The notes beneath the pieces were generated by a model that searched no databases, was not told where the DNA came from, and worked only from the letters and a program-made list of their open reading frames with translations. A DNA stretch of 52,065 bases from contig JAJYKZ010000004.1 of assembly GCA_021788105.1 (NCBI GenBank), positions 1-52,065 on the forward strand. The letters are read 5' to 3'. Shown one piece after another: positions 1 to 52,065 of the stretch (positions are counted from its first letter, which is position 1; the number at the start of each line of letters is the position of its first letter). The DNA is from a bacterium. GTDB lineage: Bacteria > Patescibacteriota > Minisyncoccia > Moranbacterales > UBA2206. A program made the translations under genes and the position numbers.

Positions 1-39
1 TCCGAAACCAAGGAGCAACTCCAGAAAAGGTTCAGCTGA
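1..39 (+). CDS. Possible 3' end of an upstream CDS (partial)
   Basis: Frame 1 reads SETKEQLQKRFS then TGA at 37-39; too short to identify. Confidence 0.3.
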   Translation, partial: SETKEQLQKRFS

Positions 40-140
40 GACTACTTTAGACTCAAGTGTCATGCCTCAACTGGATACCCTGCGCTCTTGGCGCAGGGTG
101 ATTCATTGAATCGGGAAAGCGCATCATTTGCAAAAACAAT

Positions 141-887
141 ATGGATAAAGGAATTATTTTAAAAATCTCCGGACTTGCCAAAAAATATGAAGCGGGAGCG
201 GCAGTGGATCGCATCTCTTTTGAAGTTGGAGCGGGAAAAATTATCGGATTGCTCGGTCCTAACGGCGCCGGAAAATCGACGACCATCAACATGATCTTGG
301 GAATCCTGGATCCAACTGAAGGAAAAATTGAAATTTTGGGAAAGGACATGAAAAAACAGCATTCAGAAATATTTAAGAGCGTCAATTTTTCAGCCGTGTA
401 CGCTCATGTTCCGGAAAACCTTACTGTTTGGCAGAATCTCTATGTTTTTGGATTGCTCTATGAAGTAAAAAATCTGAAAGAAAAAATCGTTTCTTTGGTG
501 AAAGAATTTGATTTGGAAAATTTTATGGACACCAGAGCCGGACTTCTTTCGTCGGGAGAAATCAGCCGGCTTAACCTGGCCAAGGCGGTGATGAATGATC
601 CGATGCTGCTTCTGCTGGATGAGCCGACCGCCTCACTTGATCCCAGCATTGCCGAAACCATCCGGGAAAAAATAAAAAATTATGTGCGAAAAAGCGGAGC
701 GGCCGTTCTTTGGACCTCTCACAATATGCGCGAGGTTGAGGATGTCTGCGACGAAGTGCTTTTCCTTTCGCGCGGAAAAATTCTTTTGTCCGGCAATCCC
801 AGAACTCTCGCGGCCAAGCACGGAAAAAATGATCTGGAAGAATTGTTCATATCGGTCGCGCGCGAACCACTAACTTTTGAACGTTAA
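141..887 (+). CDS. ABC transporter ATP-binding protein (ABC-2/drug-exporter type)
   Basis: Walker A GPNGAGKST, signature-like LSSGE, Walker B LLLLDEPT, H-loop TSH. Confidence 0.93.
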   Translation: MDKGIILKISGLAKKYEAGAAVDRISFEVGAGKIIGLLGPNGAGKSTTINMILGILDPTEGKIEILGKDMKKQHSEIFKSVNFSAVYAHVPENLTVWQNLYVFGLLYEVKNLKEKIVSLVKEFDLENFMDTRAGLLSSGEISRLNLAKAVMNDPMLLLLDEPTASLDPSIAETIREKIKNYVRKSGAAVLWTSHNMREVEDVCDEVLFLSRGKILLSGNPRTLAAKHGKNDLEELFISVAREPLTFER

Positions 888-891
888 ATTT

Positions 892-1701
892 ATGAGTTTT
901 TCCAGAATCTATTCAATTTTTGTCCGGCAATGGTTTTTATTCAGGAGCAATCCAGTCCGGCTGGTAAATATTTTTCTATGGATCTTTGTCGACATCATCC
1001 AGTGGGGATTTATCAGTAAATATTTGGGCACTTTCGGCGCGGCTACTTTTAGTTTTATTACGGTGATTTTAGGCGCGGTTATTTTATGGGAGTTCTTGAG
1101 CCGCATCCAGCAAGGGATAATGACCGCTTTTCTGGAAGATGTTTGGAGTCAGAACTTCATTAATTTTTTCGCCTCGCCATTGAAGGTGAATGAGTATTTG
1201 AGCGGACTGGTTTTGACCAGCATCGTGACTGGTTTAGTCGGATTTCTGACCATGATATTAATTGCCGGATTGGCTTTCGGATATAATTTTTTTAAGATCG
1301 GCTTGATGCTGTTTCCTTTTATTTTAATTCTTTTTATTTTTGGAATCGCAATGGGAATTTTAATCTCGGCCGTAATTTTCCGGCTTGGGCCGTCAGCCGA
1401 ATGGATTATTTGGCCGATTCCTGTCGTACTTTCCATTTTTTCCGGAGTCTTCTATCCGATTGCAACCTTGCCTGCCGGTCTCCGAATAATTTCCAAATTT
1501 ATTCCCGCTTCCTACGTTTTTGAAAGTTTGCGTTCCATAATTTCCAGAGGAAATTTTTCCGCACCGATCGGAATGAATCTTTTGATTGGCGCTGTTCTTT
1601 CGCTGATTTATTTTTTTGCAATGTACAAATTTTTTCTCAGGATTTATCGGCACAATTTGAAAACCGGGAAGCTGGCGCGGTTCAGCGCGGAGGGGGCATA
1701 A
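892..1701 (+). CDS. ABC-2 type transporter permease
   Basis: About six hydrophobic segments, FSGVFYPIATLP motif, directly follows the ATPase; ATG at 892 preferred over track start 877. Confidence 0.88.
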   Translation: MSFSRIYSIFVRQWFLFRSNPVRLVNIFLWIFVDIIQWGFISKYLGTFGAATFSFITVILGAVILWEFLSRIQQGIMTAFLEDVWSQNFINFFASPLKVNEYLSGLVLTSIVTGLVGFLTMILIAGLAFGYNFFKIGLMLFPFILILFIFGIAMGILISAVIFRLGPSAEWIIWPIPVVLSIFSGVFYPIATLPAGLRIISKFIPASYVFESLRSIISRGNFSAPIGMNLLIGAVLSLIYFFAMYKFFLRIYRHNLKTGKLARFSAEGA

Positions 1702-1718
1702 ATTTAATTTAAAAAAAT

Positions 1719-1892
1719 ATGAAATTGCTGATAATGATTTTCATGGTGATCGGATCTTCGATTGGAAGTTATCTTCCCGTGCTTTGGGGCGGAAATGTTT
1801 TCTCAATGCTATCTATTTTTCTCGGTGCTGCCGGCGGGTTTGCCGGAATCTGGGCCGGGTATAAACTGGCCGTCCAGCTCGGGCTTGGCTGA
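1719..1892 (+). CDS. Small membrane protein, 57 aa (below the ORF-track cutoff)
   Basis: ATG 1719 to TGA 1892: MKLLIMIFMVIGSSIGSYLPVLWGGNVFSMLSIFLGAAGGFAGIWAGYKLAVQLGLG; two Gly-rich TM segments; operonic position. Confidence 0.75.
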   Translation: MKLLIMIFMVIGSSIGSYLPVLWGGNVFSMLSIFLGAAGGFAGIWAGYKLAVQLGLG

Positions 1893-2144
1893 TGAAAAGA
1901 AAACTTCCGGGTAAAAAAGTCCTTGTGAGGATTTTTTTGTTTTTAGAATTAGAAAAGCTTCCGGTATGTATTAGTAAGACGGCCGAAATCGGTCGAATAT
2001 AAAATATAATGAGGGGGGAAAATTTTTCCGAGGTTTTGCCGGAAAACGGAATAATAAAAAAATACAAAAACCGGTTTGTGAATTTGGTTGAAAATAAGTA
2101 TAATAACAAAAAATAAAAAATAACAGTATTTAGAAAAATAAATT

Positions 2145-2936
2145 ATGGACGTAATTAAAGTTGAAAATCTGACCAAGAAATTCGACGACTTCGCGGCGGT
2201 CGACCACATCTCGTTTGACGTTGCGGAAGGGGAAATCTTTGCTTTTCTTGGTCCCAACGGCGCCGGAAAATCGACGACGATTAAAATGCTGACAACGCTT
2301 CTGGCGCCGTCGGAAGGTTCGATCGAGCTTAACGGATACAATCCGATCAATGATTCCAATGCGGTCCGCCGTTCGATCGGAATAATTTTTCAAGATCCCA
2401 GTCTTGATGACGAGCTGACGGCTTTTGAGAATATGGAATTTCACGGCGTGCTTTACGGCATACCGAAAAAAGTGCGGCGGGAAAGAATAAAACAATTGAT
2501 GGAATTTGTGGAATTGTGGGATCGCAAGAATAGCCTGGTCAAAGAATTTTCCGGCGGGATGAAGCGCCGGCTGGAAATCGCGCGCGGCCTTTTGCATCAT
2601 CCCAAAGTTTTATTCCTGGACGAACCGACTTTGGGATTGGATCCGCAGACAAGAAATCATATGTGGAGCTATTTGCAGGAATTGAACAAAGCCAAAAGGA
2701 CAACGGTATTTTTCACGACTCATTATATGGAAGAAGCTGACCGGGTGGCGAAACGCATCGCGATTATTGATCATGGAAAAATCATTGCTTCCGGTTCGTC
2801 GGCGGAATTGAAGGCGCAAACCAAAACGGAATCGTTGGAAGACGCTTTTCTGGCGCTGACCGGAAAAGTTATCCGCGAAGAAGAAGGATCAAATCTTGAT
2901 CGCATGCGCATGTTTCGAAAGGCAAGGGGAAAATAA
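2145..2936 (+). CDS. ABC transporter ATP-binding protein (DrrA-like)
   Basis: GPNGAGKST, FSGGMKRRLEIARGL, LFLDEPTLGLDPQTR, TTHYMEEA. Confidence 0.95.
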   Translation: MDVIKVENLTKKFDDFAAVDHISFDVAEGEIFAFLGPNGAGKSTTIKMLTTLLAPSEGSIELNGYNPINDSNAVRRSIGIIFQDPSLDDELTAFENMEFHGVLYGIPKKVRRERIKQLMEFVELWDRKNSLVKEFSGGMKRRLEIARGLLHHPKVLFLDEPTLGLDPQTRNHMWSYLQELNKAKRTTVFFTTHYMEEADRVAKRIAIIDHGKIIASGSSAELKAQTKTESLEDAFLALTGKVIREEEGSNLDRMRMFRKARGK

Positions 2937-2954
2937 AAATATTGTAAAAAAATT

Positions 2955-3701
2955 ATGAAAACAATTTATATTTTATGGCTTCGGCAATTGAAGCGCTACA
3001 TTCGATCAAAATCCAGAATTGTCGGTTCTTTGGCCCAGCCGCTGCTTTTCTTGCTGGCGCTGGGTTACGGACTGGGTCCGGTTTTTCAGAAAGCGGGGCA
3101 GGGAAATTATATTGAATTTTTGGCGCCCGGCATCATCGGGATGAGCATAATTTTCACTTCCATATTTTACGGCCTGGAAATAATTTGGGATCGCCAGTTT
3201 GGATTTTTAAAAGAAACCTTGGTGGCGCCGGTTTCGCGTTTCAATATTATGATCGGCCGGACGCTGGGCGGCGCGACTGTCGCGACTGTTCAGGGGGTTA
3301 TTGTTTTTTTCATTTCGATGCTGATCGGCTTCCGGCCAGTGAGTTTTGTAATGATTCCTTTCGCAGTTCTGTTTATGCTCTTGGTGGCGATTCTTTTTTC
3401 GGCAATCGGCATCACAATTGCGTCACTTCTGGACGATATGCAAGGTTTCCAGTTGATTATGAATTTTCTGGTTATGCCGCTTTTCTTTTTGTCGGGAGCG
3501 ATATTCCCGCTGCAAAACGTTCCAGGTGTGATTGAAAAGATCGCTATGTTCGATCCGCTTTCCTATGGCATTGACGCTTTCCGGCAATTGCTGGTCAGCA
3601 TTTCTCATTTCGGCTTGATGACCGACCTGGTCGTTCTTGCCGCGGTAACTTTATTTTTCTTGTCGCTGGGCAGCTACTTTTTTTCCAAGGTGCAGATATA
3701 A
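2955..3701 (+). CDS. ABC-2 type permease (DrrB-like)
   Basis: WDRQFGFLKETLVAPVSR and FFLSGAIFPL motifs; multi-TM. Confidence 0.92.
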   Translation: MKTIYILWLRQLKRYIRSKSRIVGSLAQPLLFLLALGYGLGPVFQKAGQGNYIEFLAPGIIGMSIIFTSIFYGLEIIWDRQFGFLKETLVAPVSRFNIMIGRTLGGATVATVQGVIVFFISMLIGFRPVSFVMIPFAVLFMLLVAILFSAIGITIASLLDDMQGFQLIMNFLVMPLFFLSGAIFPLQNVPGVIEKIAMFDPLSYGIDAFRQLLVSISHFGLMTDLVVLAAVTLFFLSLGSYFFSKVQI

Positions 3702-3738
3702 AAATTACTTTATTAAAGCCAAAAACTGCACTTTGCAT

Positions 3739-3767
3739 TTGACAAAATGCGGTTTTAGGTGTATGGT
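3739..3767 (+). promoter_or_regulatory. Sigma70-type promoter of the DGR target gene
   Basis: TTGACA (3739-3744), 17-nt spacer, TATGGT (3762-3767); overlapped by an imperfect inverted repeat 3722-3756. Confidence 0.65.
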
Positions 3768-3814
3768 GATATTTCAGTTTAGGAACCTAGGGAAAGCTTT
3801 TTTGGTTTATATAA

Positions 3815-3867
3815 TTCATAGCAGTTTTTAGGAAATTTGAAAAAAATTTCTTGGAAGCTGCTATGAA
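3815..3867 (+). other. 24-bp RNA hairpin in the 5' leader of the DGR target gene
   Basis: TTCATAGCAGTTTTTAGGAAATTT (3815-3838), GAAAA loop, AAATTTCTTGGAAGCTGCTATGAA (3844-3867); the four non-WC positions are all G-U on the + strand. Confidence 0.8.
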
Positions 3868-3885
3868 GCGGCATACAAAATTTTT

Positions 3886-3891
3886 AGGAGG
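3886..3891 (+). promoter_or_regulatory. Shine-Dalgarno site of the DGR target gene
   Basis: AGGAGG 6 nt upstream of ATG 3898. Confidence 0.8.
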
Positions 3892-3897
3892 TTCGTC

Positions 3898-4593
3898 ATG
3901 GCTACTAAAGTCACAGGCGATCAGTATTATGATCTTGATGGTCAATTGGCCGAGATCAAAAGGCAGTTGAGGCAACAGGGCGGTTATCCTTACGATCCCG
4001 AGAAGCTGAAAAAATGTCTCCAGGATGCAATCGAGGGTAGGTTCGAGAGGGTTGTATTTATGGACAGGCCTAAAACCATCCCGACCAAACCCTTTGACTC
4101 CGCCGTTTTCTTGGGCGAAGGTTGGGCGACCTGGAAAGGTTCGCCCGATGGCGACGGACTTTCAGGAGAGGAAGATGTTGATCCTCGCGGAATCGCTTTG
4201 GCTGAGATTAATATCTCAAAGCTCGTATTTGAGACAAATCTCAAAAAAGGAGAAAAGTCTATCAAGGGCGAAGAAAAACTTCGCCGTCAAAAAGAGATGA
4301 CAGGTCTCATCCGTCACGGAGGCAATACTTTCCTTGGCCTGTGGGAAGACTACCAGGCCAATAAGGAAAACAGCATAATCGAATGGCTGTATCGGACCTA
4401 CAAAATTACTTTCCTTGATTTCATGGGCCAGGTACTTCGCGGCCCGTACGGTGACCGCAGCGTGCTTTGCCTCTACCGGCGCAGCGGTGGCGAGGGGCGC
4501 TGGGACTTCCACTGGCTCGACAACGACTGGTCTGCCGGCAATTCCTCTGCTTGCGAGCAAGTCAGCGCTCAGGACTCGGAAACTCAGGCCTAG
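3898..4593 (+). CDS. DGR target (variable) protein, 231 aa, with C-terminal VR
   Basis: C-terminus [42 protein letters not shown] is the diversified copy of the TR-encoded [42 protein letters not shown]; no signal peptide or TM seen; CLec-like fold is inferred from DGR precedent. Confidence 0.92.
4435..4560 (+). repeat. DGR variable repeat (VR)
   Basis: Ungapped 126-bp alignment to 4900-5025 (offset 465): 21 mismatches, 20 opposite TR adenines. Confidence 0.96.
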
Positions 4594-4627
4594 CCCTCAG
4601 AAAATTAGTCCTAAAGCATCAAAAAAT

Positions 4628-4658
4628 GAGCCTCGTGTTGAATTCTCGCACGAGGCTC
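4628..4658 (+). other. Inverted repeat downstream of VR (candidate DGR homing hairpin/cruciform, or terminator)
   Basis: Perfect 10-bp stem GAGCCTCGTG (4628-4637) / CACGAGGCTC (4649-4658), 11-nt loop, 35 nt after the target stop. Confidence 0.75.
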
Positions 4659-4899
4659 TTAAATTTGGTAAAATAAAAACGGTAGTAGGGAAGTATGCAA
4701 GCGATTAAGGTTTCTTGCTTCCGAATCCAGTATCCATGCGTCGGGATTGTCCGCGATCACGGTTTCGGGCAGAGTGGCGCATGCAGAAACTTCAAAAAAA
4801 TGAAGATACTTGGTGCAATATGCTAGGTGATTTTAGATCACGAATTCGATTCAGCCCAAAGAGTATTCGATGGGCAGTGGCAAGGAAGGCGTTTCGCAC

Positions 4900-5025
4900 A
4901 TTCGCAACCCGAACGGTAACCGCAACGTGCTTTACCTCAACCGGAACAGCGATGGCAAGTGGAACTGGAACTACAACTGGCTCGACAACGACTGGAATGC
5001 CGGCAATTCCTCTGCTTGCGAGAAA
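4900..5025 (+). repeat. DGR template repeat (TR)
   Basis: Adenine-bearing copy of VR; 10 AAC and 2 AAT codons in the VR frame; 37 adenines in total. Confidence 0.96.
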
Positions 5026-5045
5026 TTCTCTTCATTTCTCTTCCT

Positions 5046-5457
5046 CTATTTTTTATCGGGAGAGTTTTTCTTTGCAAGACTGCCGCTCCAGCCGCCTAAA
5101 TCTTTGCCAATGTCATTCAGCTTGTTGGAAAGCTGGATATATTTATAATCATCCAACGATTTTGTTTCCCAAAGAATATTAAGGAAAATTTTTAAAACAT
5201 CCGATTTTCTAATCGCCAATCTGACATATGGTTTTTTTTCTTCCGGTTTCAAAAAAGCGGCAATAGCGATTGATTCGATAATTTCCGTAAAGTATTTATC
5301 AACTTTCTGCCCAAGCGTATACCTGTGAGTGGTCGGTAAAATCCGGTAATATTCATACCAAACCAAATAAAGCGATTTTACTTTTTCAAATACCGCCGGA
5401 AGCCTGGGGGGGGGGCGTTAAAAGTTGCGAATCTTTATGAAAATTCAATTGACTCAT
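5046..5457 (-). CDS. avd: Avd-like accessory variability determinant (four-helix bundle), frameshifted at a C10 tract as sequenced
   Basis: HRYTLGQKVD, KPYVRLAIRKSDVLKIFL and IGKDLGGW are typical of Avd/four-helix-bundle proteins. The frame stays open upstream of TTG 5366 (RLPAVFEKVKSLYL) to the homopolymer. ATG 5457 joins this frame if one C is removed (136 aa); otherwise only a TTG-started 106-aa form exists. Confidence 0.82.
5406..5415. repeat. G10 homopolymer (C10 on the avd strand)
   Basis: AGCCT-GGGGGGGGGG-CGTTA; the only long G/C run I noticed in the window. Confidence 0.9.
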
Positions 5458-6429
5458 ACTTTTGAAGAAATTATCAGTTTAGAAAATTTATTGAAAGCTT
5501 GGAAAGAATTCGTTCGCGGCAAACGGAACAAAAAAGATGTCCAGATTTTTCAAATGCGTCTGATGGACAATATTTTGGCTTTGCACCCTGACTTAGTCAA
5601 TCATACCTACAAACACGGCGGCTATCAAGCATTCAAAATCAATGATCCGAAACCAAGAGATATTCACAAAGCTATGGTTCGTGATCGACTTCTCCATCAT
5701 GCCATTTATCGAATTTTATATCCGTTTTTTGAAAAAACTTTCATTGCCGATTCTTTTTCCTGCCGTCTGGACAAAGGCACGCATAAATCCATCAACAGAT
5801 TCTGTAAATTTTCCCGCATCGTCGGCAAAAACAATACGCGAACCTGCTGGATTTTGAAATGCGATATCAGAAAATTCTTCGCCAATATCGATCATGCCGT
5901 CCTGCTTGAATTTTTGCGGGAATACATTCCCGACAAAGATATACTGTGGCTTCTTGGAGAGGTCGTAAACAGTTTCAATACCAAAGGAAAAACTGATGCC
6001 GGCCTGCCATTGGGTAACCTCACTTCGCAATTGTTCGTCAACGTCTATATGAACAAATTCGACCAGTTTGTGAAACACAAGTTAAAAGCTAGATACTATA
6101 TCCGCTACGCGGACGATTTCGTAATATTTTCAGAAAGCAAAGATTATTTGGCAAATTGTATCCCCAAAATATCCGAATTTCTGCAAAAAGAATTGAAGCT
6201 TAAATTGCATCCAGACAAAGTTTTCATAAAAACTTTGGCATCAGGCGTAGATTTTCTTGGCTGGATAAGTTTTCCTGATCATCGGGTACTGCGGACAACG
6301 ACGAAAAGGCGGATGCTGAAAAGGATAAAAAATAATCCAGCGAGGGAAACTCTGGATTCGTATCTAGGAATGTTGGGTCATGGGAATACGGAGAAATTGA
6401 GAATACATATAGAAAATAAAAATTTCTAA
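5437..6429 (+). CDS. DGR-type reverse transcriptase
   Basis: RDRLLHHAI, LKCDIRKFFANIDH, GLPLGNLTSQLF (DGR-type SQ), YIRYADDFV, GVDFLGW; about 330 aa with no maturase or endonuclease extension; ATG 5437 (alternative TTG 5425). Confidence 0.96.
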   Translation: MKIQLTHTFEEIISLENLLKAWKEFVRGKRNKKDVQIFQMRLMDNILALHPDLVNHTYKHGGYQAFKINDPKPRDIHKAMVRDRLLHHAIYRILYPFFEKTFIADSFSCRLDKGTHKSINRFCKFSRIVGKNNTRTCWILKCDIRKFFANIDHAVLLEFLREYIPDKDILWLLGEVVNSFNTKGKTDAGLPLGNLTSQLFVNVYMNKFDQFVKHKLKARYYIRYADDFVIFSESKDYLANCIPKISEFLQKELKLKLHPDKVFIKTLASGVDFLGWISFPDHRVLRTTTKRRMLKRIKNNPARETLDSYLGMLGHGNTEKLRIHIENKNF

Positions 6430-6502
6430 AATAGATATGTGGTAAATTTGTTGCATATGCCAAAAAATAACACGCTTGATTTAGCAGATACATTCAAATT
6501 AT

Positions 6503-6901
6503 TTATTTTTTCTTCCGGCACCGGTCGCACTGGCAGCCTTTCGGCCCGATGAATTCGTCAAAATATTCTTTGCCGTAATCATAAGTCAACTCTTCGCCGG
6601 AACTGATGTTTTTGATGGTGTAAATCATTATTTTCCGTCCGTCAATTTCCGGCTCGCAGTTCGGCCGGCAGGAATGATTGATGTAGCGGGCGATATTTTT
6701 CCGGCCGGTTCCGTCGACGGTCCAACGGGAATTGACGGTAAAAAGATAGCGGCCGCCCCGCTCGTTGGCTTCCTTGTTAGAGATAAGTTCGCCGGAGTAT
6801 TCGGCAACAAACTCTTTTTTGCGAAAATTCTTTGCGGCGAAAAGTCCCAAACCGGTGCGGGATTTTTTAATCTGGAAAAATTTTGCTTGCGTGTCTTTCA
6901 T
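6503..6901 (-). CDS. SET-domain protein-lysine methyltransferase with post-SET cysteines
   Basis: GLGLFA, EYSGELI, ARYINHSCRPNC, GEELTYDYG, CQCDRC. Confidence 0.93.
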   Translation of the reverse strand: MKDTQAKFFQIKKSRTGLGLFAAKNFRKKEFVAEYSGELISNKEANERGGRYLFTVNSRWTVDGTGRKNIARYINHSCRPNCEPEIDGRKIMIYTIKNISSGEELTYDYGKEYFDEFIGPKGCQCDRCRKKK

Positions 6902-6937
6902 TTATTGATAAAGGATAATAAAATTAAAACTATTTTT

Positions 6938-7552
6938 TTATTGCAACGGAACAAAAACAAAGCCGGGAAATTCTTCCCGGATTATTTTTCCGCTTGTTTC
7001 TTTGCGAATGCGAAAAATGGAATTTCCGATCGGAATGACCATTATACCACCGATCGCCAGTTGGTCAACCAACTCTTGAGGCAGTTCCCGCCCGGTGGCA
7101 GAAACCAGAATGCGGTCGTAAGGGGCTTCTTTGGTATAGCCCAAGACTTTTCCGGCGGAAATAATTTCAGCTTGGGGAAAATTAAATTTCGCCAAATTTT
7201 TTTGGCCGAAAGAAACAAGTTCCGGAATTATTTCCACGCCGATAACTTTACCTTTTGGGCCGGCGACATGGGCGAGAAGCGCAGTGGTCCAGCCGGAGCC
7301 GGATCCGACATCCAGAATTTTTTGGCCGGCTCTCGGCTGGAGCCATTCCAGCATCAAAGCCACTGTGGTTGGTTGGGAAATCGTTTGGCCATAGCCGATC
7401 GGAAGAGGATAATCGCCGTAAGCTTCCAGTCGGTGTTCGGGCAGGACAAAATATTTCCGATCGGTCGATCGGAAAGCTTCGATAATTTCCGGAGTGCCCA
7501 GAGCTTTTTCTTCGATCAGATTGGAAATTAATTGTTCCGGCGCAACGTTCAT
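6938..7552 (-). CDS. pcm: Protein-L-isoaspartate O-methyltransferase
   Basis: AYGDYPLPIGYGQTISQP, ILDVGSGSGWTTALLA, APYDRILVSA, LVDQLAIGGIMVIPIG. Confidence 0.95.
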   Translation of the reverse strand: MNVAPEQLISNLIEEKALGTPEIIEAFRSTDRKYFVLPEHRLEAYGDYPLPIGYGQTISQPTTVALMLEWLQPRAGQKILDVGSGSGWTTALLAHVAGPKGKVIGVEIIPELVSFGQKNLAKFNFPQAEIISAGKVLGYTKEAPYDRILVSATGRELPQELVDQLAIGGIMVIPIGNSIFRIRKETSGKIIREEFPGFVFVPLQ

Positions 7553-7652
7553 TTGTTGTTAATACAATCGACAAATTAAAAAAGTATTTTACTTTTAGGC
7601 AAAATACTCTCGCATCTGTTTAATTAAAAACTAAAAATAAATAGTCCGAAAT

Positions 7653-8378
7653 TTATTTATAACTTCCCTGAGCGTTTTGGCTGGCCCAGTCGAGCAGCCA
7701 TTTTTTTTGTGCGACGCTTACGCCGCCCCGGAAAAGTTTCGATTCATCAAGCGCCTGATCCATCGGCCAGCCTTGGACGGCATAGCGATAGAGCGCGACC
7801 ATCGTGCCGGCGCGTCCGATGCCGCCGCGGCAATGAACTTCGGCCGGCAGGTTGTTCGGATCAGCCATAAATTTCAAAAATTCTTGCGCTTGTCCGTCGG
7901 TCGGCGGCTGGCCGTCAATGATTTGCAAGTGAAGATAATGCAAACCCAATCCATTGAAACCGGGAATTTTCGAATCGTCCGCTTGCTCGCCGTGATCGTT
8001 GTCGATGCGCACATCAATGTCGCCTTTCCAGCCATTGGCCTTCATCCATTGGAATCCAGAAAGAAGCGGCTGGCCGGAACGGGAAAGAACGCCCGGAACG
8101 GAAACGGCAAACGACCACAGTCCGTAATCGGCCGGCGCGCCAGCCGGAAGATTTTGGCGCGGCCCGACAAAAGAAACGACCGGCTGCTCAGACTGGATCC
8201 GGAGCGGCGGTTTTGGTTCGTCCGAGTCGGAATTTTCAGCTGGAACGGTTGCTGATTGGGGGGCGGCAAAGCTGTTCGGGCGGCGGAGAAAATGGATTTT
8301 GATCGCGGCAAAGCCGGCGGCCAGAATTATTAAAACGGCCAGCGCCGGAAAAATTATTTTTTTGCGAAAAATTTTCAT
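7653..8378 (-). CDS. Membrane-anchored or exported protein tyrosine/dual-specificity phosphatase
   Basis: CX5R loop VHCRGGIGRAG; N-terminal hydrophobic anchor after MKIFRKK (ATG 8378 preferred). Confidence 0.85.
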   Translation of the reverse strand: MKIFRKKIIFPALAVLIILAAGFAAIKIHFLRRPNSFAAPQSATVPAENSDSDEPKPPLRIQSEQPVVSFVGPRQNLPAGAPADYGLWSFAVSVPGVLSRSGQPLLSGFQWMKANGWKGDIDVRIDNDHGEQADDSKIPGFNGLGLHYLHLQIIDGQPPTDGQAQEFLKFMADPNNLPAEVHCRGGIGRAGTMVALYRYAVQGWPMDQALDESKLFRGGVSVAQKKWLLDWASQNAQGSYK

Positions 8379-8462
8379 AGGGAAATACTTTATAATTCTA
8401 CAATATGCCGCCATATTCGGAAAGCTGTTGAAAAATCCGTTAAAACACAAAAAATCATGAAG

Positions 8463-8471
8463 TTATCCACA
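8463..8471 (+). promoter_or_regulatory. Single DnaA-box consensus in a divergent intergenic region
   Basis: TTATCCACA exact match; isolated copy. Confidence 0.35.
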
Positions 8472-8557
8472 GGATGAGGTTTGCATCGGATTTGTTTTTT
8501 TAACTAAAAAACAATAAAATTATGGTGTAATCAAAATAATTAAATAAATAAAACAAA

Positions 8558-9781
8558 ATGCGCAAAATCAAAAAGACGCCCGCCCTGGTAATTGCAATTG
8601 CATTCCTCTTTGTTTTGGGAATATCTTTTGCCGGATACCTGGGAGCCAGAAAATCCGCCCATGCGGACGACAATGAACAGGAAATGGAAAGCGGAGACGG
8701 CAATCAGGCTAATGTCGGCCAGCAGGAAAATGATAACGAGGACGGCAGCCAGCCGACCAATAATGAAGATGGCAAGAGCGCTACTTCCAACATGAACAAC
8801 ACTAATCATGAAAATGAAAACGGGAATGGAAGCAAATCGAGCGCAAACAAAAACGGCAGTGAAAAAGAAAACGAGAGTGAAAATAAGAATGGAAACAGTT
8901 CTTCTTCGAATTCGAACAGCGGCAGCGCGACTGTCAGCGGGGCCGTACAAGACTTGGCCCAGCAGGTAGTTGTTTTGGACAAAGAAGTCGCTCAGGCTGA
9001 AGCGCAGATCAATACGATTTCGGCAACCGGCGGCGATGCGACTGCCTATACCGCTTCGCTTAATAATGTAAAGAGCTTGGTCAGCCAGATCCAATCGGAC
9101 ATTACTGCTAACAATACGGCCGGAGCGCAAACTTTGGTGCAGCAGGCGCACGAACAAATCGGGAATTTGAAAGATTCGCTCGGTTCGGCTTTGGGGGATG
9201 CGGAAGAAAATGACAACGGTGCCGGCGATACGGCCGAAAATGAAAATGAAAACCAAAATCAGAGTGCAAACGCAAATCAAAATGCAAATGCCAGCCAAAA
9301 CGCGAATCAAAATAATAAAGCAGTCGCGGCGGAAGACAATAACAGCTCTGATCAGCCGGTTGTAAAGCAATATAAAAATACTGTGGCTCAATTTGTTCAT
9401 AATCTTCAAACAGTGGCCAGTCAGAATACCGGTAATGGAATCGGACAACAGGTAAGCGCGATCGCCAAGGCTCAAGATGATTCTCAAGCCAAGGTGGCTG
9501 CAGCATTGGATGATGCCGGCAGTCGGGGAGGATTTATGACCTTTTTGATCGGTCCGAAGTATGGGGATCTAAGCACGGTGAAAAATGAAATTACCGCCAA
9601 TCAGACTCAAATCCAATCCTTGAATCAGGTAATGGGCCAATTGCAGGACCAGAATTCCAAAAGCGTGATCCAAGATCAAATAAACGCTTTGCAAAATCAG
9701 AACAATAGTTTGCAGCAGTTTGTCAGTAGCAATGAAAATAAAGTCAGCATCTTTGGATGGCTGGTGAAGTTATTCAGCTAA
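8558..9781 (+). CDS. Secreted low-complexity (N/E/Q/S-rich) coiled-coil protein
   Basis: Signal peptide ending SAHA; ENENEN and NANQN repeats; C-terminal FLIGPKY and amphipathic IFGWLVKLFS. Confidence 0.85.
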   Translation: MRKIKKTPALVIAIAFLFVLGISFAGYLGARKSAHADDNEQEMESGDGNQANVGQQENDNEDGSQPTNNEDGKSATSNMNNTNHENENGNGSKSSANKNGSEKENESENKNGNSSSSNSNSGSATVSGAVQDLAQQVVVLDKEVAQAEAQINTISATGGDATAYTASLNNVKSLVSQIQSDITANNTAGAQTLVQQAHEQIGNLKDSLGSALGDAEENDNGAGDTAENENENQNQSANANQNANASQNANQNNKAVAAEDNNSSDQPVVKQYKNTVAQFVHNLQTVASQNTGNGIGQQVSAIAKAQDDSQAKVAAALDDAGSRGGFMTFLIGPKYGDLSTVKNEITANQTQIQSLNQVMGQLQDQNSKSVIQDQINALQNQNNSLQQFVSSNENKVSIFGWLVKLFS

Positions 9782-9799
9782 AAACAAAATTAAAATAAA

Positions 9800-9829
9800 A
9801 AAAGAACCTGCTGCGAGGCGGGTTCTTTT
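9800..9829 (+). terminator. Rho-independent terminator
   Basis: AAAAGAACCTGC-TGCGAG-GCGGGTTCTTTT. Confidence 0.8.
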
Positions 9830-9932
9830 GTATTAAAATTATATCGCGAAAAACATCAAAGCGCGCTTCCTATTTTTAACGCAAGGTGATATAATTTTAA
9901 AAACTTCTTCTAAAAAGTAAATCAAAATTGCA

Positions 9933-10784
9933 ATGGAAATTTTACAAAAATTCCGGCAATCGGCGCTGGCTTGGTTTATGTCTCACGGCCCCCGGATCGT
10001 AATAATAATGCTGGCGGCCTATTTGCTTTATCGCTTCAGTTTCGTTTTTATCGAACGTTTTATCAGACAGGCGGTCAAGAGCAATCATTTTCTGACCAAA
10101 GAAGCTGAAAAAAAGAGAGAGGATACGCTCATCGGCGCTTTTGACGGAACGACCAAAGTTTTGATCTGGGTGATTACGGTCATTATGATTCTTTCGGAAG
10201 GAGGAATTAACGTCGGGCCTATTTTGGCGGCGGCCGGAGTGGCCGGCTTGGCTCTTGGCTTCGGCGCCCAGTATTTGATTAAGGATGTCATTTCCGGTTT
10301 GTTCATAATTTTGGAAAACCAATACCGCGTGGGGGATGTAGTTTGTCTGAACGGTGATTGCGGAGTGGTGGAAAACATAACTTTGCGGATGACGGTTCTG
10401 AGGGATATGGACGGCACGGTCCATCACGTTTCCAACGGTGAAGTGAAAAATGCCTCCAATATGTCCAAATATTTTTCCCGGGTTAATATCAACGTCGGCA
10501 TTTCTTACAATGAAAATCTGGAAAAGGTCATCAGCGTTGTCAATGCCGTTGGAAAACAGCTGGCGGAAGATCCGGAATGGGCGCCGCACATTATCAAACC
10601 GATGGAGTTTTTGCGCATAGACGATTTTGCCGACTCGGCCGTTATCATAAAAATTCTCGGCGAAACCAAGCCACTGAAGCAATGGGATGTGGCCGGCGAA
10701 TTCAGAAAGCGGCTGAAAATGGCATTCGACAAGGACGGAATCGAATTTCCATTTCCGCAAACCGTGGTGCATATTGAGAAATAA
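9933..10784 (+). CDS. Small-conductance mechanosensitive channel (MscS family)
   Basis: AGVAGLALGFGAQYLIKDVISGLFIILENQYRVGDVV; GIEFPFPQ. Confidence 0.94.
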   Translation: MEILQKFRQSALAWFMSHGPRIVIIMLAAYLLYRFSFVFIERFIRQAVKSNHFLTKEAEKKREDTLIGAFDGTTKVLIWVITVIMILSEGGINVGPILAAAGVAGLALGFGAQYLIKDVISGLFIILENQYRVGDVVCLNGDCGVVENITLRMTVLRDMDGTVHHVSNGEVKNASNMSKYFSRVNINVGISYNENLEKVISVVNAVGKQLAEDPEWAPHIIKPMEFLRIDDFADSAVIIKILGETKPLKQWDVAGEFRKRLKMAFDKDGIEFPFPQTVVHIEK

Positions 10785-10821
10785 CTTTTTCAATATAAAA
10801 TAAAAATTAAGACAAACCGAC

Positions 10822-13203
10822 ATGGATTACCAAGGGCTTACTCAAAAAATTGCCGAAGAAAAACTTCAGCAATTCGGGTTAAATGAAATTTCAGAAAAAA
10901 AACCCGGAATATTTAAAAAACTTTTTCAATGGATCATTTCTCCTATTTCTCTGATGCTGGCCGCGGCTGCCATTCTCTCGCTGGTGAGCGGAAGAATTTT
11001 TGATTTCTATTTCATTCTGGTCCTGATGGCGCTTAACTTCTTGATCAGTTTCTGGCAGGAAAAAAAGGCCGACAACGCCATCGAAAAACTGCAACAGAAA
11101 CTTTCTGTGCGGGCGAAAATTCTGCGAGACGGGAAATGGCAAGAGATCGATTCGAAGTTTATTGCCCCGGGGGATGTTATCGAACTTAATCTTGGAGACA
11201 TTATTCCGGCCGACATAAAAATTCTGGAAGAGAAAAATTTGAGCGTCAATGAAGCGGCGCTGACCGGAGAATCTTTGCCGAAGGACAAGAATCCGGAAGA
11301 CCAATGCTATTCCGGGTCGTTTGTCGCGGTCGGATGGGCGCGGGCGGAAGTTTTAGCGACCGGAAAAAATACTTATTTCGGAAAAATTTTAATCTCGATC
11401 GACCGGACGTATCGGCGCAGCCTTTTGGAGCGGGATATTTTAAATATTTCCAAACTGCTCTCCATTTTGAGTTTCATCGCGGTAATTATTCTGACGTCAT
11501 ATTTCCTTTTCGAGGGAAAGCCGATTTTGGAATTGATCACGCTTGACTTGAGTCTGGTGATTGCCGGCATCCCGATAAGCCTGCCGACTATCATGACGCT
11601 TATTATCAATTTCGGCGTCCTGGGCCTGGCGAAAAAAAATACGATCGTCCGCCGCTTGTCTGCTTTGGAAGATTTGGCCAACGTCGACCTGCTTTTGAGC
11701 GATAAGACCGGAACACTGACCAAAAACGAAATTAATGTAGATAAAATAGTCTGTTATAGCGGTTGTACGGAAAACGACGTCGTGACATGGGCTTCTTTCA
11801 CCACAAGGGAGAACGACCGCAATCCGATCAATACTGCGATAATAAAAAAGAAAGCGGCGCTTAAAATCAGTACCGATCATAAAGTTATTGATTTTACTCC
11901 TTTCGATTCGGACAGAAAAAGAAGCTCGGCTCTGGTGGAATTTCAAAATGAAAAATTGCTGGTCGTGGACGGCGCTTCCCAGATAATCGAGCCTTTCTGC
12001 GGCATTGACGGCGCGACGCGCGATCAATTCGCGAAAGATATTAAAGAAGCGGCCCAGCAAGGTTACCGGACAGTGGCAGTGGCGGTTAAAAAAGGCGGAA
12101 GCACGGAAGAAAAAGATATGACTTTGGCCGGCATGCTCATGCTGTCCGATACTTTGGAGAAAGGGGTCAAGAACACGATTAAGTTCATCAAAAACAATGG
12201 CATCGAAATAAAGATGCTTACCGGCGACAATATCGCCATCGCGGAAAGAGTTTCCGGCGACATCGGGCTTGCGGGAGAGGTGGCCAATGAAAAAATCTTG
12301 GAGAAAAAATTAAAGGATTTGTCCGAAGACGAATTTGAAAAAGTCGGAACGTTTGCCGAAATTCTTCCGGCCGACAAATATGATCTTGTCCAGGTGGGGA
12401 GGAAAAATCATGTCGTGGCGGTGACGGGCGATGGAGTCAATGATCTGCCGGCTTTGAAAACGGCGGACGTGGGAATTGCGGTTCGAAATGCGGTGGATGC
12501 TCTGAAGAGCGCTGCCGATCTGGCGCTTTTGTCCAGCGGAATTTCGGTTATTCGCGATGCCATCATAGAATCGCGCAAAATTTTTGCGCGGCTTTATACC
12601 TATTCGGTCTATCGAATCTCGGAAAGTTTTCGGGTGATCGTAACAATCGCCCTGCTGGGTCTCATCTACGGATTTTATCCGCTGACTCCGATCCAACTGA
12701 TTCTTTTGGCGCTCCTCAACGACATTCCGATAATTTCTCTGGCGTTTAATCGGGTGAGAATCGCGACCAAGCCTTCCCGTATCAACGCGAAATCCAGAAT
12801 GATTAGCAGTCTTTCGTTCGGTACGGTCGGAATCGCGAACAGCTTCCTGTTCTTTATTTTGGCCAGGAATATTTTCCATATGAATATGGATGTCGTCCAG
12901 ACGCTTTTCTTTTTGAAACTGACAATTTCCGGCCACATGCTGATTTACGTGGCGCACACCCGCGAACGTTGGTGGAAATATCTGCCGAGTTCCCAGGTTA
13001 TCATTGCAACTTTTGCCACGCAGATCTTGGCGACGATTTTCGCCGCGGTCGGATTGTTCATGAGCAAAGCGCCGATCGGATGGATAATCTTTATTTGGAT
13101 TTGGGCGCTCTTCTGGATGCAGGTCACTGAACTGACCAAGGATTTGGAAAAGAAATTTGCGCCGCCTGTTCCCGCGCAACTGGAAAGCAAGCAGGGAGTC
13201 TAG
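10822..13203 (+). CDS. P-type ATPase, probable plasma-membrane H+-efflux (P3A) type
   Basis: LTGES, IAGIPISLP, SDKTGTLTKN, MLTGDN, TGDGVNDLPALK, SRKIFARLYTYSVYRI, LLNDIPII. Confidence 0.9.
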   Translation: MDYQGLTQKIAEEKLQQFGLNEISEKKPGIFKKLFQWIISPISLMLAAAAILSLVSGRIFDFYFILVLMALNFLISFWQEKKADNAIEKLQQKLSVRAKILRDGKWQEIDSKFIAPGDVIELNLGDIIPADIKILEEKNLSVNEAALTGESLPKDKNPEDQCYSGSFVAVGWARAEVLATGKNTYFGKILISIDRTYRRSLLERDILNISKLLSILSFIAVIILTSYFLFEGKPILELITLDLSLVIAGIPISLPTIMTLIINFGVLGLAKKNTIVRRLSALEDLANVDLLLSDKTGTLTKNEINVDKIVCYSGCTENDVVTWASFTTRENDRNPINTAIIKKKAALKISTDHKVIDFTPFDSDRKRSSALVEFQNEKLLVVDGASQIIEPFCGIDGATRDQFAKDIKEAAQQGYRTVAVAVKKGGSTEEKDMTLAGMLMLSDTLEKGVKNTIKFIKNNGIEIKMLTGDNIAIAERVSGDIGLAGEVANEKILEKKLKDLSEDEFEKVGTFAEILPADKYDLVQVGRKNHVVAVTGDGVNDLPALKTADVGIAVRNAVDALKSAADLALLSSGISVIRDAIIESRKIFARLYTYSVYRISESFRVIVTIALLGLIYGFYPLTPIQLILLALLNDIPIISLAFNRVRIATKPSRINAKSRMISSLSFGTVGIANSFLFFILARNIFHMNMDVVQTLFFLKLTISGHMLIYVAHTRERWWKYLPSSQVIIATFATQILATIFAAVGLFMSKAPIGWIIFIWIWALFWMQVTELTKDLEKKFAPPVPAQLESKQGV

Positions 13204-13227
13204 AATAGAACCAAACTTTTAAATTTT

Positions 13228-13255
13228 AAAAGCCTCGCCTGAAGCGGGGTTTTTT
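13228..13255 (+). terminator. Rho-independent terminator
   Basis: AAAAGCCTCGC-CTGAA-GCGGGGTTTTTT. Confidence 0.75.
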
Positions 13256-13311
13256 GATAGAATAAATTCACGAGCGGCTTTTCTTTATAGAATGCAAAAT
13301 AAATTTTTTCT

Positions 13312-13340
13312 TTGACTCTTTATTCCGAAAAAGCTATAAT
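13312..13340 (+). promoter_or_regulatory. Sigma70-type promoter of the ECF sigma operon
   Basis: TTGACT, 17-nt spacer, TATAAT. Confidence 0.7.
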
Positions 13341-13362
13341 TTACACTCGGTAAATATAACAG

Positions 13363-13938
13363 ATGCAAAACGACGAACAATTGATCGCGGAAGCGCTGGC
13401 GGGAAATGAAGAGGCTTTTAATGAAATAGTCAGGCGCTACCTGAAGATCGTTTATAATTTTCTCCTGCCGTTCACCAAAGATTCGGCCAACGCGGAAGAC
13501 ATTGCCCAAGATACTTTCATCAAGGCTTGGAAAAATTTGGGCCGCTATAAAAAAGAGAAAGGCAAATTCAAAGCTTGGCTTTTGACGATCGCCCGCAATA
13601 CGGCTTTTGATTTTTTGAAAAAGAAAAAGGCGGTTCCGATTTCTTTTTTTGAAGACGCGGAAGGAAATAATCCGTTCGAAACGATTAATGACGAAAAGCC
13701 TTTGCCGGATGAAATTTTGGAAAAAAAGGACATTGCCGAACGGATGGAAATAATTCTCAAAGAACTTCCCGAACGTTTCCAGCCGGTTCTTCTGCTATAT
13801 TACAAAGAAGGATTTAATCTGGCCGAGATCGCTGAAATTTTGGGCCGGCCGCTAAATACGGTTAAAAGCTGGCACCGCCGAGGGCTGATGGCCCTAAAGG
13901 ATAAATTAAATGCACCCGGAAACAAGCTAATTTCGTAG
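13363..13938 (+). CDS. ECF RNA polymerase sigma factor
   Basis: AEDIAQDTFIKAW, FKAWLLTIARN, LAEIAEILGRPLNTVKS. Confidence 0.95.
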   Translation: MQNDEQLIAEALAGNEEAFNEIVRRYLKIVYNFLLPFTKDSANAEDIAQDTFIKAWKNLGRYKKEKGKFKAWLLTIARNTAFDFLKKKKAVPISFFEDAEGNNPFETINDEKPLPDEILEKKDIAERMEIILKELPERFQPVLLLYYKEGFNLAEIAEILGRPLNTVKSWHRRGLMALKDKLNAPGNKLIS

Positions 13939-13949
13939 TAAAAAACAAT

Positions 13950-14351
13950 ATGGGGAAATTGCAAACAATATTTTCAAAAATAGAATATCAGGATCCGCCG
14001 GCCGGTTTGGAAAGCCGGATTATTCAAAAAATAAGCTTGCTTAGGGGAAAAAGCGTCCGAAAGAAATTGATTTTGGATTATTTGGGGCTGGCTTTTTCTC
14101 TGGCCGGTTTTGTTTATGCCACCCTTATCTTCAGAAGCGATCTTTTACATTCCAGCTTCCTGAGCTTGGTTTCTCTGCTGTTTTCCGATATTTCTATTGT
14201 ACTGGCCCATTGGCAGGATTTTGTTTTCTCGCTGCTTGAAACCTTTCCGGTCCTCTCTGCCGTATATCTGTTGGTGCCGGTTATTTTCTTTTTAATGTTT
14301 TTAAAATTGTTTTTTAATTTAAATTCCAATAATCATTATTCATTAAGATAA
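13950..14351 (+). CDS. Putative membrane anti-sigma factor
   Basis: Follows the ECF sigma; short soluble N-terminus (DPPAGLESRII) then TM helices. Confidence 0.65.
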   Translation: MGKLQTIFSKIEYQDPPAGLESRIIQKISLLRGKSVRKKLILDYLGLAFSLAGFVYATLIFRSDLLHSSFLSLVSLLFSDISIVLAHWQDFVFSLLETFPVLSAVYLLVPVIFFLMFLKLFFNLNSNNHYSLR

Positions 14352-14355
14352 ATAT

Positions 14356-14835
14356 ATGGGTCTTAAAGAAATTATCCAATCAAAAAAATTCAAAATCGTG
14401 ATTGCGATCCTGGCCAGTTTCGTGGTGGCAGTCCTGATTTTTATTACCGGCATGCTGGTCGGTTATCGCAAGGCGCGTTTTTCCGACCGCTTTGGAGAAA
14501 ATTATTACGTCAACTTTGTCGGAACGCGCCGCGGTCCGGCGGAATTTCTTGACGACGCGGAAGGAAGAGGTTATCGCAACGCGGACGGAGTATCCGGCAC
14601 GATTATTTCTATCAATGGAAATAATTTGGCCGTTAAAGATAAAAATAATAATGAAAATAACGTGGCCGTTACAGGAAAGACAATTATAAAATCGATGGGC
14701 CGGACGATTCAGGCCTCTGATTTGAAAATGAATGATCAAGTCGTGGTGCTGGGACAGCCGGACAACAGCGGTTCGATCAATGCCATTTTAATTCGCGTAT
14801 TTAATAATTCTAACGGAAACAATAATCAAAATTAA
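14356..14835 (+). CDS. Membrane-anchored small beta-barrel protein (DUF5666-like)
   Basis: TM, then GTIISING and SDLKMNDQVVVLG...GSINA pattern; similar to 17967-18437. Confidence 0.65.
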   Translation: MGLKEIIQSKKFKIVIAILASFVVAVLIFITGMLVGYRKARFSDRFGENYYVNFVGTRRGPAEFLDDAEGRGYRNADGVSGTIISINGNNLAVKDKNNNENNVAVTGKTIIKSMGRTIQASDLKMNDQVVVLGQPDNSGSINAILIRVFNNSNGNNNQN

Positions 14836-14836
14836 T

Positions 14837-16012
14837 ATGAAGAAAAAGTATATTTGGCTGATTATAATCATTGTTGCCATCGGAGGAAGTTATTATTGGT
14901 ACCATAAAACCCATGCTAATACTGTCCAGACCCGGTACGTAACTGCTCCGGCAGCCACGGGAACAATTATTACTTCGGTTTCCGGAAGCGGCAATGTCAT
15001 TGTCGGCAACCAGGCGTCGGTTGATCCGACCATCACCGGAACAGTAGCCAATCTTTCGGTAAATGTCGGAGATTCAGTCAAGGCCGGACAGGCGCTTTTT
15101 ACAATCGTTAATGATCAGCTGGGAACGGCAGCGCAACAGGCCCAGGTTTCTTACGAGAACGCAAAAAGCTCTTTGGATTCGTCCAAGGCCAATGAGAAAC
15201 AGGCCAAATATAATCTTAGCCATAATAATTCAGGACTGGCCCAAAAACAGATATTGGAAAATAAATTATCATCATCCAAAATATCGGAAAACGCCGCGGA
15301 ACAAAACGTAACTGTGGCAGAAGCTAATTATCAGAATGCTCTTTCGGACGCGGGCAAGCGGACGGTGGTTTCTCCGATGAACGGAACGGTGCTGGCGATC
15401 AATGTTAAAAACGGAGATGATTTGGGAAAATCAAGCGGAAGCTCCAGCTCCAGCCAGGCTCCAATGATCATCGGAGATTTGGGTACGCTGGAAGCGCAAG
15501 TCCAGGTTAATGAAGTGGACATTCCTAATGTTAAGATCGGGCAAAAAGCCACGATGACTTTTGATGCGATCAACGGGCTGACTGTTACGGGTAAAGTTGA
15601 AAAGATGGATTCCTTGGGAACTGTTTCCCAGGGAGTGGTCACCTATAACGTTACAATCAGTTTCGATTCGGCCAATTCGCAGATTAAACCGGGGATGAGC
15701 GTTTCCGCTTCCATTATTACGGCAGTCAAACAAGATGTTCTGACCGTTCCAAATGGTGCGGTGAAGGTTCAGAACGGCGGCAATTATGTCGAAGTGCTAA
15801 AAAATAATGCGCCGCAGCAAGTTCCGGTGCAAGCGGGAATTTCCAATGATACGGAAACGGAAATTACCGGCGGAATCAGTTCGGGAACGCAGGTTGTGAC
15901 CCAAACGATCGATCCGAATGCCAAAACTGCTACGACTGCAACTTCCGGGGGATTCGGCGGCGGAGGCGGACGGGTTGGCGGCGGTGCGGCCTTTCGAGCG
16001 TTCGGAGGATAA
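14837..16012 (+). CDS. Efflux membrane-fusion/adaptor protein (MacA-like)
   Basis: N-terminal TM, VNVGDSVKAGQAL lipoyl half, coiled coil, VNEVDIPNVKIGQKA, KPGMSV. Confidence 0.92.
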   Translation: MKKKYIWLIIIIVAIGGSYYWYHKTHANTVQTRYVTAPAATGTIITSVSGSGNVIVGNQASVDPTITGTVANLSVNVGDSVKAGQALFTIVNDQLGTAAQQAQVSYENAKSSLDSSKANEKQAKYNLSHNNSGLAQKQILENKLSSSKISENAAEQNVTVAEANYQNALSDAGKRTVVSPMNGTVLAINVKNGDDLGKSSGSSSSSQAPMIIGDLGTLEAQVQVNEVDIPNVKIGQKATMTFDAINGLTVTGKVEKMDSLGTVSQGVVTYNVTISFDSANSQIKPGMSVSASIITAVKQDVLTVPNGAVKVQNGGNYVEVLKNNAPQQVPVQAGISNDTETEITGGISSGTQVVTQTIDPNAKTATTATSGGFGGGGGRVGGGAAFRAFGG

Positions 16013-16021
16013 ACAACTACT

Positions 16022-16711
16022 ATGATTGAATGTAAAAATTTAGTTAAAACATATAAAAATGGAGACGTTGAAACGACGGCCCTGAAAGGAGTTTCTTTTA
16101 AGATTGAGAAGGGGGAATTCGTTTCCATTATCGGTCCGTCCGGATCGGGAAAATCGACGCTCATGCATATTTTGGGAGCGTTGGATTCGCCGACGAGCGG
16201 AGAGTATTTTTTGGATGGCCGCGAAGTGTCAAAGTTGAACGATGACGAGCTTTCGGAAATGAGAAAAAACAAGATCGGTTTTGTTTTTCAGGCGTTCAAT
16301 CTGTTGCCGCGGGCGACAGTGCTGCGCAACGTGATGCTCCCGCTTCTGTTTACCAGCACTTCTCCGAAAGAGCGTGAAGCGCGGGCGCGCGAAGCCTTGA
16401 AATATGCCGGCATGGATGAAAACAAATTCTACAATCTTTCCAATCAGCTTTCCGGCGGACAAATGCAAAGGGTGGCGATCGCCCGGGCGCTGATTAATGA
16501 GCCGGCGATTATTCTGGCTGACGAGCCGACTGGAAATCTGGATACAAAAACCAGCCACGTTGTGATGGAAGCATTTCAGGAACTTCACAAAAAAGGACAT
16601 ACTATTATCCTCATCACGCATGAACCGGAAATCGCAGCCTACGCCGAGCGTGTCATTTCGGTCCGCGACGGCGTTATTGAAAAAGATGAAAAAAATAAGC
16701 AAAGTTTATAA
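16022..16711 (+). CDS. ABC ATP-binding protein (MacB/LolD type)
   Basis: [33 protein letters not shown]. Confidence 0.95.
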
Positions 16712-16713
16712 TT

Positions 16714-17928
16714 ATGATACGAGATCTATTTAAAGAAACAATGTGGTCGTTGACGGGAAACAAAGTCAGATCGGGACTTACTATTTTGGGTATTGTCATT
16801 GGTATTGCCTCGGTAATTACCATGGTGGCAATAGGTCAGGGAGCGCAAAATTCCATCAATAACAGTATTCAGGCGATCGGTTCCAATCTGATTATTATTA
16901 CTCCTGGCGCGCAACGCGGAACAGCAGTGAGTGCCGGAAGAGGAAGCTCGCAGACTCTAACGATTGACGATGCCAATGCCATTAAATCTCAGGTTCCCAG
17001 TATCAAGGGAGTGGCGCCGGAAGATTCCAGGCGCTATCAGATTATTGCCAAAGGAACCAATACCAACACTCAGGTAATCGGGACTGTTCCGGATTATGCG
17101 ACGGTGCGCAATGTGACGATCGACAGCGGAACGTTTATTACCGGTCAGCAGGTGAGCGGTTCTTCCCGGGTGGCAGTGCTGGGTCCATCGGCGCGCGACG
17201 ATCTTTTTGGAACAGGAGCTGATCCGATCGGGCAATCAATCCGCATTAAGGGAGTTAATTTTACCGTAATCGGAGTAACAGTGTCTAAGGGCGGGACAGG
17301 TTTTAATAATCCGGATGATTCGATTTATGTCCCGCTTTCCGCCGCCCAGCATTATCTGTCGGGCGATACTTTTGTGACAACAATCAGCGTGGCGGCACAA
17401 GACCAAAATTCCATGACCGCTGTGCAGCAACAAGTGACCGACCTGCTTTTGCAAAGGCATAAAATTTCCGATCCGACGCAAGCCGACTTCAGTATTATGA
17501 ACCAATCGGACATCATTGCGACCGCGTCAAGCATCACTGGAACATTCACGATGCTGCTTTCGTCGATTGCCGGCATCTCGCTTTTGGTGGGCGGCATCGG
17601 CATTATGAATATGATGCTGACAACGGTGACTGAGCGGACGCGCGAAATCGGTTTGCGCAAAGCCGTCGGCATCAAAAAGATTTGCATTAATCTGCAATTT
17701 TTGGCGGAAGCGGTGCTGCTTACTTTTTTTGGCGGAGCGATTGGTGTCGTGTTGGGCTGGGGAGCTTCGCTTTTGGTTTCGCATTTCATCAATTTAACAG
17801 CTCAAGTGTCTTTGTCAGCTGTGCTTTTGGCTTTCGGAGTGTCGGCCGGCGTGGGAATTATTTTTGGATTTTATCCGGCCCGCCGAGCAGCGGCGCTCAG
17901 TCCGATCGAAGCGTTGAGATATGAATAA
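16714..17928 (+). CDS. ABC permease (MacB/FtsX family)
   Basis: RSGLTILGIVIG, GGIGIMNMMLTTVTERTREIGLRKAVG, YPARRAAALSPIEALRYE. Confidence 0.95.
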   Translation: MIRDLFKETMWSLTGNKVRSGLTILGIVIGIASVITMVAIGQGAQNSINNSIQAIGSNLIIITPGAQRGTAVSAGRGSSQTLTIDDANAIKSQVPSIKGVAPEDSRRYQIIAKGTNTNTQVIGTVPDYATVRNVTIDSGTFITGQQVSGSSRVAVLGPSARDDLFGTGADPIGQSIRIKGVNFTVIGVTVSKGGTGFNNPDDSIYVPLSAAQHYLSGDTFVTTISVAAQDQNSMTAVQQQVTDLLLQRHKISDPTQADFSIMNQSDIIATASSITGTFTMLLSSIAGISLLVGGIGIMNMMLTTVTERTREIGLRKAVGIKKICINLQFLAEAVLLTFFGGAIGVVLGWGASLLVSHFINLTAQVSLSAVLLAFGVSAGVGIIFGFYPARRAAALSPIEALRYE

Positions 17929-17966
17929 AATAATTTTAAATTTTAATTTTTTAAATTAAAGAAGTT

Positions 17967-18437
17967 ATGAAAAGCAAGAACATCATAATTATTATCATTG
18001 CTCTTCTCGCCGTCGGGGGCGGAGCATTTTATGGAGGAATGATCTATGGAAAAAATAGCGTTGCTTCCCAAAGAAGCGCTGGTTTTGCCGGGAGGCAGCC
18101 GGGTCAGGCAGGACAAGGCGGACGCTTTATGCGCGGCGGCGCCGGAGCTAGCGGAAGCTTTGTGTCCGGACAAATAGCCTCAGAAGATAGCAATAGCATT
18201 ACCGTAAAATCACAGGACGGCAGTTCGAAAATCGTTTTCTTTTCCGGTTCGACCAATATCGGCAAGACCGCGCAAGGATCGTCTTCCGACTTGACGACCG
18301 GAGAAAATGTCGTGGTAACCGGCACCAACAATTCAGACGGCAGTGTCAACGCGCAAAACATTCAAATTCGCCCGGCGCAGCCGCAAAAAGGACAAACTGG
18401 ACAACAACCAGCTCAATCAAATCAGGCGGGACAATAA
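17967..18437 (+). CDS. Membrane-anchored protein (DUF5666-like)
   Basis: TM ending AFYGGM, Gly-rich linker, SITVKSQDGSSKIV, DLTTGENVVVTG...GSVNAQNIQI. Confidence 0.7.
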   Translation: MKSKNIIIIIIALLAVGGGAFYGGMIYGKNSVASQRSAGFAGRQPGQAGQGGRFMRGGAGASGSFVSGQIASEDSNSITVKSQDGSSKIVFFSGSTNIGKTAQGSSSDLTTGENVVVTGTNNSDGSVNAQNIQIRPAQPQKGQTGQQPAQSNQAGQ

Positions 18438-18479
18438 ATTAGAACTCAAATATTTGAAAAGCTCTATCTTTATGCTAGG

Positions 18480-19112
18480 ATGAATAAAATAGAGCTTTTT
18501 AATTTTATGGAATTTTCAAATTTTGCCGGCGCTTTGCAATGGGTGTTGGCGCACAGTTACTTTTTAATGTTTGTCGCCATGCTCATCGAGGGGCCGGTCG
18601 TGACGGCGGCGGCGGCTTTTGCCGTGGCGCTGGGCTATTTTAATTTGGTAATCGTTTTTATTTTGGCGCTGCTGGGTGATTTAGTGGCCGATATTATTTA
18701 TTATTTCATCGGCTATGCCAGCCGCATCACGATCGTCGACAAAATTGGCCATCGATTCGGATTGACCGAGAAAAGAATAAAAAGAATCGAACATCTGGCC
18801 AAGCAGCACAGCTGGAAAACTCTTTTGGTTTTGAAATTGACGCCTTTCATCCCGACGCCGGGACTGATTATTGTCGGGACGACGAAAATGCCGTTGCGCC
18901 GGTTTACGTTTTACAGTTTGGCGATAACTTTGCCGAAAACGATTTTGTTCATGCTGGTCGGCTATTATTTCGGAAAAAGCTACGACATGTTGAGCAGATA
19001 TTTTAAAAACGGTTTTTTCGCTGTTTTAATTGCGGCTGTGATAATCTTGGCAATTTACTACGCTTACCAAAAAATCACTGCGGCATTGGCGGAGAAAATA
19101 GAAAAGGTGTAA
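18480..19112 (+). CDS. DedA/VTT family membrane protein
   Basis: IEGPVVT, GDLVADIIYYFIG, KLTPFIP; true start may be ATG 18507. Confidence 0.85.
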   Translation: MNKIELFNFMEFSNFAGALQWVLAHSYFLMFVAMLIEGPVVTAAAAFAVALGYFNLVIVFILALLGDLVADIIYYFIGYASRITIVDKIGHRFGLTEKRIKRIEHLAKQHSWKTLLVLKLTPFIPTPGLIIVGTTKMPLRRFTFYSLAITLPKTILFMLVGYYFGKSYDMLSRYFKNGFFAVLIAAVIILAIYYAYQKITAALAEKIEKV

Positions 19113-19128
19113 AATATGATATAAACAT

Positions 19129-20355
19129 ATGAAAATTGCAATTTTTTCTGACAATTTTTACCCGGAGCTTACCGGAATTTCCGATTCGATTGTGACAACG
19201 GCTGAATATTTGGGGAAAAACGGCCATCAAGTGCGAATATACGCGCCGCGCTATTCGACCAAAAATTATCAGATTGCCAATCTGCCGGAATGGGAGCTTG
19301 ATTTGGGGGACAACGTCAGTATTTACAGATTTCCTTCTTTGCCTTTTCCAACCGGAACAAAACAATCGCGCTTGGTTATCCCGACCGGATTTTTTTGCAT
19401 GCGCGATTTGAAAAAATTCAATCCCGATGTGATTCATTCGCATCAGTTTTTCGGAACGGGAATTGAGGCGATGCTTGCCGCGAAGTTTCTGAAAATTCCA
19501 TTTGTCGGAACCAATCATACGGTGATTACTGAATATGTCCGCTACGCGCCGATCAAAGCGAAATGGCTGGAAACGCTCAGTCAGAAATATGTCAATTGGT
19601 ATTATGGCCGTTGCGATTTTATCAGCGCGCCTTCCCAATCGGTAATAGATGAAATGGAATCTTTCGGTTTCAAGGTGAAATCAAAAGTTATTTCCAATCC
19701 GATTGATGCCGATGCTTTCAATAATTTTATCGACAGCACGGATATGGAAAGAAAAAAATTAAAACAAAAATTCGGCGTTAATGACAAAACGATTATTTAT
19801 GCCGGAAGGTTTGCGCCGGAAAAAAATATCGATGTCATAATCAAAGCGGTGGCTTTAGTGAAAAAAGATATTCCCGACATAAATCTGGCCATGGCCGGAC
19901 ATGGCGTTCTTTTGGAGGAAATCAGGAAAATGGCTGGAGAATTGGGCATCGCGGAAAATGTGAAATTTCTGGGAACTTTGGACAAATTTGAATTAGCCGA
20001 TCTTTATCGAGCTTCGGAAATTTTTCCCATAACCAGCAAATCTGAAACTCAAAGTATGACTCTGATCCAGGCAATGGCGTGCGGTTTGCCGGTGATCGGC
20101 GTGAGAGCGCGCGCACTGCCGGAATATATCAATGATCGAAACGGAATTCTAATCGAACCGGATGATCACGTGTCGCTGGCTCGAAATATAGTTGAGCTAA
20201 TGAGCGATCGAAAAAAAGCAGAATTGCTGGGCCGGGGCGGCATTGAATCGGTCCGGGAATTTTCTCCGGAAAAAATCGGAAAAAAATGGGAAAAACTCTA
20301 CAGCGAAGTTGCCAAATCTGAAGTAAGTGATAAAATAAAAATATATGAAACTTAG
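19129..20355 (+). CDS. GT4 glycosyltransferase (glycolipid synthase-like)
   Basis: MKIAIFSDNFYPELTGI, THHT-like TNHT, GRFAPEKNID, SETQSMTLIQAMACGLPVI. Confidence 0.92.
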   Translation: MKIAIFSDNFYPELTGISDSIVTTAEYLGKNGHQVRIYAPRYSTKNYQIANLPEWELDLGDNVSIYRFPSLPFPTGTKQSRLVIPTGFFCMRDLKKFNPDVIHSHQFFGTGIEAMLAAKFLKIPFVGTNHTVITEYVRYAPIKAKWLETLSQKYVNWYYGRCDFISAPSQSVIDEMESFGFKVKSKVISNPIDADAFNNFIDSTDMERKKLKQKFGVNDKTIIYAGRFAPEKNIDVIIKAVALVKKDIPDINLAMAGHGVLLEEIRKMAGELGIAENVKFLGTLDKFELADLYRASEIFPITSKSETQSMTLIQAMACGLPVIGVRARALPEYINDRNGILIEPDDHVSLARNIVELMSDRKKAELLGRGGIESVREFSPEKIGKKWEKLYSEVAKSEVSDKIKIYET

Positions 20356-21085
20356 CTTTGTCATTCCGGCGTATAACGAGGAAAACTATATCGGAAAATG
20401 TCTCGAGTCTATTTTTCGTGAAACGAAAGGGAGAGAATACAACATCGAAGTCGTCGTAGTCAACAATGCCAGCACCGACAAGACCAAGGAAGTCGCTTCC
20501 TCTTTTGACGGCGTTATCGTCGTGGATGAAATGAAGAAGGGCTTGGTCAGCGCGCGCAAAGCCGGATTTGATGCCGCTACAGGACATCTGATTGCCAACA
20601 TCGATTCCGATACGGTTCTGACTCCGGGCTGGATAGACAAAGTTTTGCGCGAATTTTCCCAAAATGAAAACTTGGTCGGATTGTCCGGCCCGTTTATTTA
20701 TTATGACCTTTCTCCGAGCGTAAATTTTTGGGTGCGCATCTGGTATTTCTTCGGATTCCTCAGTTATTTAATGAACCGGTTCGTGTTCAAGATAAGTTCG
20801 ATGCTTCAGGGCGGCAATTTCATTATCAAGAAAGAAGCGTTCGAACGGGCGGGCGGCTACAGCAACAGTTTTGATTTTTGGGGCGAGGACACAGACGTGG
20901 CGCGCCGCTTGCACAAAGTCGGCGAGGTGAAATTCACTTTCAAGCTTCCGATCTACACTTCCGGAAGAAGGCTGAAAGCGGAAGGAGTCGTGATGCCGGC
21001 CTTGCGTTATACCGTCAATTATTTATGGGTCATCTTTTTCAAAAAACCTTTCCATAAAACTTTCACGGATATTCGGTTCAAGTAA
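20345..21085 (+). CDS. GT2 glycosyltransferase
   Basis: SFVIPAYNEE, VVNNASTD, IDSD, GEDTD. Confidence 0.93.
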   Translation: MKLSFVIPAYNEENYIGKCLESIFRETKGREYNIEVVVVNNASTDKTKEVASSFDGVIVVDEMKKGLVSARKAGFDAATGHLIANIDSDTVLTPGWIDKVLREFSQNENLVGLSGPFIYYDLSPSVNFWVRIWYFFGFLSYLMNRFVFKISSMLQGGNFIIKKEAFERAGGYSNSFDFWGEDTDVARRLHKVGEVKFTFKLPIYTSGRRLKAEGVVMPALRYTVNYLWVIFFKKPFHKTFTDIRFK

Positions 21086-21145
21086 TATTTGCTTTCAAAC
21101 AGTAAACAGAATATAATGCTTACTCGATAAGTATTATTTTTGTAT

Positions 21146-21853
21146 ATGAAAAAAATAATCATTATTATAATTTTTGCGGTTATTCTTTTGGGCGCTGCTG
21201 TTTTTTATAATGAATTTTCGCACAAACAAAATAATTCCGGCATGAATAGCGGAAATAATTCTCCACAAAATACTTCTTCGCAAAATGCGCCAACTCCAAA
21301 TTCTTCTTCGTCTCAAAACCAAAACGCGCAAAATAATTCTTCGCAGAACGGTTTTGTGCCGCCGCTTCCGGATGCGGCCGCGCGGGTGACAAAAAAACCG
21401 TTTGGGATTTATGTCACGCCGCAAAATTCGCCGGTTCAACCAGAAAGATTCACCGGCTATCATACCGGCGCGGATTTTGAAACTTTTCCCAATGAACAGA
21501 ATGCGACGGTGGCGGTGCACGCGGTTTGCAACGGAACTTTCCGCCTGAAAGAATATGCCAGCGGTTACGGGGGAGTGGCAGTTGAACAATGTACGCTCAA
21601 TGGCAGTCCGATTACGGTGATTTACGGGCACTTGAACGCGGCAACGATCACGCCGAATGTCGGCGATAAGATTTCTGCCGGACAGGCGATCGGCGATCTG
21701 GGCAAAGGCTATTCCGTGCAGACAGACGGCGAAAGGAAACATTTGCATTTGGGATTTCATAAAGGTGCGGCGATCAACATTTTAGGTTATGTTCAAAACA
21801 AAGCCGATCTTGCGCAATGGATCGATCCGTGTTTGTATAATGTGTGCAAGTAA
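21146..21853 (+). CDS. Exported M23 family metallopeptidase
   Basis: N-terminal TM, N/S/Q linker, YHTGADF (HxxxD), YGHL, HLHLG (HxH). Confidence 0.88.
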   Translation: MKKIIIIIIFAVILLGAAVFYNEFSHKQNNSGMNSGNNSPQNTSSQNAPTPNSSSSQNQNAQNNSSQNGFVPPLPDAAARVTKKPFGIYVTPQNSPVQPERFTGYHTGADFETFPNEQNATVAVHAVCNGTFRLKEYASGYGGVAVEQCTLNGSPITVIYGHLNAATITPNVGDKISAGQAIGDLGKGYSVQTDGERKHLHLGFHKGAAINILGYVQNKADLAQWIDPCLYNVCK

Positions 21854-21913
21854 AATTTTTTTTTAATAATTATTTCAAGCAGGACGTAAAAACTCCTGCC
21901 TTTTTTCTTTTCC

Positions 21914-21965
21914 TTGACAAACTCTACAAACCTGATATACTTAGAAAGTCTAACAATTAGATTGT
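21914..21965 (+). promoter_or_regulatory. Promoter plus candidate MarR operator
   Basis: TTGACA (21914-21919), 16-nt spacer, TG-n-TATACT (to 21941); palindrome TTAGA-AAG-TCTAA (21941-21953) and ACAAT-TAG-ATTGT next to it. Confidence 0.65.
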
Positions 21966-21971
21966 AAAATA

Positions 21972-22391
21972 ATGGCGAAAAACGACAAAATAAGCCAGAT
22001 TATATCATTGATGTTTACTACGCGCCGCCTGATGCACGAACGCATTTCAGGCGACAAGACGAAAAGCGGATTTTCGCTTTTGCAGTTCATCGCGCTGAAA
22101 TATATCCGGGAAAAAAGACCGCTCATGAAGGAGCTGGCTGATTTTCTCTCAATCACTCCGCCTTCGGCCACATCTCTCATAGATACTTTGATAAAGGCCG
22201 GTTTGATCAATCGCCAATCCGATCCCGATGACCGCAGAATCGTCCGAATCGGGATCACAAAAAAAGGCGAAGCTTACATCAAAAGGGGAATTGATAAGGC
22301 TTCCGAACATATGCGGGAAAGTTTGAAAAAGCTGAGTGTCAAAGAACAGGATGAATTGATAAATATTTTAAATAAAATAATTCAAGCTTAA
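21972..22391 (+). CDS. MarR family transcriptional regulator
   Basis: MKELADFLSITPPSATSLIDTL; DPDDRRIVRIGITKKG. Confidence 0.93.
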   Translation: MAKNDKISQIISLMFTTRRLMHERISGDKTKSGFSLLQFIALKYIREKRPLMKELADFLSITPPSATSLIDTLIKAGLINRQSDPDDRRIVRIGITKKGEAYIKRGIDKASEHMRESLKKLSVKEQDELINILNKIIQA

Positions 22392-22409
22392 TATTTAATT
22401 AAAAATACG

Positions 22410-23015
22410 ATGAGTAAAAAATTCATGGTAATTTATATTATTGTCTTGCTGATCCTGGGTGCTGCGGTTATTTTGCTTATGCAGTCCGGTATGGCAAAAT
22501 CGATTCCGGCCGACGCTCTGTCGAGCTTGAAAAATAATGTTGCTGAGCCGAATGACTTGGCGGCCAATGAAGCTAATCTCAGTTTTGAAGCGAGCAGTAA
22601 AGTGACCATTATTTCTGAAAAAATCGGAGACTCCGTCGCCGCGGGCGAGGTGTTGGCTAAGATAGACGACACGGCCGCTCTGGCGCAATATTCTCAGGCG
22701 CAAGCCGGTGTCACTGTAGCACAGTCAAATTTAGCAGCTTTGGAGAATGCGCTCAAAGCTCAGAAATTAACATTGAAAGGCTTGCATTCGAATGCTAAAA
22801 AAATCCAGGATAAACAAATCTCGCTGGCAGAAGATAATGTCCATACGCAACAGGCGGTAGTGCAACAGGCGGAAGACAATCTGTCGAACGTGCAGAGCCA
22901 GCTGGATAAATATGAAATCAAAGCTCCATTCGCCGGCGTCATCACTAAGGAGGATATAGTGTTGGGCGAAGTTGCCACTGCCAATGTTCCGGTAATTACA
23001 ATTCAGGCCAAGTAA
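22410..23015 (+). CDS. Short HlyD-family adaptor (lipoyl halves plus alpha-hairpin)
   Basis: KIGDSVAAGEVLAKID, coiled coil, IKAPFAGVIT; ends without a beta-barrel domain. Confidence 0.78.
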   Translation: MSKKFMVIYIIVLLILGAAVILLMQSGMAKSIPADALSSLKNNVAEPNDLAANEANLSFEASSKVTIISEKIGDSVAAGEVLAKIDDTAALAQYSQAQAGVTVAQSNLAALENALKAQKLTLKGLHSNAKKIQDKQISLAEDNVHTQQAVVQQAEDNLSNVQSQLDKYEIKAPFAGVITKEDIVLGEVATANVPVITIQAK

Positions 23016-23046
23016 TCTTTGTAATAATTTTTTATCGTTTTAAAAT

Positions 23047-23688
23047 ATGGAAAATGTAAAAACAAGCTCTAACGCAATTAGTAAAAATAAAGGGATTATT
23101 ATTTTGTTCATACTGACTGTCGTTGTCTCCGGAGTCGTCGGATTTTTCTACTGGCAAGCGACAAAAAACCGGGTGTACACTGATACGGCGCAAATTTCCG
23201 CGCCAACTATTAATCTTTCTTCGACCGAGGGAGGAATCCTCAAGGCGCTTTTTGTCAAAGAAGGCGATGTCGTGCCGGCCAATTTCTCGGTGGCCCAGAT
23301 CGGAAATGAAACGGTCAGAACGGCCACGCCGGGCTTGGTTATTCAAATAAAAAATAGCGTCGGAGAAAATTTTACTTCGGGCGAACCGGTCGTTACGATT
23401 ATTAATCCCCAGGATCTGCGCGTAGATGCTCAGGTGGAAGAAGACAAGGGACTTGCCAATGTGAAGGTTGGCGAACCGGTTGTCTTTACGGTTGACGCTT
23501 TTGGATCGAAAAAATATTACGGTATCGTGGATGAAATTAGTCCGACCGCACATTCGACCGATGTGGTTTTTAACATTTCCGACCAGCGCCAGGAAAATAA
23601 TTTTGACGTAAAAATCCGTTTTGATGCCAACCAATATCCGGAATTGAAGAACGGAATGTCGGCTAAGGTTTGGATTTATAAGAAATAA
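23047..23688 (+). CDS. HlyD/EmrA-like adaptor (lipoyl plus beta-barrel, no hairpin)
   Basis: TM, VKEGDVV, VEEDKGLANVKVGEPVVFTVDAF, LKNGMSAKV. Confidence 0.82.
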   Translation: MENVKTSSNAISKNKGIIILFILTVVVSGVVGFFYWQATKNRVYTDTAQISAPTINLSSTEGGILKALFVKEGDVVPANFSVAQIGNETVRTATPGLVIQIKNSVGENFTSGEPVVTIINPQDLRVDAQVEEDKGLANVKVGEPVVFTVDAFGSKKYYGIVDEISPTAHSTDVVFNISDQRQENNFDVKIRFDANQYPELKNGMSAKVWIYKK

Positions 23689-23847
23689 TAAACATACTTT
23701 GTAGTTCGCCTCTGCCGAAACATGCTTCGGCGCGATAATTTTTTTCGGTTTTTATACTCGACAGCAAATTAAATTTTAAGATTTAAAAAAATTGCTGAGC
23801 GCCTCCGTAATGTTTCGCCATAGTCAAATTGCAAAGTATAAATTTTT

Positions 23848-25326
23848 TTGAATAACACTCATAAAAATTGGAAGTGGTTGGTGCTTTTCACGGTGATCGT
23901 GGGAACTTTTCTCGGAAGATTGGATCAGACAATCGTTAATTTGGCTTTGCCGAAAATCATTACCGATTTTCACATCACGGTTTCGGCGGCCGGCTGGATT
24001 GCCACCGCTTACATTTTAGCTAACGCTATCTTTGTTCCCATCTGGGGAAAACTAGGCGATATGATCGGACAAAAAAGAATTTATATCATCGGTTTTTCTT
24101 TGTTTATTTTCGGTTCTATTTTAGCTGGGCTCTCTTGGAATTTGGGATCGATGATCGGCTTTCGGGTTATCCAGGCGATTGCTGGCTCGGCCGATTATCC
24201 GACTGCCATGGCAATTTTGGCGCTCACTTTTCGAGAAAACAGGGAACGAGCACAGGCGTTGGGAATTTGGTCCTCTTCCTTCGCGGCCGCTTCGGTGTTT
24301 GGACCGTTGATCGGCGGACCGCTGATTGATAATTTCGGCTGGCGATCGGTTTTCTTAATCAATCTTCCGGTCGGAGTGTTCGGACTTATTCTTGCGTTGA
24401 TTTTCATTGCTGAATCGGATAAGAGCAAGAAAATCATCGGCTTCGACTGGTGGGGCGCGCTGGCTTTGGGCACTTCGCTCACCTCGCTTGTCCTAGTTTT
24501 GGATCAAGGATTGAGTTGGGGCTGGTTTTCTTTATATAGCATCCTTTGTTATATTTCAATGATTATTTTCGGAATAATTTTTGTGAAGTTGGAAAAGGAT
24601 AACCCGCACGCGATTGTCGATTTGAAATTTTTCAAGCATAAAGTTTTTATCAACGTGCTTATGAATAACTTTTTGATTTTTATGGTGATGATGGGCTCAG
24701 TCTTCTTGATTCCGATTTTTGCCCAGACCTTTTTAGGTTACGATGCGACGCAAACCGGAATGCTTTTCATACCGATGGCTTTTGCTATGATGTTGGCCGC
24801 GCCGATCGGAGGAAATCTTACCGGAAAAATTCAGGCGCGCTACGTCATTATAGCCAGCACCTTGGTGGCCGGTATCGGTCTGTATATGTTTTCTTTTTTA
24901 GATCCGCGTTCAGGCGCGATGGCAATTATTGTTCCACTGGCGGTGATGGCTTTCGGAATGGGATTCGGAATGGCGCAGCGTACCAACATTATAGCTTCGA
25001 CTGTTCCGCATAACGAAGTGGGGGCCGCCTCTTCTGTTTTGGCTTTGGCGCGCAACATCGCCGGTGCGTTCGGCATTGCCGTCTTCGGAACAATTCTGCA
25101 GAATTTCGAAGGCAGCAATATTTTGGAAATCGCCAAATCCAGCAGTCTCGGCATTCATACAGCGCAAAATTTCCAGCAGTTTATCGGACTGATAATTTTG
25201 AAAGCCCAGATCTTGTCTTACGATAAAGTTTTCGTGATTGCGGGAATTTTGGCGATTCTCGGATCATTTACCGCTTATTGGATCAAAGTTCCGCACGAAA
25301 AAACAGAAAAAGTTTTTGTGGAATAA
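23848..25326 (+). CDS. MFS drug:H+ antiporter, DHA2/EmrB-QacA family
   Basis: LDQTIVNLALP, WGKLGDMIGQKR, GPLIGGPL, WRSVFLINLPVG; about 14 TM; TTG start. Confidence 0.93.
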   Translation: MNNTHKNWKWLVLFTVIVGTFLGRLDQTIVNLALPKIITDFHITVSAAGWIATAYILANAIFVPIWGKLGDMIGQKRIYIIGFSLFIFGSILAGLSWNLGSMIGFRVIQAIAGSADYPTAMAILALTFRENRERAQALGIWSSSFAAASVFGPLIGGPLIDNFGWRSVFLINLPVGVFGLILALIFIAESDKSKKIIGFDWWGALALGTSLTSLVLVLDQGLSWGWFSLYSILCYISMIIFGIIFVKLEKDNPHAIVDLKFFKHKVFINVLMNNFLIFMVMMGSVFLIPIFAQTFLGYDATQTGMLFIPMAFAMMLAAPIGGNLTGKIQARYVIIASTLVAGIGLYMFSFLDPRSGAMAIIVPLAVMAFGMGFGMAQRTNIIASTVPHNEVGAASSVLALARNIAGAFGIAVFGTILQNFEGSNILEIAKSSSLGIHTAQNFQQFIGLIILKAQILSYDKVFVIAGILAILGSFTAYWIKVPHEKTEKVFVE

Positions 25327-25497
25327 TCCCGGAAGCGCAATTAATTTCAAATCAGCTCTATTTTCCTTTTTCAAGCCAAATATAAGTGGCTTGAATTTTT
25401 TTAAATATTTTTTCAGTTGCAAACTTCTGGCGCCGATACTATAATGGCGGGACTCTTTTAAAAATGGAAAAGAGTTTCTAAAAATTAAAATTTAAAA

Positions 25498-26322
25498 ATG
25501 AACAAAAAATTGATGTTTCATCGGCTGAAACCGGTTCTTCTGATTTTACTGGTAATAGCCGTTACGGTTGCAATTTACATTTTTTTCAACGCAAAAGCCA
25601 AAATAGAAAAAACACAAACATCCGGAAATAATCAGCAGAATACCGCGGACCAGACGAAAGGCCTGAACAATTCCTCCGGCATTTCTCTTGCGAAGGCGGA
25701 AAAAAATTCTTCCGTTCCGGTTCCGGCCGATCCCTATCCGGTGCACAAAAATATTTCCACCACGTATTTTTGGGTGGGCGAACCGGCCGACGGGGATAAT
25801 GGACATATTTCCAACAGTCCGAGCGCCTGGGATGACGACTGGGAAAAGCATTTCGGCGGAGTGGATGATCCGAAGAAAAGGAACGGTTATCTGCCGGCCA
25901 AATTCGTTCCCAAAGAAAATCCGTTCTATGCGGCCCTTCCTTATAATGATTTTGACAGCAATGGCAAAAGAAGATCCGACGCCGGAAAAACGATTTATTG
26001 GAGCGGCGGACAAAAATGGGGAAGTCTGCAGTCGGAATGCAAAAATCAATGGGTGAAAATTACCAAAGGCGGCAAAACGGCTTACGCTCAGTGGGAAGAC
26101 GTCGGACCGTTCGGTGAAAATGATGCGGCGTACGTGTTCGGAAGCGCCGCGCCGAAAAATAAAACCAACAATCATGCCGGGCTGGATGTTTCACCGGCCG
26201 TTCATGATTTTCTCGGACTTTCCGATGTGGACAAAACCAGCTGGCAATTCGTGCCCGCCGAAGATGTCCCCGATGGTCCGTGGAAACAGATTGCAACTGC
26301 CTCCCAAATTTTCTGGAATTAA
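25498..26322 (+). CDS. Membrane-anchored protein with RlpA/expansin-like (double-psi beta-barrel) motifs
   Basis: N-terminal TM; YAALPY, WVKI, AQWEDVGP, GLDVSPAV resemble the DxGP...DLS pattern of DPBB proteins. Confidence 0.55.
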   Translation: MNKKLMFHRLKPVLLILLVIAVTVAIYIFFNAKAKIEKTQTSGNNQQNTADQTKGLNNSSGISLAKAEKNSSVPVPADPYPVHKNISTTYFWVGEPADGDNGHISNSPSAWDDDWEKHFGGVDDPKKRNGYLPAKFVPKENPFYAALPYNDFDSNGKRRSDAGKTIYWSGGQKWGSLQSECKNQWVKITKGGKTAYAQWEDVGPFGENDAAYVFGSAAPKNKTNNHAGLDVSPAVHDFLGLSDVDKTSWQFVPAEDVPDGPWKQIATASQIFWN

Positions 26323-26466
26323 AATAAAAACTTTCATACAAGCCATAAAACTCTTTGCGCAATAGCAATATGCCATTTTTCCGGCGGTATTACTATAGCA
26401 AGGAGTTTTTGGTTTTTTGGGTTGCCAAAATGATTTCGTCGCGGCTCTTTGCTTGAACGAAACGCC

Positions 26467-29400
26467 ATGGTCGAAAAAAAGGAAAAAAAGAAGCAGGTGT
26501 TTTATGATCCGACGCATCATCGGTGGACCTATTTCAAGTGGCTGGCCTTTTTGGGCTTGCTTTTTCTTTTGGCGGCATTCGGAGCGGCCGCGTTCAATGC
26601 TGTCAGACTTTTGCCGTTTTCATCTCTGGGTTTGAAAAACCCCACGCCGAATTATCGAGGAAGTGTTCGCGCAAACAATCCCGATGCCAGTTTCGCTATC
26701 GTTTCTTCCCAAAAAATTTCCAATCAACAGGCAGCCAATCAAACCGGCGCGAGCACGCCTAAAGTTATTGCATTCTATGTGGATTGGGATGACACCAGCC
26801 TTACTTCTTTGAAAGACAATGCCGGAAACATCGACGAGCTGGTTCCGGAATGGATGCATTTGGCGGATGGCGATGGAAATATTTCAGCGGATAATGAAGA
26901 GCGCCAAAAGGAAACAACAGATTATCTCAATCAGAATTATCCGAATATGAAAATTGTTCCCCTGATCAATAATTTTAATCCTCAGATTCAAGACTGGGAT
27001 AGCGCGCAGCTGAATCAGATGCTTTCCAGTCCGGCTGCCCGAACCAAAGCGATTAAAAATATTTATAATTTTATTACTGCTCATAATTTTTCCGGAGTGA
27101 GCGTTGATTTTGAAAATATCTATCCGCGGGACCAGCAGAATCTCCTTCTTTTTATGCGGGAACTTTACGGCGTTTTTCATCCGATCGGACTGGAAGTTTC
27201 CCAAAATATTCCGTTGGATGACGACAGCTATAACGCCAAGGCGTTGTCGTCTTGCAGCGATTTTATTATCTTAATGGCTTACGATGAAAATTCTCCCGGT
27301 TCCGATCCGGCCGGTCCGATTGCGTCGCAAACCTGGTTTGTGAATAATTTGAAATGGCGGCTGACTCAAGTGCCGGCCGGAAAGTATGTCGTTTCTTTGG
27401 GAAACTATGGCTATGATTGGCAAGGCAGTTCAATTAACGGCACTGAAGACACTTTCCAGGACGCCGTGCAGACAGCCAAGGAATCGGAAGGAAATATCCA
27501 GCTGGATTCGGCTACGCTTAATCCCGCTTTTGATTATTACGATGACAATAATAATTTGCACCATGTCTGGTTTTTGGATGCAACGACCGTTTATAATGAA
27601 ATCGCGGCAGCTAAGAATTACGGTTTTTACGGTTATGGCTTGTGGCGGCTGGGCTCGGAAGATCCGTCCGTCTGGAAAATTTTTAAAAATCCAGATTTGG
27701 GAAGCGGCGCGGCCAATTCTCTGGAAGCAATAAATTACGGCTATGACATTGACTATGAGGGTGACGGGGAAATTTTGCGCGTAGCCGGCACTCCGCAGAA
27801 AGGAAAGCGGGAAATAAATTTTGATCCGGGAAGCGGCTTGATTTTGGGAGAAAAAATTATTGTCTATCCTTCTGCTTATGTCATTGACGAATGGGGAGTG
27901 AATAATAATAAAAAAATCGCGCTGACTTTCGACGATGGTCCGAGTAGCGGTTACACTTCTCAGATTTTGGATGTGCTGGACCGCTACAATGTTAAGGCAA
28001 CCTTTTTTGTTATCGGATTAAATGCCGCCAATAATCAGGGCGCTATCAAACGAATGGCGGATAGCGGAGATGAGATCGGCAATCATACTTTTACTCATCC
28101 GGATATTTCAGCCGAGTCGGATAAGACTTTGACTTACGAAGTCAATGTGGTAGAAAGCTTGCTGGGAAGCATTATTGGAAGACAGACAATTCTTTTTCGT
28201 CCTCCTTATTCCGAAGATGTCGAGCCGGGAACTCCGGATCAGGTGAAGCCCTTGCTCACGACCGACAAACTGGGATATTACACAGTCGGAATGAACATTG
28301 ATCCGCGCGATTGGAGCCGGCCGGGCGTTGACGCGATTGTAAACGGCGTGATTTCTGAAACAACCGCGGGAGATGGCAATATTATTCTTCTCCATGACGG
28401 CGGCGGAGACCGTTCGCAGACAGTAGCCGCTCTGCCGGGAATTATCGAGGGCTTGCAGTCGCGCGGCTATCAGTTTGTAACGGTTTCCGATCTGATCGGC
28501 GTCAGCCATGACGCGGTGATGCCGCCGGTTCCGAAAAATTTGCAATGGGCGTACGAAATAAGCGGCATCGCGTTTTCTTTTTCCAATTGGAGCACTTCTT
28601 TCCTGCGCTGGATTTTTTTTGCCGGAATCGTTTTGGGAATAGCGCGATTCATCTTCATCGGAATTTTAGCCGCCATTGAAAGCCTGAAAAGAAGAAAGAA
28701 AAATTATCCCGCCGATTATTATCCGCTGGTAAGCGTGGTGATTCCGGCATACAATGAAGAGAATGTCATAGTCCGGACGATCCTGTCTATTCTCAGTTCG
28801 CCTTATCCGAATTTTAACCTGATTGTTGTGGATGACGGCTCGACCGACAGTACCTATGAAATTTTGACAAAGGCTTTCTCTCATGATCAGAAAGTAAAAA
28901 TTTTTACCAAGCCTAATGGCGGAAAATCTTCCGCGCTCAATTTTGGAATTGAACAATCGCGAGCGGAAATAATTGTTACGCTTGATGCCGATACGGTTTT
29001 TCATCGGGATACGATTGAAAAATTGGTGCGGCCTTTTGCTGATGAAAGGATTGGGGCGGTGGCGGGCAATGCCAAGGTGGGCAATCGGATCAATATTCTT
29101 ACCCGCTGGCAGGCGCTGGAATATATCACAAGCCAGAACCTTGATCGGCGGGCGTTTGATTTGATGAATTGCATTACGGTCGTACCCGGTTCGGTCGGCG
29201 CTTGGCGGAGAGAGGCCGTTTTGCGCTCGGGCGGTTTTTCCGGCCGGACGCTGGCCGAAGATGCCGACCTGACATTCTTCATCGTAAAATTGGGATACAA
29301 GGTAATATACGAAGATAGGGCGGTTGCTTTTACAGAAGCGCCGGACAGCGTCAGGAATTTTATCAAGCAGCGCTTTCGCTGGATGTACGGAACGCTCCAG

Positions 29401-29850
29401 TCGGTCTGGGAGCATTTGGATATGCTTTTTCACTCCCGCTATAAAGGAATGGGTTTTGTGGCCATTCCCAATATTTTTATTTTTCAAATTTTCTTTCCGC
29501 TTGTTTCTCCGCTTATGGATCTGGCAGTCATTCTTTCTTTGCTTTGGGCGGCCTGGCAAAAACATTTTCACCCGCTGGATTATTCGGCAGTGTACAGCTC
29601 AAAATATCTCATCGTGTTCTATCTTCTTTTTCTGGCAGTTGATTTTTTTACTGCCGCCGCGGCCTTTCTCTTGGAACACAAAGAAGATTGGAAACTGCTT
29701 TTCTGGGTGGTGCCGCAAAGATTTTTCTATCGCCAGCTGATGTATTGCGTGGCCATTAAAGTTTTCCTGACTGTGCTTAAGGGCAGTATTGTCGGCTGGA
29801 GAAAATTCGAGCGCAAAGCCACGGTGCGGCTGGAGGAAATGTATTTTTGA
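26467..29850 (+). CDS. Tri-domain GH18-like / NodB polysaccharide deacetylase / GT2 (PgaC/IcaA-like) protein
   Basis: GVSVDFE and LMAYDE (GH18); LTFDDGP, NHTFTH, FRPPY, LLHDGGG (CE4); VIPAYNEE, DAD, TLAEDAD, QRFRW (processive GT2); flanking TMs. Confidence 0.92.
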   Translation: MVEKKEKKKQVFYDPTHHRWTYFKWLAFLGLLFLLAAFGAAAFNAVRLLPFSSLGLKNPTPNYRGSVRANNPDASFAIVSSQKISNQQAANQTGASTPKVIAFYVDWDDTSLTSLKDNAGNIDELVPEWMHLADGDGNISADNEERQKETTDYLNQNYPNMKIVPLINNFNPQIQDWDSAQLNQMLSSPAARTKAIKNIYNFITAHNFSGVSVDFENIYPRDQQNLLLFMRELYGVFHPIGLEVSQNIPLDDDSYNAKALSSCSDFIILMAYDENSPGSDPAGPIASQTWFVNNLKWRLTQVPAGKYVVSLGNYGYDWQGSSINGTEDTFQDAVQTAKESEGNIQLDSATLNPAFDYYDDNNNLHHVWFLDATTVYNEIAAAKNYGFYGYGLWRLGSEDPSVWKIFKNPDLGSGAANSLEAINYGYDIDYEGDGEILRVAGTPQKGKREINFDPGSGLILGEKIIVYPSAYVIDEWGVNNNKKIALTFDDGPSSGYTSQILDVLDRYNVKATFFVIGLNAANNQGAIKRMADSGDEIGNHTFTHPDISAESDKTLTYEVNVVESLLGSIIGRQTILFRPPYSEDVEPGTPDQVKPLLTTDKLGYYTVGMNIDPRDWSRPGVDAIVNGVISETTAGDGNIILLHDGGGDRSQTVAALPGIIEGLQSRGYQFVTVSDLIGVSHDAVMPPVPKNLQWAYEISGIAFSFSNWSTSFLRWIFFAGIVLGIARFIFIGILAAIESLKRRKKNYPADYYPLVSVVIPAYNEENVIVRTILSILSSPYPNFNLIVVDDGSTDSTYEILTKAFSHDQKVKIFTKPNGGKSSALNFGIEQSRAEIIVTLDADTVFHRDTIEKLVRPFADERIGAVAGNAKVGNRINILTRWQALEYITSQNLDRRAFDLMNCITVVPGSVGAWRREAVLRSGGFSGRTLAEDADLTFFIVKLGYKVIYEDRAVAFTEAPDSVRNFIKQRFRWMYGTLQSVWEHLDMLFHSRYKGMGFVAIPNIFIFQIFFPLVSPLMDLAVILSLLWAAWQKHFHPLDYSAVYSSKYLIVFYLLFLAVDFFTAAAAFLLEHKEDWKLLFWVVPQRFFYRQLMYCVAIKVFLTVLKGSIVGWRKFERKATVRLEEMYF

Positions 29851-29921
29851 ACTTTAAATATTTTCCAGTCCGCGCCCGGGTTCGGACGGCTTAAATATTA
29901 AAAAAATGGAATTTTTTACTT

Positions 29922-29951
29922 TTGACAGCCAGGCGCTAAAAACTTTATAAT
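29922..29951 (+). promoter_or_regulatory. Sigma70-type promoter
   Basis: TTGACA, 18-nt spacer, TATAAT, 11 nt upstream of ATG 29963. Confidence 0.65.
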
Positions 29952-29962
29952 TAAAACAATTT

Positions 29963-31102
29963 ATGGCAGCTAAAAACAAACTTTCCAATATCATGGTTTT
30001 TGAAGGCTTGGCAGCCTCCTTATTTTTGTTTGTGGGGACCTATGTCCTGGCTTATTATTTTTTGGATTATTCGATAAGACATTTTTTCGCGGTCGGCAGC
30101 GATCCGGCCAAGCTGATTATTTTGGCGGCGCTTTTTTTCTTGTCTGTAAGTTTTTTTATTTCCTCATTACTTTCGCATTTGTGGGACAATGCTTTTACGC
30201 GCGGCTTTTATATTTTTTCCGGATTCTGGCTGGGGCTTTTTACCTATTTGATCATTTCATCCGGCCTGATCTGGTTTTTTATTTGGATTTTTAATCTAAC
30301 GGACGCGAGCGTCCAAGTTTGGAGCGGAATATTTTTTATTATTTCTCTCGCATATATTATTTATGGGACTTGGAACGCTTTCAATCCGCGCATAAAAAAT
30401 GTTGAAGTTAAGATAAAAAATCTTCCTTCAAACTGGCGGGGAAAAAAAATCGTCCAGCTTTCCGACATTCATCTCGGCCATGTGTACCGGGAAAATTTTA
30501 TGGAAAAAGTGGTCCGGGAAACTAACGCGCTCCAGCCGGACATTGTGGTTATCACCGGAGATCTTTTTGACGGAATGGACGGAAACCTGCATGATTTTGT
30601 GGCGCCGCTCAATGATTTGCAAGCGCCCAGAGGAATTTATTTTATCACGGGCAATCACGAGACTTATCTCGGAGTGGAAAAATCTTCGGAGCTTTTAAGA
30701 CAGACCAAGGTGCGAATTCTTGATGATGAAGTGAGGAATATTGACGGGCTGCAGCTTATCGGCATAAGTTATCCGGAACGGGGAGAATCGAAAGATGTGG
30801 CTCAGACTGTCCGTTCGCTCAAGGATTTCGATCCGGAAAAACCGAGCGTTCTCTTGTATCATTCTCCGGTAAATATTTCCGAAATTGAAAAAACCGGAGT
30901 CAATCTGGAACTTTGCGGGCACACCCATAAGGGGCAGATCGTTCCTTTCGGATTTGTAACCAAGGCTGTGTATAGAGGTTATGATTACGGCTTGCATACC
31001 AATGGAAATTTTTCTGTTTATACGACAACCGGCGTGGGAACTTGGGGTCCGCCGGCCCGCACCGGCAACAGCCCGGAGATCGTGAGGGTGATTTTGCGGT
31101 AA
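29963..31102 (+). CDS. Membrane-bound metallophosphoesterase (YkuE/YaeI-like)
   Basis: Four N-terminal TMs; SDIHLG, TGDLFD, GNHE, GHTHKGQ. Confidence 0.92.
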   Translation: MAAKNKLSNIMVFEGLAASLFLFVGTYVLAYYFLDYSIRHFFAVGSDPAKLIILAALFFLSVSFFISSLLSHLWDNAFTRGFYIFSGFWLGLFTYLIISSGLIWFFIWIFNLTDASVQVWSGIFFIISLAYIIYGTWNAFNPRIKNVEVKIKNLPSNWRGKKIVQLSDIHLGHVYRENFMEKVVRETNALQPDIVVITGDLFDGMDGNLHDFVAPLNDLQAPRGIYFITGNHETYLGVEKSSELLRQTKVRILDDEVRNIDGLQLIGISYPERGESKDVAQTVRSLKDFDPEKPSVLLYHSPVNISEIEKTGVNLELCGHTHKGQIVPFGFVTKAVYRGYDYGLHTNGNFSVYTTTGVGTWGPPARTGNSPEIVRVILR

Positions 31103-31122
31103 TGTTTCTTCCTGTGAAAACT

Positions 31123-31154
31123 AAAAATCCTCTCTTTATTTCGAGAGGATTTTT
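31123..31154. terminator. Bidirectional terminator between convergent genes
   Basis: AAAAATCCTCTC-TTTATTTC-GAGAGGATTTTT. Confidence 0.75.
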
Positions 31155-31174
31155 AAAAATTTTTCAGACGAAAA

Positions 31175-31363
31175 CTACCGGCTCTTTTTCCGGCTGCGGC
31201 CGCCTTTGCGTCCGGCCTTTCTGGCTTCTTCAGCCGTAAATTCATGAGCTGTGCCCTTGGCGTGCGCAGCCCTGCCACCCTTGCTGGCGATTTTTCTCCG
31301 CTTTTCGATGTTCATCGAAGCGAATCCTCGATTGCTAATATTACTCTTTTTTTTAGTAGCCAT
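31175..31363 (-). CDS. KGG-repeat general stress protein (YciG/Con-10-like)
   Basis: RGFASM, IASKGGRAAH, HEFTAEEARKAGRKGG. Confidence 0.9.
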   Translation of the reverse strand: MATKKKSNISNRGFASMNIEKRRKIASKGGRAAHAKGTAHEFTAEEARKAGRKGGRSRKKSR

Positions 31364-31368
31364 AAGTT

Positions 31369-31524
31369 TTATTTAGCGGCTGTACTTCCTCCCTGGAAAA
31401 GTTTTATAATTAGGACTATGACGGCCAGTACCAGCAAAATATGGATGTAGCCGTTCAAAGTGATTCCGGTGACAATCCCCAGGAGCCACAGAACCAGGAG
31501 GATTGCAAATATTGTCCAAAGCAT
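31369..31524 (-). CDS. Small membrane protein, lmo0937/DUF5670-like, 51 aa (below the ORF-track cutoff)
   Basis: MLWTIFAILLVLWLLGIVTGITLNGYIHILLVLAVIVLIIKLFQGGSTAAK; LWLLG and IHILLVLA motifs. Confidence 0.85.
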   Translation of the reverse strand: MLWTIFAILLVLWLLGIVTGITLNGYIHILLVLAVIVLIIKLFQGGSTAAK

Positions 31525-31712
31525 ATTTTTTGGATTTAACGGCCTTGGGAGGACATTAAATCGATAAATTATTACTCATCTTTATTACAGCTGCCGGTTT
31601 TGCGATATTTCAATGCTTTAGAATTTATTTCGGGTTGCGAAGTATTATTAATTAAGCTCATTAATTAATACGGATCAATTCATCAATTAGTTACAAAATA
31701 TTGAATTAAAAA

Positions 31713-32315
31713 ATGCACGAAATTTTAAGCCAGGAAAGTATAGTGGGCGGAAATGCGTCTTACACAATTATTTTTTTATCATCTTTTTTCGCGGGATATC
31801 TCATTCCTTTTTCGGAAGAGATTGTTTTTATTCTGATCGGATATGCCGCCGCCGCCGGTTTTGCGGACTTGTATTTGACCATTTTGGTCTGCTTGGCGGG
31901 CGTATTTTTGGCGGACAACGCCGCTTATCTGGTCGGCCGGACGGGCAGCCGGATTGTTTTCAAATTCAAGAAACGAATCGGAGAAAAGCAAGCGATAAAA
32001 TACGAGAACTTCATAATGAATCATTCCGGGAAGGCAATTTTTGTTTCGCGGTTTATTCCCACCATCCGGGTGCTTTCTCCGCTTTTGGCCGGAGCCAATA
32101 GGATAGATTGGAAAAAATTTTTAACTTTTGATTTCTTGGCGGCGGTTTGCAATGTTTCAGTTTTAGTTTTAATTGGTTATTTTTTTGAAAACCAAATATC
32201 CAAAGTGCTTTCGAAAGTGGAAATAACTCGGCATGTCTTAAGTATTTTGTCGCTTTTGATCATCGGTTTTGTTTTGAGTTTCATAATGAAAAGTTTGTTT
32301 TTAAAGCGCGGATAA
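31713..32315 (+). CDS. DedA family membrane protein
   Basis: PFSEEIV, ADNAAYLVGR, SRFIPTIR, LAGA. Confidence 0.9.
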   Translation: MHEILSQESIVGGNASYTIIFLSSFFAGYLIPFSEEIVFILIGYAAAAGFADLYLTILVCLAGVFLADNAAYLVGRTGSRIVFKFKKRIGEKQAIKYENFIMNHSGKAIFVSRFIPTIRVLSPLLAGANRIDWKKFLTFDFLAAVCNVSVLVLIGYFFENQISKVLSKVEITRHVLSILSLLIIGFVLSFIMKSLFLKRG

Positions 32316-32361
32316 TTTTTACCGGTTTTAAGTTCAAGTCCAAGCATGATAAAATTAAAAA

Positions 32362-32991
32362 ATGAAAAATTCTAGTCCCAAGGGAAAAAAGAAATACAAA
32401 AAAATTGAGCATGTCGAGATTTTAGGCAAGTATTCAAAACGCGTGAAACGCTATCTGATGGTTGCGGCGGCTGTCTTTTTGATATTTTTCGGGGCGCTCG
32501 TAATATTGATCAACAAAAAAATCAATGACGAAAACCGGGAAATGGTGATGAAAATTGCCGGCAGTTCGCATCTTGAACAGGATATCGCCTCGATGGTAAA
32601 GGGCTATCCGATTGAAGCGATGGCGCCTTACATTTCCCGACAGAATCCGACCGTGGCGGCTTTTTTGGTGAGCATTGCCAAACAGGAAAGCGACTGGGGA
32701 GTGCGCGTGCCGGTATATCGCGGCAAGGATTGCTACAATTACTGGGGCTTCCGTGGCGAAAATCCGGTGGGAAGCGGCGGCCACTCTTGTTTTGACAGTC
32801 CCAAAGATGCGGTTGCGACGGTTGCTCGGCGAATAAGCGAGTTGATCGATCAAGAGGGATTGAACACGCCGAGCAAGATGGTGGTATGGAAATGCGGTTA
32901 CAGCTGTTCCGGCCAGGATCGGGAAAGTGTCCGCACTTGGATTGATAACGTCAATTATTACTACCAAAAATTCAACCAAGACAATGGTTGA
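32362..32991 (+). CDS. Membrane-anchored Cys-rich lysozyme-like (GH73-like) protein, paralog A
   Basis: TM; IAKQESDWG, CYNYWGFRG, HSCFDSP, WKCGYSC. Confidence 0.6.
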   Translation: MKNSSPKGKKKYKKIEHVEILGKYSKRVKRYLMVAAAVFLIFFGALVILINKKINDENREMVMKIAGSSHLEQDIASMVKGYPIEAMAPYISRQNPTVAAFLVSIAKQESDWGVRVPVYRGKDCYNYWGFRGENPVGSGGHSCFDSPKDAVATVARRISELIDQEGLNTPSKMVVWKCGYSCSGQDRESVRTWIDNVNYYYQKFNQDNG

Positions 32992-33047
32992 TAGGTTGAA
33001 TATTTTCAAGCACCAGTTTTATGAAAATAATTTTTTGATTAACGAAT

Positions 33048-33530
33048 ATGGCTACGGACCAGAATAAAAAATTTTGGCATAAAACTTTTCGGATCGGAAT
33101 ATTGTTGAAAGGCATCGACGGCGCGCTGGAGATTATCGGCGGAGCTTTGCTGCTTTGGATAAGCCCCGCTCTGATTAATTCGATTGTTGTTGCCTTGACT
33201 CAGCACGAATTGAGTGCTGATCCGCATGATCTTTTTGCCAATTTTCTGGTGCATGCCGCTCAAAATTTTTCCGTTAGTTCCCAGATTTTTGCCGCGGCAT
33301 ACCTTCTTTCGCACGGGGTAGTTAAAGAATGGCTGGTTGTTGACTTGTGGAAAGAAAAAATCCGGGCATACCCGGTGGCAATTATTTTTTTCGCCCTTTT
33401 TGCGGCCTATCAGATCTATCGCTATTTTTTCAGCCATTCGGTTTTCTTGCTGCTCCTCACCGCGCTGGACGCGGCAGTGATAATTCTAACTTGGAACGAA
33501 TATTTGCAGCTGAAGAAAGAAAAGAATTAA
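33048..33530 (+). CDS. DUF2127-like membrane protein
   Basis: KGIDGALEIIGG, ELSADPHD, YLLSHGVVK. Confidence 0.8.
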   Translation: MATDQNKKFWHKTFRIGILLKGIDGALEIIGGALLLWISPALINSIVVALTQHELSADPHDLFANFLVHAAQNFSVSSQIFAAAYLLSHGVVKEWLVVDLWKEKIRAYPVAIIFFALFAAYQIYRYFFSHSVFLLLLTALDAAVIILTWNEYLQLKKEKN

Positions 33531-34198
33531 TCCGCCTCGTTTTGTTTTTGAACTTTCTTTATTTGGGCGCAATTCTTATTGAAAAGAGAATGATTTTTTT
33601 GGCCTAAAAGACCGGGATAGCCGGAAAGAGCTTCGTCGTGTTCTTTTATTATTCGGAAAACGGATCGACAAAATTTACTTCGATCTGTCTGGCTGATATT
33701 GCCGTTGTTGCTTTCTTCTTCAAATTTTTCAAACGCTTTATTCAACTGGCTGTCGAAGTCAGTGTTTAATTTTTCAATACTTTCCTCTTCGGCACTGTCA
33801 TCTTTTTCCTTTATTTCTTTGATTTCCGAAACGCGCCGTTCCGCGAATTCGGAATTGAGAAGCGGTTTCTGGTTTTGCGGAGCCAGCTGCAATCGGATGT
33901 TTTCTCCCGCCCGCTTGAAAATATAGAGCGGGTGGTCGGCTCCGACATTGGCTTGGTTGGCATAAACCATGGCGCCGCCGCTCATGGTGAGAACCATCAG
34001 AGCCGAGGCGAAACTGTAGCGCAAACCGCGATGGCTGCGCCCGTGGGAGGCGCTTGGAAATTGCTTTTCGAATTTTTCTAAAAAGATCTTTTTGCTTTCC
34101 GCTAAAAATTCTTTGCGGGGAGCCAGAGACATCTTTAAATTGCGCTTCCGGAAAACGCGAGCGAGTAAAAATTCTAAATTTTTTTTCTGATTACCCAT
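33527..34198 (-). CDS. Putative anti-sigma factor with DUF5667-like domain
   Basis: Overlaps the ECF sigma stop; one TM; GADHPLYIFKRAGENIRL and AERRVSEI. Confidence 0.7.
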   Translation of the reverse strand: MGNQKKNLEFLLARVFRKRNLKMSLAPRKEFLAESKKIFLEKFEKQFPSASHGRSHRGLRYSFASALMVLTMSGGAMVYANQANVGADHPLYIFKRAGENIRLQLAPQNQKPLLNSEFAERRVSEIKEIKEKDDSAEEESIEKLNTDFDSQLNKAFEKFEEESNNGNISQTDRSKFCRSVFRIIKEHDEALSGYPGLLGQKNHSLFNKNCAQIKKVQKQNEAD

Positions 34199-34736
34199 TG
34201 ATAATCTTCCTAAGCTTATTATTCAATCTGTGAATTATGACGCGCAATGATCCTTCGGTTTTGCCTACCACCCGGCCTATGTCTTTATAGGAAAGGTCGG
34301 AAACGTAGCGGAGAGTGAAAATTTCCTGGTCCTCGGGGGTGAAACTTTTTACGGCGCTTAAAATTTCCTCGGCTTCAACCTTGGCTTTTAAATTGTTGGT
34401 TTCATCCGGAATATCTTTCCTTTCTTCCAGAAAATCGGAAAGCGGCACGGATTTTTTTTCTCGATAGTAATCAATGAGACTGTTTCTGGCTATTTGCCAA
34501 AACCAAGTATTGAAATTTCCAGATTTTTTGTCGAAAGTCCCAATTTTTTTTATGATTTTAAAAAATATATCCTGGGTCAGATCTTCCGCTATTTCGCGGT
34601 TGCCAAGCCGGGACAAAAAGAAGCGGAAGATTTGAGGACTTAATTTATTGAAAATCTCTTCAGCCGCAATCTTATCGCCTTTTTTCATTTTTTCAGCCAA
34701 AGCGTTCAGGAGGCGGTTTTTAATTGGATCAATCAT
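34191..34736 (-). CDS. ECF RNA polymerase sigma factor
   Basis: AEDLTQDIFFK, FNTWFWQIARNSLIDYYR, LSYKDIG, SLRVIIHR. Confidence 0.93.
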   Translation of the reverse strand: MIDPIKNRLLNALAEKMKKGDKIAAEEIFNKLSPQIFRFFLSRLGNREIAEDLTQDIFFKIIKKIGTFDKKSGNFNTWFWQIARNSLIDYYREKKSVPLSDFLEERKDIPDETNNLKAKVEAEEILSAVKSFTPEDQEIFTLRYVSDLSYKDIGRVVGKTEGSLRVIIHRLNNKLRKIING

Positions 34737-34741
34737 AGGTT

Positions 34742-34770
34742 ATTACGAATTTATCGGCACTGTCGTTACT
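34742..34770 (-). promoter_or_regulatory. Candidate ECF autoregulatory promoter (near-leaderless)
   Basis: Minus strand AGTAAC, 17-nt spacer, CGTAAT, then 5 nt to the ATG at 34736. Confidence 0.5.
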
Positions 34771-34840
34771 ACTGGAAAATTGTACCACAGTCAGGCCAAA
34801 GAGGGTAGGATGACCGGATGATTTGTGTTAAACTTTGATT

Positions 34841-35488
34841 ATGGCGGAAAATAAAAAAAATTTAACGGTAATTTTCGATTTTGACGGGACTGTGACCGAG
34901 ATCCTTGGATACGGTTTGGATATTGTCAATCAATTGGCGGATGAATTCGGTTTTCGAAAAGTGCGCCGGGAGGAAATCGAAAAATTGCGCGATCTGAAAG
35001 TTCGGGAATTGGCCAAAGAATTTGGAATTCCGCTCATAAAAATTCCCATGGTAGCCAAACGGGCGCACGCACTAGTGAAAGAAGATATGGAAAAACTGGC
35101 GCCGGCGCCGGGCATGAAAGCGGCTTTGGGAAAATTGCACCTGAAAGGGTACGGATTGGGAATTCTTACTTCCAATTCTAAAGAAAATGTGGAAGAATTT
35201 TTGAAAAATAATAATTTGGAATTTTTTGATTTTGTCTATTCTTCCAGCAGCATTTTCGGCAAAGCCGGGAAAATGAAAAAACTTATGAGAAATCACAATC
35301 TTTCTCCGGAAAACGTTGTTTATGTCGGAGATGAGATTCGCGATATCGATGCGGCCAAAAAATCCGGCGTGCGGATCATTTCGGTTGGCTGGGGATTCAA
35401 CAGTGAAAAATCATTGCGCGCCCAAAATCCTGATTTTGTGGTTTCCAAACCGGAAGAGCTGGTCGTGGTTTTGGAAAATATGAGATAG
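34841..35488 (+). CDS. HAD-superfamily hydrolase (phosphoglycolate phosphatase-like)
   Basis: FDFDGT, ILTSN, YVGDEIRDIDAA, GWGFN. Confidence 0.92.
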   Translation: MAENKKNLTVIFDFDGTVTEILGYGLDIVNQLADEFGFRKVRREEIEKLRDLKVRELAKEFGIPLIKIPMVAKRAHALVKEDMEKLAPAPGMKAALGKLHLKGYGLGILTSNSKENVEEFLKNNNLEFFDFVYSSSSIFGKAGKMKKLMRNHNLSPENVVYVGDEIRDIDAAKKSGVRIISVGWGFNSEKSLRAQNPDFVVSKPEELVVVLENMR

Positions 35489-35579
35489 CAATTTAAAGAA
35501 AAACAAACAGCAATACTGTTTTTCTTTTTGTGTGTTACAATGAAAAATATTTCGTGATTAATTTTTAAAAAATAAAATT

Positions 35580-35954
35580 ATGCAAGATTTGCAAAAAGTT
35601 TTCGACGAGATCAGGGAAGCTAAAAAAGAAATGAAAGAAATCCGGTCGCAGTACAAGGACGCGCTAACGCAAACTGACAAACATCAAGAGACGGCGGACA
35701 AGATCAAGGAATTGCGCGATGAGAAAAAAAGTATTGAAGCTCGAGTCCAGCAGCAAATGGGACGGGCGTATGAACGGTTGGAAGATCTGAAAAGTGAAGT
35801 GGCGGGCAAGGAGGAATTGCTCAATGACATCGCGATGACAACTTTGATGGACGGCAAGACGGTCGAAGTGACGGACGAATTCCAGAACCATTATGAACCG
35901 GTCTATGTCGTGAAGTTCAAAAAGACCAACGTCATCCAGAAGGAAGAAGTGTAA
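35580..35954 (+). CDS. Hypothetical coiled-coil protein
   Basis: Clean 124-aa ORF, charged helical composition, followed by a terminator-like hairpin (35972-36001). Confidence 0.8.
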   Translation: MQDLQKVFDEIREAKKEMKEIRSQYKDALTQTDKHQETADKIKELRDEKKSIEARVQQQMGRAYERLEDLKSEVAGKEELLNDIAMTTLMDGKTVEVTDEFQNHYEPVYVVKFKKTNVIQKEEV

Positions 35955-36147
35955 GTTGATTTATAATCTATAAAGCCGCCGGGTTCATCCAGTGGCTTTT
36001 TCATTCATTTGACTTTTTTCTTTTTTAATGCTTAAATTGAATAGTAGATTAATTCTGCCAGGGGGCAGTTTTTTTATTCAAATTTATTAACCTCTCCTTT
36101 AATTCCTCTCCTTAGAAAGGCGAGGAAGAATATGGAATAACTATCTT

Positions 36148-37929
36148 ATGGAAATACGAAACATTGCAATTATCGCGCACGTGGATCACGGCAAGACAAC
36201 CTTGACCGACGCTTTGATGCGCCAGACCGGCATGGTGACGGAAGAAGGGATCAGTATGGATTCCAACACCTTGGAGAAAGAAAGGGGGATCACCATTTAT
36301 TCCAAGAACGCCTCTTTGTTTTACAAGGACACTAAAATTAACATCGTGGACACGCCGGGGCACGCCGATTTCGGATCGGAAGTCGAACGTGTTTTGCGTT
36401 CGATCGACTCGGTGGTTTTAGTGGTGGACGCGCAAGAAGGTCCGATGCCGCAAACCAGATTTGTCTTGAAAAAATCTTTGGAACTGGGACTTAAGCCGAT
36501 CGTGGTGATTAACAAAATTGATAAGCCGGCAGCTCAACCGGACGTTGTCCAAGAAGAAGTGTTCGAACTTTTTCTGGATTTGGGGGCGAGTGATGAGCAG
36601 CTGGATTTTCCGGTCGTTTACGCGATCGGTCGGGAGGGCATTGCCAAACTGCACATGGAAGACGAAGGTAAAGATCTGACGCCGCTTTTGGAAACAATTT
36701 TAGCCAAAGTGCATCCGGCCAACGCCGATGTGAACGCTCCGGTGCGGGTACAGTCTTTCAATTTAGGTTACGATAATTTTTTGGGCCGCATGGCGATCGG
36801 AAGAATCTACGAAGGAAAAATAAAAGTAAATGATAATGTGGTGATCAAAAAGCCGACCGGTGAAACACGGACGGGCAGAATCACCAAACTTTATACTTTC
36901 GAAGGCCTGTCCCGCAAAGAAGTTTTGGAAGCCGAAGCGGGGGATATTGTGATGCTGGCGGGGCTGCCAGACATCTTCATCGGCGAAACGATCTGCGCTT
37001 CAGCCGATCAGGAAGCTTTGCCGGCCATTTCCATCGACGAGCCGACCATCTCCTTGAATTTTTTGGTTAATGATTCGCCGTTTGCCGGGCGCGAGGGAAA
37101 ATTTGTCACCAACAAACAAATTCGTGAAAGATTGGAAAAAGAATTGGAAATAAACGTCGGACTCAGAATTGATTTTGAAGGCGACCACTACAAAGTTTAT
37201 GGCCGGGGAGAATTGCATATCGCCATTCTTTTGGAAAATATGCGCCGCGAAGGCTATGAGCTGCAGGTTTCCCAGCCGCAAGTGATCATCAAAGATATCG
37301 ATGGCGTAAAATCAGAGCCGTTCGAAGAAGTGACAATCGATGTCCCGGATGTTTCGGCCGGCACGATCATTGAGAAGATGGGGAGAAGAAGAGGAACGAT
37401 GACCAATATGAAACAGCTGAACGGACAAACCCGAATGATTTTTGAAACTCCGACGCGCGGACTGCTTGGTTACCGCGGAGAGTTTGTGATCGACACCAAG
37501 GGCGAGGGCATTATGTCGTCCCGCGTGATCGGTTTTCATCCTTATGTCGGTGAAATTCAGAAGCATTCGCTGGGATCGATGATTTCGATGGCGACTGGCA
37601 AAGCTCTGGGGTTCTCTTTGGCGAATCTGCAGGAACGTGGAACTTTGTATATCGGACCGGCCGCGGAAGTGTATGAGGGGATGGTGATTGGCAATGCTTC
37701 CAAGGGTTTGGATATGGAAGTTAACCCGACCAAAGGCAAGGCGATGTCCAATATGCGTTCTTCCGGAGCGGACGAGGCTATTCAATTGACGCCGCCTTGG
37801 GAACTGTCGATCGAGCGGGGATTGGAAATTATGGCGGAAGACGAGTATTTGGAAATCACGCCCAAAAGCGTCAGATTGAGAAAACAACATCTGGCTGAAG
37901 TCGATCGGAAAAGAGCGGCTAGAAAATAA
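36148..37929 (+). CDS. typA: Translational GTPase TypA/BipA
   Basis: [60 protein letters not shown]. Confidence 0.97.
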
Positions 37930-37960
37930 CGGAATCTTTTAAGATATTGGCATGCAATAA

Positions 37961-37988
37961 AAAAGGCGCGGAGCGATCCGCGCCTTTT
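37961..37988. terminator. Bidirectional Rho-independent terminator
   Basis: AAAAGGCGCGGA-GCGA-TCCGCGCCTTTT between convergent genes. Confidence 0.88.
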
Positions 37989-38000
37989 GCTGCGCTAATT

Positions 38001-38279
38001 TTAATTCGTTCCGGCAGCTGGAGCTTGTGAAGAGGTCTGGATTGGAGTTGCGGAAGTCGATGGAGCGGCGGTTGCGGAAGTTGCAGCGCTGGCGGAACTT
38101 TTCTTTTTCTTGATCTTCGCTTTTTTGATTTTTTTGATCTGGCTTTGGGCCGCTTTCAATGCGGCTGTTTTTTTATTTTCGTGATGGTTGTAGTAAGCGA
38201 TTCCGGCAATGATGATCACGACCAAAATTACTGCTGTCGCCACTTTATGTTTTTTTACCAGGTCTTTTATTTTTCCCAT
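38001..38279 (-). CDS. Small membrane-anchored protein with Lys-rich and S/T/A-rich tail
   Basis: One TM, IKKIKKAKIKKKK, SSASAATSATAAPSTS. Confidence 0.7.
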   Translation of the reverse strand: MGKIKDLVKKHKVATAVILVVIIIAGIAYYNHHENKKTAALKAAQSQIKKIKKAKIKKKKSSASAATSATAAPSTSATPIQTSSQAPAAGTN

Positions 38280-38397
38280 TGGTTTCGTTGTTAATTTTTA
38301 AACCTAACTCATTATACTACGCGGATAAAATATAACAAGCGGAAGCATAAGGGGTAGCATTTGAAAAAGGTTCTTTTGGTGGTAAAATACTGATATT

Positions 38398-40518
38398 ATG
38401 GATTTTAGCCATCTTTTAGTCATGAAGTTTGAACATTTTCGGATGCTGAGCTATTGGCTGGTTTTTGTCTTTGCTTTTTTAGAGTCGTTGGCCTTCGTCG
38501 GTTTCTTGGTGCCGGGCGCAATTATTGTTGTTCTGGCCGGTTTTTTGAGTTTTTTCGGTTTTTTCGACGTTTCCGATCTGATTTTGTTTGTGTTTGCAGG
38601 AGCTTTCTTGTCGGGACAGCTCAGTTATTATTTCGGCGAGCGGGAAATTTTCTTTTTCGGAATGCGCGGCAAGATTTTTAAGATGGAATATTACGAAAAA
38701 GCGAAAATTTTTTTCGGAAAGCATAAAAAATCCGGCGTCATTTCCGGGAAATTTATCGGGCATATTCGTCCCGCCATTTCTTTTGTCGCAGGAAAATTCA
38801 GGATGAGAAAAATAAATTTTTTTCCGTTGAATTTGGCCGGTTCTTTGCTTTGGGCGTCCGCCTACGTCCTTGTCGGCTATGTTGTTGGAAAAATATGGAG
38901 CATCATCGGACTGTGGTCGACGCGCGCCGAGTTTTTCATATTGGTCATACTGCTTTTTTTGGTCTTGTTCTATATTTTCAAATGGATCGTTTTTAAAAAA
39001 GGAAGAAAATTTTTCAGCTTTTTGCAAACGATCATAGTCGCTGTCTGGAGGACGGCCGTGAAAAATAAAATCAGCAAAAAATTGTTGAAGAATCATCCGA
39101 AATTTTTCGGATTTTGGCGCGCCCGGTTCGAGCGCGGAAATTTTTTCGGTTTGCCGCTCACTTTTTTGGCTGTTTCTTTTTTGTACGTCCTTTCGCTTTT
39201 GCTGGGAGTTGTTCAGGACATAATTTCATCCAGCCAGGTAGTTTCAACAGATTTCCGGGTAAACAACCTTCTGCATATTTTCCGCAGTCCGGTTTTTGTG
39301 AAAATGTTTCTCTGGGTGACTGTTTTCGGAATCTGGCCGGCCGCTTTGTCGGCCGTTGCCGTTGTTGTCCTTCTGCTTTTGCTCTGGAACAAAAGAGAAT
39401 ATATTTTTCCTTTCTTAATTGCGATTTCCGGCAGCCAGCTTTTTGAAGCGCTGGGAAAATTTCTATTTCACCGCGCGCGGCCCGGACGCGCCGTCTATCT
39501 CGAAACTTCCTATTCTTTTCCCAGCGGACATGCTTCTTTTGCAATCGCTTTTTGGGGATTTGTCGTATATTTTTTTTGGCGCAATGTCAGAAACTGGAAC
39601 CGGCGGATCAACATTCTTTTTATCGGGCTGATCATTGTCATCGCTATCGGTTTTTCCCGGCTCTATTTGGGCGTGCACTTCCTAAGCGATGTGATTGGCG
39701 GCTATCTTATCGGACTGCTCTGGCTCATTATCGGCATCAGCCTGGTGGAGTGGTTTTATTATAGGCGCAAAGAAAAGATAATTCTTTCCGGCAGAGATTT
39801 TCCGGATAAAAAAATGTTCTCGGCAATTTTAATTTTTTCTTGGGTTGCTTTCTATATTTTTTACGGCTTGAGCTGGGATCCGATCATGAAACAAAATTCA
39901 ACGCCGGCTGTTTTGCAGACAGTGCCGGCGTCCGATGTGATTTCGATGTTTGATAAATACGGCCTGCCGCGAAGCACCGAAACGCTTCTCGGCAATGCGC
40001 AGGAACCGATCAGTTTCATAATCATAGCCAATGATGACGGGCAGTTTGTTTCTGATTTTAAAAAAGCCGGCTGGTCGTTTGCCGATCCGATCGGCGCCGC
40101 AACCACGTTAAAAATCGCCCAGTCGGTAATATTGAACACGGAATATGATACGGGAATGATGTCGCCGTATTTTTGGAACAACAACGTCAATGATTACGGG
40201 GTGGAAAAGGAGACCGGCGCCCAGACGATCCGAGAAAGAAACCATGCCCGCTTCTGGAAGACCGGCGTGAAAACAACGGAAGGAAAAAATATTTATGTCG
40301 GAACGGCCAGTTTGGACGTGGGCATAAAATGGGGAGTCATCCATCGGATCGGACCGGACATTGATGCGGAAAGGGAAAAGCTTTTTTCCGATTTGGAAAA
40401 AGCCGGAGACGTTGCCGCTTGGAGCAAGGACGATTTGGTCGGACCGACTGTCGGAGAAAATTTCGCCGGCGACAAATTTTTTACGGACGGAAAGGCCTAT
40501 TTTGTAAATTTAAAATAA
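38398..40518 (+). CDS. DedA / PAP2 phosphatase / LssY-C-like fusion membrane protein
   Basis: FLESLAFVGFLVPG (DedA); K-x6-RP, SFPSGH, SRLYLGVHFLSDV (PAP2); C-terminal EPIS, RNHARFW, HRIGPDIDAERE, FFTDG. Confidence 0.88.
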   Translation: MDFSHLLVMKFEHFRMLSYWLVFVFAFLESLAFVGFLVPGAIIVVLAGFLSFFGFFDVSDLILFVFAGAFLSGQLSYYFGEREIFFFGMRGKIFKMEYYEKAKIFFGKHKKSGVISGKFIGHIRPAISFVAGKFRMRKINFFPLNLAGSLLWASAYVLVGYVVGKIWSIIGLWSTRAEFFILVILLFLVLFYIFKWIVFKKGRKFFSFLQTIIVAVWRTAVKNKISKKLLKNHPKFFGFWRARFERGNFFGLPLTFLAVSFLYVLSLLLGVVQDIISSSQVVSTDFRVNNLLHIFRSPVFVKMFLWVTVFGIWPAALSAVAVVVLLLLLWNKREYIFPFLIAISGSQLFEALGKFLFHRARPGRAVYLETSYSFPSGHASFAIAFWGFVVYFFWRNVRNWNRRINILFIGLIIVIAIGFSRLYLGVHFLSDVIGGYLIGLLWLIIGISLVEWFYYRRKEKIILSGRDFPDKKMFSAILIFSWVAFYIFYGLSWDPIMKQNSTPAVLQTVPASDVISMFDKYGLPRSTETLLGNAQEPISFIIIANDDGQFVSDFKKAGWSFADPIGAATTLKIAQSVILNTEYDTGMMSPYFWNNNVNDYGVEKETGAQTIRERNHARFWKTGVKTTEGKNIYVGTASLDVGIKWGVIHRIGPDIDAEREKLFSDLEKAGDVAAWSKDDLVGPTVGENFAGDKFFTDGKAYFVNLK

Positions 40519-40588
40519 TATTTAGAAAAAATTCACGAATAGAATTTTCCGATGCTTGTAATATCTTTAGATCAGGCTTAAAAATATT

Positions 40589-41524
40589 ATGAAACTCCCT
40601 TCTATTTCTGGAGACATTTGGATAAATTCAAAACCTTTAAGTTCGGACGATCTTAAGGGCAAAGTGGTTCTGATTGATTTTTGGACTTACTCCTGCATAA
40701 ATTGCCGGAGAACTTTACCGTATCTTAAAAAATGGTGGCAGAAATACAAGGATAAGAATTTTTTGCTCATCGGCATCCATTCTCCGGAATTCGATTTCGA
40801 GAAAGATTCCTATAACGTCGGCAAGGCGGTGGAAGAACTGGGCGTAAATTGGCCGGTCGTTTTGGATAATGATTACAAAAACTGGACCAATTTTTCCAAT
40901 CACTATTGGCCGGCCAAATATCTAGCAGACCAAAACGGCAATATTGTTTATGAACATTTCGGCGAAGGAGCGTACGAACATACCGAAGAAGTTATTCAAG
41001 ATCTTTTAAAAAATCAAGGGGAGATATTGATGCCGGAAATCGAATCGGAACACCAGCACGGCAAAGTTTGTTTCCGGCCGACCCCGGAAACTTATTGCGG
41101 TTTTCAGCGCGGACATCTGGACAATCCGGGCGGATATCATTATTTCGAAGAATATAATTATAAGGCGCCGGAAAAATTAAGCGTTGACTCTATTGCGCTT
41201 TCCGGAAAATTTTCCGTCCGGGAACAATATGTCGAGTCGGCGGAAAAAGGAGCGAGGCTTCTTTTGAATTTCCGGGCGACTGAAGTGAATTTGGTCATGG
41301 GTCCGGCGGAAAAAGAAGCGGCCGTTGGAATTTTTTTGAACGGCGCTCCGTTGCGCCGGGAAATTTACGGAAAAGATGTGAAAAATAACGAAGTTCTGGT
41401 CGGGGAATCTGCAATGTACAATTTGGTGAAAAGCCGCGATCCGCTGGGCGGAATTCTAAGCATTTCAGCTAAGCGCGGAAATTTCCGCGCCTATGCATTT
41501 ACTTTTTCCGGGTGTAATATTTAG
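40589..41524 (+). CDS. Thioredoxin-like redoxin (DipZ C-terminal-like)
   Basis: LIDFWTYSCINC, GIHSPEFDFEK, NHYWPAKYL, HFGEG, AYAFTF. Confidence 0.9.
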   Translation: MKLPSISGDIWINSKPLSSDDLKGKVVLIDFWTYSCINCRRTLPYLKKWWQKYKDKNFLLIGIHSPEFDFEKDSYNVGKAVEELGVNWPVVLDNDYKNWTNFSNHYWPAKYLADQNGNIVYEHFGEGAYEHTEEVIQDLLKNQGEILMPEIESEHQHGKVCFRPTPETYCGFQRGHLDNPGGYHYFEEYNYKAPEKLSVDSIALSGKFSVREQYVESAEKGARLLLNFRATEVNLVMGPAEKEAAVGIFLNGAPLRREIYGKDVKNNEVLVGESAMYNLVKSRDPLGGILSISAKRGNFRAYAFTFSGCNI

Positions 41525-41526
41525 AA

Positions 41527-42378
41527 GTGATTGATTTTCTTACATTTTATCAGCACCTTCCGGGCCGGATCAATCCGGAAATTTTTAGAATCGGTTTTTT
41601 TTCGATCGGATGGTATCCTTTGATGTATATCGCCGCTTTTTTGGCGGTTTATTTTATTTTGATTTATCGCCTGAAAAAAAGAGAAGCGAATTTTTCGCAA
41701 GACGATGTTTTGGATTTTTTTCTTTATGCTATTGCGGGCGTCATCATCGGCGGTCGGCTGGGATACGTCCTTTTTTACAATCTTCCGTATTATCTTCATA
41801 ATCCGCTGGCAATAATTTCTCCGTTCGATCCGGCGGCGGGCAGGTTTGTCGGACTTCGCGGAATGAGTTATCACGGCGGACTTATCGGCGTCGTCTTGGC
41901 TTCCTGGATTTTTATCAGAAAAAACAAAATTGATTTTTGGGAATTTTCCGATTTTTTGGTTCCGGCGATTCCGGCCGGATATTTTTTCGGACGAATCGGA
42001 AATTTTTTGAACGGAGAGCTTTACGGGCGCGCGACCGGAAGCTTTTGGGGAATGTATTTCCCGTCGGATCCTTTCGGCTTGCCGCGCTATCCGTCCCAGC
42101 TTTTCGAAGCGGCATTGGAAGGCGCGCTTTTGTTTTGCATGCTCTGGCTGCTTAGAAACAAGAAATTTATGCAAGGCTATTTTCTGGCCCTGTATCTGAT
42201 CGGTTACGGACTGCTGCGTTTTGCCGCGGAATTTTTTCGCCAGCCGGATCCGCAAATCGGATTTATTTTCAATTTTTTTACGCTGGGACAGATTTTGAGC
42301 CTTGCGATGGCCTTGGCAGGCGTTATTTTAGCCTTGATCAGGAAGTGGAAAGAGGGTAAAATTAAAGCGCTAACTTAA
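41527..42378 (+). CDS. lgt: Prolipoprotein diacylglyceryl transferase
   Basis: GGRLGYVLFY, GMSYHGG, GRIGNFLNGELYGR, PSQLFE, EFFRQPD. Confidence 0.95.
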   Translation: MIDFLTFYQHLPGRINPEIFRIGFFSIGWYPLMYIAAFLAVYFILIYRLKKREANFSQDDVLDFFLYAIAGVIIGGRLGYVLFYNLPYYLHNPLAIISPFDPAAGRFVGLRGMSYHGGLIGVVLASWIFIRKNKIDFWEFSDFLVPAIPAGYFFGRIGNFLNGELYGRATGSFWGMYFPSDPFGLPRYPSQLFEAALEGALLFCMLWLLRNKKFMQGYFLALYLIGYGLLRFAAEFFRQPDPQIGFIFNFFTLGQILSLAMALAGVILALIRKWKEGKIKALT

Positions 42379-42398
42379 TTTTAATAAATCAAATTTTT

Positions 42399-42800
42399 AT
42401 GAGTCAAACAAAAAAACTTACCATTCTGATTCTTGTCCTGGTTGTGGCCGGAACGGGAATTTGGTATTGGGGAACTCGATCACAAGATAAAAAACAAGCC
42501 GAACAAGCAGCAGCCACTCCGATAAAAACCGGCATCATCTTTTTCTACGGAAAAGAATGTCCGCACTGCCAGGATGTGGAAAAGTTCATAGCCGGCAATA
42601 ATATTGCGGCCAAAGTCAAATATGATTTTGTCGAGGTTTGGCACAACCAGGCTAATGCCAAAGCAATGATGGCCAAAGCGGAAGAGTGCGGATTGTCCCA
42701 AGACCAGGTCGGCGTGCCGTTCGTCTATTCAAAAGGCAAGTGTTATGTTGGAACGCCGGACGTAGAAAACTTTTTTCAGCAAGCGGCAGGAATAAAATAG
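42399..42800 (+). CDS. Membrane-anchored glutaredoxin/thioredoxin-like protein
   Basis: TM; FFYGKECPHC; GVPF. Confidence 0.85.
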   Translation: MSQTKKLTILILVLVVAGTGIWYWGTRSQDKKQAEQAAATPIKTGIIFFYGKECPHCQDVEKFIAGNNIAAKVKYDFVEVWHNQANAKAMMAKAEECGLSQDQVGVPFVYSKGKCYVGTPDVENFFQQAAGIK

Positions 42801-42861
42801 GCAGGTTTTTTAAAGTGTGGTATACTTTCCAAAGAAGATAACTTTTTGAAACTTATCTTTA

Positions 42862-43899
42862 ATGGGTGGCAAACAAAAACAAAAAAAGTATTTGGACGGA
42901 TTGTTTCAGGAAAGAAACAATCTCGCTTTTGTTGATTTTCCTTTATCGCGTTATATCCTTAAATATAAAAAATCTTCGACTTGGTTTGCTAAAGCGGGAA
43001 GAACGTCCGCTTTTTTTACGGATGATTCGAAATTATATTACACGCCGGAAGAATATTCCCGGATCCAGAAAGGAGAGCGGATAGTCAGGTTGGGCAAGCG
43101 ATTCGACAGTCTGCAGTCGCGCGAATTTGAAAAAACGCGCATCTATTCCATCGGGGAGCTCGACATTATTTCTTTGAATATAAAGAGGCGCTATTCCAGC
43201 GTCAGAAATTATTTGGACGATCTGGTCCGCGGTTCGGTCCAGGGCGTCTCAGTTGCCAAAATGTGGAACCTTTCCATTGTCGGAGCGATTATTTTCGGAA
43301 TGTTCACAATGACAATGGTTTACCGCTATTTGGGCCAGGGCGTCTCGGCTAAGATCGTTGATTCCCAGCCGCCGGCGGTTATGACAGCTCCGGCCAATAA
43401 TCCTGACACTTCGGACGCGATAAACGGCCAGATTGATACTTCCACTATTTCCAAGTTGATGAACAGTGATAATGGTGCTTTTGAAAAACAGGTGAAGGCA
43501 ATGGTGAAGGGCTATCCGATCGAGAAAATGTTGCCGGAAATCTTTAAGCAGGACAAAACGGTTGCTTCATTCCTTATCGCTATTGCTAAACAAGAAAGCG
43601 ACTGGGGAGTCCATGTACCGGTCTACAAAGATCAGGACTGCTATAACTACTGGGGCTATCGGGGAGAAAATCCGGTAGGCACCGGCGGACATTCTTGTTT
43701 TTCCAGTCCGCAAGAAGCAGTGGACATTGTGGCCAAGAGAATTAAATTCCTGGTTTCTAATGACAAACTGAACACGCCGGCCAAGATGGTTGTGTGGAAA
43801 TGCGGCTATAGTTGTTCTTGGGACAACCCGCAAAACGTCCAGCGGTGGATTTCCAATGTCAGCGTTTACTTTTCAAAATTGAATAAAGATCAAGGCTAG
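42862..43899 (+). CDS. Cys-rich lysozyme-like (GH73-like) protein, paralog B, with long N-terminal extension
   Basis: About 135-aa N-domain, TM, then IAKQESDWG, CYNYWGYRG, HSCFSSP, WKCGYSC. Confidence 0.6.
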   Translation: MGGKQKQKKYLDGLFQERNNLAFVDFPLSRYILKYKKSSTWFAKAGRTSAFFTDDSKLYYTPEEYSRIQKGERIVRLGKRFDSLQSREFEKTRIYSIGELDIISLNIKRRYSSVRNYLDDLVRGSVQGVSVAKMWNLSIVGAIIFGMFTMTMVYRYLGQGVSAKIVDSQPPAVMTAPANNPDTSDAINGQIDTSTISKLMNSDNGAFEKQVKAMVKGYPIEKMLPEIFKQDKTVASFLIAIAKQESDWGVHVPVYKDQDCYNYWGYRGENPVGTGGHSCFSSPQEAVDIVAKRIKFLVSNDKLNTPAKMVVWKCGYSCSWDNPQNVQRWISNVSVYFSKLNKDQG

Positions 43900-44015
43900 A
43901 CAATAATCGCCAAGTCTGCTAGAATCGGAAAATGTTGCCTGGAAGGCTTGAAATAAAGCTTTCTTTTCAACTGTGACTATATAGTAAGATTTAAGCTAAA
44001 AACCACCCGGTCCTT

Positions 44016-44714
44016 ATGGATGACGATTATTTTCTAGAACATCTGCAACGTTGGAAGCGCAGATTTAAAGGGGCGAAAAAAGCTAAAAACCACATAATTC
44101 TTGGTTTTTCAATCCTTGTGCTTGGCGCGGGTCTGTTTTTTTACTTTTTCGCGGAAAGCCCGGCCTATTCTGCAACAATTTCTCGGAACGTCAAAATCAA
44201 TCCAGAGGTCATTGACCCGCTTAGCAAAATCGGAAAAGGACTGCTTTCCGACTATGACGGCAAGGGAATTTATTGCGCCGAGAAAAAAATATTTATTGAA
44301 AAATCGAACGGGCGGCCAGAAAAGATAGAGGCGCTTTTGGCGGGATATCCTATGACGGAGATGGTTCCGTACATCGCAAAAAGAAATCCCAAGGTGGCGT
44401 CTTTTCTGGTTTCGATTGCCAAGAAAGAAAGTGATTGGGGAAAACATTCTCCGCAAAAAGACGGAAAAACCTGCTACAACTATTGGGGCTATCGCGGCGG
44501 ATATAATCCAACCGATTCGGGTTACAGCTGTTTTGATTCCGCCGAGCAAGCGGTGCAAGTGGTGGGCGATCGGATTAAAGAATTAACCGAAGAAAATATC
44601 AACACGCCCGAGCGGATGGTTGTCTGGAAATGCGGTTCAACCTGCGGCCAAGATCAAGATGCTCAGAACTGGATATCCACAGTGGCTTATTACTTCGGAA
44701 AATTAAATTCATAA
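44016..44714 (+). CDS. Cys-rich lysozyme-like (GH73-like) protein, paralog C
   Basis: TM; IAKKESDWG, CYNYWGYRG, YSCFDSA, WKCGSTC. Confidence 0.6.
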   Translation: MDDDYFLEHLQRWKRRFKGAKKAKNHIILGFSILVLGAGLFFYFFAESPAYSATISRNVKINPEVIDPLSKIGKGLLSDYDGKGIYCAEKKIFIEKSNGRPEKIEALLAGYPMTEMVPYIAKRNPKVASFLVSIAKKESDWGKHSPQKDGKTCYNYWGYRGGYNPTDSGYSCFDSAEQAVQVVGDRIKELTEENINTPERMVVWKCGSTCGQDQDAQNWISTVAYYFGKLNS

Positions 44715-44718
44715 ATTT

Positions 44719-45066
44719 ATGCCGATTCAAAATATCAATGGAAAAAAATTAAAAGAAATGATTCGGGAAAATCCGGCCGAACTGGAAATAATCGATGTCC
44801 GCGAACCGGATGAATTTGATTTGATCAAAATCAAAGGTTCAAAACTGATTCCTCTCAATGAAATAGGAATGCGGCTGGAGGAAATCGATTGGGACAAAAA
44901 AGTGGTTTTAGTCTGCCGCAGCGGCAGCCGGAGCGGTTACGTTGCTCAGGCATTGCAGCAGGCCGGCAAAGATTTGATGAATTTGCAATATGGAATATTC
45001 GAACTGAATCTTGACCGGTGCGATTGTCTGGAAAAAGCGCCGAATTGCTGCGATGGGTATTTTTAA
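44719..45066 (+). CDS. Rhodanese-like domain protein
   Basis: IIDVREPDEF, IPLNEI, VCRSGSRS. Confidence 0.9.
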   Translation: MPIQNINGKKLKEMIRENPAELEIIDVREPDEFDLIKIKGSKLIPLNEIGMRLEEIDWDKKVVLVCRSGSRSGYVAQALQQAGKDLMNLQYGIFELNLDRCDCLEKAPNCCDGYF

Positions 45067-45068
45067 GG

Positions 45069-45158
45069 GTCATCCTGAACTTGATTCAGGATATAATTTA
45101 GATTCCGGATTCCCGAAGAAAAGCAAGCTTTCTACGGGACAGGTAAGTCCGGAATGAC
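45069..45158. repeat. REP-like double-hairpin palindromic element with a nested palindrome
   Basis: GTCATCCTGAA-CTTGA-TTCAGGAT...ATTCCGGA[T TCCCGAAGAAA-AGCAAGC-TTTCTACGGGA CAGGTAAG]TCCGGAATGAC; ends GTCAT/ATGAC are inverted. Confidence 0.7.
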
Positions 45159-45210
45159 AAGAGGCGGGGAACCGCTTTTTTATATTTATAATTTAAGTTA
45201 AAATATAATT

Positions 45211-46383
45211 ATGAAACAATTTCCAAAAGACTTTTTGTGGGGAGTGTCGATTTCTTCTTATCAGACCGAAGGAAATAATTTTAACTCAGACTGGTACGCA
45301 TGGGAACAAAAAGGAAAAACGAAAGACAAATCAGAAAACGCTTGCGACTATTGGAATAGATTCAGATCTGATCATGATTTTCTTTCGGAATTGGGAGTAA
45401 ATGCCTTCCGATTATCTTTGGAGTGGTCGCGAATCGAACCAGAGGAGGGGAAATTTTCTGATGAAGCCATCCGGCATTATCGAGAAATTATCCAAGATTT
45501 AAAAAGCCGCAATATCAAAACCGTTGTGACCTTTTGGCATTATACCAGTCCGATTTGGTTCCAAGAGAAGTACGGATTTCACAAAAAAGAAGCGATCGAA
45601 ATTTTTTCCAGATACGGAAAAAAAATAACAGACGATCTGGGCGATCTGATTGATGTAGCGGTCATTATCAATGAACCGGTGATGCCTTTGATTTTCGGAT
45701 TTCTTCTGGGAAAATTTCCTCCCGGAAAAATTAATCCGGTTTCTTTTTTGCAAGCTTCTTCCAATTTGGCAGAAAGTTACATTGAAATTTTTAAATACAT
45801 AAAAGAAAAAAGAAAAAATATTCCGGTGGGCGTAAGCAATTTATATAATTTTTTCGAACCGAAAAATAAACGGAATCCGATCCATAAACTATGGGTTTGG
45901 GCGGGAAAAAAAATTTGGAACGAACATTTTATTTCCAAAATCAAAAATCACATGGACTATTTTGGTTTGGACTATTATTTTCATAACCGGATGGGCTGTT
46001 TCGGAACAAATAATGAAAATAAAAGGGTTACGGAAATGGGCTGGGAGATTTATCCCGAGGGAATTTATGCCGTGCTGAAAGAAATTAATCAAAAATACAA
46101 ACTGCCGGTATATATTTTGGAAAACGGCATTGCGGATTCGCAAGATAAGCAACGATCAGAATTTATCGAGGATCATGTTGCCTGTGTCCGCAAAGCCATT
46201 GAAGATGGCGTGGATGTGAGAGGATATTTTTATTGGTCGCTTATGGATAATTTCGAATGGCTGCACGGATACAGGCCGCGTTTCGGTCTGATCGAGATTG
46301 ACTATAAAACTTTGGAGCGCAAGCCGAGGAGAAGTTTTTACGCTTACAAAAAAATAATTGAAAATAACGGTTTGGATGAATAA
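45211..46383 (+). CDS. Glycoside hydrolase family 1 (beta-glucosidase-like)
   Basis: FPKDFLWG, YQTEG, FRLSLEWSRIEP, INEP, ILENG, WSLMDNFEW. Confidence 0.94.
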   Translation: MKQFPKDFLWGVSISSYQTEGNNFNSDWYAWEQKGKTKDKSENACDYWNRFRSDHDFLSELGVNAFRLSLEWSRIEPEEGKFSDEAIRHYREIIQDLKSRNIKTVVTFWHYTSPIWFQEKYGFHKKEAIEIFSRYGKKITDDLGDLIDVAVIINEPVMPLIFGFLLGKFPPGKINPVSFLQASSNLAESYIEIFKYIKEKRKNIPVGVSNLYNFFEPKNKRNPIHKLWVWAGKKIWNEHFISKIKNHMDYFGLDYYFHNRMGCFGTNNENKRVTEMGWEIYPEGIYAVLKEINQKYKLPVYILENGIADSQDKQRSEFIEDHVACVRKAIEDGVDVRGYFYWSLMDNFEWLHGYRPRFGLIEIDYKTLERKPRRSFYAYKKIIENNGLDE

Positions 46384-46945
46384 GAAAATAAAAATCAATG
46401 GAAAAGAATTCGAATATGCGCTTCGGAAAAGAAAAGGAGTGCGCCGGATGCGGCTGGCGATTTATGCCGACGGAGCTTTTGTCGTATCGGCTCCGAAGTG
46501 GTATCCTGTATATGTCATCAATAAGTTCCTGGAAGAGAAGGCGGATTGGATTTTTGAAAAATTGAAACACGTGGATTTTTCCGAACTTAAAAAAAGGAAG
46601 GAAGCGGACAACGCGAAGTATAAAACAGCAAAGAAATCTGCCAAGAAAATTATTGAGAAGCGGGTGGAATTTTTGGCAAAGCGTTTCGGATTCGTCTATG
46701 GTCGGATTGCCGTCCGCAATCAACGCACTTGCTGGGGAAGTTGCAGCCGGAAAGGCAATCTGAATTTCAATTACAAGGCGGCGGACTTGCCGCAGGAATT
46801 GCAGGACTATATTATTATCCACGAACTTTGCCATTTGAAAGAACTGAATCACAGTCCGAGATTTTGGAAATTGGTGGGAGAAATCATTCCCGATTATAAA
46901 AATTTAAGAAAAATATTGCGGGAATTTAAAACAATCAATTTATGA
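46376..46945 (+). CDS. YgjP/DUF45 family zinc-metallopeptidase-like protein
   Basis: RNQRTCWGSCS, YIIIHELCHL, NHSPRFW. Confidence 0.9.
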   Translation: MNKKIKINGKEFEYALRKRKGVRRMRLAIYADGAFVVSAPKWYPVYVINKFLEEKADWIFEKLKHVDFSELKKRKEADNAKYKTAKKSAKKIIEKRVEFLAKRFGFVYGRIAVRNQRTCWGSCSRKGNLNFNYKAADLPQELQDYIIIHELCHLKELNHSPRFWKLVGEIIPDYKNLRKILREFKTINL

Positions 46946-47871
46946 GCTATTTGCTCGTCGCCATAATCGCATATTTTTTAGTGGGACTGGAAGTCATTCT
47001 GGACAAATTTTTGTTGACATCCAAAAGAGTCTCTCATCCTTCAATCTATGCTTTTTATGTGGGCTTGATGAGTTTGTTCGCGCTGGCGCTTTTTCCGTTC
47101 GGTTTCCATCTTTTAAGCTTCCAGGAATCTTTCTTGATACTTTTGCCCGGCATTGTTTTTGCCTACGGAATTCTGTCGATGTTTTTCGCCGTCAGAAAGA
47201 GCGAAGCCAGCCGGGTGGTGCCGGTGGTCGGCGCTGTCACTCCGATTGTCACTTATTTTCTATCGGTATTTTTTCTGCGCGAAAGGCTGACTCATTTCCA
47301 GATCTTGGGAGTTGTCGTCCTTATTCTGGGCGGACTTTTAATCTCGTTTGAATTTCCGCTCAGAATCAATAAGAAGAAATTTTTCCACGGTTTTTATTAT
47401 TCAATCGCGGCCGGAGTTATGCTGGCTGTCGCCTTCACCTGGTTCAAGATATTTTTTGAAAAGGATAATTTTGCCAATGTTTTCATCTGGACGCGCTTCG
47501 GATTGTTCTTAGGCGCGGCGAGTCTTCTGCTTTTTCCTTTCTGGCGCAAGAAAATTTTCAATTCTTTCAATGGATTCAGAAAGCCGGAAAAAGAAAATGT
47601 GGGAACGGGCGCGCTATTCGTCGCCAACAAGGCCTTGGGCGGCATTGGTTCGGCGCTGACGAATTACGCCATTTTTCTGGGAAGTGTGACGGTCGTCAAT
47701 GCTTTGGTTTCCACGGAGTATGTTTTCATTTTGGCGCTGGGATTGATTTTGTCAGTGCGCTTTCCGAAAATTTTCCAGGAAGAGGAAGATTTTCTCAATG
47801 TTTTTCAAAAAGTAATTTCCATAATTTTAATAACGCTGGGGATAATTTTAGTTTCTCTTAAGCGTTTGTAA
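46942..47871 (+). CDS. EamA/DMT family transporter
   Basis: About 10 TMs in two repeats; EASRVVP, FLRERL, GSVTVVNAL. Confidence 0.85.
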   Translation: MSYLLVAIIAYFLVGLEVILDKFLLTSKRVSHPSIYAFYVGLMSLFALALFPFGFHLLSFQESFLILLPGIVFAYGILSMFFAVRKSEASRVVPVVGAVTPIVTYFLSVFFLRERLTHFQILGVVVLILGGLLISFEFPLRINKKKFFHGFYYSIAAGVMLAVAFTWFKIFFEKDNFANVFIWTRFGLFLGAASLLLFPFWRKKIFNSFNGFRKPEKENVGTGALFVANKALGGIGSALTNYAIFLGSVTVVNALVSTEYVFILALGLILSVRFPKIFQEEEDFLNVFQKVISIILITLGIILVSLKRL

Positions 47872-47876
47872 AAAAA

Positions 47877-48968
47877 ATGAAAACAAAAAAAGAAAAAAGC
47901 GCCGCGCGACCGGGGAAGAAGGCGAAATCTTCCCGTTCGTTCGGTTCGATAATCAAAAAAGTTCTAAAGACAGCCGGACTTATTGTTTTGTGGGTGCTGA
48001 TTTTTGCCCTCATCTTGTTCGGATATTTCAATCTTCCGGTCAGCAATCACAATCAAAACGTCCAACTGGGAGTGACTTTCTCCAACCGGTACGCGGGCGA
48101 CATCGGTCTGGATTGGAAAAAAACTTACATTGCCATGCTGGACGATCTGAAAGTGCGAAAAATCAGAGTTCCGGTTTATTGGGATTTGGTGGAACCGAAA
48201 GAGGGACAGTACGATTTTTCCGCTATTGATTGGCAATTGGATCAGGCGCGCCAGCGGAATGCCGAAATAATTTTATCAGTCGGCCAGAAAGTTCCGCGCT
48301 GGCCGGAGTGCGCCATTCCTGATTGGGCCAAAACGAGCGACCAAAAAAGAAAAGAGAGCCTTTTGCAATTTATAGACGTGGTCATTAACCGCTACAAGAG
48401 CGGCCATCCGGAAATAAAATATTGGCAAATCGAAAACGAGCCGTTTCTGAAATTCGGAATTTGTCCCACTCCCGATCCCAGTCTTTTGGACAGCGAGTTA
48501 GCCTTGGCGCGCAAACTAGATCCGACACGACAAATACTTGTGAGCGATAGCGGAGAAATCGACCAATGGTTCAATGCTTATCCGAGGGCGGACATTTTCG
48601 GAACCACTTTATATCGGACCATTTGGAAAAACGGAATCGGCTATTTCCAATATCCGCTCGGACCGAGATTCTATCAGTTCAAATATTGGATCAACAGTTT
48701 GCTGTTTGGAAAAAAGCCCGCTTATGTAATCGAACTTCAGGCCGAACCATGGATCAATGGCTATACGACCAACCAGCCGCTTTCCGAACAATTCAAATCG
48801 ATGAATGTTGTTCAGCTTAAAGCCAATGTTGATTACGCGGAAAAAGTCGGCTTTCCGGGCATTTATCTTTGGGGAGTGGAGTGGTGGTATTGGCTGAAAT
48901 ATAACAAGAATCATCCGGAACTGTGGGATGCGGCGAAAACCATGTTTCAAAATCAGAGCCAATTGTGA
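47877..48968 (+). CDS. Membrane-anchored clan-A glycoside hydrolase (GH5/GH42-like)
   Basis: TM; RVPVYWDLVEPKEGQYDF, WQIENEP (acid/base), IELQAEPW (nucleophile), LWGVEWW. Confidence 0.8.
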   Translation: MKTKKEKSAARPGKKAKSSRSFGSIIKKVLKTAGLIVLWVLIFALILFGYFNLPVSNHNQNVQLGVTFSNRYAGDIGLDWKKTYIAMLDDLKVRKIRVPVYWDLVEPKEGQYDFSAIDWQLDQARQRNAEIILSVGQKVPRWPECAIPDWAKTSDQKRKESLLQFIDVVINRYKSGHPEIKYWQIENEPFLKFGICPTPDPSLLDSELALARKLDPTRQILVSDSGEIDQWFNAYPRADIFGTTLYRTIWKNGIGYFQYPLGPRFYQFKYWINSLLFGKKPAYVIELQAEPWINGYTTNQPLSEQFKSMNVVQLKANVDYAEKVGFPGIYLWGVEWWYWLKYNKNHPELWDAAKTMFQNQSQL

Positions 48969-49020
48969 TAAAATTTGATCAGCAAAATAAAAAAATAAAA
49001 ATGGAAAGCGAGGTGTTGTT

Positions 49021-49203
49021 ATGAAATGTACAAAATCAAAGGCTGATATTTTGATGATCCTTTCAGCCATAGCCGTAATTTTGGCTGCTATTGATTTCGT
49101 TTTCAAGATTGACTTTTTGAAGTTGGCCGGAACCCAGTGGATCCTTATCGCAATCGTTTTTGGAATTTACGGACTGTATGCGTCTGAAAGAAAAGCGGCC
49201 TAA
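49021..49203 (+). CDS. Small two-TM membrane protein
   Basis: 60-aa ORF with SD-like GAGGTG; LAGTQWILIAIVFGIYG. Confidence 0.75.
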   Translation: MKCTKSKADILMILSAIAVILAAIDFVFKIDFLKLAGTQWILIAIVFGIYGLYASERKAA

Positions 49204-49281
49204 GTTCGCGGCAATATTAATTGCATCCGGATATTGTGCAAATAATATTCGGGTATAGTTAATATTTTATCTTTTTATTTT

Positions 49282-49950
49282 ATGTCCAAAGTCATTGTTG
49301 ACATTGAAACGATCGGGGTTGATTTCGAAACTCTGGATGAAAAAAGCCAAGAATATCTTTTGAAATTTTGTGAAAATGACGAAGAAAGGGAAGACACCAA
49401 GAAAAAACTTTCCCTTTATCCTTTGACCGGAGAAGTGGTGACAATCGGAATGCTTAATCCGGAAACGATGAAAGGCGTGGCGCTTTTTCAAGACAAAGGC
49501 GAAGGCATGGAAAAATTTGAAGAAAACGGAATTGTCTATGAAGCGGGAACGGAAAAACAGATTTTGGAAAAATTTTGGGACATTCTCAGGGTTTATGATC
49601 AAGTCGTAACTTTCAACGGGCGGGGATTTGACGCGCCTTTCCTGATGCTGCGAAGCGCGATCAACAAAGTCCGTTCGACCAAAAATATGATGGGTTACCG
49701 TTATGATTACAAAACCCACTGCGATCTGATGGAGCAAATGACTTTCTACGGCGCGGTCAGAAAATATAATCTGGATTTTTATGCCAAGACTTTCGGAATC
49801 AAAAGTTCCAAGGACGGCGGCGTGGATGGTTCGATGGTGGGAGAAATGTATAAACAGAAAAAATATCTGGACGTGGCGCGCTATTGTGTCCGGGATTTGG
49901 TAACAACCAAGGAACTTTTTGAATATTGGGAAAAGTATCTTAGATTTTAA
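49282..49950 (+). CDS. DEDD 3'-5' exonuclease (PolB-exonuclease-like, RNase H fold)
   Basis: VDIET, VTFNGRGFDAPFL, HCDL, YCVRDL. Confidence 0.9.
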   Translation: MSKVIVDIETIGVDFETLDEKSQEYLLKFCENDEEREDTKKKLSLYPLTGEVVTIGMLNPETMKGVALFQDKGEGMEKFEENGIVYEAGTEKQILEKFWDILRVYDQVVTFNGRGFDAPFLMLRSAINKVRSTKNMMGYRYDYKTHCDLMEQMTFYGAVRKYNLDFYAKTFGIKSSKDGGVDGSMVGEMYKQKKYLDVARYCVRDLVTTKELFEYWEKYLRF

Positions 49951-50020
49951 ATATTCAGAAAGCTCAGTCATTTACAAAATTCCAGCAAGAGTTATCATAA
50001 AATCAAAGGATATAAAAAAA

Positions 50021-51493
50021 GTGAAAAGACCATCCACAAAAAAAGGCAATGCGTCTCAAAATTTAAATCTGCTTAAGTTTGTTTTCATCTTCTCAATTTT
50101 CTTGGGAAGCTTTTTGTTTTACACCCATTCCGCCCATGCGGCGACGTATTACATATCACCGAACGGAAATGATAGCAATGACGGAATCTCTGTTTCAAAT
50201 CCTTGGAGAACATTTCCGCATGCGATGGATATGCTGAAAGCTGACGATACGTTATATCTTTTGGATGGCACATATGCTGCTTTGCAATCCGAAGCGGTAT
50301 ATGGCGGCAATCAAGTCATTATTGAACCTGCCGTCAATTCAGACACCGGATATGCATTGCATTCCGGTTCTGCGGGAGCATCCATAACGATAGCGGCGCT
50401 TCATCAGGGGAAGGCTGTTTTAGATTGCGGTGGCGGAAGTTCTTCTTATGCGATTTGGGTTCCTAATAATATGAATTATTTCACCGTTCAAGGTTTGAAT
50501 ATTCAGAATTGTCATATAGGCGTGATGTTGGAAGGAAATAATTCCGACGGAACACATGTCGATCATCCCACTATAAAAAATTGTGTATTTCATAATGTGG
50601 ACGAGGCGGTTCAGGGAGCGGATTTCGATTCGAATACGATGATCGATTCCAACATTGTATATAATTTTGCAGCATTGGGGGCAAATCAGGATCATGCGCT
50701 CTATCCCAGGGGCATTAACGGAACGATACAAAACAATCTCGTTTATAATAATTTAGGAAACGGCTGGAGCATTCAGATCGGCAGCTATGGGACTTCGCCT
50801 TCCGGCACTTGGAAAATAATAAACAATACTTTGACCGGAAGCAACAATACCGGGCATCAGGTTTGCATTATGTTTTATGGAGTTAACATCTCAAATCTGT
50901 ATCTGTTTAACAATATCTGTACGGGAGCAACCCAGGCGCTTGTAGATGGAAGATGGGGATCGGGCTATTATGCCGAGAACAATCTCATGGACAGCACTTC
51001 CCAAATTTATACGGGCGGTTGTGATTCCAATCATTGTTTTAATAATTTAGGCAACACTCCTGCTGGATTTGTCAGCTCGTCTTCGCATGATTATTCCCTT
51101 GCGTCCGGTTCGGCTGCAATAGGGGCGGGTACGAACACTTACGCCCCCGGCTATGACATTGCCGGTACGACGAGGCCGCAAGGATCTGGTTACGATATCG
51201 GAGCTTATGAATATGCGTCTTCCGCGTCGGCATCCAATTCCGGCACAAATGCTTATTCATCTTCAAATAACTCTTCCTCTTCCGCATCCCAAGCTTCCTC
51301 CGCCGAAGCTTCTTCAAATTCTTCAACAACCGACAATCAGCAGCCGGCAATCAATTCTTCCGCAACGAATTATTCCATTGCCGATGCCCTTAAACTTGTG
51401 GCCGACTGGTTTTCCGGAAACGCCGGCGCTGATGTGAACAAGGACGGAAAAATCAACATTCAGGATCTGGGAGTCATTATGAGCCGGTGGTAG
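50021..51493 (+). CDS. Secreted right-handed beta-helix protein with Ser-rich linker and dockerin-like C-terminus
   Basis: Signal ending SAHA; ATYYISPNGNDSNDG...PWRT; Asn-rich parallel beta-helix; RPQGSGYDIGAYEY; ADVNKDGKINIQDL; GTG 50021 preferred. Confidence 0.82.
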   Translation: MKRPSTKKGNASQNLNLLKFVFIFSIFLGSFLFYTHSAHAATYYISPNGNDSNDGISVSNPWRTFPHAMDMLKADDTLYLLDGTYAALQSEAVYGGNQVIIEPAVNSDTGYALHSGSAGASITIAALHQGKAVLDCGGGSSSYAIWVPNNMNYFTVQGLNIQNCHIGVMLEGNNSDGTHVDHPTIKNCVFHNVDEAVQGADFDSNTMIDSNIVYNFAALGANQDHALYPRGINGTIQNNLVYNNLGNGWSIQIGSYGTSPSGTWKIINNTLTGSNNTGHQVCIMFYGVNISNLYLFNNICTGATQALVDGRWGSGYYAENNLMDSTSQIYTGGCDSNHCFNNLGNTPAGFVSSSSHDYSLASGSAAIGAGTNTYAPGYDIAGTTRPQGSGYDIGAYEYASSASASNSGTNAYSSSNNSSSSASQASSAEASSNSSTTDNQQPAINSSATNYSIADALKLVADWFSGNAGADVNKDGKINIQDLGVIMSRW

Positions 51494-51557
51494 GTCGGAC
51501 GTTCGAATCGATACATTTTTCATGGTATAATTAAAGCATAAAATTCACACAATCAAA

Positions 51558-52065
51558 GTGAAAAACCAAACTTCAAAACAAAAAACATTTCATCATGCTA
51601 ATTTTGTTTTTGCCTTCCTGATCCTTTTGGGAAGCTTTTTGTTTTACACCCATTCCGCCCATGCCGCCACCTATTACATCGACTACAGCAGCGGTTCCGA
51701 TGCCAACACCGGACTCACCAAATCCTCACCCTGGCAGCACCAACCGTATATGAAAGGCTTCACCGGCACCTACACCCACCAAGCCGGAGACGTCTTCATA
51801 TTCAAAGGGGGAGTGACGTGGGCATACTCGGCAACCGATCCGATATTTCCAATAGAAATACAACAAGGGGGCGCATCAGGCAATCCCGATCAATATACAG
51901 TGGACAAAACGTGGTACGACGGTTCCTCATACACTCCTCCCATCTTCGACGGTTGTCAGACGGCGGAAGGACTGAATGTGTGCGGACTCAATGGCGCGGC
52001 GACGCTGGGGGCGAATAGCTGGCTGATTGGGGATGACAATGGAGTATATTCTGTTTCAAACGTTA
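51558..52065 (+). CDS. Second secreted beta-helix-type protein (partial, runs off the window; not in the ORF track)
   Basis: GTG 51558, frame open to the end: signal ...GSFLFYTHSAHA, then ATYYIDYSSGSDANTGLTKSSPWQH, AGDVFIFKGGVTW. Confidence 0.82.
   Translation, partial: MKNQTSKQKTFHHANFVFAFLILLGSFLFYTHSAHAATYYIDYSSGSDANTGLTKSSPWQHQPYMKGFTGTYTHQAGDVFIFKGGVTWAYSATDPIFPIEIQQGGASGNPDQYTVDKTWYDGSSYTPPIFDGCQTAEGLNVCGLNGAATLGANSWLIGDDNGVYSVSNV

Follow-up and report, generated by a model that had tools for sequence, protein, structure and literature searches.

A run of ten G/C pairs separates the start of avd from the body of the gene in a diversity-generating retroelement (DGR) lying within the window, the 52,065-nt stretch of a Patescibacteriota contig (JAJYKZ010000004.1) that was analysed, and this tract is probably a slipped-strand contingency switch on DGR mutagenesis, set to OFF in the window copy. 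The anatomy of the locus is observed directly, as is the positional conservation of the tract among related elements, in which its length varies and all three frames are represented; from these we infer reversible changes in tract length within a clone, with Avd and DGR activity changing accordingly. The initial annotation had proposed either such a phase-variable ON/OFF switch, with this copy OFF, or a rationing of Avd through frameshifting, and the comparative data on tract, frame and selection lend support to the switch.

The window holds a complete DGR in the known layout TR-(avd)-RT, comprising a target gene with its variable repeat (VR), a template repeat (TR), avd on the opposite strand and a reverse transcriptase (RT) gene (Table 1). 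The RT gene adjoins the TR/VR pair, the two repeats differ at 21 of 128 nt and 19 of these mismatches fall on TR adenines, which is the pattern that defines a DGR. The RT ORF is intact, with TTG 5425 as a possible alternative start. The reverse-strand avd corresponds to architecture B3 in the available passages of Wu et al. 2018 (PMC5758913), which contain no mention of a repeat in avd or of a head-to-head overlap of avd and RT. The element shares the RT, an Avd four-helix bundle and an adenine-specific TR/VR pair with the DGR of Bordetella phage BPP-1 (avd-TR-brt); it differs from BPP-1 and B3 DGRs in an Avd match below curated cut-offs and in a target protein without a recognised domain, the 231-aa product having no family match in Pfam or NCBIfam scans. 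An ATG opposite RT codon 7 is present in 63 of 76 loci with a nearby RT match, the window included.

Table 1 Features of the DGR in the window
Feature	Position	Strand	Remarks
DGR target gene, 231 aa	3898..4593	+	ORF containing VR
Variable repeat (VR)	4436..4563	+	Within target gene; 128-nt ungapped match to TR
Template repeat (TR), 36 adenines	4901..5028	+	
avd body, predicted four-helix bundle	5046..5417	-	Open from TAA 5420-5418 to stop at 5046
avd leader ORF, ATG 5457, 23 codons, stop TGA 5388-5386	5386..5457	-	+1 out of body frame
G10/C10 homopolymer, Pro codons in avd	5406..5415	.	Candidate slipped-strand switch
DGR reverse transcriptase, 330 aa from ATG 5437	5437..6429	+	Pfam RVT_1, E 4.8e-25
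RT/avd starts, head-to-head overlap, 21 nt	5437..5457	.	Each ATG complements a CAT (His) codon of the partner gene

Assignment of the opposite-strand gene to Avd fits its predicted fold and its context, with profile scores below curated thresholds. The product matches NCBIfam NF033474 (E 1.8e-13; 50.7 bits, cut-off 80; profile positions 2-102 on residues 8-110) and Pfam bAvd PF22296 (E 2.3e-7; 31.7 bits, cut-off 40), and the latter family appears in the precomputed annotation of 219 of its homologs. The AlphaFold2 model (mean pLDDT 86.4) is a four-helix bundle with helices at open-frame residues 6-24, 29-54, 58-84 and 90-106. On these predicted boundaries, the 106-aa ORF that starts at a TTG would be without 12 of the 19 residues of helix 1.

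Reading the minus strand confirmed that the tract (G10 on the plus strand, C10 on the minus strand) frameshifts the start of avd from its body, as had been described. From the ATG at 5457-5455 the frame reads MSQLNFHKDSQLLTPPPQASGGI and stops at 5388-5386, whereas the body frame reads RPPPRLPAVFEKVKSLYLVWYEY... down to its stop at 5046. The body frame is closed by a TAA just before the tract and offers no ATG, GTG or TTG until TTG 5366, so that no canonical start precedes residue 18. Relative to the body frame the leader lacks one base, so that joining the two takes a +1 shift or a tract of C9 or C12. The in-frame form predicted by the initial annotation occurs naturally in a homolog, P0002 (136 aa, 91% identical), which reads MNQLNLHKNNSLNIPPPRLPAVFEK...; the junction peptide predicted for a leader-tract-body reading is TPPPRLPAVFEK. 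The leader likewise runs unbroken into the body in L006, L022, L023 and L046, which together with P0002 are in-frame or tract-less homologs. The tract, about 0.9 kb away from the VR, finishes 21 nt ahead of the RT ATG, as first noted, but the accompanying suggestion that it might tune RT expression is not supported for the window copy, because an in-frame TAA (5419-5421) separates it from that ATG. The RT reading frame extends across the tract in a sister DGR family, to which a second DGR of the same genome belongs.

The tract lies far beyond chance expectation in its host. In the 921-kb genome the lengths of G/C runs are bimodal, with 31 runs of 6, three of 7 and seven of at least 8, and CCC accounts for only 16% of proline codons. 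A second DGR (contig C16) carries a G10 at 2693-2702 that leaves both Avd and RT +1 out of frame, a third is split at its G11 tract between two contig ends, and a fourth locus has no repeat and an in-frame avd. Three other G9/G10 tracts of the genome stand between TTGNCA and TATTAT hexamers in the manner of promoter spacers.

Across related genomes the site is kept while its length varies and all three frames occur. After removal of 8 loci without the N-terminal part of the body and 12 exact duplicates from 122, the Avd family comprised 102 unique loci, and 83 of them carry C8-C14 at the homologous site, with a mode of 10. Among these 83, the body is in frame with the leader in 22, requires +1 in 39 and -1 in 20, and falls into none of these classes in 2. 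By contrast, 5 of 7 loci with C5-7 and 8 of 10 without a repeat are in frame, giving 13/17 with a short or no tract versus 22/83 with C8 or more (Fisher p 1.7e-4; p-values in this analysis are overstated because related loci are not independent). These counts rest on the looser of two leader definitions; the strict one, which used 60 of 81 loci and dropped 21, left the picture unchanged (10 in frame, 29 +1 and 14 -1 for tracts of at least 8). The tract stands 2-9 nt before Avd helix 1 throughout, whereas its distance to the RT ATG ranges from 19 to about 120 nt. A canonical start, mostly TTG, is found in the body frame near the beginning of helix 1 in 34 of the 61 out-of-frame loci, for which downstream initiation is thus possible. 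A repeat is absent from 76 viral Avd loci in all but the two nearest relatives. The C10 between leader and body is a repeat above the threshold of instability in which a change of one unit alters the frame, and the family displays length polymorphism between conserved flanks together with both ON and OFF alleles; these are two of the marks of a contingency locus.

Differences in tract length also separate loci whose flanks are identical. L047 (C8) and L049 (C9) have 300 nt of identical flanks and differ only in the tract, and the same is true of L002 (C10) and L082 (C11). Unitigs of related strains from Logan contigs (four DNA runs of one study and no RNA run; assembled sequence as opposed to read-level distributions, with no piece covering the entire window) back G10 and G11 in different strain backgrounds at depths of 30-42; of three such unitigs that span the tract in run X1, two read G11 and one reads G10. 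That the tract is really C9 or C12 and the gene an ordinary one, misread in sequencing or assembly, is highly improbable. Homopolymers are error-prone, and the third DGR of the genome is broken exactly at its tract. Yet, of 83 independent assemblies, 61 lose the frame at this single position and are intact in the remainder of the gene, both tract-bearing DGRs that are complete in this genome have C10, and the 33 tract-bearing loci on contigs with NODE_ or k141 names, taken from these names to be short-read assemblies, comprise 9 in frame, 13 +1, 10 -1 and 1 with both. Dinucleotide repeats, which take the same position in other elements (see below), are no homopolymer errors either.

The out-of-frame avd bodies are under purifying selection and are not in decay. 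An open frame of at least 101 codons is preserved in each of the 57 out-of-frame loci whose body is complete. Median dN/dS is 0.13 for OFF-OFF comparisons (124 pairs) and 0.105 for ON-ON comparisons (17 pairs), and for the window and L001, both C10 and OFF, it is 0.065 (dN 0.033, dS 0.505). Over the first 12 codons of helix 1, pN/pS is 0.375 in the 27 OFF loci without any alternative start and 0.39 in ON loci, versus 0.61 and 1.9 in two off-frame controls. A dead element with a decaying avd would account for a consensus that is out of frame and has no start restoring helix 1, but we give this explanation almost no credence: in addition to the constraint on the bodies, whether compared with L001 or across the 57 complete ones, the RT ORF is intact and 19 of the 21 VR-TR mismatches are at adenines.

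The survey was extended to 401 Patescibacteria species genomes. With Avd (P0122) as the query, only distant Avds were found outside the genome of origin; with RT as the query, 108 RT loci were examined (match G334 was left out, and locus L220 had no RT N-terminal match) for a G/C run of at least 8 or a dinucleotide repeat of at least 6 units in the 150 nt that precede the conserved RT N-terminus. Such a repeat is present at the avd/RT junction in 64 of the 108 loci, as a G/C run in 44 and as a dinucleotide repeat in 20, compared with a base rate in the window's own genome of 0.0013 per 150 nt. The dinucleotide repeats, (GT)n, (CT)n or (GA)n, directly precede Avd helix 1 and leave mixed frames. 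Nearly all tracts are 8 or longer. In this unbiased sample, 5 of the 44 homopolymer loci were ambiguous and 39 could be classified by inspection, of which 21 need +1, 13 need -1 and 5 are in frame; in-frame alleles are thus depleted relative to one-third (p 0.006, subject to the same overstatement). ATG-started leaders always cross the tract, reading PPP, and GGG in the sister family, and GGG lies within the N-terminal extension of 77 of 120 RT protein calls. In 28 of the 44 homopolymer loci an uninterrupted RT frame runs through the tract and has no ATG beyond it, and RT and Avd are in the same phase in all 15 loci with a unique leader on each strand. In about two-thirds of the homopolymer elements, one tract would lie in both frames in the same phase, such that a single-base slip would toggle RT and Avd together. 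On balance, we lean towards the view that the poly-C/G or dinucleotide repeat at the avd/RT junction is a selected master switch throughout Patescibacteria, making DGR hypermutation phase-variable.

Alternatively, the tract could be a cis-acting nucleic-acid element serving the RT side, as a promoter spacer, a 5' leader or part of the DGR RNA, with its passage through avd incidental. The 9-46 nt that in most loci separate it from the conserved RT N-terminus downstream, the TTAAAAG-like motif that follows it in many, and the promoter-spacer-like setting of the other three tracts of the genome would agree with this. However, its position is fixed relative to Avd helix 1 and variable relative to the RT ATG, ATG-started leaders always read through it, and unrelated dinucleotide repeats substitute for it at the same site. 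No sigma-70-like promoter was found on the plus strand around the tract, a scan of 4600-5800 for promoters and terminators having returned two promoter-like sites versus 2.8 expected, none of them on that strand at the tract. We regard a purely cis-acting role as improbable.

A different possibility is that being out of frame is the normal state, and that recoding supplies a small, fixed amount of Avd and, in the sister family, of RT as well. This would proceed through +1 or -1 ribosomal slippage on CCC or GGG, or through slippage of RNA polymerase on a run that matches the RNA-DNA hybrid in length, with DNA length of minor importance. CCC-C is prone to +1 slippage and polyproline stalls ribosomes, and several observations point in this direction: the +1-requiring state is the commonest (39/83 in the Avd family, 21/39 in the unbiased sample), in-frame alleles are scarce in the latter (5/39), both complete tract-bearing DGRs of the genome are C10 and +1, the tracts are nearly all 8 or longer, and the codons of helix 1 are selected in out-of-frame loci that have no other start. 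Programmed +1 frameshifting of the prfB type and transcriptional slippage in Thermus dnaX, Shigella mxiE and IS elements likewise place a slippery homopolymer between a start codon and the functional frame. To our knowledge, the known cases of transcriptional slippage use A/T runs, and slippage is better documented for A/T than for G/C runs. Here, unlike in those systems, the direction is not conserved across homologs, with 39 loci needing +1, 20 needing -1 and 22 needing none, and -1 is also frequent in the unbiased sample (13/39). Moreover, dinucleotide repeats with mixed frames replace the homopolymer in 20 of 108 loci, and for these a CCC-specific ribosomal or tRNA-Pro slippage is no explanation. 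The 0-frame stop of the window copy comes 6 codons past the tract as opposed to at the shift site, where neither a stop nor a hungry codon was seen; EF-P is present in the genome; and the pairs with identical flanks differ in the DNA itself. Recoding as the normal mode of expression is, in our judgement, unlikely, although it carries appreciable weight.

Under the contingency switch that we favour, Avd translation would start at ATG 5457, in a short leader lying head to head with the RT start and overlapping it, and the ribosome would cross the poly-C as prolines before entering helix 1. Slipped-strand mispairing during replication would gain or lose a C in the hypermutable tract, and each length change would place the body in the frame of its start or remove it from that frame. 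Neither MutS nor MutL was found in the genome, which is 94% complete, so such slips would stay unrepaired. With C10 the body would be OFF, and with C9 it would be ON. Avd is required for cDNA synthesis in the Bordetella phage DGR, a requirement known from that system only; if it holds here, the tract would switch mutagenic retrohoming of the target gene. Retrohoming might then be on in a minority of cells and later off again, and a population could thereby fix a good variant. Most related elements of these tiny, uncultured bacteria have an unstable repeat of this kind at the corresponding position, so that it has the look of a built-in switch that flips at random.

Simple-sequence contingency loci of Neisseria, Haemophilus, Campylobacter and Helicobacter, as described in excerpts of PMC4965091 and PMC5084427, share with this locus a G/C run of at least 8 near the 5' end of an ORF, length variation among close relatives, coexisting in-frame and out-of-frame alleles and a gene under selection. 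Those loci gate surface or restriction-modification genes in host-adapted pathogens, whereas the present tract would gate a component of targeted hypermutation in free-living or episymbiotic Patescibacteria; it often lies inside two head-to-head genes, and its switching is deduced from sequence. Phasevarions, in which phase-variable DNA methyltransferases control regulons, likewise place a random repeat switch one level up, as far as the excerpted accounts of them go; they alter methylation-dependent expression, whereas the effect here would be on the mutation rate of one target gene. No paper was found to connect avd or DGRs with any homopolymer, simple repeat or phase variation (coverage of CPR DGRs was partial), or Patescibacteria/CPR with contingency loci or phase variation, and the available passages of Roux et al. 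2021 (PMC8144416) make no mention of such repeats in DGRs.

How DGR mutagenesis is restrained is an open question. According to the accessible part of a 2024 preprint on Bacteroides DGRs (10.1101/2024.11.15.621889), the signals and mechanisms that control mutagenic retrohoming are still to be discovered, and bursts of mutagenesis separated by quiet periods are expected. A repeat that switches Avd, and in many elements RT too, would be a concrete answer, readable in the sequence, for the large DGR clade of Patescibacteria. If true, it would place evolvability under second-order control, with a mutable repeat gating a mutator, and would account for the lower apparent activity of this DGR group in metagenomes, Roux et al. 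2021 having described, in the part available, a large Patescibacteria DGR clade with lower-than-average activity (PMC8144416). The ON/OFF state could be read in metagenomes and related to VR diversity, and the finding points to contingency loci in Patescibacteria more generally. Many database entries for these avd and RT genes begin after the tract, as gene callers shorten or miss them, and surveys may consequently score these DGRs as avd-less or defective.

The window carries a complete diversity-generating retroelement (DGR) at 3898–6429, in which the variable repeat (VR) differs from the template repeat (TR) at 21 of 128 positions, 19 of them TR adenines. The order TR-(avd)-RT is architecture B3 in the accessible portions of Wu et al. 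2018 (PMC5758913), so the window DGR shares an architecture listed there. No domain was recognized in the target gene by Pfam and NCBIfam family scans. For the Avd frame, the NCBIfam Avd model gives a match of 50.7 bits (E 1.8e-13), under its cut-off of 80 bits, and the match to Pfam bAvd is under cut-off too; the predicted fold is a four-helix bundle (pLDDT 86.4, from an alignment of 37 relatives) with helices at 6–24, 29–54, 58–84 and 90–106 in the structure model. Directly after the RT lies a 132-aa minus-strand ORF (6503–6901), which resembles a SET-domain protein by the motifs NHSCRPNC and ELTYDY, read by eye.

Features of the window DGR and repeat tracts elsewhere (unprefixed positions, window; G000, the window's own genome, with its contigs C; L, fetched loci)
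Feature	Position	Strand	Remark
DGR target gene	3898-4593	+	231 aa; VR at its end
Variable repeat (VR)	4436-4563	+	128-nt match to template repeat
Template repeat (TR)	4901-5028	+	pairs with VR
avd	between TR and RT	minus	Avd profile matches below cut-off; predicted fold
G10 tract	5406-5415	+ (G), minus (C)	sequence
Reverse transcriptase (RT)	5437-6429	+	RVT_1, E 4.8e-25
Hexamer-flanked tract 1	G000:C40:44347-44356 (L125:548-557)		
Hexamer-flanked tract 2	G000:C10:27048-27056 (L126:549-557)		
Hexamer-flanked tract 3	G000:C6:35911-35919 (L127)		
Dinucleotide loci	L148, L159, L165, L170, L172, L176, L179, L182-L186, L202, L205, L207, L210, L214, L216, L232, L238		

The minus-strand ATG at 5457 opens a leader of 23 codons (MSQLNFHKDSQLLTPPPQASGGI) that stops at 5388–5386, and the Avd frame, reading RPPPRLPAVFEK..., is open only from a TAA at 5420–5418 onward, with no ATG, GTG or TTG in that frame ahead of the TTG at 5366. 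Entry from the leader into the Avd body takes a +1 shift, or a tract length of 9 or 12. The proposal of the initial annotation that G10 frameshifts avd is therefore borne out. The gene callers' solution, a TTG-started ORF of 106 aa (P0009), lacks 12 of the 19 helix-1 residues in the structure model. The ATG codons of avd and RT lie in a 21-nt head-to-head overlap, each complementing a His codon of the other gene. Since the RT frame has a TAA (5419–5421) after the tract and ahead of the RT start, Avd alone depends on the tract in this copy. That the tract acts purely as a cis element on the RT side is unlikely.

We consider it rather probable that the tract is a slipped-strand contingency switch on DGR mutagenesis, with this copy OFF. 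Replication slippage would alter the repeat by one unit, moving Avd (and, in most homopolymer-bearing elements, RT as well) in or out of frame, and mutagenic retrohoming would thereby be turned on or off in a heritable yet reversible manner. The phase-variable switch on Avd put forward in the initial annotation finds support in comparative evidence: the position of the tract is conserved, its length and the frames vary, and the bodies appear to be under selection.

A protein search returned 219 Avd homologs. Full-length ones have the same leader, then PPP, then helix 1, as in the in-frame P0002 (136 aa, 91% identical; MNQLNLHKNNSLNIPPPRLPAVFEK); many other database entries begin directly after the prolines. 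Locus DNA was taken from species genomes (the best 80 of 151) and metagenomes (41); 114 loci, window counted, contain the N-terminal part of the body, and removal of 12 exact duplicates left 102. With 'in frame' defined as an ATG-started leader sharing its frame with the body, comparison of tract length and avd frame over these related genomes found a run of 8–14 C (mode 10) in 83 of the 102 loci and all three frames present (22 in frame, 39 needing +1, 20 needing −1, 2 other). Runs of C5–7 occur in seven loci (5 in frame, 1 needing +1, none −1, 1 other) and a dinucleotide repeat in two (1 in frame, none needing +1, 1 needing −1, none other), while ten have no repeat (8 in frame, 1 needing +1, 1 needing −1, none other). 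The in-frame share is thus 22/83 with C8–14 versus 13/17 with C5–7 or no repeat (Fisher p 1.7e-4, which overstates the evidence because related loci are not independent, kinship inflating it). The tract prolines are all CCC, a codon that accounts for only 16% of proline codons in the window's own genome; selection thus acts on the nucleotide run and not on the peptide. Relatives without a tract fuse the leader straight to helix 1 (for example MNQLNFHNQLIPLLQK in locus L023), and the leader ATG is therefore a real start. On this comparison the tract is a conserved feature and no private accident. Among 76 Avd loci of a viral outgroup, only the two nearest relatives (57–61% identity) have a repeat, C8 and (GA)19.

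The length of the tract differs between loci whose 300-nt flanks are identical, namely L047 (C8) and L049 (C9), and L002 (C10) and L082 (C11); in a third pair, with 93% flank identity, C10 is matched by an in-frame C9. In X1, the sequencing run holding most of the window, three related-strain unitigs span the tract with G10 (depth 32.5) and G11 (depths 30.6 and 41.9), and a second run, X2, holds a related 8.7-kb contig with G10; as both are contig data, the variation is between strains of one sample, not inside one clone. The tract thus appears to be the site that changes fastest at the locus. An origin of these lengths in sequencing or assembly error is unlikely: 33 tract-bearing loci lie on contigs with NODE_/k141-style names, from which short-read assemblers are inferred, and by hand count comprise 9 in frame, 13 needing +1, 10 needing −1 and 1 both, so that the scatter is not due to long-read homopolymer error.

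Out-of-frame avd copies are, by the signatures of selection, not dead, and decay of the gene is an unlikely account of the broken frame. At least 101 codons after the anchor are open in 57 of 57 out-of-frame loci with the body wholly on the locus (four others run off the locus end and stand outside the 57), and median dN/dS is 0.13 for OFF–OFF pairs (124) and 0.105 for ON–ON pairs (17); the window differs from L001, its closest relative and likewise an out-of-frame C10 locus, by dN 0.033 and dS 0.505. Over the 12 helix-1 codons between the tract and the window's TTG, pN/pS is 0.375 in 27 out-of-frame loci without an alternative start and 0.39 in in-frame loci, versus 0.61 and 1.9 in the other two reading frames; translation of these codons in the Avd frame is therefore frequent enough for selection, including at loci with an out-of-frame consensus. 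A caveat is that 34 of 61 out-of-frame loci do have a canonical start, mostly TTG, close to the start of helix 1. Recoding, the rationing by frameshifting that the initial annotation had also raised, could give a trickle of protein at any tract length through ribosomal or transcriptional slippage on the runs, and the state requiring +1 is the commonest; recoding and a switch are not mutually exclusive.

The window's own genome (921 kb, 42% G+C) has 31 G/C runs of length 6, three of length 7 and seven of length 8 or more, of which three lie at avd/RT junctions, the window's being the first. The second belongs to a complete DGR of the same layout on contig C16 (G000:C16, L122:763-3717), with G10 at the junction and a divergent Avd (P0122; Avd model E 1.1e-6, below cut-off); here the Avd ATG leader MTNYSTFKSPPP is +1 out of frame, as is, relative to RT, an RT-strand ATG upstream of the tract (MDNLTRPLGGG). 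The assembly interrupts the third DGR exactly at its G11 tract, with one part at an end of contig C24 and the other at an end of C6. A fourth, DGR-like avd/RT pair (G000:C28:1473-2815, L124) is without a repeat; there avd reads in frame from its own ATG, and the avd and RT starts diverge 2 nt apart (CAT AT ATG). At three more places a G9/G10 tract separates a TTGNCA from a TATTAT hexamer, the spacer being 18–19 nt, and these sites look like phase-variable promoters; the genes downstream encode small proteins of low complexity, membrane-bound or secreted (109 aa and 268 aa; 73 aa; a Cys/Ser-rich 348 aa). The genome, 94% complete, has EF-P, whereas neither MutS nor MutL turned up in it. By established knowledge, frequent length change is expected for a G10 run without mismatch repair.

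With the C16 RT as query, 88 of the 401 Patescibacteria species genomes searched gave a match at E ≤ 1e-40. From 109 upstream regions of RT N-termini outside the window's own genome (29 from the RT search, 80 fetched), with one match (G334) left out and one locus without an N-terminal match set aside, 108 loci were scored for repeats in the 150-nt zone ahead of the conserved N-terminus of RT. This zone holds a G or C homopolymer of at least 8 nt (mode 10, maximum 16) in 44 loci, no repeat in another 44, and in the remaining 20 a dinucleotide repeat of 6–38 units, (GT)n, (CT)n or (GA)n, where the poly-C tract would be; the base rate in the window's own genome is 0.0013 per 150 nt (8 repeats of these kinds over 921 kb). 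In 15 repeat-bearing loci inspected (14 dinucleotide), the repeat abuts Avd helix 1 wherever the opposite-strand frame is readable, and the dinucleotide repeats translate as (HT)n, (RE)n or (LS)n. The 20 dinucleotide loci, too, differ in frame: about 6 are in frame, 8 are in one of the out-of-frame states and 5 in the other, and 1 lacks a leader. That repeats of different kinds occupy this site speaks for selection on instability there; it speaks against the site requiring prolines, a G-rich RNA element or ribosomal slippage specific to CCC.

Read by eye, the 44 homopolymer loci comprise 5 with Avd in frame, 21 that need +1, 13 that need −1 and 5 ambiguous ones (5/39 in frame versus one third, p 0.006). 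The rarity of in-frame consensus sequences suggests that the ON state is costly and short-lived, which fits a mutator useful only in bursts. The RT frame is open across the tract, with no ATG after it, in 28 of the 44; RT and Avd are in the same phase in 15 of 15 with a single leader per strand, 11 are ambiguous but share the frame, and 2 have no leader. This shared phase follows from the conserved geometry in which each start codon complements a His codon of the other gene, so that one slip moves RT and Avd alike. GGG stands in the N-terminal extension of 77 of 120 database RT proteins of this family (for example MHQRRIK...GGG). Another 15 of the 44 are window-like, with the RT ATG after the tract. 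The repeat as a clade-wide feature, often gating RT and Avd together, is supported by these comparisons. Locus L206 (G067:C6:263528-264028) combines G16, a stretch of N and about 50 consecutive C upstream of its RT, which may be an artefact of assembly or scaffolding at an extreme repeat. Four loci with no repeat in the 150-nt zone (L146, L153, L161 and L168) have a dinucleotide repeat of 8–10 units ~0.4–0.6 kb from the RT start.

The avd tract has the sequence-level marks of the poly-G/C contingency loci of Neisseria or Campylobacter and is a candidate for working as one. No repeat in avd or RT, no phase-variable DGR and no contingency locus in Patescibacteria was found in the literature searched, including the accessible portions of PMC5758913 and PMC8144416, supplements and Paul et al. 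2017 lying outside its scope. Roux et al. 2021 (PMC8144416) place the Patescibacteria DGR clade below average in activity, and a 2024 preprint (10.1101/2024.11.15.621889) describes the control of retrohoming as still to be discovered.

Of 201 Patescibacteria genomes, 37 have a MutS match above the cut-off. Among these 37, G076 alone belongs to the 88 genomes (of 401) with a DGR RT match, and its RT locus, L155, carries no repeat. In Patescibacteria, DGRs seem seldom to coexist with mismatch repair.
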